Origin: Candidatus Hydrogenedentota bacterium
GTDB lineage: Bacteria; Hydrogenedentota; Hydrogenedentia; Hydrogenedentales; JAEUWI01
Assembly: GCA_016791475.1 (NCBI GenBank)
Contig: JAEUWI010000010.1
Location: forward strand, 20,352 to 84,351
Length of the DNA stretch: 64,000 bases
Direction of reading: 5' to 3'
Shown: positions 1 to 64,000 of the stretch, one piece after another
Position numbering within the stretch: the stretch's first letter is position 1
How the letters are laid out: every line of letters begins with the position of its first letter
Position numbers and translations under genes: made by a program
The notes under the pieces: model-generated
What the model was told of the DNA's origin: nothing
The model's database searches: none
What the model saw: only the letters and a program-made list of their open reading frames with translations

Positions 1-1
1 G

Positions 2-1282
2 GTCACCGAAGCCGAAAAGGCCGTTGCACGCCAGATCCTCGAGGACCAGCGCCTGGACCAGGTCTTGGAAAAGGCCCGGGCCCTGCTGAAGACCGGCCTC
101 ACGGCGGGCGAGGGCTACGGCGAAGTGTGGATCCGCGATCTGAACACTTTCATCGAACTCGCCACGGAAGTGGTGCCCCACACCGAGCTGCGCGACGCCC
201 TCCTGCGTTTCTTCCACTTCCAGGGCGAAGACGGCAATATCATCGATGGCTACATCGCCGCGCAGAAAGCCAGCGTGGGCTACGACTTTATTAAGTCGCC
301 CAGCCAGCCCGACTACCTCGGCCACAAAAATACCGTAGAGACCGATCAGGAGTCCTCGCTGATCCTGGCAGTCTGTCGTTATGTCCGCCTAACCGGCGAC
401 CGGAGCCTGCTGGCGGAAGTGGTCAATGGCCAGACCGTGACGGAGCGCCTCCTGCGCGCCGTCGATTTTCTCCACACGAAGCGATTCGCGCCGGACTACG
501 GCCTGCTCTGGGGCGGCACCACCGCCGACTGGGGCGACGTGCAACCGGAGCACGAATGGGGCGTCGTGCTCGATGAAAACAGCCATCCCGCCCTCGATAT
601 TTACGACAACGCCCTGCTCATTTCCGCGTTGAACGACCTGCTGACCACCGCCGAACTCGACGGTGCCACGAAGCAGAAATACAGCGCCTTCCGCGATGAA
701 CTGAAGGCGAACACCATGAAACACCTGTGGGACGGCGACCGCAAGCAGTTCCGTCCCCATGTGTATCTGAAGGGATCGCCCTTCCCGGCGGACTTCGACG
801 AGGCCGCGATTTATTACCACGGCGGCACGTCCGTCGCCATTGAGGCGGGCCTGCTCACCCGCGCGCAAGTCGGTGAGGCCCTGGCGCGCATGCGGGCCAA
901 TGTGAAAGCGGCGGGCGCGGCGAGCATCGGCCTCACGCTCTACCCATCCTATCCCGAGGGCTTCTTCAAGAATCCCGTCATGGCCAAGACCTACTCCTAC
1001 CAGAACGGTGGCGACTGGACCTGGTTCGGCGGCCGCACACTCTCCGGCCTGATCGCCAACGGCTATCCAGTCGAAGCCTACGAAGAAATGCTCCCCATGG
1101 TCGAGCGAGTCCTGGCCAACAATGACTTTCACGAGTGGTACACCCTCGACAACAAAGCCGCGGGCTCGGGAACTTACCGGGGTGCGGCGGGCGCGCTGGG
1201 GAAAGCGATCCTCGAGCTGCGCGCCTGGGCGGCGGGGGCGGAAACCATGGCGGCGTCCACAGGGACTGACGCGCCCCAGTAA
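2..1282 (+). CDS. six-hairpin (alpha/alpha)6 glycoside hydrolase-like protein, 5' partial
   Basis: ORF track 65..1282 (TTG); same frame stays open back to nt 2, so gene likely starts upstream of window; motifs GEVWIRDLNTFIE and YQNGGDWTWFGG resemble toroid glycosidases (GH63/GH15/debranching-like); family not resolved. Confidence 0.5.
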   Translation, partial: VTEAEKAVARQILEDQRLDQVLEKARALLKTGLTAGEGYGEVWIRDLNTFIELATEVVPHTELRDALLRFFHFQGEDGNIIDGYIAAQKASVGYDFIKSPSQPDYLGHKNTVETDQESSLILAVCRYVRLTGDRSLLAEVVNGQTVTERLLRAVDFLHTKRFAPDYGLLWGGTTADWGDVQPEHEWGVVLDENSHPALDIYDNALLISALNDLLTTAELDGATKQKYSAFRDELKANTMKHLWDGDRKQFRPHVYLKGSPFPADFDEAAIYYHGGTSVAIEAGLLTRAQVGEALARMRANVKAAGAASIGLTLYPSYPEGFFKNPVMAKTYSYQNGGDWTWFGGRTLSGLIANGYPVEAYEEMLPMVERVLANNDFHEWYTLDNKAAGSGTYRGAAGALGKAILELRAWAAGAETMAASTGTDAPQ

Positions 1283-1359
1283 ACCACGATGTGTCAGTTC
1301 ACGCTGTGTTCTCAAGTATCTTGTTGCCGAACAGTAATCCAGGAGGGGCGTGGCTGTCC

Positions 1360-1406
1360 CGTCGTAAGGGAGGTGAATTGTGCTTGCAAACGCTGACGTA
1401 TTCCGC
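1360..1406. repeat. 47-nt direct repeat copy A (CGTCGT[A/C]AGGGAGGTG...ACGTATTCCGC) with SD-like GGGAGGTG core
   Basis: near-identical copy at 2560..2606; both copies bracket the low-GC TA islet. Confidence 0.55.
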
Positions 1407-1542
1407 AAGGTGACCGAGGTGGGCGACTCGCAGAAAAGAGTTCGACAAGAGATCTATTCTTCACGTAGAGTGTGGTGGTAAGTTGACTCCAGCAGCGTGG
1501 GGTGCGGTCCGAACACCTGTTTCGTGAAGATAGTGAGAAGCT

Positions 1543-1920
1543 ATGGTAGCGGCGCGTAGAGTCTTATTGGAAACGGAGTTCACCGCAAGTGAAATCCGTC
1601 GGCAAGACGCTGACTGGGCCTACGGTGGAATCGTAGTTGAAACGATGCCGCCGGGTTGGTTTGTCGGCTTGTCACCGGCGGTGAAGAAAGTAGATTTGAG
1701 TCATTTTGTGTCCTCGCTTACTCTGCTGTGTTTTCGGGATAAATCCGAGCCCGAACGCCATGACTTCGACCTCCTGCGTCAGAAAGAGAATGGGCATCTC
1801 GAACTATTCTTTGAAGAAAAGAACTTCTGGAATCTGAAGTTGGGCGATTCAGTGCGATTCGCAGCGGCTCAAGCGAACCAGCCAAGTGCCAACGACATGG
1901 AAGTGATTGATGAGATTTGA
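1543..1920 (+). CDS. hypothetical protein, candidate toxin partner (RelE/HigB or COG4737 position) of downstream XRE antitoxin
   Basis: ORF track; 14-nt overlap with downstream HTH gene; low GC3 unlike backbone; no motif recognised. Confidence 0.35.
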   Translation: MVAARRVLLETEFTASEIRRQDADWAYGGIVVETMPPGWFVGLSPAVKKVDLSHFVSSLTLLCFRDKSEPERHDFDLLRQKENGHLELFFEEKNFWNLKLGDSVRFAAAQANQPSANDMEVIDEI

Positions 1921-2254
1921 GCGCGCCAAAGACAGCGAGAAATGGGTAAAAAGCAGCGGCAATGTGTTCGCGGACCTCGGGGTTCCGAATCCAGAACTGG
2001 CGCTGCTCAAGGCCGATATCTCCATTGCCATCGAGCAGGCCATTGAGCGGAAGGGTATCTCCCAGCGCGAAGCTGGGGCGCTGATGGGGATTCCCGCCGT
2101 GAAGGTCAGCAACATCGTATGTGGTCGTCTGAAGGGCTACACGCTGGACCGACTTTTTACTTACCTGAATCGGCTGGATGTGGACGTGCAAGTGAAGATG
2201 AAGGCCAAACCCAAAGGGAGGGCGGTCGCCGAGATAACCGGTGTGCGTGCGTGA
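1907..2254 (+). CDS. XRE-family HTH protein, HigA/COG5606-type putative antitoxin
   Basis: GNVFADLG...GISQREAGALMGIPAVKVSNIVCGRLKGYTLDRLFTYLNRL matches HTH_37-type antitoxins as I recall them. Confidence 0.6.
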   Translation: MMRFERAKDSEKWVKSSGNVFADLGVPNPELALLKADISIAIEQAIERKGISQREAGALMGIPAVKVSNIVCGRLKGYTLDRLFTYLNRLDVDVQVKMKAKPKGRAVAEITGVRA

Positions 2255-2262
2255 GGGTGAAT

Positions 2263-2479
2263 CATGGAAAGTGGCGAAGGTCTCATACGGTTGCGGCTGG
2301 GCGACAATGAAAGATGAGGCGACACCTTGCTTCGTTTCGCAATAGAGCACGACGAGCACGGATACTTCGCTCATTGTCCCGATCTGCCGGGCTGCCACAC
2401 CCAGGGGGATACGTATGCGGAGGCGTTGGAGCACATCCACGAGGCGGCCGAGTTGTACCTTGAATCGCTGGAGGATTAA
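2263..2479 (+). pseudogene. hicAB-like remnant: 17-codon HicA-like N-terminus (MESGEGLIRL...) plus short HicB-like antitoxin (FAIEHDEHGYFAHCPDLPGCHTQGDTYAEALEHIHEAAELYLESLED) with start/frame ambiguity
   Basis: ATG at 2308 hits a stop after 12 codons; HicB-like frame opens after a stop at ~2315 with only a TTG (~2327) as start; HicB motif PDLPGC..GDT.EEAL present. Confidence 0.4.
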
Positions 2480-2542
2480 CCACAGAGAACGCAAAGGGCA
2501 CAAAGGGGAAACTTCTCTTTGTGCCCTTTGTGTTCTTTGTGG
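2480..2542. terminator. 63-nt near-perfect palindrome (26-bp arms, 2 G:U-compatible mismatches) directly after the hicB-like stop, TTAA on both flanks
   Basis: CCACAGAGAACGCAAAGGGCACAAAG-N11-CTTTGTGCCCTTTGTGTTCTTTGTGG; no strong T-run, so may be a REP/MITE-like hairpin rather than a terminator. Confidence 0.4.
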
Positions 2543-2559
2543 TTAAACATTTCTGATCA

Positions 2560-2606
2560 CGTCGTCAGGGAGGTGCATTTGGCTTGCCGACGTCAACGTA
2601 TTCCGC
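2560..2606. repeat. 47-nt direct repeat copy B
   Basis: aligns to 1360..1406 with ~80% identity including GGGAGGTG and ACGTATTCCGC. Confidence 0.55.
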
Positions 2607-2766
2607 GACGCGTTCCCCGGAAGCGGGCCCGTGTAGATTTCAGTTCATCCCACGAACGACGGGACAGCCACGGACGCCACAGAAACCTTGCTCGTTGTGA
2701 ATCGCTGTGAATAATCAGAGAAAATCTCCCGAACGTCATCGCGGGTCCGCGTCAGTCCCTGCGGGA

Positions 2767-3165
2767 CTATCCCACCTGGATCGTCGTGGTGTCGTAGCGG
2801 TTGCGGAAGGTGATTGTCTTGCCGTTGGTGAAGGCGAGGGAGACTGCGGACCCCGGTTGGATGGCGTCGCCATTGCACCCGGTCAGCGATTGCCCCGCCA
2901 GAGCGTGCTTTTCGCCGAGATCGTTCAAGGGAAAGGCCTGGCCGTCCGCGCCATTGGGCGAAGGGCCTTCCTTGGCCGTGCGCCAGAAGATGATATCGTC
3001 GTCGAAGTAGAGTTTGTGCCAGGCACCATCGACGCAAAGCCACACCACATTGGCCTCGTCGTCCAGCTCCCCCGCGAACCAGGCCTCCTGCGCGATGAGG
3101 CGCTCCAAGGTCTTGCCCGCGAAATCGGGCCATGCCCCGTCAATGTACAACTCTGCAGATACCAT
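2767..3165 (-). CDS. hypothetical acidic protein (132 aa)
   Basis: ORF track; high GC3 and coding-like composition; no family recognised. Confidence 0.55.
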   Translation of the reverse strand: MVSAELYIDGAWPDFAGKTLERLIAQEAWFAGELDDEANVVWLCVDGAWHKLYFDDDIIFWRTAKEGPSPNGADGQAFPLNDLGEKHALAGQSLTGCNGDAIQPGSAVSLAFTNGKTITFRNRYDTTTIQVG

Positions 3166-3261
3166 GGGATGCGCTCTCTAGTGGGTTAAACACCGTAACC
3201 CTAGCACACGGGGGTAGTGTGGGGCGAATTCAAGGAGCGCTGCGGTCGCTGATTCAGCCTG

Positions 3262-4791
3262 TCAGTGGTCCCGCGCTTTCCCCGCGTTGCCCACGGTGAA
3301 GCGGAAGGCGTAGAGGCTGGCCTGGTCCATTTCGATCCGCAGCCGCGTGGGCTTTCCCGCTCGCGCGGTCACATCGCCGCCATCCTTCCACAGCACCAGC
3401 GCGTCGATCTGGTCGCCCGCAATCGCCTCGCAATCCGCCGTGGTGCGTCCGGGTATCGCCTCGTCCTTCTCGTCGAGAAGGCCCACACGGAGGTACCCGC
3501 CCTCGCGGACGTGGACGTTCAGCTTCAGCAGGTTGCCCTGAAAGAGCAGGGGAGGCGTGGTGAAGGCGCCACCGCCCGTCTCCGCCTCAACGGAGACGAA
3601 GCCGTCCAGTCGTGTGGTGACGCGGCTCATGACGCGGCTGTTGCCGGGCAACACGAGGGCTTCCAGTTCGCCCTCTTCATGGTTCAGGGGGGAGCCGCCA
3701 TAGTACTGGTAGAGGGTATCTCCAACGCGAAGGAGTCCCTGCCCCATATAGAGTGAGCCGGCGTCGAAGCTGCCTTCCGGCCCCAGCGGAATATAGGACT
3801 TCGACTGTTCCGGCCAGGTCCAGGCGATGCCATCCCGGCTCGTGGCCATGCGGATGTCGAGGGTCTGCGTCTGGTGGTTGAAGAGACTGGGGAACATGAA
3901 CCAGGCCCGGGCCGCATGGGGATATTTAAGTGTCGCCGGATTGTAGAGGTCGCTTTCCGGCGGATCCTTCTCGTCGGTCTGAAGCACCAGTTGGAGCGGT
4001 TCAAAGAAAGACAGATCCTTGCTGGTGGATCGTCCCAGGGCCCGTCCCCGCCCGCTGACGCGGCCAAAGAGCACATACTCGGTTGCTCCCTCATCCCACA
4101 CGGCGGAATACTGGCTGTCGCCGAAGATATCGCAAATGGGATCGGGGTAACGGGTCCATGTGAACCCATCGGCCGAATACATGGCGGCCACGCGATAGGG
4201 CGGGGTGCCCAGCACCTCGAAGATACCTTGCGACACCGCCTTGTAGCGCTGTTCCGGTGGTGCGGCGGGGTCTTTGAAAACGTGGCTGCCGTGGACGCGC
4301 GACCGGGCGCCCTCGGGGCCGATCTGGCGAAAGAGGATGTTGTTCTTCGTACTGCCCTGATAGCTGAAGAGGTCCAGCGCCGGCTTGGTCCAGTGAATGC
4401 CATCCGTCGACTCGGCGTAGCAAAAGGAAGTATCGTCCAGATTGGGCCAGCCTTCGATGTCATAGGCCTCATACCACATGCGATAACGCGCCCGGGGCTG
4501 GTCCGGAGTCGAGAGTGTGCCGCCCCGGTCTTCCATCACGGAGAACCAGTTCAACGTGGCGCTCTCCCAGGGCTGATCGCGCACCACATTCTGCTCCCCA
4601 GTCTTCGTGGCGGGGTTCACCTGAAGGCGGACGCCCGAGGCGCTCTCGAAGAAAAGTGTGTCTATAAAAAGCTGCTTCTCGCTGCCGACGTGAATGGGCG
4701 AAGGACCGGTCTCCTCGGCGATAACCGGGAAAGACAGCATCAAAGCTGACACCACGGCCAGCGGGATCAGTGTGGATCTTGGGTACATGCG
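3262..4791 (-). CDS. secreted BNR/Asp-box repeat beta-propeller glycoside hydrolase (sialidase-like)
   Basis: signal peptide MYPRSTLIPLAVVSALMLSFPVIA from internal ATG (ORF track 3262..4872); Asp-box repeats STDGIHWT, SADGFTWT, SRDGIAWT. Confidence 0.6.
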   Translation of the reverse strand, partial: RMYPRSTLIPLAVVSALMLSFPVIAEETGPSPIHVGSEKQLFIDTLFFESASGVRLQVNPATKTGEQNVVRDQPWESATLNWFSVMEDRGGTLSTPDQPRARYRMWYEAYDIEGWPNLDDTSFCYAESTDGIHWTKPALDLFSYQGSTKNNILFRQIGPEGARSRVHGSHVFKDPAAPPEQRYKAVSQGIFEVLGTPPYRVAAMYSADGFTWTRYPDPICDIFGDSQYSAVWDEGATEYVLFGRVSGRGRALGRSTSKDLSFFEPLQLVLQTDEKDPPESDLYNPATLKYPHAARAWFMFPSLFNHQTQTLDIRMATSRDGIAWTWPEQSKSYIPLGPEGSFDAGSLYMGQGLLRVGDTLYQYYGGSPLNHEEGELEALVLPGNSRVMSRVTTRLDGFVSVEAETGGGAFTTPPLLFQGNLLKLNVHVREGGYLRVGLLDEKDEAIPGRTTADCEAIAGDQIDALVLWKDGGDVTARAGKPTRLRIEMDQASLYAFRFTVGNAGKARDH

Positions 4792-4915
4792 ATTCTCCTT
4801 GCCACGGAGTATAGCGCCGCGTCGCGCGGGATGGGAAGGCCGACCCCGCCGCGCGGACGTTGCATCCCCCATGTGCCCCTGATAGACTCCCGGGAAGAGA
4901 GAAGGAGACGTCGTT

Positions 4916-5365
4916 TTGCGAGCAGTGGTTCAGCGTGTGCGCCATGCGTCGGTGCGTGTGGATGAAGAAATTGTCGGCGCCATTGGCCATGGCCTGCTGG
5001 TGCTGCTGGGGGTGGACGTGAGCGACGGGAACAGCGACGCCGACTACCTCGCCGACAAGATTTTCGGTCTGCGTATCTTCAACGACGACGACGGCAAGTT
5101 CAATCGATCCCTGGAGGATGTGGGCGGCGCCGTGCTCCTCGTGTCCCAGTTCACGCTCCACGGCGACTGTCGTAAGGGGCGCCGGCCCTCCTTCATCGCG
5201 GCGGCCCGACCCGAGCAGGCCATTCCGCTCTACGAGCGCGTCGGAAGCCTGCTGCGAGAAAAAGGCGTGGAGGTGGCCAACGGCATCTTTGGCGCCCACA
5301 TGGCGGTGGAGTTGCTCAACGACGGCCCGGTGACCCTGCTCCTCGATTCGGGAAAGGCTTTCTGA
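4916..5365 (+). CDS. dtd: D-aminoacyl-tRNA deacylase
   Basis: MRAVVQRV...GLLVLLGV...SQFTL...NDGPVT canonical Dtd motifs, 149 aa. Confidence 0.9.
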
Positions 5366-6330
5366 TGCGTATCGCTATCGTCGGCAGCGGAAGCTTGAGT
5401 GTGAAGATGCTCCTGCCCCTGCTCGATTCGAAGCACGAGGTGGTCGCGGTTATTCTTGATGGTCGCCACACCAAGGGAATCAAGCGCTGGCTGGAGCCCC
5501 GGCTTGCCCGCTGGTTTCGCGGCGAATACAGCCTCGGCGGTCAGGCCATCAAGTATGATCTTCCCATCTACTACATCGACAAGATGACCGAGGAAGAAGT
5601 CGCGCCGCTCAAAGCGCTCAAGTTGGACCTCATCCTCGTGGGCGGATTCAGCATCATCCTCAAGAAGCCCCTTCTGGATGTGCCCCGGCTCGGATGTGTA
5701 AATACCCACTCCTCTCTGCTGCCCCGGCACCGTGGACCGAATCCCTTCTCCGCCGCCATTCTCGCGGGTGACGCGGAAACGGGCGTAACTTTTCACTGGA
5801 TGGACGAAGACATCGACACGGGCGACATCATTGCCCAGCACAAGATCGCCTTAAACGAGGAATCGACCATGCTGGGTCTCTATCGCGATGCCTGTGAGCT
5901 TGCTGGAAAGAAAGTGGAAGGACTCGTCAACAGCCTCGAAGTGGGGGATGGCCTGCGCCGTCCCCAGTCCACCGAAGCGGCTACTTACGAGAAACGCGCT
6001 CAAGTCGCCGATTCCTGGATTGACTGGTCCGACACGGCCGAAAACATCGAGCGACTCGTGCGCGGCATGTCCCCCCAGCCTTATGTGCGCTTCCGGTGGC
6101 GAAAACACGTCATCCTGGTGCACAAAGTGACCTTCGATCCGCGGCCGGTGAATGCCGCGCCCGGCACGGTGCTGGTCAACCATCCTCTGGTCAAGATCGC
6201 CACGGGGAGCGGTGTCATTATCCTGCGGGTGACCTTCCGCCAGAAGCCCATACCCTGGATCTGGCCCGCCTTCGGCAGCCGGCCCGACGTGGAAGAGATG
6301 CTACCCTCCGGCGCGCCGGGCGCGCCATAA
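5365..6330 (+). CDS. formyltransferase family protein (Fmt/ArnA-like paralog)
   Basis: NTHSSLLPRHRGPNPFSAAILAGDAETGVTFHWMDEDIDTGDII formyl-transferase core; TGATG overlap with dtd. Confidence 0.75.
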   Translation: MRIAIVGSGSLSVKMLLPLLDSKHEVVAVILDGRHTKGIKRWLEPRLARWFRGEYSLGGQAIKYDLPIYYIDKMTEEEVAPLKALKLDLILVGGFSIILKKPLLDVPRLGCVNTHSSLLPRHRGPNPFSAAILAGDAETGVTFHWMDEDIDTGDIIAQHKIALNEESTMLGLYRDACELAGKKVEGLVNSLEVGDGLRRPQSTEAATYEKRAQVADSWIDWSDTAENIERLVRGMSPQPYVRFRWRKHVILVHKVTFDPRPVNAAPGTVLVNHPLVKIATGSGVIILRVTFRQKPIPWIWPAFGSRPDVEEMLPSGAPGAP

Positions 6331-6352
6331 TGCGCGCAGGAACCGCCCCACC

Positions 6353-7411
6353 ATGATCTCCATCATCATTCCCGCGTTCAACCAGCTTGGCTACACACGC
6401 CAGTGCATCGCCAGTATTCTGGAAAATACCGAGGGAGAATATCGACTGATTCTGGTCGACAATGGCTCCACCGAAGCGGTCTACGAATTCTTCTGCGCGG
6501 TTCCCGGCGCCGTGCCCATTCGCTCCGAAACGAACCTCGGTTTCGCCGCCGGTGTCAACCTGGGCCTCCGCGTGGCCGAGGGCCATGTCCTACTGTTGAA
6601 CAACGACACCCTCGTCCCCAGGGGCTGGCTCACCGGCCTCTGCGCCGCGCTGGAGAGCGCCCCGGACATCGGCGTGGTCGGGCCCATGAGCAATTACGTC
6701 TCCGGGAGCCAACTGATTCCCGAGTTGCGCTTCGAAAGCCTTGACGACATCAACGCCTATGCCGAGGAGCGGCGCGCACAGCATGGGGGCCGTCTTCGCG
6801 ACGTGGCACGCCTCGTGGGATTCTGCATGCTCATCCGCGATCGGGTTGTGGCGGAAGTCGGGCTCATGGACGAAGCCTTCGGCCTGGGCAATTTCGAAGA
6901 CGATGACTACTGTGTCCGCGTCCTGCGCGCGGGCTACCGCCTCTGCGTGGACGAGGCCAGTTTCGTCTTTCACTATGGCAACCGGACTTTTCACGCCCTG
7001 GGCCTGGTCGAAGGACGATGGGATGCCCTGCTGGAAGAAAACGCCGCGCGCTTCGGCGCCAAATGGAACCTGAAGCCCGAAGACCGGCTCGATGAATACC
7101 GCGAAGCACTCCAGCTCAACCGCAAGGCGGGCGAGGCCCTGGCGCAGGGCGATCTGGTCGGGGCCATCCGGGGTTACCGCGACGCGCTCCTGCTCGCGCC
7201 CCAACTGGCCCGAAGCCACAACGATCTCGCCGTGGCCCTGTGGCAGGCCGGCGCGGGCGAAGATGCCTTCGAACGCCTCAAGGCGGCCCTGCGCCTCGAT
7301 CCGGAATTTTCCGAAGCGAGGGAAAATCTCCTGGACGTTGGCCGGGCCCTCGGCAGGGAAGAGGAGGCCCGCGATGTTCTCGGGTCGACGAAAGCGGAGG
7401 ATGATCCATGA
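6353..7411 (+). CDS. family 2 glycosyltransferase with C-terminal TPR repeats
   Basis: ISIIIPAFNQ...LILVDNGS...GFAAGVNLG GT2 motifs; C-terminal TPR-like repeats. Confidence 0.8.
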   Translation: MISIIIPAFNQLGYTRQCIASILENTEGEYRLILVDNGSTEAVYEFFCAVPGAVPIRSETNLGFAAGVNLGLRVAEGHVLLLNNDTLVPRGWLTGLCAALESAPDIGVVGPMSNYVSGSQLIPELRFESLDDINAYAEERRAQHGGRLRDVARLVGFCMLIRDRVVAEVGLMDEAFGLGNFEDDDYCVRVLRAGYRLCVDEASFVFHYGNRTFHALGLVEGRWDALLEENAARFGAKWNLKPEDRLDEYREALQLNRKAGEALAQGDLVGAIRGYRDALLLAPQLARSHNDLAVALWQAGAGEDAFERLKAALRLDPEFSEARENLLDVGRALGREEEARDVLGSTKAEDDP

Positions 7412-8013
7412 GTATTACGGTGCGGGAATACCTGCCGGAAGACGAAAGCGAATGGTTGAAGGTTCACGCCATCATCATGAGCATCTCCCACGCGTGGAAC
7501 TACTGCATTCAGGAGCGTCCGGATTACACGGGCTACGTGTCCACCCGCCTCGTTGCCGTGGACGGCGACCGCATCATTGGGTTGATCGATGTGCAGTACG
7601 AGAACGAGCCCGGCGAACTCTGCTTTCAGAAAGATTCGCGCGGCGGTTATGTGCTGGAGTTTGGACGTCTTCCCGAATACGGTGGCGCGGGACTCGGCAA
7701 GCAGTTGATGGACGCCGCCGCGGCGGACGCCAGGCGGCTCGGTTTCAATCGCCTGGAGTACTGGAGTCAGGATCGGCGCGCGCAACGCTACTACAGGCGG
7801 CTTGGACTGAAGGAAATCAGCAGGCACTATCGCTTCCGCTTCAAACCGCCCCAGGCGATTCAGGACGAGTTGATGAAAGACTGCGTCGGTGTGGAATATC
7901 TATACGGCGCCTGTGTGCCCGAAGAGTGGCCCCTTGTGCGGGAGAAGTACGACGTCATCACCAAGCCCCCCCTGGAGCCCCATCTCTGCGTGGGGTTCGA
8001 CGTGCGTTTCTGA
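7408..8013 (+). CDS. GNAT family N-acetyltransferase
   Basis: acetyl-CoA binding region RLPEYGGAGLGKQLMDAAAADARRLGF; ATGA overlap with GT2 gene. Confidence 0.7.
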   Translation: MSITVREYLPEDESEWLKVHAIIMSISHAWNYCIQERPDYTGYVSTRLVAVDGDRIIGLIDVQYENEPGELCFQKDSRGGYVLEFGRLPEYGGAGLGKQLMDAAAADARRLGFNRLEYWSQDRRAQRYYRRLGLKEISRHYRFRFKPPQAIQDELMKDCVGVEYLYGACVPEEWPLVREKYDVITKPPLEPHLCVGFDVRF

Positions 8014-8300
8014 GGCGCGACTGCGGCACGAATAGAAAACAATCTAACCCCGGAGTACGCAGAGGCGCGGAGTATGTACCAGCTACCTGAGCCTCGAAAA
8101 AAAAAGCATCCACCTCAGTTGCTCGTCCTCCGAAACACTTTCTTCTCCGTGCCTCCGTGAGCTCCGTGGTCAATCTTTCCTCGTATTCGTGCAGATTCGT
8201 GTCTATTCGTGGTTTAAATTCCTTGATTGCGAAGCACCCCATGTTCACCCACATCTACGCACGTCGCTATCGCGCCACACGAAAAAAGTTCGTCCCTAAG

Positions 8301-8330
8301 TTGACATCGCCCCCGTCCATTTGCTATTTT
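8301..8330 (+). promoter_or_regulatory. sigma70-like promoter for tRNA cluster (TTGACA-18-TATTTT)
   Basis: hexamer match ~15 nt upstream of tRNA-Gly. Confidence 0.3.
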
Positions 8331-8346
8331 ATTGTCACCACTTCGG

Positions 8347-8422
<76 letters not shown>

Positions 8423-8434
8423 TTTTTATTTTTC

Positions 8435-8510
8435 GGGCCGTTAGCTCAGTTGGTAGAGCAGGTGACTCTTAATCACAAGGTCGGGGGTTCGATCCCCTCA
8501 CGGCCCACCA
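8435..8510 (+). tRNA. tRNA-Lys (anticodon CTT)
   Basis: acceptor GGGCCGT/ACGGCCC, anticodon loop CTCTTAA, GTTCGATCC T-loop, CCA encoded; resembles E. coli tRNA-Lys. Confidence 0.85.
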
Positions 8511-8604
8511 TTTTAACGAATCTTTAGTACACACATCTGAGCCGGCAAATAAAACATGTTTTGCCAGCTTTTTTTTTGGTACTATGGTAGCCCTGCCCCC
8601 GGAC

Positions 8605-8689
8605 GGGCGAGTGGCGGAATTGGCAGACGCGCCAGATTTAGGTTCTGGTACCTCGCGGTGTGCGGGTTCAAGTCCCGCCTCGCCCACCA
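8605..8689 (+). tRNA. tRNA-Leu (anticodon TAG), long variable arm
   Basis: acceptor GGGCGAG/CTCGCCC, anticodon loop TTTAGGT, 13-nt variable arm, CCA encoded. Confidence 0.85.
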
Positions 8690-8718
8690 ACCACTCCAAT
8701 GCATGGTAGATAATCACG

Positions 8719-10122
8719 ATGAGCGAAAAAGAATACGAAGATTCAGCAGTGGCCACTCAGGAACCCGGCGAATTTGAATTCGTTGAGGATCCCACCTTTG
8801 ACATCGCCTACAAGGGCGATTGCGCCTACGAAGTCAAAGTGGTCATTCCCGCGGCCAACACCCTCAAGCAGTCTCAGGAAATGTTTGAAGAGCTCCAGGG
8901 CGAAGCGGAGCTGCCCGGTTTCCGGCGCGGCAAAGCCCCCCGCAAGCTGCTTGAGCGCAAGTACGGCAAGGCCGTCCGCGGCGAAGCCACGGAAAAGCTT
9001 GTCAGCGCCGCTTTCCGCAAGCTGATCAAGGGCGAAGAGCTCCGTCCCATCGATTATCCCGATGTGGAAGGTCTCGAAAACCTGGCCGAGCTTGCCGCCG
9101 ACGCCCCCCTCGACTTCACCCTGAAGTTTGAGGTAGCGCCGCGCGTCACGCTGGGCAACTACAAGGGTATCGCCGTTGAACGTCCCGTACTCGCCATCGG
9201 CGACGCGGAAGTGGACGAGGCCATCACGAGCATGCGCCAGCGCTACGCCGCCTATGAGACCATCGCCGACGGCGTTGCCGCCGATGAAGATCAGGTCATT
9301 ATCGATTTCACCGGCACCATCAACGGCGAAGCCTTCGCCGGTGGTTCCGCCGAGAATTATCCCTACATCCTCGGCTCCGGTCGCTTCTTCAAGGAATTCG
9401 AAGAGGCCATCCGCGGCGCCAAGAGCGACTCGGAAGTTTCCTGCGACGTGGCCTTCCCCGACACCTACCATGGCGCCGATGTGGCGGGCAAGACGGCCCA
9501 GTTCACCATCAAGATCAACGAGATCAAGCGCCGCACGATGCCCGAGCTCGACGAGAAGTTCGCCGAGACCGCCGGCTTTGATTCCGTTGACGCCATGCGC
9601 GAAGCCGTGAAGAAAGACCTTCAGGCCGGCGCGGACAATCAAGGCCGCGAGATTGCCGAGCAGCGCGCCATCCAGGCCGTGGTCGAGTCCAGCACCTTCG
9701 AAATCCCCAAGTCGCTCGTCGATTCCACGGCGGATGTCTACTACAAGCAGGAGGTCCGTCGCCTCATCTCCCTTCGCGTCCCCACGACCGAACTGGATGA
9801 AAAGGACGCCGAACTCCGCAAGCAGGCTGAAGAGCATGCCCTGCGCGAGATCAAAGGTTACGTCGTAGTCGGCGAAATCGGCCGCGCGGAAAGCATCACC
9901 GTGTTGGACGAAGACTTCGAGAAAGAAGCCGAAGCCATCGTGAGCCGCACCGGCATGGAGCTCGACATCGCCAAGCGCTTCCTGGACCAGGAAGACAAGC
10001 GCAGCGACTATGAAGAGCGCATCTACCGCAAGAAAGCCGTCGCCGTCGTCATGGACAGTGCGAAGGTGACCGAGAAGAAGGTCACCCGGGAAGAACTGGA
10101 GAAGGATAGCGCCGATGCCTGA
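8719..10122 (+). CDS. tig: trigger factor
   Basis: 467 aa; [14 protein letters not shown] ribosome-binding motif, PPIase middle domain; synteny tig-clpP-clpX-lon. Confidence 0.9.
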
Positions 10123-10744
10123 TCCGATGCAGGTCCTCGCCGGTCTCGGTGGTATGAACCCGGTAAATCCCCAAAACGTCACGATTTATCAGCAGACGAG
10201 CCGGGGGGAGCGCGCCTATGATATCTATTCGCGCCTGCTGGAGGATCGCATCATTTTCCTGGGCTACCCGATTGACGATCACGTCGCCAATTACGTCATC
10301 GCCCAGCTCCTTTTTCTGGAATCGGAAGATCCGGACAAGGACATCAGCATCTATGTGAATTCCCCCGGTGGCAGTGTCACCGCCGGTCTCGCGATCTACG
10401 ACACCATGCAATTCGTGAAGCCCGACATCAGCACCATTTGTCTCGGGCAAGCCTCCAGCATGGCGGCCGTGCTTATGGCGGCGGGCACCAAGGGCAAACG
10501 CTTTGCGCTGCCCTATTCCCGCTTCCTACTGCATCAGGTCATGGGCGGCGTACAGGGACAGGCTTCGGACATCGAAATCCAAGCCAAGGAAATCGTGCGG
10601 CTCTGCGAAATGCTCGATGAGATTTTGGTCAAGCATACAGGGCAGTCTTCAGATCGAATCCACGAGGACAGCGACCGCGATTTCTTCATGGGCGCGGAAG
10701 AGGCCAAGGCCTACGGCCTGATCGACGAGATCCTGGCGCGCTAG
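10115..10744 (+). CDS. clpP: ATP-dependent Clp protease proteolytic subunit
   Basis: GQASSMAA (Ser), LHQ (His) catalytic motifs; 209 aa. Confidence 0.92.
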
Positions 10745-10948
10745 GGCGAAGCCCCACCAAAATTTAATCAACACTGAACTATCACGCCCCCTGATCGCCT
10801 CGCGAGACGATTAGGGGGCCTTTTCTTCCCGAGGTCCGGGGCGCGCTCTGACAAAATGACAAAAATCAGACTTGACCTCTGCCCCCGGCAATTGGCACAA
10901 TACCTTTGAGTCTGTGTATGACTTCGGGTGATACCCGCCAGTAATCTC

Positions 10949-10977
10949 TTGACAGACACAAAACAAAATGATAATTT
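10949..10977 (+). promoter_or_regulatory. sigma70-like promoter upstream of clpX (TTGACA-17-TAATTT)
   Basis: hexamers ~35 nt upstream of clpX start, after clpP hairpin. Confidence 0.3.
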
Positions 10978-11012
10978 TACCCCTGTGGAAGTAATGATGG
11001 CAGGAGAGTCGA

Positions 11013-12296
11013 ATGGCACCGCAACGTACACGAAGTGATGTCCCCACTTGCTCCTTCTGTGGCAAACGCCATGACGAGGTCAACAAGCTCATCGCAGGAC
11101 CCGATGTAAACATCTGCGACGAGTGCGTGAACCTCTGTGGCGAGATTGTCGCCGAAGAGCGGGCGCGCAAAGGGACTTCGCGCAGCATGAAAGTGCCGGC
11201 GCCAAAGGAAATCAAGTCCTTCCTCGACCAGTATGTCATCGGCCAGGACCACGCGAAGCGCGTGCTCTCCGTAGCCGTGCACAACCACTATAAACGCATC
11301 TCTTCCGGCGGCGAAATAGACGGTGTAGAGATCCAGAAATCGAACGTCCTGCTCATCGGCCCTTCCGGTTGCGGCAAGACCCTCCTCGCAGAGTCCCTCG
11401 CGCGTCTCCTTGATGTGCCTTTTGCCGTCGTGGACGCCACGACCCTCACCGAAGCGGGCTACGTGGGCGACGACGTCGAGAATGTCATCCTCAAGCTGCT
11501 CCAGGCGGCCGATTTCGATGCGGCGCGGGCCGAGACCGGTATCGTTTACATCGACGAAATAGACAAGGTGGCGCGCAAGGGGGACAGCCCCTCCATCACC
11601 CGCGATGTGTCCGGGGAAGGCGTGCAGCAGGCCCTCCTGAAGCTTCTGGAAGGCACCGTGGCCAACGTGCCGCCTCAGGGTGGACGCAAGCATCCCCAGC
11701 AGGAGTGCATCCAGGTTCATACGAAAAACATTCTTTTCCTCTGTGGCGGCGCCTTTAACGGTCTCGAAACGATCATCCAGAAGCGCATCGGCCAGAAAGT
11801 CATCGGTTTCAATGCCGAGGTCCGCTCCAAGAAGGAGTTGGGCCTGGGGGCCCTGTTGGCCCAGGTGAAGCCGGAAGATCTCATCAAGTACGGCATGATC
11901 CCCGAGTTCAGCGGGCGCCTGCCCATCACGGCCTCCCTCAACGAGCTGACCCGTGAGGATTTGGTGCGCATTCTGACAGAGCCCAACAATGCCCTGGTCC
12001 GCCAGTACCAGAAGCTCTTCGAAATGGAGAATGTGGCCCTCCGCTTTCCGGACGAGACCATCGACACCATCGCCGCCTCCGCCATCAAGCGGGACACGGG
12101 CGCGCGCGGGCTGCGCAGCATCCTCGAAGAGGCCATGCTCAACGTTATGTTCGAGCTTCCCTCCCGGGAAGACGTGCGCGAGTGTGTGATAACGCCCGGC
12201 GTCATCACCAAGGCCGAAGAGCCTCTCCTGGTGTATAAGCACGAGAAGCCCGTCGTAAAGGATAAAGACACCGATACCAATTCCGCGTCGGCCTGA
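11013..12296 (+). CDS. clpX: ATP-dependent Clp protease ATP-binding subunit ClpX
   Basis: N-terminal C4 zinc finger CSFCGK...CDEC, Walker A GPSGCGKT, 427 aa. Confidence 0.92.
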
Positions 12297-12326
12297 GGCC
12301 GTCGCTCCCCAAGGACTTCGATCAGG

Positions 12327-12359
12327 GGCCGGATGCCCGCCCGGGCATCCGGCCTTTTT
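12327..12359 (+). terminator. Rho-independent terminator of clpX
   Basis: perfect 13-bp GC stem GGCCGGATGCCCG/CGGGCATCCGGCC followed by TTTTT. Confidence 0.8.
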
Positions 12360-12497
12360 GCCTGTGCGGCGGGTGCCGCGCTATACTGTCCCCAAATCAC
12401 CGGAACCAGGCGCAGCACCTTTCTTGCCCGCCGGGGGCGTGCCGTTGCCGGCCCCGCCCGTACACGATTTCCCATCTCCCGCAGGAGTACCTCATAG

Positions 12498-14837
12498 ATG
12501 CCACCCCGTAAACAAACCGCCCGACACGAGACCATGCGATTGCCCCTCCTGCCCCTGAAGGATGTGGTCATCTTCCCGCGCATGGTCGTGCCCCTCCTGG
12601 TGGGCCGTCCCGCCTCGCTGGCGGCCGTGGAAGGCAGCCTTTCGAGAAATCAGCCCCTCTTTCTTTGCACCCAGCAAGACCCGAGCGAGGAGAATCCCCG
12701 CGCGGAAAGTCTGTATTCCATCGGCGTTGCCGCCACGGTCCTCCAGTCCCTGCGCATGCCCGACGGGACGATGAAAGTGGTCGTTGAGGGCCTGGGGCGC
12801 GGCAAGGTAAGTACCTTCTACTTTTGTAAAGACGAAGCCGCCGAGGTGGACGTTCATAGCTTCGAATCCCGTAGTGAGCGCTCCGACAAAGTCGACGCCC
12901 TCGTGCGTACCGTCGTGGGCCAGTTCGAAGACTACGTCCAGCTCTCCCAGCGCATCGCCCCGGAAGTCTTCATGTCGATCCAGGGCATGGACGACCCCGA
13001 GCTCACCGCCGACACCATTTGCGCCTATCTCCCCGTGCGGGTAGAGGAGCGCCAGGGCCTCCTCGAACTCGTCGATCTGGAGGCGCGCCTCGAAAAAATG
13101 ACGTCACTCCTCATGCGGGAGAATGAAATGATCCGCATGGAGCACAGCGTCCGCGAGCGCGTCCGCGACCAGATGGAGCGCGGCCAGCGCGAGCACTACC
13201 TCCACGAGCAGCTCAAGCTCATCCATCAGGAGCTGGGCAATCGCGAAGACGGCGGCGACGACTTCACCGAGATTCGCGGCATGATCGCCAAGGCGAAAAT
13301 GCCCAAGGACGTGAAGGCGAAGGCCGAACGCGAGTTCGCACGCTACGAGCGCATGCCCATGATGAGTCCCGAAGGCGCCGTGATCCGAAGCTACCTCGAA
13401 TGGCTCTGCGACATGCCCTGGGCGAAGCGATCCCGCGATTCGCTGAACCTCGCGCGCGCCCAGGAGGTGCTCGACGAAGATCACTACGGCCTGGAGAAGG
13501 TGAAAGACCTTATCCTCGAATACCTCGCCGTGCGCAAACTCAGCAACTCCACCAAAGGCCCAATCCTCTGCCTCGTGGGGCCTCCCGGCGTGGGTAAGAC
13601 CTCCCTCGGCGCATCCATCGCCCGCGCCATGAAGCGCAAATTTGTCCGCGCTTCCCTGGGCGGCATTCGCGACGAGGCCGAAATCCGGGGCCACCGCCGC
13701 ACCTACATCGGCGCCATGCCCGGCCGCATTATCCAGAGCGTCAAGAAGGCCGGCGTGAAGAACCCGCTGTTCCTGCTGGACGAGATTGACAAGCTCAACA
13801 CGGATTTTCGCGGCGACCCCGCGTCCGCCCTTCTCGAGGTCCTCGATCCCGTGCAGAACAAGGACTTCAGCGACCACTATCTGGAGGTGAGCTTTGACCT
13901 GTCCGAGGTATTTTTTATTGCCACGGCCAACAGCGAGTTCGATATTCCCCACGCCCTCCACGACCGCATGGAAATCGTGAACCTCTCGGGCTACACCCTC
14001 CGGGAAAAGGAGGAGATCGCGCGACTTTTTCTCGTCCCGCGGATGATGACCGACTGCGGACTGAACCCGAAAAAGGTGCGTTTCGACGAGAGCGGCATCA
14101 CCACCGTAATCCAGCGTTACACCCGCGAGGCCGGCGTACGCGAACTGGAGCGGCAGATCGCCCGCGCCCTCCGCAAAGTCGCACGCCGCGTGGTGGACAA
14201 GTCCGCCAAGGGTGATTTTCTGCTCAACGCGGAGACGGTGATGGAGTTGCTTGGCCCGCCCGTCTACAGCGGTCTGCGCGCCGTGGAAGAGCCCGCGGCG
14301 GGCATTGCCATCGGCATGGCCTGGACCCAGGTGGGGGGCGACATCCTTTACATCGAAACCAGCACCATGGAAGGCAAGGGCAAACTGACCCTTACCGGTC
14401 AACTGGGCAGTGTAATGAAGGAATCCGCCGAAGCGGCCTACACCTACATCCGCGCCCACGCCAAGGCCCTGAAAGTGCCCGCCGACTTCTACAAGAAACT
14501 GGACCTCCACGTGCATGTGGCCGAAGGCGCCGTGCCCAAAGACGGCCCCTCCGCCGGTACCGCCCTCATCGTGTCCATGGTTTCCGCCCTCACCGGGCAG
14601 AAGCCCAAAGCGGCCCTATCCATGACGGGTGAGATCACGCTGCTCGGCCGTGTGCTGCCCGTGGGCGGCATCAAGGAGAAAGTGCTCGCCGCGCATCGTT
14701 CGGGTGTTCGTACGATTATCCTGCCCCGCGAAAACGAGAAGGATCTTCCCGATGTGCCCAAAGAGGTGCGGGACGAGATCAAGTTTGTCATGGTGGAGTC
14801 GGTGGACGAAGTGATCGCCACGGTGTTTGGAGACTGA
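12498..14837 (+). CDS. lon: Lon protease
   Basis: 779 aa; Lon N domain, Walker A GPPGVGKTS, catalytic DGPSAGTAL...K dyad. Confidence 0.92.
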   Translation: MPPRKQTARHETMRLPLLPLKDVVIFPRMVVPLLVGRPASLAAVEGSLSRNQPLFLCTQQDPSEENPRAESLYSIGVAATVLQSLRMPDGTMKVVVEGLGRGKVSTFYFCKDEAAEVDVHSFESRSERSDKVDALVRTVVGQFEDYVQLSQRIAPEVFMSIQGMDDPELTADTICAYLPVRVEERQGLLELVDLEARLEKMTSLLMRENEMIRMEHSVRERVRDQMERGQREHYLHEQLKLIHQELGNREDGGDDFTEIRGMIAKAKMPKDVKAKAEREFARYERMPMMSPEGAVIRSYLEWLCDMPWAKRSRDSLNLARAQEVLDEDHYGLEKVKDLILEYLAVRKLSNSTKGPILCLVGPPGVGKTSLGASIARAMKRKFVRASLGGIRDEAEIRGHRRTYIGAMPGRIIQSVKKAGVKNPLFLLDEIDKLNTDFRGDPASALLEVLDPVQNKDFSDHYLEVSFDLSEVFFIATANSEFDIPHALHDRMEIVNLSGYTLREKEEIARLFLVPRMMTDCGLNPKKVRFDESGITTVIQRYTREAGVRELERQIARALRKVARRVVDKSAKGDFLLNAETVMELLGPPVYSGLRAVEEPAAGIAIGMAWTQVGGDILYIETSTMEGKGKLTLTGQLGSVMKESAEAAYTYIRAHAKALKVPADFYKKLDLHVHVAEGAVPKDGPSAGTALIVSMVSALTGQKPKAALSMTGEITLLGRVLPVGGIKEKVLAAHRSGVRTIILPRENEKDLPDVPKEVRDEIKFVMVESVDEVIATVFGD

Positions 14838-14896
14838 CGCGGATCCGCGATGGTACCAACCTAATTAGAACGGACTTAGGTTATCGAGGACCACGC

Positions 14897-15112
14897 CGGG
14901 TGCCACCTCAATCGAGCAACGCTCGTTTGGGCGTCATGTGGGAGGGAAAACTACTTGTGGACAAGTGAACTTAGATCCGGCTCGCGATCTAAGGGCGTTT
15001 TTTCATGGGGTTCACCGACGTAAACCAGCCCCCCGCCAGTTAAATTTAAAGCACCAGGGGTACCGCCGCACAAGGCACCCAAACGAGCGTTGCTCGATTG
15101 AGGTGGCACCCG
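14897..15112. repeat. 35-bp perfect inverted repeat pair (14897..14931 and 15078..15112) flanking a 146-bp core; MITE-like or large RNA hairpin
   Basis: CGGGTGCCACCTCAATCGAGCAACGCTCGTTTGGG and its exact reverse complement. Confidence 0.6.
14971..15003 (+). terminator. putative lon terminator hairpin plus T6 run inside the IR element
   Basis: TTAGATCCGGCTCGCGATCTAA hairpin then GGGCGTTTTTT. Confidence 0.45.
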
Positions 15113-15198
15113 AGGTTCCCTTACGGTACCGTTGCTTCGCATTTAACCCGGATTCTATCATTCAATCGCGGCGCCCCGCGTAACAAAGGTATGTCCAA

Positions 15199-15816
15199 GT
15201 GCAGGTAAATTCATCACGATTCGTGCTCAGCGCTCTCGACCCCGCCCACTACCCCAAAGACCGTCTTCCCGAGATCGCTTTCGTGGGACGTTCCAACGTC
15301 GGTAAGTCGAGCCTGCTCAATACCCTGCTCAACCGCAAGGGCCTGGCCAAGACCAGCGGTACCCCCGGCAAGACCCAGACCCTGAACTTCTTCAACATCA
15401 ACGAAAAGTTCTACTTCGTCGATCTGCCCGGCTATGGCTTCGCCAAAGTACCCAAGTCCATGAAGGATACCTGGAACAAAGTCATGGTGGAGTATCTCCA
15501 GACCCGCTCCAATCTCCGCATGGTGATTTCCCTCGTGGACGCGCGCCATGAGCCGAGCCCCCTGGACATCCAGATGCTCAACATCCTTGACGAGGCTTCG
15601 GTGCCCACCCTGGTCGTGGCCACCAAAGTGGACAAGCTCAAGCGCTCCCAGCGCAACAAGTCCCTGAACCTCATCCGGGAAACCCTGGGCCTGCCGGAGG
15701 ACTACCACGTGCTCCCTTTCAGTTCCGTAGATCGCGAAGGGGTAAAGGATCTCTGGGAGGTCATCGAAGATCAGCTTCAGACCCCGGAACGCGTCATCGA
15801 AAATGAAGAGGCGTAG
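15199..15816 (+). CDS. engB: ribosome biogenesis GTP-binding protein EngB/YihA/YsxC
   Basis: GRSNVGKSSLLN G1 motif, DLPGYG G3; follows lon as in B. subtilis lonA-ysxC. Confidence 0.88.
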   Translation: MQVNSSRFVLSALDPAHYPKDRLPEIAFVGRSNVGKSSLLNTLLNRKGLAKTSGTPGKTQTLNFFNINEKFYFVDLPGYGFAKVPKSMKDTWNKVMVEYLQTRSNLRMVISLVDARHEPSPLDIQMLNILDEASVPTLVVATKVDKLKRSQRNKSLNLIRETLGLPEDYHVLPFSSVDREGVKDLWEVIEDQLQTPERVIENEEA

Positions 15817-15896
15817 TGGGGCAGGGGGCGTGGACGGCGCACGGTCGATCCGACCCAACGGCGCCACGGCCCCGGGTCCAGTCGGTCACATCCCTG

Positions 15897-16568
15897 TCAC
15901 GCCACGACCCCGGGCATCGGCGCCAGACGCGACAATTCCTCCCGCTTCTTCCGGGCGATCAACTCCTCTTCATAGGCCAGCGTCGTCAACAGATAGCTGA
16001 AAGGAATGGTCGCCAGCAGGCCTATCCCGAAGCACAGGGCTCCCGCCATGTTCACCGCGATGATGACCAGGCCCAGCACAACCCAACGCTTGAAATTGGC
16101 CCAAACCAGGAGGCGGCTCTTTTCCATCGCCCCCCAGAAGCCGAGATTCTCGTCCAGGATAAAGAGATAGGTCACGGAATAGGTCATAAAGATGAGCAGC
16201 GGTGGAATAACCAGGGGAACTACGATCAGCGCCATGAGATTGATCAGAATATTGGCGAGGAAGGCGGGCAGAAAGTGCTCGAATCCCGAAAGGATGTCCG
16301 CCAGTTCCGTATTTTCGTTGCGCACGATCCGCTGGGATATCTTGAAGGCGCCAAGGATGAAGGGCCCGAGGAGGACGTTGCCGCTGATCGTCAGCAGGTA
16401 GTTGCCGGCAATCATGATCAACAGCAGAATGATGTGGGCACTCACCAACAGCAGGGCGTGGTCCCAGAGCAGCCCGAAGGCCCGGCGGACCAGTGGGCGG
16501 ATGCACAGATCGCTCATGCCGCAATGCTCGACCTCATTCGCGTGTTGGGAAGGCGCTTCGATGCGCAT
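15897..16568 (-). CDS. hypothetical polytopic membrane protein (DUF975/DUF4013-like)
   Basis: ORF track 15897..16724; start chosen at internal ATG (MRIEAPS...) with GGAAAGG RBS; multiple TM helices. Confidence 0.5.
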   Translation of the reverse strand: MRIEAPSQHANEVEHCGMSDLCIRPLVRRAFGLLWDHALLLVSAHIILLLIMIAGNYLLTISGNVLLGPFILGAFKISQRIVRNENTELADILSGFEHFLPAFLANILINLMALIVVPLVIPPLLIFMTYSVTYLFILDENLGFWGAMEKSRLLVWANFKRWVVLGLVIIAVNMAGALCFGIGLLATIPFSYLLTTLAYEEELIARKKREELSRLAPMPGVVA

Positions 16569-16717
16569 ACGTTGACCTTTCCAGCGTGCGCACATCGCAC
16601 GACACCCCATTATACCGCGCCTGTGCCCGGTCGCGCCTCCCCAGGGGGAGGGTTGGTCAAAAAGTGATTGATCGGGGCAAACCATGCTACCGTAAGCGGC
16701 AACGCAGGAGTATACAC

Positions 16718-17137
16718 ATGGCACGAGGGGATCACATCAAGGTGCGTCGTTACGGCGGGCTTTACAGCCACCACGGAATCGACATGGGCGACGGCACCGT
16801 CATCCATTTCTCCGGCGAACCCTGTCGGCGGGGCGACGCCCGGGTCTGCCGTGCGGATCTTGAATCCTTCCTGGCGGGCGGGCGGCTCACGGTGGTGCGC
16901 CATCGCGGGCCGGTGCGCCCCCCGGATGACGTGGCCGCCGCCGCCGAAGACGGCCTCCATCGGCAGGACTATTCCCTCCTGCACAATAATTGCGAACACT
17001 TCGCCACCTGGTGCAAGACGGGCCGCCGACACAGCGGGCAGGTGCGCCGCGCACTGCGGCTCGCAGGGGCCACCGCCGGCGCCTCGCTTGCGCTCCTGTG
17101 GCCCGTGCTCGCCGCGCGCAGGGCGACCTCGCGATAA
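16718..17137 (+). CDS. LRAT/H-rev107-type NlpC/P60 papain-like protein (139 aa)
   Basis: GDHIKVRRYGGLYSHHGIDMGDGTVIHF (His box) and NNCEHFATWC (catalytic Cys in NCEHF); GCAGGAG RBS; hydrophobic C-terminus. Confidence 0.7.
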   Translation: MARGDHIKVRRYGGLYSHHGIDMGDGTVIHFSGEPCRRGDARVCRADLESFLAGGRLTVVRHRGPVRPPDDVAAAAEDGLHRQDYSLLHNNCEHFATWCKTGRRHSGQVRRALRLAGATAGASLALLWPVLAARRATSR

Positions 17138-17191
17138 TTTCCTGGACGCGCCCACGCCACTGGACACCGACCGACTGACCCAAGGGAGATA

Positions 17192-17614
17192 TTGAACTCT
17201 ATGATCGAACTACTGAACACCGACGAGCAACGCGTGATGCTGGAACTGCTCCTTCACATTGCAAAGTCGGACGGCACCGTGAAGGATGTCGAACAGGAGA
17301 TTCTGGAGAACTATGCCACCCTGGTCGACCTTGATTTCTCCACCATCAACAGCAACCTCACGCCCGCCGAGCTCATCCCCCAGATTCCGAGCCCCGTCAG
17401 CCGGGCCATCGTCCTTCAGGAATTGCTTCGCATGTCCCATCTGGACGGCATCATCAGCCAGGGCGAGCACGCCGCCATCCTCGCCATCGCCGGCCAGATG
17501 GGCTTCCCCGATTCGGTCGTGCACCGCCTTGATGCCTGGGTGGTGGAGGGACTTCGCTGGGTATGGGAGGGCGAAGACATTCTCGACGAAATAGAGGCTG
17601 AATTCGGGGCGTAG
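17192..17614 (+). CDS. TerB-like (tellurite-resistance/DjlA N-terminal-like) domain protein
   Basis: 140 aa all-helical; LLLHIAKSDGTVKDVEQEILENYA...IVLQELLRMSHLDGIISQGEHAAILAIAGQMG pattern typical of TerB-like domains; assignment by recollection. Confidence 0.5.
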   Translation: MNSMIELLNTDEQRVMLELLLHIAKSDGTVKDVEQEILENYATLVDLDFSTINSNLTPAELIPQIPSPVSRAIVLQELLRMSHLDGIISQGEHAAILAIAGQMGFPDSVVHRLDAWVVEGLRWVWEGEDILDEIEAEFGA

Positions 17615-17961
17615 GGGGGGGCGCGCACCGCCGCACGGCCCCCTCAAAATGGGGGGGCAAGAAACACGTTTGTCTCGGATGCCCGCTCCGGCAAAGCCGG
17701 CGCCAATACGGCGGCATGTTCCGAGCGTCTTGTAAAGCTCTGCAATTCCCCAAGGCAGTTCTGAGGTACCCCCGCTTCATTTCAGGCTGTCACCCCGCCC
17801 TGAAGCGCCGTTGCGCCCTGGGCCCAAACCCTCATTAAGTCCTTTAAAATCAACTCCTTCGCACGTGAATCTCCAATTTGGCACGGACTATGCAATGCGC
17901 AAGGCAAACCGCCCTGTGGCGGATGCTGATGAGAGCAACTGTGTTGTAGATAAGGAGCACT

Positions 17962-19443
17962 GTGATGAATAAAATTAAATTTACCAAATCAACCCTCGGC
18001 CTCGCCGGCGCCGCCGTGGCCACCGCCGGTCTGTTTTCACTCTACGATGCCCCCGTGGCCCTGGGAAACGATGCGACCCCCGGTATCGCCGCGCTGCAAA
18101 ACCTCAGCGACACCTACGTGCAGGTCGCGGAGCAAACCTCCAATGGCGTCGTGTTCATCGAGATCAGCAAGACGATGGCGTCGCCCGCCGCGTTCGGCGA
18201 GGGCTTCGACGGCCCTGGCAGTCCCTTCCGCCACTTCTTCGGCCCCGGCGGTATCCCTGGATTTCGCCAGGGGCCCCAGGGCGACCAAATGCCCATGCCC
18301 GTGGGCACCGGATCGGGTTTCATAATTACCTCGGATGGTTACATCGTCACGAACAATCACGTGGCTGCGGAAGCGGATGGACTGAAAGTCACCCTGCAGG
18401 ACGGTCGTGTCTTTGACGCCACCGTCGTGGGCACCGATCCCCAGACTGAAGTGGCCCTTCTGAAAGTGGACGCCACCGGTCTTCCGACCGTTACCCTCGG
18501 CGACTCCGACAAGGTGCGCGTGGGCGAGTGGGTGCTGGCCGTGGGCAGCCCCTTCGGCCTCGACCACACCGTGACCTCTGGTATCGTCAGCGCCCAGGGC
18601 CGGAGTGAAGTCGGCATCGTGGACTATGCGAACTTTATCCAGACGGACGCCGCCATCAACCCCGGCAACTCCGGCGGCCCGCTGATTAACCTTCATGGCG
18701 AAGTCATCGGCATGAACACCGCCATCCTCAGCAGCAGCGGCGGCAGCAACGGTATCGGATTTGCCATTCCGGTGAATATGGTCAAGAGCGTCGTGGACGA
18801 TCTGAAAGACGACGGCAAGGTCCAGCGCGGTTACCTGGGCGTGCACATTCAGAATATCTCGCCCGAAATGTCCAAGTGGTTTGATATCGAAGCGGGCCAG
18901 GGCGCCCTCGTAGCCGAAGTCGCCGAGGGGTCACCCGCGGAACAGGCCGGCCTGCAGAAGGACGACGTCGTCGTCAGTATCGACGGCCAGGTCGTGAAGG
19001 ATGCCGGTGCGCTTCGCAGCCGCGTGGCCACCTCCGCCCCGAACAAGGAACTGAAACTGGAAGTTCTTCGAAATGGCGAACGGATGGAGAAGAGCGTGAC
19101 GCTCGGACAACTGGATTCTGATGGCGTGGCCAGCAGCGGAAATGCCCCGGCGGGCAGCCCGTCCCGCCTTGGCATACAACTCCAGAACCTGGACGAGAAC
19201 ATTGCGAACCAACTGGGCTTCACCGGTGACGGCGGTGTGGTGATTTCCGCCGTCGAGCCGGGTTCTCAGGCCGCCCGCGAAGGCCTCGCCCGAGGCATGG
19301 TCATCACGGAGGTAAATCGAATCCCCGTAAAAAACGTCCAAGAGTTCAAGGAAGCCCTGGAGAAGGGAAAGAAGGACGGATCGGTACTGCTCAACATCCA
19401 GCAGGAAGGCCATTCCCGCTACGTTGCGATGAAGCTCTCGTAA
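17962..19443 (+). CDS. htrA: Do-family periplasmic serine endopeptidase (HtrA/DegP/DegQ) with two PDZ domains
   Basis: catalytic triad regions TNNHV, D, GNSGGPL; two PDZ segments; signal peptide. Confidence 0.9.
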   Translation: MMNKIKFTKSTLGLAGAAVATAGLFSLYDAPVALGNDATPGIAALQNLSDTYVQVAEQTSNGVVFIEISKTMASPAAFGEGFDGPGSPFRHFFGPGGIPGFRQGPQGDQMPMPVGTGSGFIITSDGYIVTNNHVAAEADGLKVTLQDGRVFDATVVGTDPQTEVALLKVDATGLPTVTLGDSDKVRVGEWVLAVGSPFGLDHTVTSGIVSAQGRSEVGIVDYANFIQTDAAINPGNSGGPLINLHGEVIGMNTAILSSSGGSNGIGFAIPVNMVKSVVDDLKDDGKVQRGYLGVHIQNISPEMSKWFDIEAGQGALVAEVAEGSPAEQAGLQKDDVVVSIDGQVVKDAGALRSRVATSAPNKELKLEVLRNGERMEKSVTLGQLDSDGVASSGNAPAGSPSRLGIQLQNLDENIANQLGFTGDGGVVISAVEPGSQAAREGLARGMVITEVNRIPVKNVQEFKEALEKGKKDGSVLLNIQQEGHSRYVAMKLS

Positions 19444-19476
19444 GTAGCGCGCAAGATTGCAGGCTTCAGGTAAGGA

Positions 19477-19515
19477 AACCGGCCCGATCCTCAGGGATCG
19501 GGCCGGTTTATCGTC
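19477..19515 (+). terminator. Rho-independent terminator of htrA
   Basis: perfect 14-bp stem AACCGGCCCGATCC/GGATCGGGCCGGTT, loop TCAG, T-rich tail. Confidence 0.8.
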
Positions 19516-19585
19516 TGTAGTTTCGAGTGAAAAGGTATGGGTGCAGATCTGCTATTACCGATAATAATGATAGATAAATACAGTT

Positions 19586-20491
19586 GTGGGCTCCAGGTTG
19601 GAATTGGCTATACTTAATTTGCACAAAAAGTTAGCGCAACCCAACGAGGAACCCACAATGCTTGTAGAGAAGATGTTAGTAGCTGCCATGGCCGAATACA
19701 AGAAATTTTTGCTCGAATATTGCTCGGGTGCCGCGGAGCTGGAATTGTCACCGGCTTCGTCCGCTTTGATTGTATCGGGGCTTCACCAGGCTGCCAATGC
19801 GGCTTCAAAGGCGGCACTCCGCCTTTTCCTCGAGGCCAAGGACGAGACCGACGATCTGATTCGGGTCGGCCAGGATTCGTACCGTTTCAAGTTTTTGAGC
19901 GAGCGCGAGGCGCTGTCTCCCTGGGGTAAGATGCGGTTCGCGCGCAGGCTTTATCAGAATGCCAAGGACCAGTCCCACGTCCCATTGGATTCGGCTTGGG
20001 GCATGTCTGGCGAATTCATGATGGCTGAAGTACGCGAGGCGGTGGCTTTTGCCAGCGCCCACGTCACGCCCCAGGAGGTGGCCGAGCTGATGGAGAAGAG
20101 TGCTCAGTTCCACCCGCACCGCACCCAGATCCTGGAGGCGTTGGAGCGTATTGACGCACGGGTGTCGGATATGCGCGATTCCGTCGACGAACGCATACGC
20201 GAACAAGAGTCGGCGCCTGAGAATGTGCGCGTGCTCGTGGCCAGCATGGACGGCGCGAACGTGTTGCTCAACGAGCCTGGCAAAAAGCGAGGTCGCCCCG
20301 CAGAGCGCCCCAAAGGCGGTTCGGAGGAAGAGTCCAAGACCTCGTACAAGAACGCCATGGCCGGCTGCGTAATCCGACGCAAAGCGGCCACCGATTCCGA
20401 GCGAAAGCGGCCACTCGTTCCGACGCAAAGCGGCCATCCATTCCGAGCGAAGGCGGCCAGCGATTCCGACGGAAGGCGGCCACTTTTCTAA
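19586..20491 (+). CDS. hypothetical protein interrupted by IS21-family insertion (native part 19586..20374; reading frame resumes at 22822..22977)
   Basis: coding-like composition; last ~35 codons translate the IS terminal repeats; removing 20375..22821 restores an in-frame ORF ending at 22977. Confidence 0.55.
   Translation: MGSRLELAILNLHKKLAQPNEEPTMLVEKMLVAAMAEYKKFLLEYCSGAAELELSPASSALIVSGLHQAANAASKAALRLFLEAKDETDDLIRVGQDSYRFKFLSEREALSPWGKMRFARRLYQNAKDQSHVPLDSAWGMSGEFMMAEVREAVAFASAHVTPQEVAELMEKSAQFHPHRTQILEALERIDARVSDMRDSVDERIREQESAPENVRVLVASMDGANVLLNEPGKKRGRPAERPKGGSEEESKTSYKNAMAGCVIRRKAATDSERKRPLVPTQSGHPFRAKAASDSDGRRPLF
20375..20487. repeat. IS21 left-end multi-repeat (5 tandem ~22-23 nt units, AAAGCGGCCAC-N5-TTCCGA[GC]CG)
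   Basis: seen directly; inverted copies at 22775..22814. Confidence 0.7.
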
Positions 20492-20572
20492 GGGGGAGCG
20501 CAGGCGGCGCGGGATAACGTTGATCGGGCACAATCGTGCTCCTTTTCGGCTTTTTAGAGCGAGGAGGTTGCG

Positions 20573-22099
20573 ATGCCCGCGGAGCGGATATCCATGCGCA
20601 AGATTCGAGAAGTGTTGCGGTTGAGTTTGGGCGGGCGGCTGAGCGCCCGCGCGGTAGCGGTTAGTTGCGGGATGGGCCGGACGGCCGTGCTGGAGTATGT
20701 GCGGCGGGCGGCCCGCGCCGGGCTGTCGTGGCCGCTGCCGGAGGGGTTGGCGGACGATACGCTGGAGGCCTTGCTGTTTCCGCCCGCCGCACCGGCCGAG
20801 GGCGACCGCCCGCTGCCGGTGTGGCAGGAGGTGTATGACTCGCTCACGGGCAAGGGGGTGAGGCTGTACCTGTTGTGGGAGGGGTACCGGGCGCTGCATC
20901 CGGCGGGCTACGGGTACAGCCGCTTCTGCGAACTATACCGGGACTGGGCGGGCAAGCTGCCGGTGTGGATGCGGCAGGAGCACAAGGCGGGGGAAAAGCT
21001 GTTCGTGGATTATGCGGGCATGACGATGCCGGTCACGGACCGCGAGACGGGCGAGGTCCGTCAGGCCCAGATCTTCGTGGCGGCGCTGGAGGTCAGCGGC
21101 TACACTTTCGCGGAGGCGACCTGGACCCAGACCCTGCCCGACTTCATCGCCTCCCACGTCCGCGCCCTTGAATTCTTCGGCGGCTGCCCGGCGCTGGTGG
21201 TGCCGGACAACCTGCGCAGCGCCGTGTCGCGCCCGTACCGCTACGGCCCCGAGATCACCCCGGTCTACACGGAACTGGCGGTCCACTACGGCGTGGCGAT
21301 CCTGCCTGCGCTGGTGCGCAAGCCTCGGGACAAGGCCAAGGCGGAGTCGAGCGTCCTAGGCGTGGAGCGACGCGTCCTGGCCGCGCTGCGGGAGCGGACC
21401 TTCATCAGCCTGGCGGAACTCAACGCGGCTATCGCCCCGTTACTGTTGGTGTATAACATCCGCGCGTTCCAGCAGCGGGAGGATTCGCGCCGGAGCCAGT
21501 TCGAGGCCTTCGACGCGCCCGCGCTAGAGCCCCTTCCCCGGACCCGCCACGAGTACGCGGAGTGGCTCAAGGCCCGCGTCAGCCTCGACTACCACATCCG
21601 CGCCGACGGCCACTGTTACAGTGTGCCGTACTGGCTCGTGAAGGGGGAGGTTCAGGTGCGTATGACCGCCACCCATGTGGAGATATTCCTCAACAATACC
21701 AGGGTCGCCAGCCACCTCCGCTCCCACCAGAAGGATCGCCACAGCACATGCCGCGAGCACATGCCCAAGGGCCACCAGGCCCACGCCGAATGGCCCCCCG
21801 AACGCATCAAACACTGGGTCGGGCAGGCTGGCCCCGCCACCGCCGAGGTGGCCCAGGCCATCATGGACGCGCGCCCCCATCCCGAGCAGGGATTCCGCGC
21901 CAGCATGGGCCTCAAGCGCCTGGGCGACACACTGGGCGCGGAGCCCCTCGAAGCCGCGTGCGCCCGCGCCCCGGCCCTGCAATCACCGTCCTACCAGAGC
22001 GTCAAGCCCATCCCTGCGAAGGGACTCGACCGCGAGCCCCCGCCCCAACTCGAGCCACCCATGCCGCTCATCGAGCACGAGGCGGCTTATTACCAATAA
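20573..22099 (+). CDS. istA: IS21-family transposase IstA
   Basis: N-terminal HTH (MRKIREVLRLSLGGRLSARAVA...), DDE catalytic region DYAGMTMPV...EATWTQTLPDF...VVPDNLRSAV; 508 aa. Confidence 0.88.
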   Translation: MPAERISMRKIREVLRLSLGGRLSARAVAVSCGMGRTAVLEYVRRAARAGLSWPLPEGLADDTLEALLFPPAAPAEGDRPLPVWQEVYDSLTGKGVRLYLLWEGYRALHPAGYGYSRFCELYRDWAGKLPVWMRQEHKAGEKLFVDYAGMTMPVTDRETGEVRQAQIFVAALEVSGYTFAEATWTQTLPDFIASHVRALEFFGGCPALVVPDNLRSAVSRPYRYGPEITPVYTELAVHYGVAILPALVRKPRDKAKAESSVLGVERRVLAALRERTFISLAELNAAIAPLLLVYNIRAFQQREDSRRSQFEAFDAPALEPLPRTRHEYAEWLKARVSLDYHIRADGHCYSVPYWLVKGEVQVRMTATHVEIFLNNTRVASHLRSHQKDRHSTCREHMPKGHQAHAEWPPERIKHWVGQAGPATAEVAQAIMDARPHPEQGFRASMGLKRLGDTLGAEPLEAACARAPALQSPSYQSVKPIPAKGLDREPPPQLEPPMPLIEHEAAYYQ

Positions 22100-22136
22100 C
22101 ACAACACCCATGCACCAAGAAAGGAAACACACACCC

Positions 22137-22751
22137 ATGCTCCTTCACCCGACCCTGGACAAGCTCGCCGCCAAACTGCGCCAGAGCGCAACCATCGAGG
22201 ACATCGACCTGCGCACGCCGCGCGGCATCGACAAAGTCGCCCTGCTCGCCCTCGCCGGCTGCGCTTGGCTGCGCAAGCATCACAACCTCATCATTACCGG
22301 GCCCACCGGAACCGGCAAAAGCTACATCGCCTGCGCTCTGGGAGACCGCGCCTGCCGCGAGGGCTACCGCGTCCTCTACTACCGCGCCCCCCGGGCTCTT
22401 CCAGGAGCTCGCCATAGCCCGGGGCGACGGCTGCTACGACCGCCTCCTGCGCGCCCTCGCCCGCACCGACCTCCTCATTCTCGACGACTGGGGCACCGCC
22501 CCCTGACCGACGAACAGCGAAAAGACCTCTTCGAAGTCGTCGAAGACCCCTACGACCGCAAGAGTACCCTCATCGCAGCACAACTACCCACCCAGCACTG
22601 GCACCAGCTCATCGGAGACCCAACACTCGCCGACTCCCTGCTTGACAGACTCATCCACAACGCCTACGCCATCACTCTAAAGGGGGAGTCCATGCGAAAG
22701 AAAAGAGCCCAAAACTTGATTCCCGAAGCGCCATCGGGTACGAACTCATAG
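22137..22751 (+). pseudogene. istB: IS21-family helper ATPase IstB disrupted by two compensating frameshifts in homopolymer runs
   Basis: Walker A ITGPTGTGKSYIA in frame A to ~22385; LFQELAIARGDGCYDRLLRALARTDLLILDDWGTAP in frame B to 22506; LTDEQRKDLFEVVEDPYDRKSTLIAAQ back in frame A; extra G in CCCCCGGG run, missing C in C6 run. Confidence 0.7.
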
Positions 22752-23074
22752 ACAATTGAAACGCCCGCGTCGCTGCGCTCCGAAGCCTGGCCGCCTTCGC
22801 TCGGAATCGGTGGCCGTAATCGTCGGTATATGCAGAGGGGAAGCGCGTTCGACGCGACTTCCCCTCGCTCCAGTACGACGCCCGCGCCACGCCGAAATCA
22901 GCGGCCGCGATCCGCCGTTTCCGATGGACTACTCGTGCCGAAATATGTATGGCACTGCTAAAATTCCGGGTTTTTAGGCAATCGCTTCGCCTTCAACCGG
23001 GTAAACGCGCGCGCCTGATGGATAGGGGGATTTTCTCCCGTGGCTCCATATACGCTCAGGTCGCCGGGCCTTCC

Positions 23075-24532
23075 TCATTCGGCACCGTGGAGTTTGAGTG
23101 ATATGACTTCCACGTAGTAATACCCCGGCCGTGAAGATATTGTGCCCTCCACATCAACGATCCTGCCCGCCACGGTTTCATCGATTTCGAGGGTAGAGCC
23201 CGCCGGACCTGCGAGAAGTATTATACGCCCTTCCATGTTTGAGCCGGTGAGGACACCGAGAGGAACACCACCCTTTAGGCTGGCGATGGCGCAGCGACGA
23301 CGCGATTGTCCCGAAGATGACCAGTGTGCACCGAGATAGCACTTCGTTGACAGAAGCTCTCCACTGAAGTTGACCGTCCCTCCAATCGCCTGCGGGGCGG
23401 TCACGGCGACGGTGGTTGTGTCCCCGATAGGAAGTGGCGGGGTACTTACCTCCATCTCAAGCATCGCAGTCGTACCACGATATCTAATCCTACCTTCAAC
23501 GCTGACATGAAGGTCGTCAAACTGCCGCCAATTCGACGGAACCCCCTGATGCCCGGTGCCACAGAGTAATACGTACTGGCCCAGACTAGGGTTTTCGTTC
23601 CAATCGGGGGATAGGTATATGGAAGGAAAAGGCCGAGAAGTGTAGATTCCGCGAAGCACCGTCCGGGAGTATACATCCGAAAAAGCCGTTTTAACCATTG
23701 GCGGCGCACTTGCCAGCGCGCCCGTGATTGCAACGAATACGATCATGGTCGCTGCGGTTCCCGCCGGTACAGCGGGCAGGCCATCTCTTCGTATCGACGC
23801 CCAACACGAATTTCTATTGTTGAGAGCGCTCGGTATTGCACTCGTTGGTGGCACGCTGTCTGCCTTTTGGGAAAATGCTTGTGCAACGATAAGCGTGATT
23901 GCGAACGATACCGGGCCAGCAATCAACAGAGTTTCGTAGACAGGATTTGAGTCGTACTGATAAGCACCCAGTGCGAACCAGATCCAGGCGGAGGCATAAG
24001 CAGGGTAGACGAGCGCCTGCACGCCCCGCCAAACTCCGGATGTCCTTTGTATGCGCCAATAGCGGTATCCCGTACTCGCGATCAACCCTGAAGTAAATAG
24101 TGCCAATAGGCCAAAAGCCTCAGAGGGTAATTCGCTGACACTAGTTCGTTGTTCGGATAGTTCTACAACAAATCTTGTGTAATCCGCCAGTAGACCGGTG
24201 AGATCAACCCCACGCTCACCAGTGTCTACAATCGCCAGATGAAGCATGCCCATCATGAAAGCAGCAAGAACTATAGCCGGACGGTGCTTGTAAAGCGGGT
24301 AGAATGAATTGTGTAATCGCGAAAGGGCCGCTGAACTCGCCGCCATTTGAAAGTAAAGCAGTGTGAGCAAACTCGTCACACGGCCAAGTTCCGCCATGAC
24401 AGGGATTGTATGTTGCAGTATTTCGGACACAGTAAAGTACGCGACGGCGCTCGCCATAGTACAAATAAGCAACAGCAGTGCAAAAATAAGGGCTTGGGCC
24501 TTGTCCTCGGGCGTCTCGTCGTATGGCATCAC
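23075..24532 (-). CDS. hypothetical integral membrane protein (about 8 TM) with ~220-aa C-terminal beta-rich extracytoplasmic domain
   Basis: ORF track; GC about 52%, lower than backbone; ATGA-coupled to upstream 205-aa gene; no family recognised. Confidence 0.55.
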   Translation of the reverse strand: MMPYDETPEDKAQALIFALLLLICTMASAVAYFTVSEILQHTIPVMAELGRVTSLLTLLYFQMAASSAALSRLHNSFYPLYKHRPAIVLAAFMMGMLHLAIVDTGERGVDLTGLLADYTRFVVELSEQRTSVSELPSEAFGLLALFTSGLIASTGYRYWRIQRTSGVWRGVQALVYPAYASAWIWFALGAYQYDSNPVYETLLIAGPVSFAITLIVAQAFSQKADSVPPTSAIPSALNNRNSCWASIRRDGLPAVPAGTAATMIVFVAITGALASAPPMVKTAFSDVYSRTVLRGIYTSRPFPSIYLSPDWNENPSLGQYVLLCGTGHQGVPSNWRQFDDLHVSVEGRIRYRGTTAMLEMEVSTPPLPIGDTTTVAVTAPQAIGGTVNFSGELLSTKCYLGAHWSSSGQSRRRCAIASLKGGVPLGVLTGSNMEGRIILLAGPAGSTLEIDETVAGRIVDVEGTISSRPGYYYVEVISLKLHGAE

Positions 24533-25146
24533 TTGAAGTTCGCCTCTGGACTCTTGCTCAACGAGTAGGTTTCCGTGCGATTCTCAAGACTGAGGTATAG
24601 CGTCAAATGGCCCCGCGAACGCATATGAGACTCAGGCAGAGGAATCCAGATACTACCCGTGCCCCCGAGTAATCCCAACACAACCGCTTCTTCCGGTGGA
24701 TTGCCGTCAGCATCTAAGTGTCCAGACCAGATCAAGACAGCGGGGGGGCACACGTGACCCTCAAGTGGGTCAAATCGGAGACCGTAGTGACCTAGTGCCT
24801 TGATCAGAGCAACCTCCATGGGATATGACGGAAACGACTGTCCAAAGTGTGCTCTCGCTCGCGCCCAAGGGGCTTCATTTACCAACCCGCTGGGAACCGG
24901 AAACTGCCTGCGTGATGAGCTCGAAAACGGATCAACTATCAGTGTTAAGACTAGGAGCAAGAGAGCGGTAGTTACTCCGACTGCTACATTCCACGTATGG
25001 AATCCAATTCGGCGGGAGAGCGTTCGATCTTCGATGGGCTTCTCACAGTGACTGTTGTGGTGCCGCCGCACAGACCAGCCCATGAGAGCGAATATTTTCA
25101 AGGCTTGGGTGGAGCGCGGAGGAAGATTCGATATATCGTTCGACAT
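24529..25146 (-). CDS. hypothetical single-pass membrane protein (205 aa)
   Basis: ORF track; one TM (VAVGVTTALLLLVLTLIV); low GC; first gene of two-gene operon. Confidence 0.5.
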   Translation of the reverse strand: MSNDISNLPPRSTQALKIFALMGWSVRRHHNSHCEKPIEDRTLSRRIGFHTWNVAVGVTTALLLLVLTLIVDPFSSSSRRQFPVPSGLVNEAPWARARAHFGQSFPSYPMEVALIKALGHYGLRFDPLEGHVCPPAVLIWSGHLDADGNPPEEAVVLGLLGGTGSIWIPLPESHMRSRGHLTLYLSLENRTETYSLSKSPEANFK

Positions 25147-25499
25147 TGTCTATCACTCCATAGTTCCTGTGAAGATGTATTCCACCCAAAGCTTAATCTT
25201 GGTAAACACTCACTGGATACACCGGTGCTAAGAAGATCAGACTTAGCAGGTGACGACTTCACTCGTGGCGATTCGACCGGAACGAGGTGAATCTGATTCA
25301 CCAGCCCCTCCGGACCCGGCGAACCAATGGCCAGTTAGCATACAGGTCGATAGGTTCACATTTCCGCTTCCACGGGACGAAACCACGCCCTTGATAAAAA
25401 AAGGCCGAGGGCTGGAAAGTTAAGCCCTCGGCCTCGTGGTATCCCTCATTCTGCTCCGCGAGATGACTCTCATCACCAGCGGTCAGAAGGTCTTACCGA

Positions 25500-26522
25500 T
25501 CAATAATACGTGCAGACCAATTGCGACAGCATGTAGTCGGAACGGGACTTGGGGTCAGCGCCGTACTTGATGAAGCGCACACTGCCATCCATGAAGAGCA
25601 CGTTGGAGCCACCGGGAACGTGGTTGAACTCGATATCGCCAGGTTCTTCCATCAACTGCATGTCGTACCAGACGGGAACCATGGACTGAGCTTTGGCGCT
25701 GCCTGCGGCATTGTTGATATCGGTGATCAGGAAACGTTCAATGCCTTCCCGTACGCGATACATAGAGATGTTGGTATTGATGGAGTTCGGCGGATATTCG
25801 CCAGCGACGCCAGCACCCAGCGCGGTCAGGGTATCAAACATCGTGTTGACCTTGTGGGTATAATCCGCAGTGCCCATGATGTTGCCCCAGTCGTGAACCG
25901 TCCAATTGTAAGGATCAGCCTGGTTCACAAAGTGACTGTTGTCGAAGGTCCAAGGCCAGTATCCATAGCTGGACTCAGTGCGGATGTAGCAACCGGGAAC
26001 GGAGAAACCGCCCTTGGTGCCAGCAAACGCGTTGCGCGCACGGCACGCGTCTTCGGAAGGATTCGGGGTCACAGCCGCACCACCGCGAATGGCGGCAGGC
26101 ACCCAGCTCGGACCACCAGTAGCCCACGCATCATTGATTACGCGGAAGTTGTTGGCATCCGAGCCAGTACCGCCATCCTTAGCCGACGGGCAAATAAGTA
26201 CCTGCAAGTCGGTCAAGTATTCGGGGTAGATGGCATAGGTGTCAATCGTGTCGGACCACGTGCCGCTCGTTACCGTGTCGGAGCTGCTGTAGTTGGTGTA
26301 GTTCTGGGGGAACACACCACCTGCCGACTCATTGGAAAACATTTTGAAGACAAGGCCCATCTGCTTCAGGTTGTTCTGGCAGCTGGCGCGACGCGCGGCT
26401 TCACGGGCGCGGGCCAGAGCGGGGAGCAGGATGGCGGCAAGAATACCGATGATGGCAATAACTACCAGCAATTCAATGAGGGTGAAGCCACGCTTCGATT
26501 TCGGACGTCTAAGGGTTGTCAT
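25500..26522 (-). CDS. prepilin-type N-terminal cleavage/methylation protein with DUF1559 (H-X9-DG) domain, pseudopilin-like
   Basis: [46 protein letters not shown]-terminus; C-terminal [12 protein letters not shown] motif typical of DUF1559 proteins abundant in Planctomycetes. Confidence 0.85.
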
Positions 26523-27071
26523 AACTCTCTTTCCTTTAAAGATTAGATGAATTGAAGACCAGTGCAGGTATGACTCAAATAGCTACTGTGAGAGCGAAAT
26601 ACCTCCTTTCAAAGGTTATGAGTAATGTTCTTCAACTGAGTGTATTACAGGGCCACACCCCACGCACTGATTCGACCTTGCGCGTGGTACGACCATATAA
26701 TCGACTGGACGGAAGACGGTAGCTCCCCAGTTGTCACTGCGGTCTGGCGGTACCCAACCGGCCAGAGGAAACCACACATGTCATTCCGTGTTTCTCTTGC
26801 GGAGAATGGCTTAGTATAGCATCTTTTTTTCAAAAGTAAAGCAAAATATTAGTTGCCCCGTCATACCACCCCAAGTGCTTGTGCGACAAGGCTCTGGACG
26901 CGTTCATACCTCCGAAAAAAGCCTGATCGGCAACGCAATTCAGCGCGTGGGGAACCCGCTGTGAAAAAAATATGCAATACTCCGCATAGGCAACGTCAAT
27001 GGTGAATTGAACGGCGGGATCGCGCGGATCAGACCCCTTTATTTGTGGTCGCACTTCTGATATGATAGGCC

Positions 27072-28538
27072 GTGATACTACATATGGTGTATTGGAAGGC
27101 GAGCATGACCGGTCAGAAGAGAAGTGTGCACTTTGTCGGGGTAGGCGGGATCGGTATGAGCGGACTCGCCGAGATTCTCCTGAACCTCGGCTATGAGGTT
27201 TCTGGCTCCGATCTCGCCCCTTCACCCATCACCACACGACTCGAATCGCTCGGACTCGTCTTCCATCAGGGCCACAGCGCCCAGCACATCGGAAATGCCG
27301 GAATTCTTGTCGTATCCGCCGCCGTTGCCGCGGACAACGCCGAAATCTGCGCCGCGCGTTCGCGCAATATCCCCGTCATGCACCGTAGCGACCTGCTGGC
27401 CGATCTCATGCGGCTCAAACCCAATGCGGTTGCCGTCGGCGGCACCCATGGCAAAACCACCACCACCTCCATGATCAGCGCGATTCTGGACGTGGCCAAC
27501 ATCGGGGCCACCAGCATTGTCGGCGGTATTCTTCACCGAAGCGGCACGAACGCGCGCTGGGGTACCGGCGCCTATCTCGTGGCCGAGGCCGATGAGCACG
27601 ATGGTTCCTTCCTGCGGCTCCACCCGACGATCGCCGTGGTGACCAATATTGACGCGGAACATCTGGAATATTATGGCACCCTCGATCAGATCAAACGCGC
27701 CTTCACCGAATTCTGCAATGGCGTGCCCTTCTATGGCTACGCCATCCTCTGCGGGGACGATCCGGCCTGCGCCTCGATCGTCAAGGACCTGGACAGTATC
27801 ACGCTGACCTACGGCCTCGGCGAGGGCCACTCTCTCCAGGCGGCCAACGTGCGCCTGGCCGATCCCGATCCCGAAGCCTCCATCGCGGATCGCCTGAAGA
27901 GCGCGGCCACCGTTTTCGATGTGATCAGCTATGACGAGCGCTTGCCCGAGACCGGCCGCCTCGGCACGATCACCGTGCACGCGCTGGGCGAAAACAATGT
28001 GCGCAACGCCCTCGCCGCCTGCGCCGTCGGGCTCTGTCTCGGCATGCGCTTTCCCGCCATCGCCGCCGGCATTCGACACTTCGATGGCGTGGGGCGCCGC
28101 CTCCAGTATTGCGGTGAAGTGCGTGGCGTAACCGTGGTTGAAGACTACGCCCACCATCCCACCGAAATCGCAAGCACGCTCGAAGCCGTGCGCTGGCTTA
28201 AGCCCCGCCGCGTGCTCGCCGTTTTTCAGCCCCACCTCTACAGCCGGACCAAGTATTTCTGCGATGATTTCGCGCGGGTACTTTCCGCGCTGGATCGCGC
28301 CATCGTCACCGAGATCTATCCGTCCCGCGAAGCCCCACTTCCGGGCGTCGACGCCGGTATGATCGTGGATGCGGCCCACCGCCTCGGCGCACCCCACGTG
28401 GAACTTATAAAGGACATGAACACCGTGCCGGGCGCGCTCGCGCCCGCCCTGGAAACAGGGGATCTCGTGCTCATCCTGGGCGCGGGCGACATTAACCGAA
28501 TTGCAAAGCCGCTCCTCGCGGCCCTGGGAGATCGATGA
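27072..28538 (+). CDS. murC: UDP-N-acetylmuramate--L-alanine ligase
   Basis: VHFVGVGGIGMSGLAEIL, GTHGKTTTTSM Mur ligase motifs; GTG start per ORF track, alternative ATG at 27105. Confidence 0.9.
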   Translation: MILHMVYWKASMTGQKRSVHFVGVGGIGMSGLAEILLNLGYEVSGSDLAPSPITTRLESLGLVFHQGHSAQHIGNAGILVVSAAVAADNAEICAARSRNIPVMHRSDLLADLMRLKPNAVAVGGTHGKTTTTSMISAILDVANIGATSIVGGILHRSGTNARWGTGAYLVAEADEHDGSFLRLHPTIAVVTNIDAEHLEYYGTLDQIKRAFTEFCNGVPFYGYAILCGDDPACASIVKDLDSITLTYGLGEGHSLQAANVRLADPDPEASIADRLKSAATVFDVISYDERLPETGRLGTITVHALGENNVRNALAACAVGLCLGMRFPAIAAGIRHFDGVGRRLQYCGEVRGVTVVEDYAHHPTEIASTLEAVRWLKPRRVLAVFQPHLYSRTKYFCDDFARVLSALDRAIVTEIYPSREAPLPGVDAGMIVDAAHRLGAPHVELIKDMNTVPGALAPALETGDLVLILGAGDINRIAKPLLAALGDR

Positions 28539-29329
28539 TGCCATTGGTCGCCGCCCACATGACGGGAAGGCGCCGCTCCGGCGGGTTTCGCCGGCGATTG
28601 CGCCAGTCCGTATTCTTTGTCGAGGCCGGGTTCTGCGTCTTCGCCGTCGCCCTCTTCGTCTACGCCTTCTATCACTTCGCCATCAACTCGCCCCGTTACC
28701 GCGTCCAGGACATCATTGTTTTCGGCAACACCGCCGTCAGCTCGGAGGAGGTCGTGGCCGCCACCCAGATCACCACGGCGGACAGCCTCCTTTTTCTGGA
28801 CAAGGCCGCCGTGGCCAAGCGCGTGGCCTCCATCCCTTATGTGGCGTCGGCCGAAGTGCAGCGGGAACTGCCCAGCACCCTCATTATCCACCTCACCGAG
28901 CGCCAGGCCGCGGCCACGCTCCTGGCGGGCCGCCGCGCCTTCCTGATTGATCGCGACGGCGTCGTGCTCAAGGAAAGCGATCCGGGCGCGCCGGTGCTCG
29001 AGCCCCTCATCACCAACGCGCCCGGACTCGGCGTCATCAGCGCCGGTATCCGCCTCGAAGAGCCCGCGGTCCAGGAGGCGCTCAAGCTCTGGGAGGCCTA
29101 TTCGCAGGCGCCCATCGCCTCCGAGGTCAACCTCTCGGAAATTTCCGCCGAAGGCCCCATGAACCTCACCATGATTTGGGACGAAGCCCCCTACGAAGTG
29201 CGCTGGGGCCGCAGCGACTATAAGAAGCAGGCCGAACGCCTCAGTATTCTCTGGAAGGAAAAGGGCGGCCTGTTGCCCTGCCAGGAGTACCTCGATTTGC
29301 GTTTCGATCAGGACTTGGTATGCCGATGA
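28535..29329 (+). CDS. ftsQ: cell division protein FtsQ/DivIB (POTRA domain)
   Basis: N-terminal TM then POTRA (RYRVQDIIVFGNTAVSSEEV); position between murC and ftsZ. Confidence 0.75.
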   Translation: MMPLVAAHMTGRRRSGGFRRRLRQSVFFVEAGFCVFAVALFVYAFYHFAINSPRYRVQDIIVFGNTAVSSEEVVAATQITTADSLLFLDKAAVAKRVASIPYVASAEVQRELPSTLIIHLTERQAAATLLAGRRAFLIDRDGVVLKESDPGAPVLEPLITNAPGLGVISAGIRLEEPAVQEALKLWEAYSQAPIASEVNLSEISAEGPMNLTMIWDEAPYEVRWGRSDYKKQAERLSILWKEKGGLLPCQEYLDLRFDQDLVCR

Positions 29330-29405
29330 TTGCCCGCATGGGCCTAGTTGAGCCGGACTTTAACGGGGTGCTACCATGGCGCCCTGAGCACGGGGAGTTC
29401 TCTAC

Positions 29406-30656
29406 ATGACCGTATCCATATCGGATGAATTTCAATCCTTCGACCAGCGCGCCGTCATCAAGGTGTGCGGCATCGGCGGCGGCGGCGGCAATGCCGTCAC
29501 CCGCATGATCGAGGCCGGCCTGTCGGACGTCGATTTCATCGCCATCAACACCGACGCCCAGGCCCTCAAGAATTCGCCCGCCGGTACCCGCCTCCAGGTG
29601 GGCGTGGAACTCACCGGTGGTCTCGGATCCGGCGCCCAGCCCGGCGTGGGCGCACGCGCCGCGGAAGAAGACCGCGAGCGCATCAAAGAAGTCCTCGGCG
29701 GCGCCGATATGGTCTTCTTGACCGCCGGTCTCGGCGGCGGCACCGGCACCGGCGCCTCGCCCATCGTCGCCCAGGAGGCCACCTCGAACGGAGCGCTCAC
29801 CGTCGCCATCGTGACCCTGCCCTTCAGCTTCGAAGGCAAAGAGCGCATGAATCTGGCCCTCCGCGGCCTGGCCGAGCTGGAGAAACACGTGGATACGCTC
29901 ATTGTCGTGCCCAATGATCGCGTCGCCACCCTCTGCCAGAACAATATGTCCCTCTTGAACGCCTTCAAGAACGCGGACGAAGTGCTCCACAACGGCGTCC
30001 GCGCCATCTCCGAACTGATCACCATCCCCGGCCTGATCAACCTCGACTTTGCCGACGTTCGCACGATCATGCAGGCCCGGGGACGCGCCCTCATGGGCAT
30101 CGGCACCGCGGAGGGCGAAGATCGCGCCATTCGCGCCGCCCAGGAAGCGATCGTCTGCCCCCTCCTCGAACAGTCCAACATCAATGGGGCCATGGGCGTT
30201 ATCGTGAACATAAAAGGCGGCTGCGACATCGGCATGCGCGAAGTCCAGGAGGCCGTTACCGCCGTGAAGGATTCCGCGCACCCCGACGCCAACATCATCT
30301 TTGGCGCCGTAGTCGACGAGCAGGAGCGCCCCGAACTGCAGGTGACCGTCATCGCCGCCGGATTCCCCAAAGGCGTCTCCGAGGAGTTTCTCTCCTCCGA
30401 TGGCAAGAAGACCTACCTGGCCTCGGTGCCGCCGCCCCTCCCCGACCGGGAGCGCCGCAAGACCGTTCGCAAGGAGGAAAAGCCCGCCGCCGCACTGGCC
30501 GCGGAGGAAAAGTCCGCCCCCATGCCCGCGCCGCCGGAGGAGCAATTCCTGTTTCCCGACGAATCGACCCGAAGCAAGCCAGCCGCGCCTGAACCCGACG
30601 AGGATCTTGGCATTCCCGCGTTTCTTCGGAACCGCATGAAGAAGAAAAACAAATGA
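29406..30656 (+). CDS. ftsZ: cell division GTPase FtsZ
   Basis: tubulin signature GIGGGGGNAV, T7 loop NLDFADV; Pro/Ala-rich C-terminal linker. Confidence 0.92.
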   Translation: MTVSISDEFQSFDQRAVIKVCGIGGGGGNAVTRMIEAGLSDVDFIAINTDAQALKNSPAGTRLQVGVELTGGLGSGAQPGVGARAAEEDRERIKEVLGGADMVFLTAGLGGGTGTGASPIVAQEATSNGALTVAIVTLPFSFEGKERMNLALRGLAELEKHVDTLIVVPNDRVATLCQNNMSLLNAFKNADEVLHNGVRAISELITIPGLINLDFADVRTIMQARGRALMGIGTAEGEDRAIRAAQEAIVCPLLEQSNINGAMGVIVNIKGGCDIGMREVQEAVTAVKDSAHPDANIIFGAVVDEQERPELQVTVIAAGFPKGVSEEFLSSDGKKTYLASVPPPLPDRERRKTVRKEEKPAAALAAEEKSAPMPAPPEEQFLFPDESTRSKPAAPEPDEDLGIPAFLRNRMKKKNK

Positions 30657-31756
30657 TGGATCGTGCCACCTTCGTGAAGTTGCTGCAGCGCGCCGTGCAG
30701 AAAGACGCTTCGGATATCCATCTCAAGTCCGGAAGCCCCGTCTATTTCCGCGTCGACGGCCTCATGGGCGCCCAGGAGGGCGACACCCTGCAGAACGAGG
30801 ACATTGACAGCATCCTCAATGTGCTGCTCAGTCCCGAGCAAAAAGATTACTTCATGAAGCGTGGCGACCTGGACATGGCCTTCACCGAGAAGGGTGTGGG
30901 GCGTTTCCGTGTCAACATCTTCCGTCAGCGCGGCACGATTTCGCTGGTCATGCGCCGCATCAAGAACCGCATCCTCACCTTCGAGCAATTGAACCTGCCC
31001 CCGTCGGTCATGCGCTTCGCCACCATGCAGCGCGGCCTCGTCCTCATCACCGGCACCACCGGCAGCGGCAAGTCCACCGCACTGGCCGCGATTATCGACC
31101 ATATCAATTCCAATCGACGCTGCCACGTCGTCACCATCGAAGACCCCATCGAATACGTGCACAGCGATCGCGTCGCCGTGATCAACCAACGCGAAGTCAC
31201 CATCGACACCAAGGATTTCTCCTCCGCGCTGAAGGCCGTGATGCGCCAGGACCCCGATGTGATTCTCGTGGGCGAAATGCGCGACCTCGAAACTTTCCAG
31301 GCCGCCATCAGCGCCTCGGAAACCGGTCACCTCGTCTTCAGCACGCTCCACACCACCAACGTGATGCAGACCATCGACCGCATCATCGATCTATTCCCCT
31401 CCAACCAGCACGATCAGGTCCGGGCCCAGCTCGCCATGAACCTGCGCGCCATCATGTGCCTGCGCCTTCTCCCCAGGGCGAGCGGCGGCGGTCGCGTGCC
31501 CAATTGCGAGATCATGTTCACCAACCCCGGCATCAAGGCCCTCATCAAGGAAAACCGTATCACGCAGATGGACACCGCCATCAGCAACGGCCGCGATTCC
31601 GGCATGATCAGCTTCAATGAGAGTCTCCACGAGCTTATCAAGAAAGACCTCATCACCATCGACACCGCCGTCGAGATATCCGACAACCCCGAAGAGCTCA
31701 AGATGATCGTTCAGGGGATCCGCCTCAGTTCGGGACGCGGTGGCTTGTTGAAGTAG
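30653..31756 (+). CDS. pilT: PilT/PilU-family type IV pilus retraction ATPase
   Basis: Walker A GTTGSGKST, Asp box, His box (FSTLHTTN); 367 aa; ATGA overlap with ftsZ stop. Confidence 0.85.
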   Translation: MMDRATFVKLLQRAVQKDASDIHLKSGSPVYFRVDGLMGAQEGDTLQNEDIDSILNVLLSPEQKDYFMKRGDLDMAFTEKGVGRFRVNIFRQRGTISLVMRRIKNRILTFEQLNLPPSVMRFATMQRGLVLITGTTGSGKSTALAAIIDHINSNRRCHVVTIEDPIEYVHSDRVAVINQREVTIDTKDFSSALKAVMRQDPDVILVGEMRDLETFQAAISASETGHLVFSTLHTTNVMQTIDRIIDLFPSNQHDQVRAQLAMNLRAIMCLRLLPRASGGGRVPNCEIMFTNPGIKALIKENRITQMDTAISNGRDSGMISFNESLHELIKKDLITIDTAVEISDNPEELKMIVQGIRLSSGRGGLLK

Positions 31757-32131
31757 GTATTGGACGCAACAGCATCTTCCACCACGAAGGCCGCGAAGAG
31801 CACGAAGAAAAAAGAGGGAAGAACGCGTTCTTCAACGTTGATTACCCCTGCAGTCCAAGCAAGATCAAATTGAGTTCACTTATCAATTGTCTTTGCGCCC
31901 TCGCGCCTTTGCGTGCAATTTATCAGGAAGAAATTTCGCCAACAGTGACTGAAAGACCTCCGAATCCCCGCAAAGCCGTTGCCTCTGTTCTCTTCGTGTG
32001 CTTCGTGCCTTCGTGGAGAAGATCTTTTTTCAGCCATTCGAGCGATACAAAGACTATACTCTCCTTGCGCTCTCTGCGATATTTTGTGGCTGACTCTCTT
32101 TCAAGAATCACGGGTATCCATGCCTGAACGC

Positions 32132-33124
32132 CTATGGCGCGGCCGGCGCCGCCGGATCGTCTTCCGGCTTTTTCATCATGTCCGAAAACATCCGGATACT
32201 CGCCTGCTGTTGCTCGATGAAGCGTCGCACCCGCGCCGCGTCTTCCGGGGCCAGCGCCTCGTCCAGTTGCACCAGCGCATTCTCAAAGCCCTCCTCCATG
32301 CGGTTCATGCCCTCCGCACTTCCCGGCATCCCATTGTCGCCATCGGGCGGCAGAAGATTCTCCACCAGAATGTCCACCGTCACCGCACGCGCCTCCTCTG
32401 AGAGGCCACCCGCAAACATGCCCACCTGCATTTCCATCTGCTGGCGCAGCATCTTTTCCGGCAGCGCCTCCTGATAGGCGTTGAACTTTTCAAGTTCATC
32501 CGCATCCAGCACCTCCGCAACGCTCGCCATCAGATCTTCTTCGGAGGGCATCGTCAAATCCTCCGCCTTCTGCTCGCCCCGCATCATCGCCATGCCCCCC
32601 TCCATGGCCGCACGCTGGTGATTCGAAATGACCTCCCGCAGGGCCGCCTCCTTCTCGGGGTCAAGACCCAGCTCGGTGAAGAGCTGCCCATACTGCATGT
32701 CCACCGCCATGTTGAGACTTGCGTCCATCATGGCCTGGCCCCGCTCGCCCTCGTACATCGCCGCGAAGGGATTGGCCGACTTGTCGCCTTCCGCCGGCGC
32801 CGCGCCATCGCCTGCCGAGGCGTCTTTACCCGCATTGAAGAGTCCCTTGAGCAAGGCGGTCGGATCGATCTCCGGGCTCGCGCTCTCCGGCTCGACACTT
32901 CCGGCAAGCGTGCCTTTCTCCAATGTCGCAATCTTCTCCTGCAGCGTCGTCTGCTGTTGCTCCAGTGCGGCTACCTTCGCGGATGACTCCGCCAGTGAAG
33001 CCGTTAGCCGATCATTTTCGGCTACTTGGCTAACCAGCGACGACAGCTTTTGCTGCTGCAATACGAGCAGCGCCACCAGCACCATCGCCACAATCCAACC
33101 GCCAGCCATTATCAAGTTCTTCAT
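32132..33124 (-). CDS. hypothetical N-terminally anchored periplasmic coiled-coil, Met/Glu-rich protein
   Basis: ORF track; TM at N-terminus, coiled-coil QQQKLSSLVSQVAE..., Met-rich segments; high GC3. Confidence 0.55.
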   Translation of the reverse strand: MKNLIMAGGWIVAMVLVALLVLQQQKLSSLVSQVAENDRLTASLAESSAKVAALEQQQTTLQEKIATLEKGTLAGSVEPESASPEIDPTALLKGLFNAGKDASAGDGAAPAEGDKSANPFAAMYEGERGQAMMDASLNMAVDMQYGQLFTELGLDPEKEAALREVISNHQRAAMEGGMAMMRGEQKAEDLTMPSEEDLMASVAEVLDADELEKFNAYQEALPEKMLRQQMEMQVGMFAGGLSEEARAVTVDILVENLLPPDGDNGMPGSAEGMNRMEEGFENALVQLDEALAPEDAARVRRFIEQQQASIRMFSDMMKKPEDDPAAPAAP

Positions 33125-33294
33125 GAGTTACGCCCTCCTGCGGCGAAGCGCCGCGTTCATACCCCAGCCAGCCCCTTACCGGTCCGATGTCCGCAAGTGG
33201 CATAATGGCGTCAAATTTCTTCCGTGTCTATAGTACTCCCTCGCCGCAAACATATTCATCGTGGAACCGGAGCCTTCGGAGAACGAATCCCAGC

Positions 33295-35112
33295 ATGCTG
33301 AACGCGACCCTCCTCGGTCTACTCCAACTCTTCGGGGCCGTCACCGATATTGACGCGGCCCTTCGCGGCACGCTCAAGGGGGAGGGACCCTCCGTCGCCG
33401 CCGCCCAGGCGGCCTGGGCGGACACCCTCGGCCTGCGCGCCACCACGACTTCGGGACTAATCGGCTCCGGGAAAGGCATCGCGCTCGCCAATATCGATCC
33501 CGCCTCTCTCCAAGGTGAGATTCCAGAGGGAGCGCGTATTGCGCACTATGTTGAAGTCTCCGGACAGGGCCCCGATCCCCTCCACCTCTTTGTTCCACTG
33601 CCCCAGGATGGCAACGAGGTCGTCGTCTACCGCCGCGTGGAAAAGGGCCTCTTCGTTGAGCCCGCCGAGGCCTCCCAGCGCGTGGGGGACTACTTGAAGG
33701 TTGCCGTCCGCGCACCCGGTCGCTTCGTCGTCCACCAGCCCGCAGCGCCCGGCGAAGGCAAACTTCTTTTTCCCGAGACGCCCGAGCCCGTGGACGATCC
33801 CGCCCTGAAATGGTACTGGCGCGTCGTCCGCGAAGCCCCCGCCGAGGCCAACGGCCCCATTCCTCTCCTCCTGATTCACGGCACCGGCATCGACCGCTGG
33901 CACGAGTTCATCCACTGGGTACGCTTCAGCCCGGAAGCGGCCGATTTTCGAAGCCACTACCAGGTCTGGAACTACATCCAGCACACCGACGGTATCGACG
34001 CGCCCATCGGCTTTGATCCCGCCTGTCCCCGCTTCGAGGAAAGTATCATCGCCTACCTCTATCGCCTCCTCGAAAAGGCCGCCGTGGATGGTGTCGAAAC
34101 CGAAGGCCAGCGCTACTGGTTTCCGGCAGAGGGTCCCATCGCCCTTATGTCCCACAGCCACGGTGCCCTCAAAGCCCGGGCCTTCATGGTGAACTATCCC
34201 GAATACGGCGACCGCGTCCTGGCGGCCATCCTCATCGGCGGCCCCAACATGGGCACCCCCTGGGCCACGCCCGAATGGATGCGCCACACGGCCTCACGCA
34301 TCGGTTTGGTGAATCCCGGCATCGACGAGCGCCTCGTTGAAAACATCATGTCCACCACCTTCTTCTCCAGCGGGTCCCAGTGCGATCTCGATATGGGCTG
34401 GGGCAACTACGACGCCGGTGGCGCGGGCGGCCTCCCCTATGCGCGATTCACCACCTGGACCCGCGACAGCGGCCGAAGCCAGCGCGTTCTTTCCGCCCGC
34501 GACGCCAACGTCACCGGGGCGCGGAACCTGCCGGGCATTGAAGATACCACCTTCGAGCCCCAGAAACCCCTGGGCACCTGGTGCGGCGGCCTGGAGCATA
34601 TCACTCCGCGCGCCCGGGGCGACCGCTATGCGGACAAGTGCTTCCTCTACGGCAGTTACCTCGACAGAAACCGGGGCTGGTTCGATATGCTTCGGCGCGC
34701 CGACGACGGCGTCACACCTACCGGGGAGAGCCTCATCAACAACACGGGCCTCCGCATCGCAAACGTGCTCATGGGAATTGTGGCGTCTGAAGGGGGCGAC
34801 TGGCCCCTCAGCCCCTACCGCGTGGGCGACGGCTTCATTCCCCTTCAGAGCCAGCTCATGCTCGACGGCCGTGAGGACCGCTTCATCTATCAGACCCGCG
34901 AAGTCGCCGGGTGGACCCTGCCCCGCGCGCCGATCCAGCTCGATCACGACCTCATCAACGCCCACACCCTCGCCGACCCCGCGAAAATTCGCGTCTGGCC
35001 CGGCTGGAGTCATTTCGACACCGTCACCGGCCGCTACAACCAGGCAACCGGTCATAGCGAATTCTTTGCAAGCATCGGCAGAGACCTCATGGGTGTACTG
35101 CCCGAATCCTGA
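33295..35112 (+). CDS. alpha/beta-hydrolase fold protein (lipase/PGAP1-like)
   Basis: LLLIHGTG oxyanion region and MSHSHGA nucleophile elbow; ORF track 33187..35112, start chosen at MLNATLL with upstream GGAG. Confidence 0.55.
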   Translation: MLNATLLGLLQLFGAVTDIDAALRGTLKGEGPSVAAAQAAWADTLGLRATTTSGLIGSGKGIALANIDPASLQGEIPEGARIAHYVEVSGQGPDPLHLFVPLPQDGNEVVVYRRVEKGLFVEPAEASQRVGDYLKVAVRAPGRFVVHQPAAPGEGKLLFPETPEPVDDPALKWYWRVVREAPAEANGPIPLLLIHGTGIDRWHEFIHWVRFSPEAADFRSHYQVWNYIQHTDGIDAPIGFDPACPRFEESIIAYLYRLLEKAAVDGVETEGQRYWFPAEGPIALMSHSHGALKARAFMVNYPEYGDRVLAAILIGGPNMGTPWATPEWMRHTASRIGLVNPGIDERLVENIMSTTFFSSGSQCDLDMGWGNYDAGGAGGLPYARFTTWTRDSGRSQRVLSARDANVTGARNLPGIEDTTFEPQKPLGTWCGGLEHITPRARGDRYADKCFLYGSYLDRNRGWFDMLRRADDGVTPTGESLINNTGLRIANVLMGIVASEGGDWPLSPYRVGDGFIPLQSQLMLDGREDRFIYQTREVAGWTLPRAPIQLDHDLINAHTLADPAKIRVWPGWSHFDTVTGRYNQATGHSEFFASIGRDLMGVLPES

Positions 35113-35192
35113 TCGCGCCCCCGCTGGTCATTGTATTGGGGCGTGCCAATATGTCACGTTATGCCCGGTGCAATCCGATGAAAGGCCCTGTC

Positions 35193-36242
35193 ATGTCCGA
35201 AAAACCGTCTGCCAGCCCGAACCGCATCACCGCTGTTGACCAACTCCGCGGCTACGCCATCTTCGGCATGCTTGTCGTCAACGCCAGCGGCTACTTCAAC
35301 TTCAAGACCGAGCAGATCAGCCACCACCGCGACTGGTTCTCCTACGCCGACACCATCGCGCCCCTCTTCCTCTTCGTCGTCGGCATGGGCATGCGCCTTT
35401 CCTGGCTGAATCGCGCCGAAAAAGTCGGTAGTTCCGAAGCGCGCTGGGCCATGGCCAAGCGATTCACCGTCCTCGTTCTCATCGGCTTCACCATCTACGG
35501 CGGATGGCTCTGGGACGCCCTCACCGATATTGGCCTCTGCGGACTGCTGGCCCTTTTTCTCATCGACAAAGCTCCCGCCATCCGCATCGGCGCCGCCTTC
35601 GTCTACCTTGGCATCTATCAGGCCATGTTCTCCTGGACTATCTACGGCGACTGGGTCACTCGCGCCATCAGCTTCACCGGCGACAACGCCGCGCCCGTGC
35701 CCCTGTTGATCCGGGCCATTCCCCAGTGGGAAGAACTCTTCGAGGTCTCCCTCAATGGCGGTCCGCTTGGACCTCTGAGCTGGGTGATGATGCTTCTCTT
35801 CGGCTCCCTCGCCTATGATCTCCTCGCCGCGCGCGATGAAAAGAAATTCATCAGCGGCTGCCTGGCGTGGGGGATTGGCCTGTGCGTGGCGGGCTACCTC
35901 ATCCACATCCCCTGGGGCGAGGCCAAACCCGAATGGCCCACCACGGCCTACCTCATGACCGCACCCTTCCCCCTATGGTCCACCGGCCTCTGCTTCCTCA
36001 CCCTGCTGATCTTCTATCTGATCTGCGATAAAGTCGGCTTCGAAATCCCCACCTTCACCGCCCTCGGCATGAACCCCCTCTTCATCTACATCCTCCAGTC
36101 CCTCGTGCTCAATACCCTCGAAGATTTCGAAATCGAAGGCCTCACCCGCGCCACCGGCATCCCCCTCTTCATCGCCTTCTACGGAGCCATCGCCGGACTC
36201 GCCTGGTGGATGAAACAACGCAAGATCTTCGTGAAGATATAA
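35193..36242 (+). CDS. DUF1624/HGSNAT-like acyltransferase-family membrane protein
   Basis: AVDQLRGYAIFGMLVVN N-terminal signature; ~10 TM. Confidence 0.6.
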   Translation: MSEKPSASPNRITAVDQLRGYAIFGMLVVNASGYFNFKTEQISHHRDWFSYADTIAPLFLFVVGMGMRLSWLNRAEKVGSSEARWAMAKRFTVLVLIGFTIYGGWLWDALTDIGLCGLLALFLIDKAPAIRIGAAFVYLGIYQAMFSWTIYGDWVTRAISFTGDNAAPVPLLIRAIPQWEELFEVSLNGGPLGPLSWVMMLLFGSLAYDLLAARDEKKFISGCLAWGIGLCVAGYLIHIPWGEAKPEWPTTAYLMTAPFPLWSTGLCFLTLLIFYLICDKVGFEIPTFTALGMNPLFIYILQSLVLNTLEDFEIEGLTRATGIPLFIAFYGAIAGLAWWMKQRKIFVKI

Positions 36243-36410
36243 ACCCCATAGGGACAGGGTCGCCCCACGACGCCGAATCGGCAAAGCCAACTTCGCGTCA
36301 CACTAGGCGCAAAAATACGAGTCATGCACCCTAACCGGCGGGCCTGCTCTGGAAATAAACAGGCAGGCCGCGAAGAGAGATGCGATGACTACCGTCAACA
36401 CTGGAACGTA

Positions 36411-36499
36411 CCCCCCGTACCACCCCGCAAGCGGGGGGACCAGGAGGTTCGTTCTTGTGAGTAAGGTCTCCCTGCTCGCGGGGGGGGGGGGAGGGGGGT
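36411..36499. repeat. G/C-hairpin repeat element (CCCCGCAAGCGGGGGG-ACCAGGAGGTTCG...) ending in a G12-A-G6 homopolymer tract; family copy at 54001..54137
   Basis: shared CCCCGCAAGCGGG-GGACCA-GGTTC architecture with the 54-kb tandem repeat. Confidence 0.55.
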
Positions 36500-36524
36500 A
36501 AAGCTCGGACCTGATTTTCTTGAT

Positions 36525-37160
36525 CTATGGGTGACCCGAAGCGTCATGGGTGACGGTCTTCTCTAAACTTCGGGGTACAAAAGTCGCCAGGAGATAGCGC
36601 TTGCCGCCTTCCAGCGTTTTTCTTGCCAAAGCGGGATCGCTGATCGTGCGTGCCATGGTCAAGGTGCCGACGAGGGCCGAATATAAGTTAATGGCCTTCG
36701 CCAGGTTTTCCTCCGGTGGATCATCGGGGAACTGATCCTTAAGCGCGGCGGCGAACATCCCATAGATCCGGATCATGTGCTGCTCATACAGCGCGCGATG
36801 TCCCGCCTTACACCGCTGCATGTCCGTGCTCAGGGACGTAAATGCACAACTCGACCCAACATCGGTCAGACTGCGTTCGGAAAGATGATCTTCTATCATC
36901 CCTTTGAGTGCGACGGAGCCCTCCACTTCAAATCGCATTGCCAGGTTCGCTTCCAGGCGGGCCAGATCGTGGCAAACCGCCTGGGCAAAAAGATCGTCCT
37001 TGGATTTGAAGTGGCTGTAAAGCGCGCCGCGCGATAGACCCGCGTATTTCATGATTTGATCCGTGCCCGCCTCGCCGCGACCGTGCTTCTTCAGATAGGC
37101 GATGGCCCGGTCCAGAATCACCGTCTTCAGTTTCTCTTTCTCGCCCTTGCGGGTCTTCAT
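36525..37160 (-). CDS. TetR/AcrR family transcriptional regulator
   Basis: HTH LKTVILDRAIAYLKKHGRGEAGTDQIMKYAGLSRGALYSHFKSKDDLF. Confidence 0.85.
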   Translation of the reverse strand: MKTRKGEKEKLKTVILDRAIAYLKKHGRGEAGTDQIMKYAGLSRGALYSHFKSKDDLFAQAVCHDLARLEANLAMRFEVEGSVALKGMIEDHLSERSLTDVGSSCAFTSLSTDMQRCKAGHRALYEQHMIRIYGMFAAALKDQFPDDPPEENLAKAINLYSALVGTLTMARTISDPALARKTLEGGKRYLLATFVPRSLEKTVTHDASGHP

Positions 37161-37343
37161 GCGCGCCTCCAATCGAAATTCTGCGGGCAAAACTCGATGA
37201 TTACGATGCAGAACGACATCGTAATGCGAGTCCTTAGTGAAATTATAGCAGGAACTTACGTGGTGCGTAAAGTTATTATTGCATTTTAAAACAGTTCTGT
37301 ATTAAAATTAAGTCGCACTGGAAGCGCTACCGGAGAAAGAGCC

Positions 37344-38135
37344 ATGAAACAGACCAGGGTTATTGAAGATGAATTCCAGGGGCAGCGCGTGCTGGTAACC
37401 GGGGGAACCAAGGGCACGGGGCGGGCTATCGCGGACCGCTTTCTCCGGGGGGGCGCGACATTCGTTGTCACCGCCCGTCAGGAACCCGATTCCGCGTCGG
37501 GGGCCCACTTTATCCAGGCGGATCTTTCCTCGCTCGAGGGCTGCAATGCCGTCGTCGATCAGGTCATGGAACAGCTTCAGGGCATCGACATCATCATTCA
37601 CAACGTAGGTGGATCCTCGGCACCGAGCGGGGGCTTCGCCACCGTTAGCGACGAGATCTGGCAGCAGAACCTGAATGAGAATCTCTTTCCCGCCGTGCGT
37701 CTGGACCGCGCGTTGCTGCCCGCCATGATCGCCCGGGGAAGAGGCGCCATCATTCACATTTCATCCATACAGCGGACCTTGCCTTTGTTCGATTCGACCC
37801 TGGCCTATGCCGCCGCCAAGGCTGCCCTGAGCAACTACAGCAAGGGCCTGTCGAAGGAGGTGAGCCCAAAAGGCATCCGCGTCAATTCCGTCGCACCGGG
37901 CTTCATCGAGACCGATGCGGCACAACGCATGATTCAACGCATGGCGGAGCACAATAATAGCGACGCGGCCACCGCGCGCGAATCGATTATGGAAATGCTC
38001 GGAGGAATACCCCTGGGCCGCCCCAATCGCCCGGACGAAGTCGCCGAGCTCGTCGCGTTTCTCGCGTCGGATCGAGCGTCATCCATTACAGGTTGTGAAT
38101 ATGTCATCGACGGTGGAACCATCCCCACAATCTAG
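37344..38135 (+). CDS. SDR family oxidoreductase
   Basis: VLVTGGTKGTGRAIA cofactor motif, S...YxxxK catalytic (YAAAKAA). Confidence 0.85.
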   Translation: MKQTRVIEDEFQGQRVLVTGGTKGTGRAIADRFLRGGATFVVTARQEPDSASGAHFIQADLSSLEGCNAVVDQVMEQLQGIDIIIHNVGGSSAPSGGFATVSDEIWQQNLNENLFPAVRLDRALLPAMIARGRGAIIHISSIQRTLPLFDSTLAYAAAKAALSNYSKGLSKEVSPKGIRVNSVAPGFIETDAAQRMIQRMAEHNNSDAATARESIMEMLGGIPLGRPNRPDEVAELVAFLASDRASSITGCEYVIDGGTIPTI

Positions 38136-38145
38136 GAGAAAAACC

Positions 38146-38481
38146 ATGACCATCGAACTCACCGGTGCAATCAAGCAGTACGTCGAGGCCTGCAACCGCC
38201 ACGATGTGCAATCGGCCCTGGCCAGTTTTTCCGAGGAGGCCGTAGTACACGATGAGGGGGCAACCCATCGCGGCGCGAAGGCGATAGAATCCTGGCTCGC
38301 CGATACGATGGATCAGTTCCGGTTTCAACTCAAACCTGTCCGAAGCCTGGTCGATGGTGAACATGAGGTGGTGAGTATGGAAGTCTCCGGCAACTTCGAC
38401 GGTAGCCCGGTGATCCTGGATTCTCGATTTCAGATTGAGGACGGAGAAATCGCATCACTGGAGATAGGCTACGCATCATAG
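38146..38481 (+). CDS. SnoaL/NTF2-like (ketosteroid isomerase-like) small protein
   Basis: 111 aa from MTIELTG; divergent from TetR with SDR, typical cassette. Confidence 0.6.
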   Translation: MTIELTGAIKQYVEACNRHDVQSALASFSEEAVVHDEGATHRGAKAIESWLADTMDQFRFQLKPVRSLVDGEHEVVSMEVSGNFDGSPVILDSRFQIEDGEIASLEIGYAS

Positions 38482-38909
38482 GCCGCCATTCCGAGCGCTC
38501 CGCATCACCCATGCGAGAGAAGAAATGACTAGATTCCCCCGCCCCTCACTCAAGTGGGTGGTCCACGAGATTCACTTTGCCATTAAAGTTTCCCCCGATG
38601 GCGGGGGGCGGGGGGGCAGGTGATGGGAGTAGCAATGACAGTCGTGCCGCTCCTGCCATTTTTCGGATCCATTGTCGCAGCAATGGCCTCGGTCCCATTG
38701 TCTACGGGATTATACGCTACTCGTGAACGCAAATTGCATATCGTCAGCCCAGCGTTTCTGTGCAACCAATTCTTCGCTATGGCAACCTCTACGAAGCTGC
38801 GAATCATTGCACTCCTGAAGCCGAAATCCTGTGCCATCGCTCGCTTTTCAATTGAGGTCCAGAAGTGTACGGCATCTGTCTGAGACGGGTCCCGCCTGTG
38901 ATTTTGGCG

Positions 38910-39635
38910 TCACTCGCTCAAAATGTCCCCGGGCGTCGAGCAATCTTCCCCCAGTCGATTCAGCGATTGCTGAATCGCTTCACGCGCCTGCGCCAACCCC
39001 GACTTGTCCGGAAGCTGGTCGGTTGTGAGGCAGCGCTCCAGATCGCCCAGAAACACCAGGTATTCCCGCAATTGATTCGCCGGTATTGGAACGGAATCCC
39101 AGGACTTCAAAAATAATTCATGCCCATGCCGGGAACCATCCAGAAGCGAGTACCTAATTTTGACTACCGATTCGCGCCTCATGGGAAATCGCCAGAGATG
39201 GGTTGCGTGCGATATTGTCGCAGAAGCGATCTCCTCCTGCATGAATCGAAAGGTCGATTCGGAAAGTCCTCGCAAGCCCAATTTCATGGAATCCATCCTG
39301 AGCTTAAACGTAGTCGGTGCAAAAATGTAGTAGCTGGTTCGAACGCGAGGGATGGAGCACGTCAATGCCAACAATCCTGTCAACATGATTGGGCCGCCTG
39401 TAACCTGAAGGCTCCCGCCATGCCACGAGCGGAGTTTTACCGTCACGATAAATCCCGCAACCAGCATCAGCAGCCCCACGGCGCCTGCGACAAAGTTGTA
39501 CCAGCGCGCGACTCTGAGCCACCCAGGGCTGGACCTGAAATCCTGAAAGTAATACTCGGTTGGGGGTTCATCGCCTTCCCAGAACATAGCCGCACGCCTC
39601 CAATCTTTGCTGCCCACAATACACTTCAGCATCAC
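38910..39635 (-). CDS. hypothetical membrane-anchored protein (2 TM), low-GC islet
   Basis: ORF track; GC about 50%; no family recognised. Confidence 0.45.
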   Translation of the reverse strand: MMLKCIVGSKDWRRAAMFWEGDEPPTEYYFQDFRSSPGWLRVARWYNFVAGAVGLLMLVAGFIVTVKLRSWHGGSLQVTGGPIMLTGLLALTCSIPRVRTSYYIFAPTTFKLRMDSMKLGLRGLSESTFRFMQEEIASATISHATHLWRFPMRRESVVKIRYSLLDGSRHGHELFLKSWDSVPIPANQLREYLVFLGDLERCLTTDQLPDKSGLAQAREAIQQSLNRLGEDCSTPGDILSE

Positions 39636-39777
39636 GCGGATCTGAAAAGTATTCTGGATGATCGCCGTGATGCAATTCCAATGGCAACATTGCGTCCCCT
39701 TCCTCCACCTTGCTACCCTGATCCCATGGCGAGCATCCGCTGGTCATGCAGGACTCAGGCCCCCGTGGAGACGCCCA

Positions 39778-41097
39778 ATGCGGATTGTCACTTTGCTGCT
39801 CTTGCCGCTCCTCGCCATCGTCGGCACTTCCGCCCAGGAAAACTCCGAGCCCCCGGGCGCCTGGCGCAAGATTCCCCAGCCCTCGCCCGACTCCGCTTCC
39901 GCACTCAGCGGGGCCGACCTCGAAGCCTTGGAGGCCATCGGCTATCTCGGCGGATCGAGCGCGGCACCAGAACAGATCGGCGTCACGGCCTATGACGCCG
40001 CCAAAGCCATGGACGGTTATAACCTCTACATCTCCGGCCACGCACCCGAAGCCTGTCTCGTCGACATGAATGGCGCCATTCTTCACACCTGGCGCTATGA
40101 TGCCGTAGCTCACTATCCGATCAAAGCCAGCCGCAACTACTGGCGGCGCGTGCACCTTGCGGAGAACGGGGATCTCTATGCCGTCTGCGATCCCCACGGC
40201 ATCCTCAAACTCGACAAAGACTCTAGGCTCCTGTGGGCCAGCGACGGCACCGACAACGCTCATCACGATCTTTTTGTCGCGCCTGAGGGCCTGGTCTACA
40301 CCCTCGGCAAGGACATTCGCATCCAGCCCGAGTTTCACCCCACCATCACGCTTATCGACGACACCATTGTGACACTCGATCCCGCCGGCAACACGCAAGC
40401 ACGCTTTTCGATGCTCGGGGCCTTCGCCGCAAGCGCCTGGGGCGAGGCGATCCACGAAAAGGTCCGGAGTCGTCTCGTCGCCAGGACCGACACCCACGCC
40501 GAGAGCTTTCACACCAACACCATCGAAGTTTTTGACGGAGCCCTTGCGGCAATCTCGCCCCTCCTGAAGAAAGGCAACATCCTCTGCTGTTCGCCCCTTC
40601 AGAGCACCGTATGGATCGTCGACGGCGAAACCGGCGCCGTCGTCTGGTCGTGGAGCCACCCCTGGCGCCAGATCCACCAGCCCACCTTTCTTCCGAGTGG
40701 AAACTGGCTCCTCTTTCACAACAGCGCCCGAAAAACGGAAGCGGGGGAGTGGCGCTCCGCCGTGCTGGAGTATGATTTCCCCGCCTGCAACCTCGTCTGG
40801 TCCTACGGCGGCCGGGAGGGCAAACCGGAAACCGAATTCTACTCGGGTACGTCCAGCCTCGCTGATCGCCTGCCCAACGGCAACACACTCATTACCGTGA
40901 GTGAACCCGGCCGCGCCATCGAAGTCACCCGCGACAAGGAAGTCGTCTGGGAGTTCCACAACCCCAGGCGCGCGGGCGAAAACAACGAGTTCATCGCCAC
41001 GCTTTTCCAGTTGGAGCGAATACCCAAAGACTATTGCGCCACCTGGCTGGCGCCCCCGGGCCCTGTCGAGGCCGCACCGCCTTCAGCGACCCCATAA
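39778..41097 (+). CDS. secreted arylsulfotransferase (ASST)-like beta-propeller protein
   Basis: signal peptide MRIVTLLLLPLLAIVGTSAQ; motifs YNLYISGH, HHDLFVAPEGLVY, FHTNTIEVFDG, CCSPLQSTVWIVDGETG resemble Arylsulfotran_2 family (by recollection). Confidence 0.5.
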   Translation: MRIVTLLLLPLLAIVGTSAQENSEPPGAWRKIPQPSPDSASALSGADLEALEAIGYLGGSSAAPEQIGVTAYDAAKAMDGYNLYISGHAPEACLVDMNGAILHTWRYDAVAHYPIKASRNYWRRVHLAENGDLYAVCDPHGILKLDKDSRLLWASDGTDNAHHDLFVAPEGLVYTLGKDIRIQPEFHPTITLIDDTIVTLDPAGNTQARFSMLGAFAASAWGEAIHEKVRSRLVARTDTHAESFHTNTIEVFDGALAAISPLLKKGNILCCSPLQSTVWIVDGETGAVVWSWSHPWRQIHQPTFLPSGNWLLFHNSARKTEAGEWRSAVLEYDFPACNLVWSYGGREGKPETEFYSGTSSLADRLPNGNTLITVSEPGRAIEVTRDKEVVWEFHNPRRAGENNEFIATLFQLERIPKDYCATWLAPPGPVEAAPPSATP

Positions 41098-41286
41098 TCG
41101 CCCCGCACACGTGCGACCCACAAAGTCGGGAGCGCTGACGCGCTTCAGAGGCCGTGAACTTTTCCACAGAAGACGTCGCCAACCGGGAGCGCGGGTTTTA
41201 CTGGCCGCGTATCGTGCGGCGGAGTGGCACGAAGATCACGGAACGGTAGGTGCACATTCCGGATCACCAAGACATTCACCGGCGTC

Positions 41287-42234
41287 TCAGTCGAACAGGC
41301 CAATCTGCTCGGGCGGCCTCGCTTTCTCCAGTTGGGCGGCCTTGAGCAGCGCGGATTTCCGGAGCCCGCCTCGGGCATCGGTCAGGCGAAGGGCGCCCTG
41401 GCGGCCACGGAGCGCGCCATCCCGGCAGGCGCCCCCCCAGTAGAAGACGGGCTTCCCGCCGATCAGGGCCTGTTCCGCCGTGAACATGCTTCCGCCCTTC
41501 TCCCGGGGCTCGATCACGCACACGAGGGCGGAGCACGCGGCGATGGTCCGATTGCGGGTCATGGCGCGATGGGTCTGCCAGCCATCGGTGGGTAGAAATT
41601 CACTGACCAGGAGCACCTGTCCATGCGCCACGCCAGCACGCAATACGGATGGGGGATCGTAGATCTGGAGGCCCTCGGGAAGAATGACGATGGTTGAACC
41701 ATCGGATTTCAATGCGGCTTCGTGGGCCGCGAGATCGACTCCCGCCGCGCCGCCACTCACCACCGGTATGCCTTCGCCCGCGAAAAGATCGGCGGACGCG
41801 GCGGCCAGGCGACCCGCCTCGCGTGTGGGCTTTCGCGTGCCCACGATGCCCGCACCGGGCGATTCGAGCAACGCCTCATTTCCCCGGTAGAAGAGGAGGA
41901 GGGGCGCCTGATCGCCCAGGGCCACCGTGAGAAACGCGGGATACCCCGGCGAGCCTGCCCTTACGAATTCAACGCCGCCGTCTCGGGCGCATTTCAGGAG
42001 CCACTTCGCCTGCGCTGTTTCCCGCTCGCCGCATCGGGTCAGTGCCTCCACCGCGTTTTCTTCTCCGGGCGCGGCGTCGCGGAGCAGTTCCCGGAGGGGG
42101 GCGCCGAACAGGGCGCTCAGCGGACGGCGGAGCCGTGCGGCCAGTCGCAGGGCGCTGTACACGGTCTTTCTGCCCGCGCCGGCGACCAGAGAGAGCGCGA
42201 CCATGTCTTCGGGGGCTGTGGCGTTGTCATGCAT
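41287..42234 (-). CDS. dprA: DNA-processing protein DprA/Smf
   Basis: GIVGTRKPT, VVSGGAAGVDLAAHEAAL, TRNRTIAA Rossmann-like DprA motifs. Confidence 0.85.
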   Translation of the reverse strand: MHDNATAPEDMVALSLVAGAGRKTVYSALRLAARLRRPLSALFGAPLRELLRDAAPGEENAVEALTRCGERETAQAKWLLKCARDGGVEFVRAGSPGYPAFLTVALGDQAPLLLFYRGNEALLESPGAGIVGTRKPTREAGRLAAASADLFAGEGIPVVSGGAAGVDLAAHEAALKSDGSTIVILPEGLQIYDPPSVLRAGVAHGQVLLVSEFLPTDGWQTHRAMTRNRTIAACSALVCVIEPREKGGSMFTAEQALIGGKPVFYWGGACRDGALRGRQGALRLTDARGGLRKSALLKAAQLEKARPPEQIGLFD

Positions 42235-42624
42235 GGGAGGTTGATCCGGGAATACCGCTGGAAGAGTATACGTTGAAAGCGACCGGATCTCGCAATCGCG
42301 GGAACCATCCGGGTGAATTTCTTGGGATTGCGGTTTCGGTTTGCACTACGCCGCACGGCGTAATTGCCTTATTGACGAGCGCAGTTAATGGAATAGCACA
42401 CCTTTTCTGCCCCGGCCGATTCCTGCGTACACTCTCTTCGGCTCCGGTCTTTTCCTGAAGGAAATGGCCCGACGCCGGGCATGAAATGGTCGCGTGCCGT
42501 GTTGTACTCAATGGGAATGGATAATGTCCGGTTTGAAGGCTATACTGCACGGACAATATCTGATGTGGGCCATCAGGCGGCTAGAACGGGATCCAGGGGA
42601 TCCGCAGTGAAAGAGAGGTAGTAC

Positions 42625-44265
42625 ATGAAATCACGTTTACAAATCCATCGTCAGTGTTCCGGGCACTCATCCGCCCGCTTATCGTCCGGCCTGGCGCGGG
42701 GTTGCGCCCTGTTGGCCCTCGGTGCGGCGGCGCTTGCGGCGCACGGCGCGGACGTGTCCTGGACGGGGCCGGAGTTCGGGCAGTGGCACGTGGGGGACAA
42801 CTGGAGTGGGGGCACGGTTCCGGCGCAGGGCGACAATGTCGTTATCAGCAGTGCAAATGTTACGGTGACCGACGTGCGTCAGATCGACGGGAGCTTCACC
42901 CTGAGTGGTGGCGCGCTGTTTACCGTGACCGGGGAAGGGGCCAGCTTTACGGCCACGGGGGCGACGAACATCGACAACGGCCGCCTGAGCGTGGGGGGCG
43001 GCGCCCTCCTCGACTTGTCCCAGGCGACATCCTATGCCTGGGCGGAGTGCGAAGCGGGCCAAATCATTTTCGTGAGCGGTGCGAATTCCGTGCTGGATCT
43101 CTCGGGCGTCGTGTCGTTGTCCGTGGACGTGCCATCCTGTGAAGATGTGGCCGAATCCATATTTGTAAGCACGGGGGGATTGGTGGATTTCGCCTCCCTG
43201 GAGACCATTTCCGCGCCGGGCGAACAGAAGTTTTTCTTCAACCTCGTGCTCGGCGGTGCCCTGTCGGCCCCCAATCTCAAGTCGATCGCGGGAGGTGACG
43301 ATGGCTCTCTGCTGGCGACCTCATTTATCATCGGGGAAGATGTCGATCTGCAATTGCCCGCTCTGGAAAGCCTGTCCAATACGACCATCACGATTGCGGG
43401 CGGTCTCTTTACCGCCGATGCCGTGACGGAGGCCAATTTTTGTCTATTATCCCCCTCGGGTGACAACTCGCTGTCCCTCGACAGCCTGGAAGTCATGAGC
43501 GGCGGCGGACTCACCGTCCCCACGACGGGCCGCCTGACCTTGCCGGAGTTGAATCTCCTGCGCGATACCTTCGTATTGCTGGCCGCAGACTCCGCACTGA
43601 CCGTCCCCAAGCTGGCGGTGGTCGAGGGGACGACCGAGCCCACGTCCTTCGCGGGGGCGGGCGTTATTTCGCTGGACGCGCCCCTGCTGACTTCGGCGCG
43701 CAATGTGGCCTTCGTCGTGACCAGCGTGGCCGGTGAGGCGTCGGTGCTGGATCTTTCCGCACTCCGCACCTACACCTGGGACATTTGCGAAGGGGGCGTT
43801 CCCTTTACCGCGGGCGGTTCCGGTGCGCTTCTCGATGTCTCCGGATTGCAGACCTATTCCGTGACCAACGCCGGATGTCTCGGGCTGGGGTATGTGACGG
43901 GTGCGACGGGCGGGTCGGAAATTGACCTGTCGGGGCTCACAACCATTACAGCGCCGCTCGGCCAGTTCGTGAGTTTTCTCGCCGGCGGTACCGGGACGGT
44001 TATCGACCTTTCGTCGCTGGTGAACTTCAATCCCGCCACGGTGACCTTTCTGGAGAATGACAATGGCCGGATCATCCGCAACACCGGCGGCGAGGGCGAA
44101 GGTGAGGGCGAGGGTGAAGGAAAAGCGCCGGGATGCGGAGTGGCGAGTGGTGACGGCGACTTTGGAGCCTGGGGGGCCGGGGACACTCTGCTGGTGCTCG
44201 GCCTGCTGGGCGCTATCGGTCTGGGTGGACGCCGCCGCTCCGCACAGGTGAACCGTGACCGGTAA
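42625..44265 (+). CDS. secreted repetitive beta-rich protein with (GE)6 linker and PEP-CTERM-like C-terminal TM + RRR anchor
   Basis: signal peptide; degenerate internal repeats; C-terminus GGEGEGEGEGEGKAPGCG...TLLVLGLLGAIGLGGRRRS. Confidence 0.6.
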   Translation: MKSRLQIHRQCSGHSSARLSSGLARGCALLALGAAALAAHGADVSWTGPEFGQWHVGDNWSGGTVPAQGDNVVISSANVTVTDVRQIDGSFTLSGGALFTVTGEGASFTATGATNIDNGRLSVGGGALLDLSQATSYAWAECEAGQIIFVSGANSVLDLSGVVSLSVDVPSCEDVAESIFVSTGGLVDFASLETISAPGEQKFFFNLVLGGALSAPNLKSIAGGDDGSLLATSFIIGEDVDLQLPALESLSNTTITIAGGLFTADAVTEANFCLLSPSGDNSLSLDSLEVMSGGGLTVPTTGRLTLPELNLLRDTFVLLAADSALTVPKLAVVEGTTEPTSFAGAGVISLDAPLLTSARNVAFVVTSVAGEASVLDLSALRTYTWDICEGGVPFTAGGSGALLDVSGLQTYSVTNAGCLGLGYVTGATGGSEIDLSGLTTITAPLGQFVSFLAGGTGTVIDLSSLVNFNPATVTFLENDNGRIIRNTGGEGEGEGEGEGKAPGCGVASGDGDFGAWGAGDTLLVLGLLGAIGLGGRRRSAQVNRDR

Positions 44266-44298
44266 TCTGGGACGGCGGTAGCCCCGGGGTATTAAGAA

Positions 44299-44338
44299 GG
44301 CCCCCGCGCGGAACGTGCATCCGCGCGGGGGCTTATTT
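44299..44338 (+). terminator. Rho-independent terminator
   Basis: GGCCCCCGCGCGGA-loop-TCCGCGCGGGGGC then TTATTTG. Confidence 0.7.
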
Positions 44339-44382
44339 GCGTCTGGGGTAATGGGTCGTATGGGGCCCGTCTGCTGACTCGG

Positions 44383-44407
44383 GCCTGAAGCCTGAAGCCT
44401 GAAGCCT
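44383..44407. repeat. (GCCTGAA)3.6 heptanucleotide microsatellite
   Basis: seen directly, between convergent genes. Confidence 0.6.
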
Positions 44408-45822
44408 CACCACGGCGCGCCGATCAAATACTCCAGGATGGCCGCGGCCTGATGCTTGTCTTTCGCGGCGCGCAGGTGTTCGAGTTTGAATTCCATAACA
44501 TTGCGCATGCTTTCCAGCATCTCCAGTATGGAAACCATCTCGCTGCCGGAAGCATATTCGGCCTGCAAGCCTTCCAGGATGGTCTCTTCGCGCTTGAGCA
44601 GATCTTCGCCATAGAGCGCCATGCGCCGGGTGGCGTCATTCCACTGAAATGAATTCTCCCTTGCCTCGGTGGCGAGCATGCGCTGTTCATCCTCCTGGTG
44701 CCAGCGGGTGGCGTTGGCCATGTGTTCCTTCTCGGCAACGCCCGCCCTGATCTTCTTCTTCCATATCGGCAGGTTGATGCCTATCGAGACGGTCAGCTCG
44801 TCGGTCACGCCCCGTTCAGTTTCCTTGAACTTGAAGGTCTCATACAGGTCGATTGCGGTCCCGCCCGTGAACTCTTCGTGACCGGCGGCAATCATGCCGA
44901 GGTCCCGGTAAGTCTGAAGTCGGCCGGGCTCGAAGGGGTCGGTTCGGGCCGCACGCATGTTGCGATCGAGCGCGTAGTCGACGCCGATCGTGATGTCGGG
45001 GTACTTCATCCGCCGCGCCAACTCCACGTCCTTTTCCTCCGCATCGAGGGTATGATCGAACATGCGCAGGGATGGGTTGTTGCTCTTGATGGCGGCTTCG
45101 AGAGATTCCTGGGTGGGCGGCTCCGGGGGGAACTCGGCGGCCTGGGGCGCGGCGATGGGCGCGTCCTGGGGACGGTTCAACGCCGCATTCAGCGCGGCAC
45201 GGCTCGCGGGCTCCATCTGTTCCAGCTCGCTTCGCATATTGTTCATCTTCGCCAACTCCTGCTCCATCCGGAGCACTTCGGCCTCGGATGACCAGCCGGA
45301 CTCATACTGCGCGCGGGCCACCTCGACGGACTCCGCCATGATGCCCGCCTGATGACCCACCAACTTAAGCTCTTCCATCAGGAAGGCGTAGTCAAAGTAG
45401 GCCATCTTCACTTCGCGAAACACCGCGTTGCGCTGTTCGTGCAGGTGGGCCAGCCAATACTCGGCTTCGGCGGCGGCCTTTTCCTTCCGCACCGCTCGGG
45501 TGCCGAACCAGGGAAATTTCTGCTCCAGATCCACCATGAAATAGCTCTCGTCGGTGACGATGAACTGAGTGTAGGTGAACATGGGATCTTCCAGCGCGCC
45601 CGCCTGGGGGATTCGCTCCAGCGCCGCGCGCCAGTCTTCGTAGTGCGCCTTGAGGAGCGGGTGGTTCTCCGCTGCTTCCAGCAGATAACCCCGGAGTTCC
45701 TCATTGCCGGCGAAAAACGCGGGCGCTTCCTCCGGTGATGCTTCGTCGGCGCGGGGAGCATCTGACCAGCCCGCCGCCAATACGGCGATCATCAACAGAG
45801 AGACGAGTTTTAGGTTGCTCAT
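44407..45822 (-). CDS. TolC-family outer membrane efflux protein (CusC/CzcC-like)
   Basis: signal peptide, two-repeat OEP architecture, ATGA-coupled to RND gene. Confidence 0.75.
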   Translation of the reverse strand: MSNLKLVSLLMIAVLAAGWSDAPRADEASPEEAPAFFAGNEELRGYLLEAAENHPLLKAHYEDWRAALERIPQAGALEDPMFTYTQFIVTDESYFMVDLEQKFPWFGTRAVRKEKAAAEAEYWLAHLHEQRNAVFREVKMAYFDYAFLMEELKLVGHQAGIMAESVEVARAQYESGWSSEAEVLRMEQELAKMNNMRSELEQMEPASRAALNAALNRPQDAPIAAPQAAEFPPEPPTQESLEAAIKSNNPSLRMFDHTLDAEEKDVELARRMKYPDITIGVDYALDRNMRAARTDPFEPGRLQTYRDLGMIAAGHEEFTGGTAIDLYETFKFKETERGVTDELTVSIGINLPIWKKKIRAGVAEKEHMANATRWHQEDEQRMLATEARENSFQWNDATRRMALYGEDLLKREETILEGLQAEYASGSEMVSILEMLESMRNVMEFKLEHLRAAKDKHQAAAILEYLIGAPW

Positions 45823-48800
45823 GGGGCCTCCGTCCTTTCTTCGTTCCAGTGATGACGCTGGCTGATGGACATGTAGATGTAGTAGATGACGGGGTAGAAG
45901 ACGAGTTCGATCAGGAAGCCCACAAGAAGGCCGCCAATCATGGGCGCGGCAATGCGGCGCATCACATCGGCGCCGGTGCCTTCGGCCCAGAGCAGCGGAA
46001 CCAGACCGATAAAGGCCGACGCGACGGTCATGGCTTTGGGCCGTATGCGCATGACCGCGCCGTCATAGACCGCGGCCCAGAGATCTTCGCTGTTGCGCAT
46101 GCGCCCTTCCTGCTTGAAACGTTCGAAACTGGTGTCCAGGTAGAGGAGCATGACCATGCCTGTTTCCGCGTCGAGACCGGCGAGGGCGATGATCCCAATG
46201 ACCACGGCGAGGGACAGGTTGTAATCCAGCGCATAGAGGAACCAGAAGACGCCGATCATGCTGAAGGGACATGCCAGGACGATAACAGCCACACGGAACC
46301 AGCTTCGTGAACTTACATACAGCAGCAGTGTGATGATGACGAAGGTGGCCACGGTGGCGGCAAGCAGCCGGGGTATGGCCTTCTCCCAGAACTCAAACTG
46401 GCCGGAGAATACAAGGGTGTAACCCGGAGGCAGTTTCATCTCGCGGGCGACCACCTCGCGCGCTTCGGCAATGTAGCCGCCCAGATCGCGCCCCGCCACG
46501 TCCACATAGATCCAGGCGGTGCGCTGGGCGTTCTCGCTCCGGATCATGGGGGCTCCGGGGTTAATCTGCATTTTCGCCAGTTGGCCCAGGGGGATCTGGG
46601 CGCCCGTGGGCGCGGGCACAAGCAGCCGCTCGAGGGCGGGCAGGTCATCGCGTAATTCGCGGGCGTAACGCAGGTTGAGGGGGTAACGCTCCAGACCCTC
46701 CACCGTCGTGGTAATGTTCATGCCGCCGATGGCCGTCTGGATCACGTCCTGCACATCGCCCACGGTCAAGCCGTGGCGCGCCACCACTTCCCGATCGATA
46801 TCGAAATCGAGATAGTAGCCGCCGAGCGTGCGCTCCGCGTAGGCGCTGGTGGTTCCGGGTATATTGCGAACGGCGTTGGCGGCCTGCTCCGCGAGGTCGC
46901 CGAGGACCTGCAAATCGGGCCCCATGATCTTGATACCCACGGGCGTCTTGATGCCGGTGGCCAGCATGTTTATCCGGTTCTCGATGGGGTAGGGCCACGC
47001 ATTGGCCACACCGGGCAACGAAGTGGCGGCGTTCAGTCCGGCGTGTTGCGTACCGTCCGCGTCGATCCATCCGTACTTCAACTCCTCCATCGTGATGGGG
47101 CGTTCGCTGGGCCAGAATCGATAAAATGGCTTGCGGAGGATCTCGGGCCAGCCGTCATGAAACTGGTTCAGGGTGCGCTTGCGCCAGGCTTCGCGATCGG
47201 GGTTGAGCTGCACCACGGTTTCGATCATGGAAAGGGGCGCGGGGTCCGTGGCCGAGTCCGCGCGGCCGATCTTCCCGTGGACGGAGACAACTTCGGGAAA
47301 GGTCATGATCATCTTGTCGGTCTGCTGCAGCAGTTCCCGGCTTTTCATGACGCTGATGCTCGGGTCGGTGGTGGGCATGTAGAGCAGATCACCCTCGTCC
47401 AGAGACGGCATGAATTCGGACCCGATTCGGGTCATGGGATACCACGTGGAGGCCAGGGCGATGAAGGCGATGATCACCACGCTCCACCGATAGCGAACCG
47501 AGAAGTGGAACAGGGGACTGTACATGCGCTGGAGTATGTTGCTGATGGGGCTGTGCTGCTCGTGGATGATGCGCTGGGGGACCAGAAGCATGCCGGCAAG
47601 CACGGCCCAGCCTATGGCGATGTGGAGCCGCCACGGCGCGAATTCTTCGGAGTAGCCCGCTGCGAGCCACAACATGCCGCCCGGCACGAACATGGCCGAG
47701 AGGGTGATGGCCAGATTGCGGCGCCAGCCCCATTCTTTGGGCAGGACACGCGCGGAAATGAAGTAGTACATGAGCACGGGGATGATCGTGATGCTCAGGA
47801 TCGAAGCGGCGGCCATGGCGGCTGTCTTGGTGAAAGCCAGGGGATGGAAGAGTCTTCCCGCTTCTCCGCCGAGGGCAAAGACGGGGATAAAGCTCACGGT
47901 GATGATGAGGAGCGAAAAGAAGAGCTGGGGGCCCACTTCCTGGGCCGCTTCGAGAATGATGTCGAATCCCGGCCTCGGGGCTTCGCCGCGCTTGACCGCG
48001 TCTTCATCCCGATCCAGATGCTTGTGGCCATTCTCCACCATGACCACGGCGGAGTCCACGACCACGCCGATGGCGATGGCGATGCCGCCAAGGGACATGA
48101 TGTTGGCGTTGATGCCGCAAAGGTGCATGATAAGGAGTGCAACCAGAACGCTGGAGGGCACGACGAATACGGCCACCAGTTCACTGCGGGCGTGGAGCAG
48201 GAAAAGGATGCACACCAGCCCCACCACAATGATTTCTTCGATCAGCGTGCGTTGGAGCGTCTGAATGGAGCGGTTGATCAGCGCGGAGCGATCATAGGTG
48301 GGGATCACTTTGACGCCGGGCGGCAGACCGTCTTCCAATTCAAAGAGACGATGTTTTACGTCCTTGATCACCTGGTACGCATTCTCACCGAAGCGCGCGA
48401 CGATCACCGCGCCGGCGGCCTCGCCGATGCCGTTGAACTCGCCCACGCCGCGCCGGGCTTCACCACCCACCTGAAGCGTGGCCACGTCGCCCAGGAGCAC
48501 AGGAACACCGCCCTCGCCGAGGCCTACGGGCACTTTGGCGAGATCGTCGAGGCCCTTGAGGTAGCCGCGGCTGCGCACCATATACTCGTTTTCACTCAGC
48601 TCGACCACGGAACCGCCCACATCGTTGTTGGACATTTCAATGGCTTCGCTGATTTCGCCGAGGGGGATGTTATAGGCCTGGAGCTTCTGCGGATCGAGCA
48701 CGACCTGGTATTGGCGCACATAGCCGCCAATGGGCGCGACTTCGGACACGCCATCCACCGCCGTCAGGGGGTAGCGGAGATACCAGTCCTGAAGGCTCCG

Positions 48801-49430
48801 GAGCTGCGCGAGATCCTGATTGGCGGGAAGCAGTTCCTTGCCCGTGATCGGGCACGTTCCGGGCTCTTCGAAGGCGCGGACGCGTTCCAGGAGTTTCTTT
48901 CGGTCCGCCGGTGCCTTCTCCGGGTCGGCGTACCACGTGTTTTGTTCCTTATCGTGCCAGAGACCGGCGGGATGGTCCGGGGAGTAGTAGCCTGGATAGA
49001 GCACATACTGGTAAACCCAGCCCACGCCCGTCGCATCAGGCCCCAGCTTGGGCTCCACGCCTTCCGGCAGGCGATCCCGCGCGAAGTTCAGGTATTCCAG
49101 CACGCGGCTTCGGGCCCAGTAGATGTCGGTGCCGTCTTCAAAGAGCACATAGACGAAGGACTGCTCGAACATGCTGAAGCCGCGCACGGCGGTGGATCCG
49201 GGCACGGACAGCATGGCGCTGGCCAGTGGATAGGTGACCTGATCGTCCACCACTTGGGGATTTTGTCCGGGGAATTCCGTCGTGACGATGACCTGCACGT
49301 CGGATAGATCGGGGATCGCGTCCAGACTCAGGTTGAAGACACTCCAAATGCTCATGGCCACCAGCGCCGCGGTCAGCATGGCGACAAGGAGGCGATTCTC
49401 CATGGAAAGTCGGATGATATGGGCGATCAT
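45819..49430 (-). CDS. CusA/CzcA-family heavy-metal efflux RND transporter
   Basis: MIAHIIRLSMENRLLV...LDAIPDLSDVQVIVTTEFPGQ HME-RND N-terminus; ~1200 aa, 12 TM; start at internal ATG giving ATGA overlap with MFP gene. Confidence 0.88.
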   Translation of the reverse strand: MIAHIIRLSMENRLLVAMLTAALVAMSIWSVFNLSLDAIPDLSDVQVIVTTEFPGQNPQVVDDQVTYPLASAMLSVPGSTAVRGFSMFEQSFVYVLFEDGTDIYWARSRVLEYLNFARDRLPEGVEPKLGPDATGVGWVYQYVLYPGYYSPDHPAGLWHDKEQNTWYADPEKAPADRKKLLERVRAFEEPGTCPITGKELLPANQDLAQLRSLQDWYLRYPLTAVDGVSEVAPIGGYVRQYQVVLDPQKLQAYNIPLGEISEAIEMSNNDVGGSVVELSENEYMVRSRGYLKGLDDLAKVPVGLGEGGVPVLLGDVATLQVGGEARRGVGEFNGIGEAAGAVIVARFGENAYQVIKDVKHRLFELEDGLPPGVKVIPTYDRSALINRSIQTLQRTLIEEIIVVGLVCILFLLHARSELVAVFVVPSSVLVALLIMHLCGINANIMSLGGIAIAIGVVVDSAVVMVENGHKHLDRDEDAVKRGEAPRPGFDIILEAAQEVGPQLFFSLLIITVSFIPVFALGGEAGRLFHPLAFTKTAAMAAASILSITIIPVLMYYFISARVLPKEWGWRRNLAITLSAMFVPGGMLWLAAGYSEEFAPWRLHIAIGWAVLAGMLLVPQRIIHEQHSPISNILQRMYSPLFHFSVRYRWSVVIIAFIALASTWYPMTRIGSEFMPSLDEGDLLYMPTTDPSISVMKSRELLQQTDKMIMTFPEVVSVHGKIGRADSATDPAPLSMIETVVQLNPDREAWRKRTLNQFHDGWPEILRKPFYRFWPSERPITMEELKYGWIDADGTQHAGLNAATSLPGVANAWPYPIENRINMLATGIKTPVGIKIMGPDLQVLGDLAEQAANAVRNIPGTTSAYAERTLGGYYLDFDIDREVVARHGLTVGDVQDVIQTAIGGMNITTTVEGLERYPLNLRYARELRDDLPALERLLVPAPTGAQIPLGQLAKMQINPGAPMIRSENAQRTAWIYVDVAGRDLGGYIAEAREVVAREMKLPPGYTLVFSGQFEFWEKAIPRLLAATVATFVIITLLLYVSSRSWFRVAVIVLACPFSMIGVFWFLYALDYNLSLAVVIGIIALAGLDAETGMVMLLYLDTSFERFKQEGRMRNSEDLWAAVYDGAVMRIRPKAMTVASAFIGLVPLLWAEGTGADVMRRIAAPMIGGLLVGFLIELVFYPVIYYIYMSISQRHHWNEERTEAP

Positions 49431-51229
49431 GGCGCGGCCTCCGCCATGGCCGGGACGGCGCGCTCCACGGTGCCGCATTGTTTCATTTCATCGCGATAAT
49501 AAGGGTTGGCCACTTCTTCGCCGGGCTGAATCCACGAGCCTGGGGCCATGGGGCAGTGGATGATGAAGAGATTGGGCGTGACCGCGCCCGAGGGTGCAAA
49601 CTGACCCGCGATGGCGATCATGGCGTCGCTCAGGGGACCGAATTTTTCGCGCTGCACCTCCAGGGGTTGATCGTCCATGGCCTGCGCGGCGCCAAGCAAT
49701 GTTGCCGTGGCGTCCCTCGCGGGGTGGGCTTCATTTGCGATCAGGGTTTCCGCCGCCGCGATGAGGGGCTTAAGATCGAGGGGCTTGTCTTCGCCCGGCG
49801 CGCCGCCAAGGATTGCGCTGAGCTTGAGATACTCCACATAGAGCGCATCGGTTTCGGGCGATGTCTCCGTGGTCTCGGAAGTGACCTCTTCCATGGGCGG
49901 CGCGGCGCTATCATCGAGCATGGGCGTGGCGCTATCGTTTGTCAGGAATTTCTGAACCGCTTCGCGCAGGCGGCTTTCCGTGTCCAACAGGAACTGGCCG
50001 CTCGTGACCACGGCGTCGCCCTCATTCAGGCCCGCGAGGATCTGCACATACCCATCGCTCCCCTGATGTCCCAGTTGCAGTTCCTTGAGCTGAAAGTGGC
50101 CTTTGCCCCCGTCGACAAAAGCGATCTGACGCGCGCCCGTGTTGATGATCGCTTCGCGTGGCGCCAGCAGCGTGTCGTCTCCGAGGATGACGTCCAGGCG
50201 GGCTGTGGCGTACATGCCGGGGCGCAGGCGCATGCCGGGATTGTGAATGGCGAGGCGAGCGGACGTCGTGCGCGTCTCCATGTTCACATGGGGATAGATA
50301 AAATCGATCACACCGGTGACGGGCTCGCCGGGCGCGGCATCGGCCGAGGCGGTCACCGGCTGCCCCAGCGCGATGAAGGGCAGGTCCATCTCGAATAGGG
50401 CGATGTCCATCCATAGGAGATCGTGATCGACGATCTTGAAGAGGGTCGCGCCCGCTTCCACGCCCGCGCCTTCCGACACCATCTTTTCGAGCACATGGCC
50501 CTCCGCCGTGCTCAGAATCGTGACCGTGCGCGGGGCCTCATTGCGCTCGGCGTAGTCCGCTATTTGCTTCGGCGTCAGGCCCCACAACTCCAGTCGTTTT
50601 GCGCTGGTGTTGGCCAGCGCCTGGCCGTGGCCCTCGCGGTTTTTCAACGAGATCAGCTCGCTGATGGCCTGGTGAATTTCCGGGCTGTACAACTCAAAGA
50701 GCGGGTCGCCCGGCGCGATGTACATGCCCTCGGTGTCCGCGTGAAGTTTTTCGATCCACCCGGAAACGCGCAGATTGACCTCGTGGACATTCGGCTCGGC
50801 CTCTTTGAGGAAGCCCGCCGCGCGGATCTCGCGAAAGAGCGGACCCATCCGCACTTTCGCGGTGCGCACGCCCATGTTCTGCACCACGGCGGGGTCGATC
50901 TGAACCGCGCCGCTGGTGTGGGTCGCGCCCGGACCCTGCTTAAGGGGCTCCAGGGCCATGTGGCATATGGGGCAGACGCCGGGCTCTTTCTGGATTACCT
51001 GGGGGTGCATGCTGCAGGTCCAGAGTTGCGCGGTCGATTCTCCACCGGGCTCAGCGGCGGCCTCTGGCGCACCCTCCCGATGCAGGCCCAGGTGATGGGC
51101 GATGGGTTGTCCCCAGCGCGTGCCAAGGGCGATGCCAGCCAGCAAGGCGATGGCCAGTAGAATAAGGGTAATACCGCCGGAACGGTGACCAGCGGGGGGA
51201 AGACCGCTGCGGCTCTTGATTGGATTCAT
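49427..51229 (-). CDS. CusB/CzcB-family periplasmic adaptor (MFP) with N-terminal CxMHP...PGxCPxCxMxL metal-binding domain
   Basis: CSMHPQVIQKEPGVCPICHMALEP; beta-barrel/lipoyl/MPD regions. Confidence 0.85.
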   Translation of the reverse strand: MNPIKSRSGLPPAGHRSGGITLILLAIALLAGIALGTRWGQPIAHHLGLHREGAPEAAAEPGGESTAQLWTCSMHPQVIQKEPGVCPICHMALEPLKQGPGATHTSGAVQIDPAVVQNMGVRTAKVRMGPLFREIRAAGFLKEAEPNVHEVNLRVSGWIEKLHADTEGMYIAPGDPLFELYSPEIHQAISELISLKNREGHGQALANTSAKRLELWGLTPKQIADYAERNEAPRTVTILSTAEGHVLEKMVSEGAGVEAGATLFKIVDHDLLWMDIALFEMDLPFIALGQPVTASADAAPGEPVTGVIDFIYPHVNMETRTTSARLAIHNPGMRLRPGMYATARLDVILGDDTLLAPREAIINTGARQIAFVDGGKGHFQLKELQLGHQGSDGYVQILAGLNEGDAVVTSGQFLLDTESRLREAVQKFLTNDSATPMLDDSAAPPMEEVTSETTETSPETDALYVEYLKLSAILGGAPGEDKPLDLKPLIAAAETLIANEAHPARDATATLLGAAQAMDDQPLEVQREKFGPLSDAMIAIAGQFAPSGAVTPNLFIIHCPMAPGSWIQPGEEVANPYYRDEMKQCGTVERAVPAMAEAAP

Positions 51230-51377
51230 GGTCGAGGCTCCAGATCGAAGGGGGTGATCGGGAGAGGAGCCCTGATGCGGGTGTCAGACGCGAGCGGAAT
51301 CCTCTCGGGAACAGGTTTCGACCGCATTCAACCCGTACAGGTATAGTACACCTGATGGGGCATGCGGGGAGCGAGGA

Positions 51378-51764
51378 TCAGCAGCGGAAAGACTGGGTGC
51401 GCAGGATCAACGGCGGGGGAGATGTCGAATCCTGCTGAGCAATGGCGATGGCAAAGCCTTCGGGCATCTTGGGCAGCAATAGAGCCGCAACGGAAACGGA
51501 TGCCGTCCAAGCGGGGTGGTGATTGTCTTCCGGTCCGGGGTTCGCAGGCCGGGAGGCAGCGGGATTGGCCGCAGCCTGAGTCACCGTCACATCGCAGCAG
51601 GCACGGGAGGCATCCATGACATCGCACGCGGGTTGGGATTCCGCGGCGCAACAACACACGCTGGATACTTCGCCCGACATGCGGCAGGCAAAGGAAACCG
51701 CGCCGGCAGCCCAACCGTGGGCAGCCAGGGCAAGAATCAGAGCGATGTGTATAATTTGTTTCAT
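51378..51764 (-). CDS. small secreted Cys-rich protein (128 aa; CCC, CC and single Cys clusters), candidate periplasmic metal-binding accessory
   Basis: signal peptide MKQIIHIALILALAAHGWAAGA; ...FACRMSGEVSSVCCCAAESQPACDVMDASRACCDVTV; immediately upstream of MFP gene on same strand; coding-like GC3. Confidence 0.5.
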   Translation of the reverse strand: MKQIIHIALILALAAHGWAAGAVSFACRMSGEVSSVCCCAAESQPACDVMDASRACCDVTVTQAAANPAASRPANPGPEDNHHPAWTASVSVAALLLPKMPEGFAIAIAQQDSTSPPPLILRTQSFRC

Positions 51765-52079
51765 GACGCTATTGTAGCAGAGGGTTGGGCCGGACGCAAT
51801 GGACAGTCGAATATACATTCTCTCAACCGTGCGGAACTATGTAATCGGTGTAGAAAAAGAGCTCTGGACCACGGGTTGGACGGATGGGCACGAATGAGAT
51901 GGTCGATTCTGGCGTCACACAAGTCGGCCTCGTCAGGTCCAGACTTCTTTCGGCGTGGGTGTTGCGAAAGCGAGAAGACACGCTTGTTCTTCCGTCAGCT
52001 ATACGACTTCGACGGCCCGAGCGGAAAATTCTTCCCACAGACCGGTGAGGGGCTGTGGGAGGATCATCTGCTACGCCCA

Positions 52080-52478
52080 TCAGTCGCTTCCCGCATGGCC
52101 GTCGCCGCCACTTTCGGGCATATCTTCCTGTTGAACGCGCAGATCGGGTCGGTAACGGTGTCTTTTGTCTGAGTCCTCGGCACACAACGAGGCAAAACTT
52201 CGGTGATAGCGCTTTCCGGGTTGGCGCTTTTCGCGCAAAGCCCATCGAACGAGGAGGAACGCCGCGACCAGGAAAATAACTATCGATACGCTACCTTCCG
52301 TCGAGATCTGGGACTCAAATTGGACGTCGGGCGGAGCCTCGGAGGAATCCGTCACGGCCTGTGCTACGACGAAAGGAAACAGGACACCGCCGTGTTCAGA
52401 TGCAATAATCGCCATCCCCAACAGCGCGGTGGCCATAGGGAAGAGCATTGAGCTACACCGAAGGAGTCGTTCTCTCAT
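52080..52478 (-). CDS. hypothetical small membrane protein (2 TM)
   Basis: ORF track 52080..52766 trimmed to internal start; low-GC region; weak support. Confidence 0.3.
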   Translation of the reverse strand: MRERLLRCSSMLFPMATALLGMAIIASEHGGVLFPFVVAQAVTDSSEAPPDVQFESQISTEGSVSIVIFLVAAFLLVRWALREKRQPGKRYHRSFASLCAEDSDKRHRYRPDLRVQQEDMPESGGDGHAGSD

Positions 52479-52587
52479 CGTAGTCGATATGATACGCAGC
52501 ATGACATTCAATCTCCGCCGGTCACAATCCACTGACGATCCGTTGGGACTTGAATTCGGAATAGGGTTAGATCGTATCGCCCTACCC

Positions 52588-52950
52588 TCACCACCAGCTA
52601 TTATCATCGTTGCGGGGGTTATTCCATTCATCCCGCGTGCGTTGCTCCTCCTCCGAGGCGAAGATGTTGCCGTGAAAGCGATGCGCGACAACGAGCAGTA
52701 TGGCGATGGACAGTAGTACCACAGAATAGACGACGAGAGCCCTTCCCAGTAGCTCCCATCCGGCACTCAGTTCACGAGGTGGAGGGTGGTCATTATCTCT
52801 CGACTGTGCAAATGCCTGTCCGAGACTTTCGGGAACCATGGGCGCTTCTGTTGTTGCGACCAATACCGCCGAAATACATATGACTACACGATAGGCAAGG
52901 GACTTCTTGTCCCGTGCAGGGGATTTGTCGCCGGAGGAAGTTCTCATTTT
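52588..52950 (-). CDS. hypothetical small membrane protein (2 TM)
   Basis: ORF track 52588..52959; directly downstream of GRDP-like gene on same strand. Confidence 0.35.
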   Translation of the reverse strand, partial: KMRTSSGDKSPARDKKSLAYRVVICISAVLVATTEAPMVPESLGQAFAQSRDNDHPPPRELSAGWELLGRALVVYSVVLLSIAILLVVAHRFHGNIFASEEEQRTRDEWNNPRNDDNSWW

Positions 52951-52962
52951 GTGCCGCACGAA

Positions 52963-53850
52963 TCAACTGCCGCACCCGCCGCCACATCCACCACCGCCGC
53001 AACCACTTCCGCACCCGCTATCGCCTCCACAACCCGATCCTCCATCGCCGCTGCTTCCGCAACCGAACCAGGAACTGCACCCGCCACCGCCACCGCCACC
53101 ATCTTTGCCCTCGCGCTTTCCTCGTGCGGCTCCCGCTACGGAAACCAGCGCGCCAGTAAGCACAATTCCCCCACACACCGTTATCAGGGCAACCTGGGGT
53201 GTCGTTAACGTGTCCTGTTCCTTTGTTGAGTCCTTGTCAACGGCTTCGGTGCGCTGCGCGTGGGTATCCAGAAAGAGAGGAGGGTGGCCGGTGGAAATCG
53301 CGAGGCCCAGCACGGACAGCATCCCCGCGACCAATGTGCCTGCGACGACACGTCTCGCGCGAACCCGGGGTATTACCCAGAATCGGGCAGGCTGGAGCCA
53401 CACGCCCTGATTGCGTCGCGCAAAGCGCTCCTTCGCATCGGGCCAGATGTCGCGCGGGGCCACCTCGCCGAAGGTCTGTTCGTAGAGCGCCAGGGTGTAT
53501 TCATACTGGCCTTCGAAGCGCTCGCCTTCGGCCTTGCCGCCTTTGGTGGGGCCGTGGTGGAGGTAGCGCCCGAACAGGGCGTCGCACCATTCATGGTAGG
53601 ACTCGGTGTAGACGATGTGGAGGTGCCAGGCCTGGTCCACGGCTTCGCTGGGCGTCACGTGGCGGTCGGAAATTGCCGCCAGGATGAGGAAGCGGGTGTA
53701 TTCCCGCACGACGCGCTCGGTGAAGGGCCGGGTCCAGCCGTATTGTTCGCGCTGGAGGCGGGCGGTAAAGTTGAGCGCGGCGTCGGGGTCGTTGAGTTGC
53801 AGGGCGTCCGCTTTTGCGATAAGTTCCGGCAGGGTCGGGGGTTGGATCAT
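52963..53850 (-). CDS. GRDP-like (DUF1399-type) domain membrane protein with two TM helices and a C-terminal Cys/Gly-rich metallothionein-like tail
   Basis: AWHLHIVYTESYHEWCDALFGRYLHHGP; TM1 VVAGTLVAGMLSVLGLAI, TM2 VALITVCGGIVLTGALVSVAGAA; tail GGGGGGGCSSWFGCGSSGDGGSGCGGDSGCGSGCGGGGCGGGCGS; GGGAG RBS before ATG at 53850. Confidence 0.6.
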   Translation of the reverse strand: MIQPPTLPELIAKADALQLNDPDAALNFTARLQREQYGWTRPFTERVVREYTRFLILAAISDRHVTPSEAVDQAWHLHIVYTESYHEWCDALFGRYLHHGPTKGGKAEGERFEGQYEYTLALYEQTFGEVAPRDIWPDAKERFARRNQGVWLQPARFWVIPRVRARRVVAGTLVAGMLSVLGLAISTGHPPLFLDTHAQRTEAVDKDSTKEQDTLTTPQVALITVCGGIVLTGALVSVAGAARGKREGKDGGGGGGGCSSWFGCGSSGDGGSGCGGDSGCGSGCGGGGCGGGCGS

Positions 53851-54000
53851 GAGGTTTCTCCCTCGTCGTTTGTTCCCATCGTTCGTTGTGGGAGTATACC
53901 CGAATTGGGGAGGAAATATTCGCAGGTTGCGAGGCTCGATTGCGGGGACGGCAGGGGCGAGCGGTGGCAATGGCTATGATGAAGCTTGCTGTGGGATTTA

Positions 54001-54137
54001 CCCCCCCTACCCCCCCGCAAGCGGGTGGACCAAGCGGTTCACTTTGACACGTGTGGTTCCCCCCGCAAGCGGGTGGACCAAGCGGTTCACTTTGACACGT
54101 GTGGTTCCCCCCGCTTGCGGGGGGCCACGGGGGTAGG
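54001..54137. repeat. tandem 48-nt repeat (2 copies plus partial) of CCCCCCGCAAGCGGG hairpin + TGGACCAAGCGGTTCACTTTGACACGTGTGGTT, bracketed by inverted CCCCCTACCCCC / GGGGGTAGG
   Basis: seen directly; homologous to element at 36411..36499. Confidence 0.7.
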
Positions 54138-54211
54138 TCCTCGAAGTAGTAGAGTCTAACACTCCGCTCTCGCCAGGCTGCAATGCCAGCCAGATACTGT
54201 CCCCGTGGGAC

Positions 54212-56032
54212 CTAAAACAACTTCTCGACGTAGACCCGGTCGCCGTCTTTGAGGTGGGCGGAGGCCATAAACTCGGGAGCCATGCGCGCGGTGGTTCCGT
54301 TGCCGGGATCCGCGGCCTTGAGGTGGATGCTGTGGAGTCCGCCGAGCCACCAGCGCTGATCGCAGACGTAGAGCAGATCGCCGTGTTCGGCGGCGAGGGT
54401 GTGGAGGTGTTCGCTGGAAAGCTGGACCACCTCTTGGCCTTCGAGGGCCGGGTCGGATTCGACGGTGAGGTAGACGAGCTTGCCTTCGCGACGGTTGATT
54501 TTTCCGCCTTTGAACTGCTCCATGGCGTGGAGCTGCGTGCCGTTGACGAGGCCCGCGATGGCCTCGATGGGCTGGGGGCGCGTCGCGAGGGCGACGACGA
54601 CGCCGAGGGCGCCGCTGGCGACCAGGCCGAAGAGGGCGCGGGTGAAACCGTAGCTGTCGGGGCCCATGCCGAAGGAGAAGGCGCTCAGCAGCCACCCGTC
54701 GAAGGGCGCCAGGGTGGAGAGGAACACGAGCAGACTACCGCCAATGAGGGTAGCCAACGCGGCGGGGGCGTTGTAGCGCCTCCAGAGGATGCCGAGCAGG
54801 ATCGCCATGACGATGGGCGGTGTGATGGCGGCGGTGAATTTCGCGTGGGCCTGATAGACCGTGTCGCCCTGGAAGACGGGGACAAGGGCAAGGCCGATGG
54901 CCGCCACGGTAAGGCTGGACAGGCGCGCGACCTTGAGGTAGTGCTGATCGTGCGCGCCCTTCTTGATATAGGGCTGGTAGATGTCGTTCACAAAGACCGC
55001 GCTCGCCGCGTTGATCAGGGTGTCCGCCGTGCTCATCAGGGCGGCCATAAGCGCGGCGAGGACGAAGCCGAATACGCCGGGTCCGCAGAGAAAGTGAGAG
55101 GCGAGGATGAAGGCCTCGTTGGCCTTTGCTTCGAGATCGCCATTCTCAACCAGCGCCCGGGCAGCCCAGCCGCCGCCGCTCACGGTGATGGCGGCGAGGG
55201 GCGACAGAATCAGAATCCAGCAGATGGCCATTTTCTGGCCGTCTTTGACGCTGCGCATGGCGAGGAAGCGCATGATGATACCCTGATTCATCAGCACGAA
55301 GGCGCCCGAATTTGCGAGTCCATCCTGGGCGTAGATGCCGATGAAGCTGAATTTGTCGGGCGCGTTGAACTCGGAGAAGATGTAGCGGTGGGACTGTGGG
55401 AGCAGGGCCCAGAAATCCACGAAGCCGCCGACGTGGGCGACGCCGGCGAGGAAGATGCCGACGCCCACGACGAGGAGCGTGATGCCCTGTACGAGGTCGG
55501 TCATGATGACGGAGGTCTGGCCTCCGGCGAAGACATAGAAGGTGACGGCGACACAGGCGAGGGCCGCTCCGGCGAAGATGTTCCAGCCGACCATGGTGTT
55601 GAGGGCAACGCCGAGGGTGAGGAGGTTGATACCCACGTAGCCCACGAGGTAGATGAGAATGATGGTCGTGGCCACGGCGCGGGGGATACGTCCGAATCGG
55701 CGCTCAAAGTATTCCGGCACGGAGTAGACGCGCTGGTAATAGATGATGGGCAGCCAGACGAGCAGGAGGATGGGCATCCAGAACCAGTCATTGAGGTAGG
55801 TCTGGCTGCTGCTGATACCGTAGCTGAAGCCGGCCTCGCTGTACTTTACGAAGCTGTAGCTGCCGACGGTGGTTGCCGTCGCGGAGAAAGCAATGACCCA
55901 CCAGGCAAAACGCTGGCCGCCGAGGTAAAAGTCTTTCGTGGTGGTGCTGTACTTGCCGAAGAAGACGCCGAAGCCCACCACGGCGACGAAGTAAATCAGC
56001 AGGACCGCGACGTCCAGGGGGGTTCCGATCAT
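54212..56032 (-). CDS. sodium:solute symporter (SSS) family transporter
   Basis: MIGTPLDVAVLLIYFVAVVGFGVFFGKYSTTTKDFYLGGQRF N-terminus; ~13 TM; ATGA overlap with upstream small membrane gene. Confidence 0.85.
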   Translation of the reverse strand: MIGTPLDVAVLLIYFVAVVGFGVFFGKYSTTTKDFYLGGQRFAWWVIAFSATATTVGSYSFVKYSEAGFSYGISSSQTYLNDWFWMPILLLVWLPIIYYQRVYSVPEYFERRFGRIPRAVATTIILIYLVGYVGINLLTLGVALNTMVGWNIFAGAALACVAVTFYVFAGGQTSVIMTDLVQGITLLVVGVGIFLAGVAHVGGFVDFWALLPQSHRYIFSEFNAPDKFSFIGIYAQDGLANSGAFVLMNQGIIMRFLAMRSVKDGQKMAICWILILSPLAAITVSGGGWAARALVENGDLEAKANEAFILASHFLCGPGVFGFVLAALMAALMSTADTLINAASAVFVNDIYQPYIKKGAHDQHYLKVARLSSLTVAAIGLALVPVFQGDTVYQAHAKFTAAITPPIVMAILLGILWRRYNAPAALATLIGGSLLVFLSTLAPFDGWLLSAFSFGMGPDSYGFTRALFGLVASGALGVVVALATRPQPIEAIAGLVNGTQLHAMEQFKGGKINRREGKLVYLTVESDPALEGQEVVQLSSEHLHTLAAEHGDLLYVCDQRWWLGGLHSIHLKAADPGNGTTARMAPEFMASAHLKDGDRVYVEKLF

Positions 56033-56256
56033 GGCGTGACCTCCCCGCCGACAAAGGGCAGCCAGAAGGTGAAGGCGCAGGAGAAGAAGAGGAGGAGGGC
56101 GTAGCCGCCCAGCAGGACCCCCAGAAGCTTGCGGTGGTCGCCCAGCTTCAGGTCCAGATAGCCGCTGGAAAGGCCAGCCCAGAGGCCGACGAGTCCCAAC
56201 AACCCGCCGATGCCAAACTGACACAAAATGGGCCAGACACGCGCCATGTCAACCAT
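56029..56256 (-). CDS. small membrane protein accessory to SSS symporter (DUF997/YhdT-like)
   Basis: 75 aa, 2 TM; GGAGAGG RBS; translationally coupled to symporter. Confidence 0.55.
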   Translation of the reverse strand: MVDMARVWPILCQFGIGGLLGLVGLWAGLSSGYLDLKLGDHRKLLGVLLGGYALLLFFSCAFTFWLPFVGGEVTP

Positions 56257-56420
56257 AAGGGGAATTCCTCTCCAGAATAGCCAAAGGGGGATTGTTGCGG
56301 GGGAAAGGCGGCTCTCTCCGGCCTTCCACAGCCCGGCTCCGGCGATGGTAGCAGACCGAGGCGCGGTTTCGTCAACCTTGAGATTGCTCCCCCGTCGGCC
56401 CTCGCCTATAATCCCCGACC

Positions 56421-58616
56421 ATGACCGATGCTGAAGCCAACCCACATCAGACCGAACGAAGTGCGGGCGAAGCCAGGCTTGCGCTGCTCGCGAGTGCCCT
56501 GGGGCTGTTGTTTGCCGCCGCGCTTTTCTACCCCCTTATGCGGGGAAACCTTTACCTCGGTAGCGACCTCGGGGCCTATCACCTGCCCGTCCGTGCCTTC
56601 TACAGCCACTGCCTGAAAGAGGGCCTGAGCTTCCTTTGGTGGCCCGACCAATTCTGCGGCTACTACATCCACGGCGAAGGTCAGGGCGGTATGCTCCATC
56701 CATTGCACTTGCTTCTCTACCGCGCCCTCCCGCTGGACTGGGCCTTCAATCTCGAATTTGTCAGCGGCTATCTCATCGCCTATGGCGGCATGGCGGCCTT
56801 GCTGCGCCGCTGGTCGCTCCCGTGGTACGCCGCCCTCTTTGGCGCGAACGGTTTCGCCTTCTCCGGCTTCACGCTCATTCATTTCATGCACATGCAGGCC
56901 ATCGCCATCATCGGGCACCTTCCCTGGATGCTGCTGGCTGCGGATGTACTCCTGAAGTCCGACGACGGTCGGGCGCTGCGCAAAGCCTGGGCCGCGCTTG
57001 CGCTCCTCGCCGCTTCCCAGTTGCTCCTGGGGTATCCCCAGTATGTGCTGTTCACGCTTCTCGCGCTCGGGCTGTACACGCTGGCGCACCTGCGCACGGC
57101 GGGCATCACGCGGCGAATCTTGATGCTGGCCCTTGCGCTGCTCGTGGGGCTTTTGGTCGCGGGTATCCAAATCGTACCGACCTTCGATGTGCTCCAGACC
57201 GCACTGCGCCAGGACAACGCCGAGGCGTGGCGCAGCGGATCACTGCATCCCCTGAATCTCCTGCAATGGATCGGACCCTACTGGTTTGAGAATCGAATGG
57301 GTTATGGCGTGCCCGCCCACGAATATGGACTTTATACCGGTACGGTGCCCGTGCTCCTGGGCCTCTGGCTTCTGATCCAGGCGCCCGGCGGATCGGGGCG
57401 GCAACGCGGCCTCGCTATTCTCCTGGGGGCGCAGGTGGTTCTCGCCCTCGTGCTGGGCCTGGGTGAATACGGGGGCTTGTACGCCCTCCTCGCGAAGTTG
57501 CCCGTGGTCGGCTCCTTTCGCTGTTCCGCCCGCCACATCGTGTTGATCCACTTTTCCCTTGCCGCAATGGCCGCGCTCGCCGCCACCCGATTGACGCAAG
57601 ACCGGGATACAGGGAAGCGGGGTGTCCTGTCAATCACTATCGCTGTCGCCGTGGGCTGGGCCGCACTCGCGCTGGTCCTCGTGTTGCGCGCCACAGGTCC
57701 TGCGGAGTTCAGCGAGGCATTCACCCGCGACATTCGCTGGCTGCTTGCAGGGCCCCTCTTGATGTCCCTTGTCGCCGCACTGCTGTACTACGCGACGCGC
57801 CGTCCGGCCTCGGGTCTCGTGGCACTCATGGTCGTGGCGATGCTGGATATCGGGTTCTACGGGCTCCCCTTTGTCAGCAACCACACCCCACGGTCCTCAT
57901 CTCTTTCCGCGCTGGAATTAGCTATTGGACCGGAACTTCCCGCCGATTTCAACCCAGCACAATCTCAGGAATTTCGCGCCCACGGCAACTGGCGCGTTGC
58001 CCGGCTCACCCAGTTGGGCCTTCCGAATTATCTCGGTTATGTTGGACTGCCCCCCGCATGGGAACTGGATCCGAACGCGGACGTCACCAGGCGGTTGGCG
58101 GGCGTCCGCTGGGAGAAGCGTCCCCTCCACGCGACGGCATGGACCGTGCACGCCGATGCCCTTCCCCGCGCGCGATTCGTGAGTGAGTCCAGGGTGGGCG
58201 AACCTGCGCAGGTGTTGAGCGGTCAGATCGATATTGCGAGCATCGCCATCACGGAGCACGCACTCGCCCTGGAGGCCGGTGAACCGGGTACGGTATCCTG
58301 GAGGCGTGACAATCCCGGTGACGTAGCCTTCGCGACACAAACGAACACCGCTCAACTCCTCATCTTTTCCGAGCGATACCACCCCGGCTGGCGCGCGGCG
58401 ATAGACGGGTCAAGCGTCCCCCTGGAGCGGGTCTACGGCGATTTCATGGGCTGCGTGGTGCCTCCGGGTCATCACGCCGTGACCTTCGAATTCGCACCAT
58501 TCAGCCTGCGGCTCGGGGGCGGCTTGAGTGCCGTGGGGCTGCTTTTACTGGCCGCAGGTTGCTTTGTTCTCGGTCGGATGGAACCCATAGGGTCACGTCG
58601 GTCCAATCGGTCGTGA
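56421..58616 (+). CDS. YfhO-family polytopic membrane protein (putative glycosyltransferase)
   Basis: 731 aa; many TM helices then C-terminal extracytoplasmic domain; FYPLMRGNLYLGSDLGAYHLP N-terminal pattern. Confidence 0.55.
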   Translation: MTDAEANPHQTERSAGEARLALLASALGLLFAAALFYPLMRGNLYLGSDLGAYHLPVRAFYSHCLKEGLSFLWWPDQFCGYYIHGEGQGGMLHPLHLLLYRALPLDWAFNLEFVSGYLIAYGGMAALLRRWSLPWYAALFGANGFAFSGFTLIHFMHMQAIAIIGHLPWMLLAADVLLKSDDGRALRKAWAALALLAASQLLLGYPQYVLFTLLALGLYTLAHLRTAGITRRILMLALALLVGLLVAGIQIVPTFDVLQTALRQDNAEAWRSGSLHPLNLLQWIGPYWFENRMGYGVPAHEYGLYTGTVPVLLGLWLLIQAPGGSGRQRGLAILLGAQVVLALVLGLGEYGGLYALLAKLPVVGSFRCSARHIVLIHFSLAAMAALAATRLTQDRDTGKRGVLSITIAVAVGWAALALVLVLRATGPAEFSEAFTRDIRWLLAGPLLMSLVAALLYYATRRPASGLVALMVVAMLDIGFYGLPFVSNHTPRSSSLSALELAIGPELPADFNPAQSQEFRAHGNWRVARLTQLGLPNYLGYVGLPPAWELDPNADVTRRLAGVRWEKRPLHATAWTVHADALPRARFVSESRVGEPAQVLSGQIDIASIAITEHALALEAGEPGTVSWRRDNPGDVAFATQTNTAQLLIFSERYHPGWRAAIDGSSVPLERVYGDFMGCVVPPGHHAVTFEFAPFSLRLGGGLSAVGLLLLAAGCFVLGRMEPIGSRRSNRS

Positions 58617-58729
58617 CTTCGGCATTCGGACGCCAATCCCCTCCATCACAAAGATGCATCCGACCTCCGGGCTGCACTACAATGGCCCTTTCCAGCATTT
58701 TTCCGAATTCTCCCCCGTAAAGGCACAAC

Positions 58730-61447
58730 ATGCGCGTTTTTTTCTGCTTTTTGCTCCTGGTTGCTCCGCTGGCCGTTCCCGCGGAAGTCATAGACGATGA
58801 AATCGAGATTAAGGGCCACCTGGTTGAACTGGGGATGAGCCCCGACGGCGGCGGCGCGCTTCACACCTTCGGGCTGGTCGCCACACCCACCAACCTGGCC
58901 GGGGGCGATGGATTGCTGCAGGAGGGCTTCGGCGTGGGCAGTTTCTATGTGCCCAATCGACGTCTGAACGAACGCATGGAGGCGCTGGACTCCGTGACTG
59001 ATCGGCCCGTTTTGCAGTACACCTATGATTGCGATGGCCCGAATATCCAGGGACTCCAGTCCATCCGCAAAATGGAGTTGATACCGGACGAGGCCTCGGT
59101 GCGCGTCACCTGGACGGTGAAGAACAACGGCAAGGAGCGCCAGTGGGTGGCGCCCTGGGTGCGCAATGACGTCACGCCGGGCGGCACGGTGAGCGAGCTG
59201 GATCGCTTCGACGTTCCCTCGCGCGGCGGCATCGTGCAGCCGAAGCACACGGCCTATCTGCCGGCCTCGCGCAATTGGTTTGCCATGACGGACCCCGTGG
59301 AGGACGAGACCCTCTATGTCGTCTTCAACGCCAACCATACCCACTCCTACCTTGTTCAACCCTATGTGAAGGACGAGGACGGCGAGTTTCCCAAGGCGAT
59401 GAGCGTGCAGACGGCTTTCGTGCCCTTCCTGCTCGGTCCGGGAGAGTCCTGGACCACCCAGTATCGCCTGAACATGGTGCGCGGACTGAAGCATGTGGAC
59501 TTCGCCACGGAGGAGTTCGCCATGCAAATCGACTACGTTAATGGGAAGCTGACCATGCTCGTGTCCGCAATCAAACCGATGCCGGGACTCCAGATCGACA
59601 CCCGCATCAAGGCGACCGACGGCGAAGTATGGACCCTGCCGCGCAAACAGTTCGATCTGGCCCCCAGCCAGCTCGCCCGCTGCAGCTACGAGTGGAAGGC
59701 TCCCGCCAATGGCGCCTACGAAGTGCTGGCCCAGGTTTTTCAGAATGGCAAGTCCCTGAAACTGGGCCAGGAGACCGGTTCCCCACACGGCGGCATCGAT
59801 ACGAGATTTGACGTCGGTAACGCCTCCGCCACGCCCTTCCGCGCCTGGACCGACGCGCCCCACGCGCTGGACCAGCAACCCCGCAGCATGGCCCGCACGT
59901 TGGCGGTGAAAGGTCCAGTGACGATCTGGGCCGAGCCGTCCCTGCGCAAGGTCCTTCCCCAGGACGTCGCAAAGCCCGATGGGCCCGTGGACCCCGTCGT
60001 GCGGGTGGCCCTCGCGCAGGGCGAGTCCGAGAGTTTCCAGCTTGCGATCCGGCCAAAAGACAAGACCAACGTAAACGACGTGCGTGTTGCCGTGCAGGAT
60101 CTCGTAGCCAGCGATTCCGACGCGCGCATTCCTTCAGATGCCGTTAAAATCTACACGCAACACTACCAGCACATCGCCGTGCCGAGCCACTTCGAAGGTC
60201 CCACGGGGTATTGGCCCGATGCCCTGGTGCCTTACAAGCCTTTCAACGCGCGTGGCGGCATCACGACGCCCCTGTGGTTCACCTTGAGCGTGTCGGAGGA
60301 CACGGCGCCCGGTACCTACACGGGATTGGTGGAGATCGAGGGCGACGGCCTCTCGCCCGTGGAGCTGTTCCTCGAAGTGGAGGTCTTCGGCTTCAAGCTC
60401 CCCTCACGCCCGATGCTCAAGACCGATTTCGCTTTCGACTCCGATCAGGCCTATGGCGACCATAAGAATTACGGCGGAAAACTGTCCCAGATTCAGTTGG
60501 AAGGGCTCTTCTTTGAGAATGCCGCCAGGCACCGCGTAACCCTTCGTTCGGCTATCCCCTTTCCTTCGGAGCAGCCCGACTACGGCAAGGCGCTGTCGGC
60601 CTACAAGGCCCGACTGGCCAAGGCCGATCCGGCGGGCGTTTCCACCATCAGCGTGCCCCAGACCCTGCTGAATCACGTCGATCAGCTCGCACTGGCGAAT
60701 GCGTTTGTCGTGGAAAATGGCCTGCAGGACCGGGCCTTCGTGCACCTGGCCAACGAGCCGCCCCGGCCCGCGTGGCCCCGCGTGATGGAGGGCATCCAGG
60801 CCTGGAAAGATGCCGCGCCGGATATCCCCGTTATGATCACCACGTACGGACTGGAACCTTTTCTTCCGGATGGCCTGGAGCGCTGGGCGGTCCATGCGCC
60901 CGTCTTTGATACGGTGAACAACGCCCGCGTGCTCGAGCGCATCGGCGCGGGCGGCGAAGTGTGGTGGTATGTAGACCAGACCCCGCCCCGGCCTTATGGC
61001 AATTTCTTTGTGGATTTCGATTCCATCGATCACCGAATCCTTTTCTGGCAGGCTTGGGCCCTCGGCGTACGGGGTATGCACTACCGCAGCATTAACGACC
61101 ATCGCGGCGGCGGCGACCCTTGGAAGGAGCTGGTGGACGTGACCCCCGTCAACGGCGACGGCTTCCTCGTCTACACCGACAGAAACGGCCCCATCAACTC
61201 CATTCGCTGGGAAAATATCCGCGACGGGATCGATGACTACGACTATCTCGCGGTGTTCAACGACCGTCGTCGCAAGCTCCTCGCACAGCCGGGGCATGAA
61301 GCCCTGCTCCAGCGCGCGGCCGAGGCGTACAATTTGAAGGATGTTATCCCCAGCCTCGTCAGTTTTACCCGCGACCCCGAGGTGCTCGAAAAGAAGCGAC
61401 GCGCCATCGCGGAGATGATCGTGGAGATGAACGCGGCCTTGCGCTAG
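58730..61447 (+). CDS. secreted DUF4091-domain protein, putative GH123-like glycoside hydrolase
   Basis: signal peptide MRVFFCFLLLVAPLAVPA; C-terminal DFDSIDHRILFWQAWALGVRGMHYRSIN...DGFLVYTD region as in DUF4091 (by recollection). Confidence 0.5.
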   Translation: MRVFFCFLLLVAPLAVPAEVIDDEIEIKGHLVELGMSPDGGGALHTFGLVATPTNLAGGDGLLQEGFGVGSFYVPNRRLNERMEALDSVTDRPVLQYTYDCDGPNIQGLQSIRKMELIPDEASVRVTWTVKNNGKERQWVAPWVRNDVTPGGTVSELDRFDVPSRGGIVQPKHTAYLPASRNWFAMTDPVEDETLYVVFNANHTHSYLVQPYVKDEDGEFPKAMSVQTAFVPFLLGPGESWTTQYRLNMVRGLKHVDFATEEFAMQIDYVNGKLTMLVSAIKPMPGLQIDTRIKATDGEVWTLPRKQFDLAPSQLARCSYEWKAPANGAYEVLAQVFQNGKSLKLGQETGSPHGGIDTRFDVGNASATPFRAWTDAPHALDQQPRSMARTLAVKGPVTIWAEPSLRKVLPQDVAKPDGPVDPVVRVALAQGESESFQLAIRPKDKTNVNDVRVAVQDLVASDSDARIPSDAVKIYTQHYQHIAVPSHFEGPTGYWPDALVPYKPFNARGGITTPLWFTLSVSEDTAPGTYTGLVEIEGDGLSPVELFLEVEVFGFKLPSRPMLKTDFAFDSDQAYGDHKNYGGKLSQIQLEGLFFENAARHRVTLRSAIPFPSEQPDYGKALSAYKARLAKADPAGVSTISVPQTLLNHVDQLALANAFVVENGLQDRAFVHLANEPPRPAWPRVMEGIQAWKDAAPDIPVMITTYGLEPFLPDGLERWAVHAPVFDTVNNARVLERIGAGGEVWWYVDQTPPRPYGNFFVDFDSIDHRILFWQAWALGVRGMHYRSINDHRGGGDPWKELVDVTPVNGDGFLVYTDRNGPINSIRWENIRDGIDDYDYLAVFNDRRRKLLAQPGHEALLQRAAEAYNLKDVIPSLVSFTRDPEVLEKKRRAIAEMIVEMNAALR

Positions 61448-61585
61448 GTTGTCGCGCAATATACATCTTGCATTTGCTCTCTGGTTTTCTTAGTCTATGG
61501 ACTCGCGCTGCGAAAACTGAGGAAGTTGTTCGCTTGCCGAAGGGTCGGGAACCGCACCACGTAACCGCACAGGGAGCTCTTATTC

Positions 61586-64000
61586 ATGCCCACATTGGAC
61601 GAAGATCGTTTTGACAGGTTTACCCGCGAGCAGCGATTCGACAAGGCTCGGGCGCTGGGGCTGGGACCCATCGATTTTCAACACCTGCTCTGGGTCGATG
61701 CCATGGACCGGGAGAAGAGTTCGCTTCGCAAGCTCTTTGACGGGGATGACGGCAAGGAGCGGCGCACCTTCGGCGAGTTCCGGGTTGCGTTGAACCATCA
61801 GTTTATCAGCAATCTACCCAAGCAAAAAGTGGCCAAGGGTCAGTATTCTGAGGAACTGAACCAACTCTGTACCTTGCTGGTGAACCGGCCGGCGAAACCG
61901 GGCCACGGCTTGGAACGCGTCATCGAGGGCTTGAACGCCAAGATGAAGACCCGGGACCAGATCGAGTGGGAGGACCTCCTCGCGGGTATCATCGACTACC
62001 GCACCCACGCCATTGACTCCTTCATCGCGACGGATTTCGGTCTCACCAGTTCCATTCTCGATGGCGAGCGGCAGGTGCCGGCCGGTGCGGTGAGTCGCGA
62101 GACGGCGGCGGCGGCCTCTATCGAAGCCCTCAAGACCTATGGCTATGATTTGACCGCCAAGGCGGCCGCCGGCGGGATCGAAGAGGTCATCGGGCGGGCC
62201 GACGAAGTGCGCCGTCTTTCCAGTATTCTCCTGAAGAAGGAGGCGAATAACCCTATCCTGCTCGGCGAGCCGGGCGTGGGCAAAACCAAGATCGTCGAAG
62301 GACTCGCGCTGGATATCGTCAAGGATCGGGTGCCCGAGCGCCTGAAAGGCAAGAAGATTATCAGCTTGGACCTGGGCCTTATCATGGCCGGCTCCAAGTA
62401 TCGCGGCGAATTCGAACAGCGACTTACGGCCGTGTTGCGCGAACTGCAAAACGCCAAGGGCTCCGTCATCCTCTTCATCGACGAGATTCATCAGTTGGTG
62501 GGCCTCGGCGAGACGGGCGAGAGCGGCGGCATGGACGCGGCCAACCTCATGAAACCGGCCCTGGCGCGGGGCGAACTGTGGTGCATCGGCGCAACGACCT
62601 TCTCCGAGTTCCGCGCAATCGAGAAAGACGGCGCCCTGCGGCGTCGCTTCAGCCCCGTCATCGTTCCGGAGCAGAGCCCGGCGGACGTGGCCGAGATCCT
62701 GCGTCGCGTAAAGCCCGTCTATGGCAAACACCACACCGTGGAGTACACGGAAGAGGCCCTGAACCGGGTAAACACGCTCGCCCGGCGCTATATCGGTGAA
62801 GTCCGCTCGCCCGCTCGCGAACTGGGCATCCTCGACGAAGCCGGCGCGATGGTGATCCTCAATCACGTGACGGCCGACCACGAGCCCGGCTACCATCCCC
62901 CGGTGACGGGCGTGCATGTGGCCCAGGCCGTTTCCGAGCGCACCAATATCCCCGTGGAGAACATGTCGGAAGATCAGCGCCAGAAGCTGCTGAAGCTCAA
63001 CGAGAATCTTTCCCGTCGCGTCTTTGGGCAGCCCGAGCCGATCAAAGCGGTGGTGAAGACCATGAAGCGCGCCTTCGTCGGCCTGACGCCGCCGAAGCAG
63101 CCCCAGGCTGTTTTTCTCTTTGCCGGGCCCTCGGGCGTGGGCAAAACCGAGCTGGCCAAGGCCATCGCGGCCGAGTGGTACGGCAGTGAAGACGCCCTTA
63201 TTCGCATCGACCTGTCCGAGTACGGCACCGAGACGGCGCGCAACCGCCTGATTGGTTCCGATCGGGGTTACCAGGGCGCGGAAGAGGGCGGCATGCTCAC
63301 GGAAGCCGTACGGCGCAAGCCCTATTCGCTGGTGCTGCTGGATGAGTTCGAAAAGGCCCACCCGAACATCTGGCGAATCTTCCTTCAGTTGTTTGACGAA
63401 GCGCGATTGACCGACTCCATGGGACGCAACATCGACTTCCAGAATACGGTAATCATTATCACCACCAACGTGGGTGCGGCCATTCTCGCCCAACTCGGCG
63501 AACTGCGCCACCGCATCAAGGGATGGCTTGCGGCCAACCCCGAAGCCACGGCGGAAGTTCAAAATCAGGTGGTGAAAATCATCCTCCAGGAAATCGCGTC
63601 CACCACGCCCAACCTGACGCCTCAGACCCTGGCCATTCTTCAGGGCGAGGCCAACCGCCTCCTCGACGAGGCGGAAGGCGATGCGGACGAGGCGCCCTCG
63701 GCGGAGGACATCGTGAAGCAGGCCATGCTGGCCGTTCCCGGACTTCCGCCCGAGCTTTTCGGACGCATGGGCCGACCGCTCGTTTTCGGTCCGCTGGGCA
63801 TGGCGGAACAGTCCAACATCCTTAACAAGCTCATGCGCGATTTGTGCGAGCGGGTCGCTCTGGCGCGCAAGGTTATCCTGCCGCCCGAGCGGAGCGAGTG
63901 CAACAAGTGGTTTGAAGTAAAGGTGGGCGACGATGGCGTTCGCACGGTGACCTGCAAAGATCCCGAAAGCGCGGAGGCGGTGGTTTCCATTACGCTGGCA
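61586..64000 (+). CDS. Clp/Hsp100-family double-AAA+ ATPase (ClpA/ClpV-like, no M-domain), 3' partial
   Basis: not in ORF track because it lacks a stop in window; by-eye translation is continuous: Clp_N-like N-terminus, AAA1 [15 protein letters not shown]...[11 protein letters not shown]2 [17 protein letters not shown]...[28 protein letters not shown]; the minus-strand 582-aa ORF is its shadow. Confidence 0.75.

Follow-up and report, generated by a model that had tools for sequence, protein, structure and literature searches.

In plant GRDP1 and GRDP2, the C-terminus is formed by a glycine-rich domain that is interspersed with cysteines and has the consensus [CG]GGGCGG[GC], and plant GRDPs have been linked to stress tolerance (PMC4299439). 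In bacteria, low-complexity C-termini rich in Gly, Ser and Cys have been described for TIGR04222 proteins, whose tails were placed in the periplasm by an AlphaFold-based topology (PMC12452194). In the literature that was searched, no mention was found of the bacterial family PF27765 ('UCP032817-like'). Here, a gene located in a window of 64,000 nucleotides (the whole stretch of DNA that was analysed) was identified as a short-form member of this very widespread, uncharacterised GRDP-like family. The original prediction for this gene was a membrane protein ending in an unusual, metallothionein-like and cytoplasmic tail. The analysis covered the gene start and the architecture of the protein, its relatives in bacteria and plants, the conservation and membrane sidedness of the tail, the gene neighbourhood and the possible functions.

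Gene structure and protein architecture

The encoded protein of 295 aa has an identical entry, MBL7646011.1, which is annotated as "hypothetical protein" in a MAG of Candidatus Hydrogenedentes. The ATG start at 53850 matches the N-termini of homologs with 81-88% identity. A longer, TTG-initiated ORF reaching 53970 was regarded as unlikely because of these agreeing N-termini and of a GGGAG site 7 nt before the ATG. The parts of the protein follow each other in the order soluble N-domain, two transmembrane (TM) helices, basic stretch and 45-aa tail, with the following features:

52963..53850, minus strand: complete coding sequence of 295 aa, from the ATG at 53850 to the TGA stop codon at 52963-52965
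53858..53862, minus strand: Shine-Dalgarno-like GGGAG, 7 nt 5′ of the ATG, read directly from the sequence
53371..53850, minus strand: GRDP-like N-domain, residues 1-160, all-alpha, predicted cytoplasmic (PF27765 on homologs, AF2, hhalign)
53596..53637, minus strand: invariant core motif D72-Q-A-W75-H76-L-H78-x-x-Y81-T-x-x-Y85 (invariant alignment columns)
53536..53559, minus strand: conserved loop H98-H99-G-P-T-K-G-G, residues 98-105 (invariant columns)
53290..53367, minus strand: TM1, AF2 helix 162-187, hydropathy core 168-186, with RVRARR just before it
53203..53289, minus strand: short net-acidic loop, residues 188-216, predicted extracytoplasmic
53119..53202, minus strand: TM2, AF2 helix 217-244, hydropathy core 220-238
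53101..53124, minus strand: basic juxtamembrane stretch RGKREGKD, residues 243-250, positive-inside signal
52966..53100, minus strand: disordered Gly/Cys/Ser tail, residues 251-295 (AF2 pLDDT<50)

The two TM segments that had been predicted were borne out by AF2 helices and hydropathy, and the tail does follow TM2 (helix 217-244) and the basic stretch at residues 243-250. A structure prediction of the N-domain, which had been suggested as a check, gave a confident all-helical AF2 model (pLDDT 92.8); a relative of solved structure was looked for and none was found. The invariant columns, taken from a 75-sequence and a 59-sequence alignment, comprise the polar N-domain residues R31, E50, Y51, D72, W75-H76-x-H78, Y81, Y85, H99, Y116, Y123 and R142. 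The loop between the TM helices contains a THAQ(R/S) motif that is common to close homologs. The Pfam scan of the 295-aa protein returned only a sub-threshold match in the TM region (Trp_oprn_chp, E 0.013), the NCBIfam scan gave no match at E<=1, and no RNA element of Rfam was matched around the gene at E<=0.1.

Family, layouts and relation to plant GRDPs

All 120 proteins listed by phmmer (E 1e-177 to 1e-41) carried a precomputed PF27765 annotation, and the membership of the window protein was assigned by transitivity through these annotated homologs. The protein shows both invariant motifs as well as TM segments followed by a Gly/Cys tail; N-domain, TM hairpin and tail are all common to the bacterial PF27765 proteins, from which it has no substantive difference. 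PF27765 was found on 2041 homologs, and a HMMER search with the N-domain only yielded 9,242 clusters at 50% identity from at least 600 species. The family occurs in Verrucomicrobiota, Planctomycetota, Proteobacteria, Bacteroidota, Abditibacteriota, Armatimonadota and Hydrogenedentota. Species that can be cultivated and carry a member include Haloferula chungangensis, Pirellulimonas nuda, Hymenobacter negativus, Crateriforma spongiae and Flavobacterium beibuense. Identity of the window protein reaches 81-88% to three relatives (P0001-P0003) and lies at 35-55% to hundreds of others, and NCBI names the PF27765 relatives 'glycine-rich domain-containing protein' or 'hypothetical protein'.

The relatives fall into three layouts: the short form represented by the window protein, a long form with a TIGR04222 membrane module in between, and a split form of two adjacent genes. 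In the split form, found at 8 loci, a soluble GRDP-like ORF of ~175 aa is followed by a TIGR04222 ORF with the same tail. Long and split relatives scored 102-141 bits against TIGR04222 (threshold 43 bits), for which no match at E<=1 was obtained in the window protein, P0013 or P0062. TIGR04222 proteins thus share the C-terminal Gly/Ser/Cys tail with the window protein but possess a multi-TM module where the latter has a simple TM hairpin. ADB18956, the exemplar of PMC12452194, was not found among the long forms. Since both fused and split layouts occur, N-domain and tail appear to be functionally tied, and on the evidence of gene architecture they are a functional pair that is inherited together in three layouts.

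Small stand-alone Cys-rich membrane families of 44-65 aa have the same layout of one TM segment followed by a short Cys-rich tail. TM2 and tail of some relatives match the models of these families almost end to end, with scores below gathering (19-21 vs 27 bits and 24-35 vs 40 bits); the window protein gave no match to them, and no feoB is located nearby.

For the comparison with plants, a GRDP motif (42.8 bits against PF07173) served as bait for the retrieval of real sequences only. The plant side of the hhalign comparison consists of fragments of at most 132 aa, to which the bacterial N-domain aligned with a probability of 95.9% and an E-value of 5.1e-9 over 88 columns. Judged from this profile comparison, the bacterial N-domain is homologous to plant GRDP/DUF1399. 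The window N-domain shares with GRDP1 and GRDP2 the motif WHxH..Y...G..L.H..T...G......T...E.TFG; core motif residues 72-85 are the counterpart of the plant 'DIDLIWHTHQLHPxSY' motif, and the loop at residues 98-105 aligns with 'EHDDTD..KG'. PF07173 (GRDP-like, gathering score 22.7 bits) did not match the window protein at E<=1; it matched weakly in 17 of 75 relatives, with P0068 passing the gathering score at 23.1 bits. At the C-terminus of the window protein, GGGGCGGGC agrees with the plant-type glycine-rich consensus as published (PMC4299439). The plant proteins differ in their length of about 790 aa, with ~550 residues between domain and tail and no TM hairpin, and their putative RNP-1 motif (KGSCFLPM-like) is absent from the 295-aa sequence.

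Composition and conservation of the tail

The tail, residues 251-295, reads GGGGGGGCSSWFGCGSSGDGGSGCGGDSGCGSGCGGGGCGGGCGS and consists of 26 G, 7 C, 8 S, 2 D, 1 W and 1 F. The description of the last ~45 residues as almost only G, C and S was hence exact, including the quoted string (41 of 45 residues). The seven cysteines, which make the tail thiol-rich as predicted, are spaced by 5, 9, 5, 3, 4 and 3 residues. The family-wide conserved terminal core is CGSGCGGGGCGGGCGS, and nearly all full-length relatives contain GCGGGGCGG(G)CG with the Cys residues of the tail separated by 2-4 Gly/Ser. At least three Cys within the last 30 aa were counted in 118 of the best 120 listed homologs. Among 135 new representatives from the N-domain-only search, the strict tail is present in 88 and a weaker version of it in about 9, while most of the tail-less remainder look like truncated or fragmentary entries. 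Contrary to what had been supposed, a tail of this kind is thus not unusual: it is carried by nearly all full-length members of a family of 9,242 clusters.

The likeness to metallothioneins and phytochelatins extends to a Cys-rich, low-complexity composition and a potential multidentate thiolate chemistry. A metallothionein-like character in the sense of a family, however, did not hold: the tail is a membrane-tethered, disordered appendage of a larger conserved protein of 295 aa, Gly makes up 58% and Cys only ~16% of its residues, CC and CxC hardly occur (in 2 and 5 of the 205 tails compared, respectively), and no metallothionein family of Pfam was matched.

Two possible failures had been named for the original prediction, namely loss of the tail in orthologs and a repeat-induced frameshift. 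Neither was found. The tail is kept from 88% down to ~35% identity and in several phyla, and G292, C293 and G294 are invariant columns of the 75-sequence alignment. Within the last 45 codons, 12 of the differences from the 88%-identical homolog locus L001 are synonymous and 3 are non-synonymous. Gly is encoded by all of its four codons and Cys by both of its two, a short DNA repeat, (GGTGGC)3, underlies the Gly7 run only, and translation in either of the other frames yields an unrelated sequence. As far as codon and alignment data can tell, the tail is under purifying selection.

Membrane topology

The topology was derived from hydropathy and the positive-inside rule. Averaged over 98 short-form homologs, the 15 aa preceding TM1 contain 3.8 K+R and the 15 aa following TM2 contain 4.4, compared with 1.1 for the short loop between the two helices, and short forms have no signal peptide. 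Because of these counts and the missing signal peptide, we infer an N-in/C-in topology for the short form: with exactly two TM segments, the tail would be on the side of the N-domain, both being cytoplasmic, and located at the inner membrane face. This is in line with the predicted cytoplasmic tail and differs from the periplasmic location published for TIGR04222 proteins (PMC12452194), which speaks against it. In split forms the N-domain alone is a soluble protein without signal. Long forms have a marginal fifth hydrophobic segment, and the side of their tail is ambiguous.

Gene neighbourhood

The neighbours in the window are an SSF symporter upstream, a YfhO-like protein and a Cus-type RND system, the operon of which lies 1.7 kb downstream on the same strand. 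The SSF symporter is syntenic within the same lineage only. The Cus-type operon is likewise present at L001 and L021, and this adjacency is limited to three close relatives; it is absent at L003 (45% identity, Hydrogenedentes MAG) and at all 78 other loci. As a family-wide link, a functional tie to Cus-type efflux was rejected in favour of lineage synteny, since even the homolog at L003 has lost the adjacency, which was seen at L001 and L021 only. Two ORFs, 52588..52959(-) and 52080..52766(-), were considered as paralogous hairpin proteins and rejected, because neither has a family match or a homolog in related loci. They lie in a window-specific segment of ~0.9 kb.

Of the window, 30 ORFs, including all non-overlapping ORFs of 200-430 aa except two with low GC3, were scanned against Pfam, and none was an MNIO (PF05114; MbnB_TglH_ChrH/DUF692). 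No MNIO was present in the precomputed Pfam annotation around P0002, P0013, P0062, P0087 and P0102. In the set of 104 ORFs that flank the gene at 78 loci, each Pfam family occurred at most 4 times, neither MNIO nor YcaO was recurrent, and no metal-homeostasis gene was found as a conserved neighbour. Going by these annotations, no dedicated partner genes are needed, and MNIO is not the general partner of domain and tail.

Proposed function

The tail probably binds metal or is chemically modified, and a membrane-tethered thiolate ligand or substrate working with the GRDP-like domain is its most likely role. As the best explanation as a whole, we tentatively favour a ligand function of cytoplasmic tail thiolates in cooperation with the N-domain. 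Reduced Cys thiolates of the flexible tail would jointly bind a thiophilic metal ion or Fe-S cluster as a multidentate ligand, the His/Asp/Tyr-rich pocket of the GRDP-like domain would load, sense or process what the tail holds, and the protein would act alone, without dedicated partner genes. Zn2+ and Fe2+ are bound by Gly-Cys-Gly peptides, which also stabilise mononuclear, [2Fe-2S] and [4Fe-4S] centres (PMC9126146). Two observations stand against the ligand function, namely the missing CC/CxC grammar of metallothioneins and the missing conserved metal-homeostasis neighbour.

Moreover, the Gly residues between the cysteines are so strictly conserved that they suggest enzyme recognition rather than simple chelation. 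This conservation would suit a tail that is a modification substrate, with Cys or Gly-Cys units turned into the kinds of group seen in microcin B17, methanobactin and bufferins (heterocycles, thioamides or thiooxazoles), either by the fused GRDP-like domain in cis as a new kind of enzyme or by an unlinked one, and with a membrane-anchored chelator or redox group as product. We consider this somewhat unlikely. The precursor of microcin B17 (McbA) and similar RiPP cores are rich in Gly, Cys and Ser, and the tail resembles them in composition and in its G-C-G and G-S-C grammar; some tails of the family match the 'YxzE-like putative bacteriocin' model below threshold, and the many invariant polar residues of the N-domain are as expected of an active site. 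Of the Cys proteins that lack a signal peptide and whose genes directly precede an MNIO gene, ~40% are TIGR04222 proteins with such tails, which have been proposed as MNIO substrates (PMC12452194). The partner of the tail-bearing membrane module is either MNIO, as described in the literature, or a GRDP-like domain that is fused to it or encoded next to it, and this swapping of partners suggests analogous roles. However, compared with RiPPs of the microcin B17 type, the window protein has no leader peptide and no adjacent YcaO/McbBCD or MNIO, and its tail is not a small secreted peptide. Neither the scanned ORFs of the window nor the surroundings of the five homologs contain an MNIO, and MNIO/YcaO do not recur at the 78 loci. 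Furthermore, the GRDP-like fold has no likeness to any known enzyme, and there is no DUF1399 protein with known catalytic activity.

A redox or anchoring role of the tail is improbable; in such a role, reversible disulfides, intra- or intermolecular, would report oxidative stress or mediate oligomerisation, or S-acylation would fold the tail onto the membrane. The location of several close Cys on a flexible tail, immediately at the inner face of the membrane, would allow this, but 5-8 Cys with conserved Gly spacing and a conserved terminal motif are more than a simple redox switch would require, and, counting against anchoring, S-acylation of cytoplasmic Cys strings is to our knowledge not established in bacteria. 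The link of plant GRDPs to stress tolerance agrees with a redox role (PMC4299439).

Very unlikely is a periplasmic tail acting as an extracytoplasmic, bufferin-like metal buffer, which might cooperate with the neighbouring Cus-type efflux. The AlphaFold-based topology (PMC12452194) and the Cus-type operon of the window, L001 and L021 point in this direction; two TM segments with strong positive-inside flanks, the missing signal peptide, the soluble signal-less N-domain of split forms and the absence of Cus-type adjacency in L003 and 78 other loci point away from it. A neutral low-complexity extension or an annotation artefact can practically be dismissed in spite of the high GC content and the hexanucleotide repeat behind the Gly7 run, as conservation across phyla, the invariant terminal columns, the synonymous excess and the mixed codon use contradict it and have already refuted a microsatellite or frameshift origin.

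Returning to the cooperation of domain and tail, a wider proposal, unlikely on balance, is that an ancient and self-contained two-part module, made up of the GRDP-like domain and the (Gly2-4-Cys)n tail, has been retained from bacteria to plants, be it in fused or split form or with hundreds of residues in between, in which the domain would be an unrecognised enzyme or scaffold acting on its own tail cysteines, either assembling a metal or Fe-S centre or converting the Cys residues without MNIO or YcaO. If true, this would provide the first molecular function for DUF1399/GRDP proteins and would revise the published periplasmic topology of TIGR04222 tails. The family is very large, and its plant relatives are implicated in stress tolerance and development. 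As a minimal version of the module, the short form represents a convenient entry point to both the GRDP/DUF1399 domain and the TIGR04222 tails.

Gene and tail composition

The glycine- and cysteine-rich tail belongs to one coding sequence of the window:

52963–53850, minus strand, Gly/Cys-tail coding sequence, ATG at 53850, translation of 295 aa

A ribosome-binding-like site (GGGAG) is located 7 nt 5′ of this ATG, and the start is consistent with the N-termini of the closest homologs. An identical database record, MBL7646011.1, is annotated as 'hypothetical protein' of a Candidatus Hydrogenedentes MAG. The tail, residues 251–295 (GGGGGGGCSSWFGCGSSGDGGSGCGGDSGCGSGCGGGGCGGGCGS), is composed of 26 Gly, 7 Cys, 8 Ser, 2 Asp, 1 Trp and 1 Phe, and in the 295-aa translation it follows a hydrophobic helix and the stretch RGKREGKD, as originally noted.

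Conservation of the tail

The tail uses every one of the four Gly and two Cys codons, and the sole report of Tandem Repeats Finder for the tail DNA was a 20-nt (CCGCCA)3 run beneath the Gly7 stretch. Between the last 45 codons of the gene and those of its 88% identical homolog (locus L001), 12 synonymous and 3 non-synonymous differences were counted, so that the tail amino-acid sequence in the annotated frame is under purifying selection. The mixed codon use and these differences refute an artefact, including the frameshift that had been named as a possible origin of the tail.

The first homolog search was based on a word index and yielded 2041 homologs; among the 120 matches listed, 118 contain at least three Cys within the last 30 residues, with the tail core ...GCGGGGCGG(G)CG(G/S/D). 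Because the word index could favour tails, the search was repeated by full HMMER with the N-domain alone (residues 1–165, E≤1e-3), resulting in 9,242 50%-identity clusters. The strict tail was present in 88 of 135 new top representatives and a two-Cys version in about 9, while most of the remainder look like truncated or fragmentary entries. The tail is thus kept in relatives rather than variable, and a feature first described as unusual is ordinary for its family. G292-C293-G294 are invariant columns in a 75-sequence alignment. The spacing between Cys residues in 205 tails is 2–4 residues, of which 72% are Gly and 16% Ser; CC occurs in only 2 and CxC in 5 of these tails, and the protein is not a metallothionein, the family likeness first proposed. 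One family member was found on the 4.4-kb contig CAXQOB010000104.1 (L068), labelled as a Nitrosopumilus sp. MAG; this archaeal bin may have picked it up as a contaminant, or archaea may rarely carry the family.

N-domain family and plant relatives

The homologs are annotated as PF27765 'UCP032817-like', a recent Pfam family, and for some of them NCBI uses the name 'glycine-rich domain-containing protein'. Weak matches to PF07173 (GRDP-like, plant DUF1399) were obtained for 17 of 75 relatives; one homolog (P0068) exceeds the PF07173 gathering score, its VDQxWHLHLxYTxxY segment aligning with the end of the model. As bait, a plant-type GRDP motif (42.8 bits against PF07173) was used, and the genuine plant GRDP sequences that it retrieved, as fragments, were taken for profile comparison. 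Profile-profile alignment of these fragments with the bacterial alignment gave 95.9% probability (E 5e-9, 88 columns), with plant counterparts for the invariant bacterial D72, W75, H76, H78, Y85, H99, T102, G105, T119 and F127-G128. By these matches the window protein is classed as a PF27765 member and, at profile level, placed within the GRDP-like superfamily, and it falls outside TIGR04222, PF12669 and PF25184. No resemblance to the N-domain was found among the solved structures searched.

AtGRDP2 consists of DUF1399 and a C-terminal glycine-rich domain 'with interspersed cysteine residues' with the consensus [CG]GGGCGG[GC] (Ortega-Amaro et al., PMC4299439). This published plant consensus equals the bacterial core motif, the plant sequences retrieved here being fragments.

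Protein architectures

The window protein, without a TIGR04222 domain, exemplifies a short form of about 250–300 aa. In the long form (about 480–520 aa) a TIGR04222 membrane module (102–111 bits) lies between N-domain and tail. Of the 78 genomic loci, 8 from Verrucomicrobiota and Sphingomonas carry a split form:

L011, L013, L015, L019, L033, L047, L052 and L054, about positions 5950–7520 of each locus, split-form ORF pair

Its first ORF is GRDP-like, soluble and TM-less, with about 175 aa in most loci (about 170–300 aa by a crude ORF finder), and its second, a TIGR04222 ORF of 278–349 aa (118–141 bits), ends in the same Gly/Cys tail; the two are directly adjacent and at times overlap. Fusion and fission across these architectures count as classical evidence for N-domain and tail being functional partners.

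Predicted fold and topology

AlphaFold2 with the 75-sequence alignment predicted a confident all-helical N-domain (pLDDT >90; 92.8 when modelled alone), two long helices (162–187 and 217–244) and a disordered tail (pLDDT <50). Two TM cores were located by hydropathy at residues 168–186 and 220–238, and no signal peptide was detected in the window protein. Counted over 98 short-form homologs, the 15 aa that precede TM1 contain a mean of 3.8 K+R and the 15 aa that follow TM2 a mean of 4.4, compared to 1.1 for the loop of about 17 aa. By rule, this distribution and the absent signal peptide indicate an N-in/C-in topology of the short form with the tail beside the N-domain on the cytoplasmic face, in agreement with the original prediction; the predicted short-form tail cannot lie on the side opposite the N-domain. 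The split-form N-domain ORFs, without TM or signal, support a cytoplasmic location. In long forms, which contain a marginal fifth hydrophobic segment, the tail may lie on either side.

Gene neighbourhood

The genes flanking the coding sequence are:

54212–56224, minus strand, SSF-family sodium:solute symporter, directly upstream
51378–51818, minus strand, 146-aa ORF, probable start MKQIIH..., downstream of the Gly/Cys-tail gene and directly upstream of the CusB-like gene set
44407–51229, minus strand, CusB-like, CusA-like (RND pump) and outer-membrane factor (OEP) genes

TIGR04222 proteins bear Ser/Gly/Cys tails, many of their genes adjoin MNIO genes, mostly in Actinomycetota, and subsets were proposed as MNIO substrates with tails predicted to be periplasmic (Leprevost et al., PMC12452194). 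No MNIO gene was found among 30 window ORFs scanned against Pfam or near five diverse homologs, and the window protein is not demonstrably an MNIO substrate. Across 78 loci of different species no neighbour protein cluster is common to more than 8 loci, the largest being the split TIGR04222 ORF, and in 104 flanking ORFs any one Pfam family turns up at most 4 times. With neither MNIO nor a widely shared flanking family nearby, the GRDP-fused branch appears to function without a dedicated neighbour.

The symporter gene lies directly upstream in all Hydrogenedentes-like relatives (L001, L021 and the 45% identical L003), preceded by a 75-aa small ORF in L001 and L003; seen in no other phyla, this adjacency is lineage synteny. 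A 48-bp tandem repeat (54011–54121, 2.3 copies, two complete copies identical, 96% matches over the array) lies between symporter and Gly/Cys-tail gene and nowhere else in the window.

The CusB-like protein carries a heavy-metal-binding domain. The 146-aa ORF, whose N-terminus resembles a signal peptide and which contains a Cys-rich segment (CRMSGEVSSVCCCAAESQPACDVMDASRACCD), is kept in L001 (75% identity) and L021 (90%), has no match in Pfam or NCBIfam, and may serve the efflux operon as a periplasmic accessory that binds metal. The Cus adjacency occurs in these two closest relatives only and is missing in the 45% identical homolog and all other loci; the operon as a family-wide functional link was rejected as lineage synteny. 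A segment of about 0.9 kb (52042–52949), situated between the Gly/Cys-tail stop and the conserved stretch that precedes the 146-aa ORF, is unique to the window, the equivalent gap in L021 and L001 being about 160–210 bp. GC content is 55% in 51819–52962, which contains the segment, compared to 61% for the window. For the 123-aa and 228-aa ORFs of the segment, related loci contain no counterparts and family scans gave no matches; no inverted repeats were found there.

Proposed function

The conserved pair, joined at the membrane, is made up of a helical domain in which a His/Asp/Tyr/Arg constellation is invariant and of a disordered poly-Cys/Gly tail. We tentatively propose that reduced tail thiolates would together bind a thiophilic metal or Fe-S cluster as a flexible, multidentate ligand, a role possibly exercised in cooperation with the GRDP-like domain. 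Chemical precedent comes from Gly-Cys-Gly peptides, which bind Zn2+ and Fe2+ and also stabilise mononuclear, [2Fe-2S] and [4Fe-4S] centres (PMC9126146). A similar TM-plus-tail layout is seen in the FeoB-associated Cys-rich membrane peptide, which has a motif considered to bind iron (PMC8749426); matches of some relatives to that peptide family are sub-threshold. The main rival, in which the GRDP-like domain would be an enzyme that modifies the tail as its substrate, is less likely; in its favour, the domain occupies the place that MNIO holds beside other TIGR04222 proteins. A redox or acylation element and a periplasmic buffer are minor alternatives.

No paper in the literature searched was found to state explicitly that domain and tail are conserved as a pair between bacteria and plants, nor to describe their fused and split architectures, the missing link to MNIO in the GRDP-fused branch or the predicted cytoplasmic placement of the tail. 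The PF27765 family is large, tractable and functionally uncharacterised, and the window protein is an ordinary member of it.
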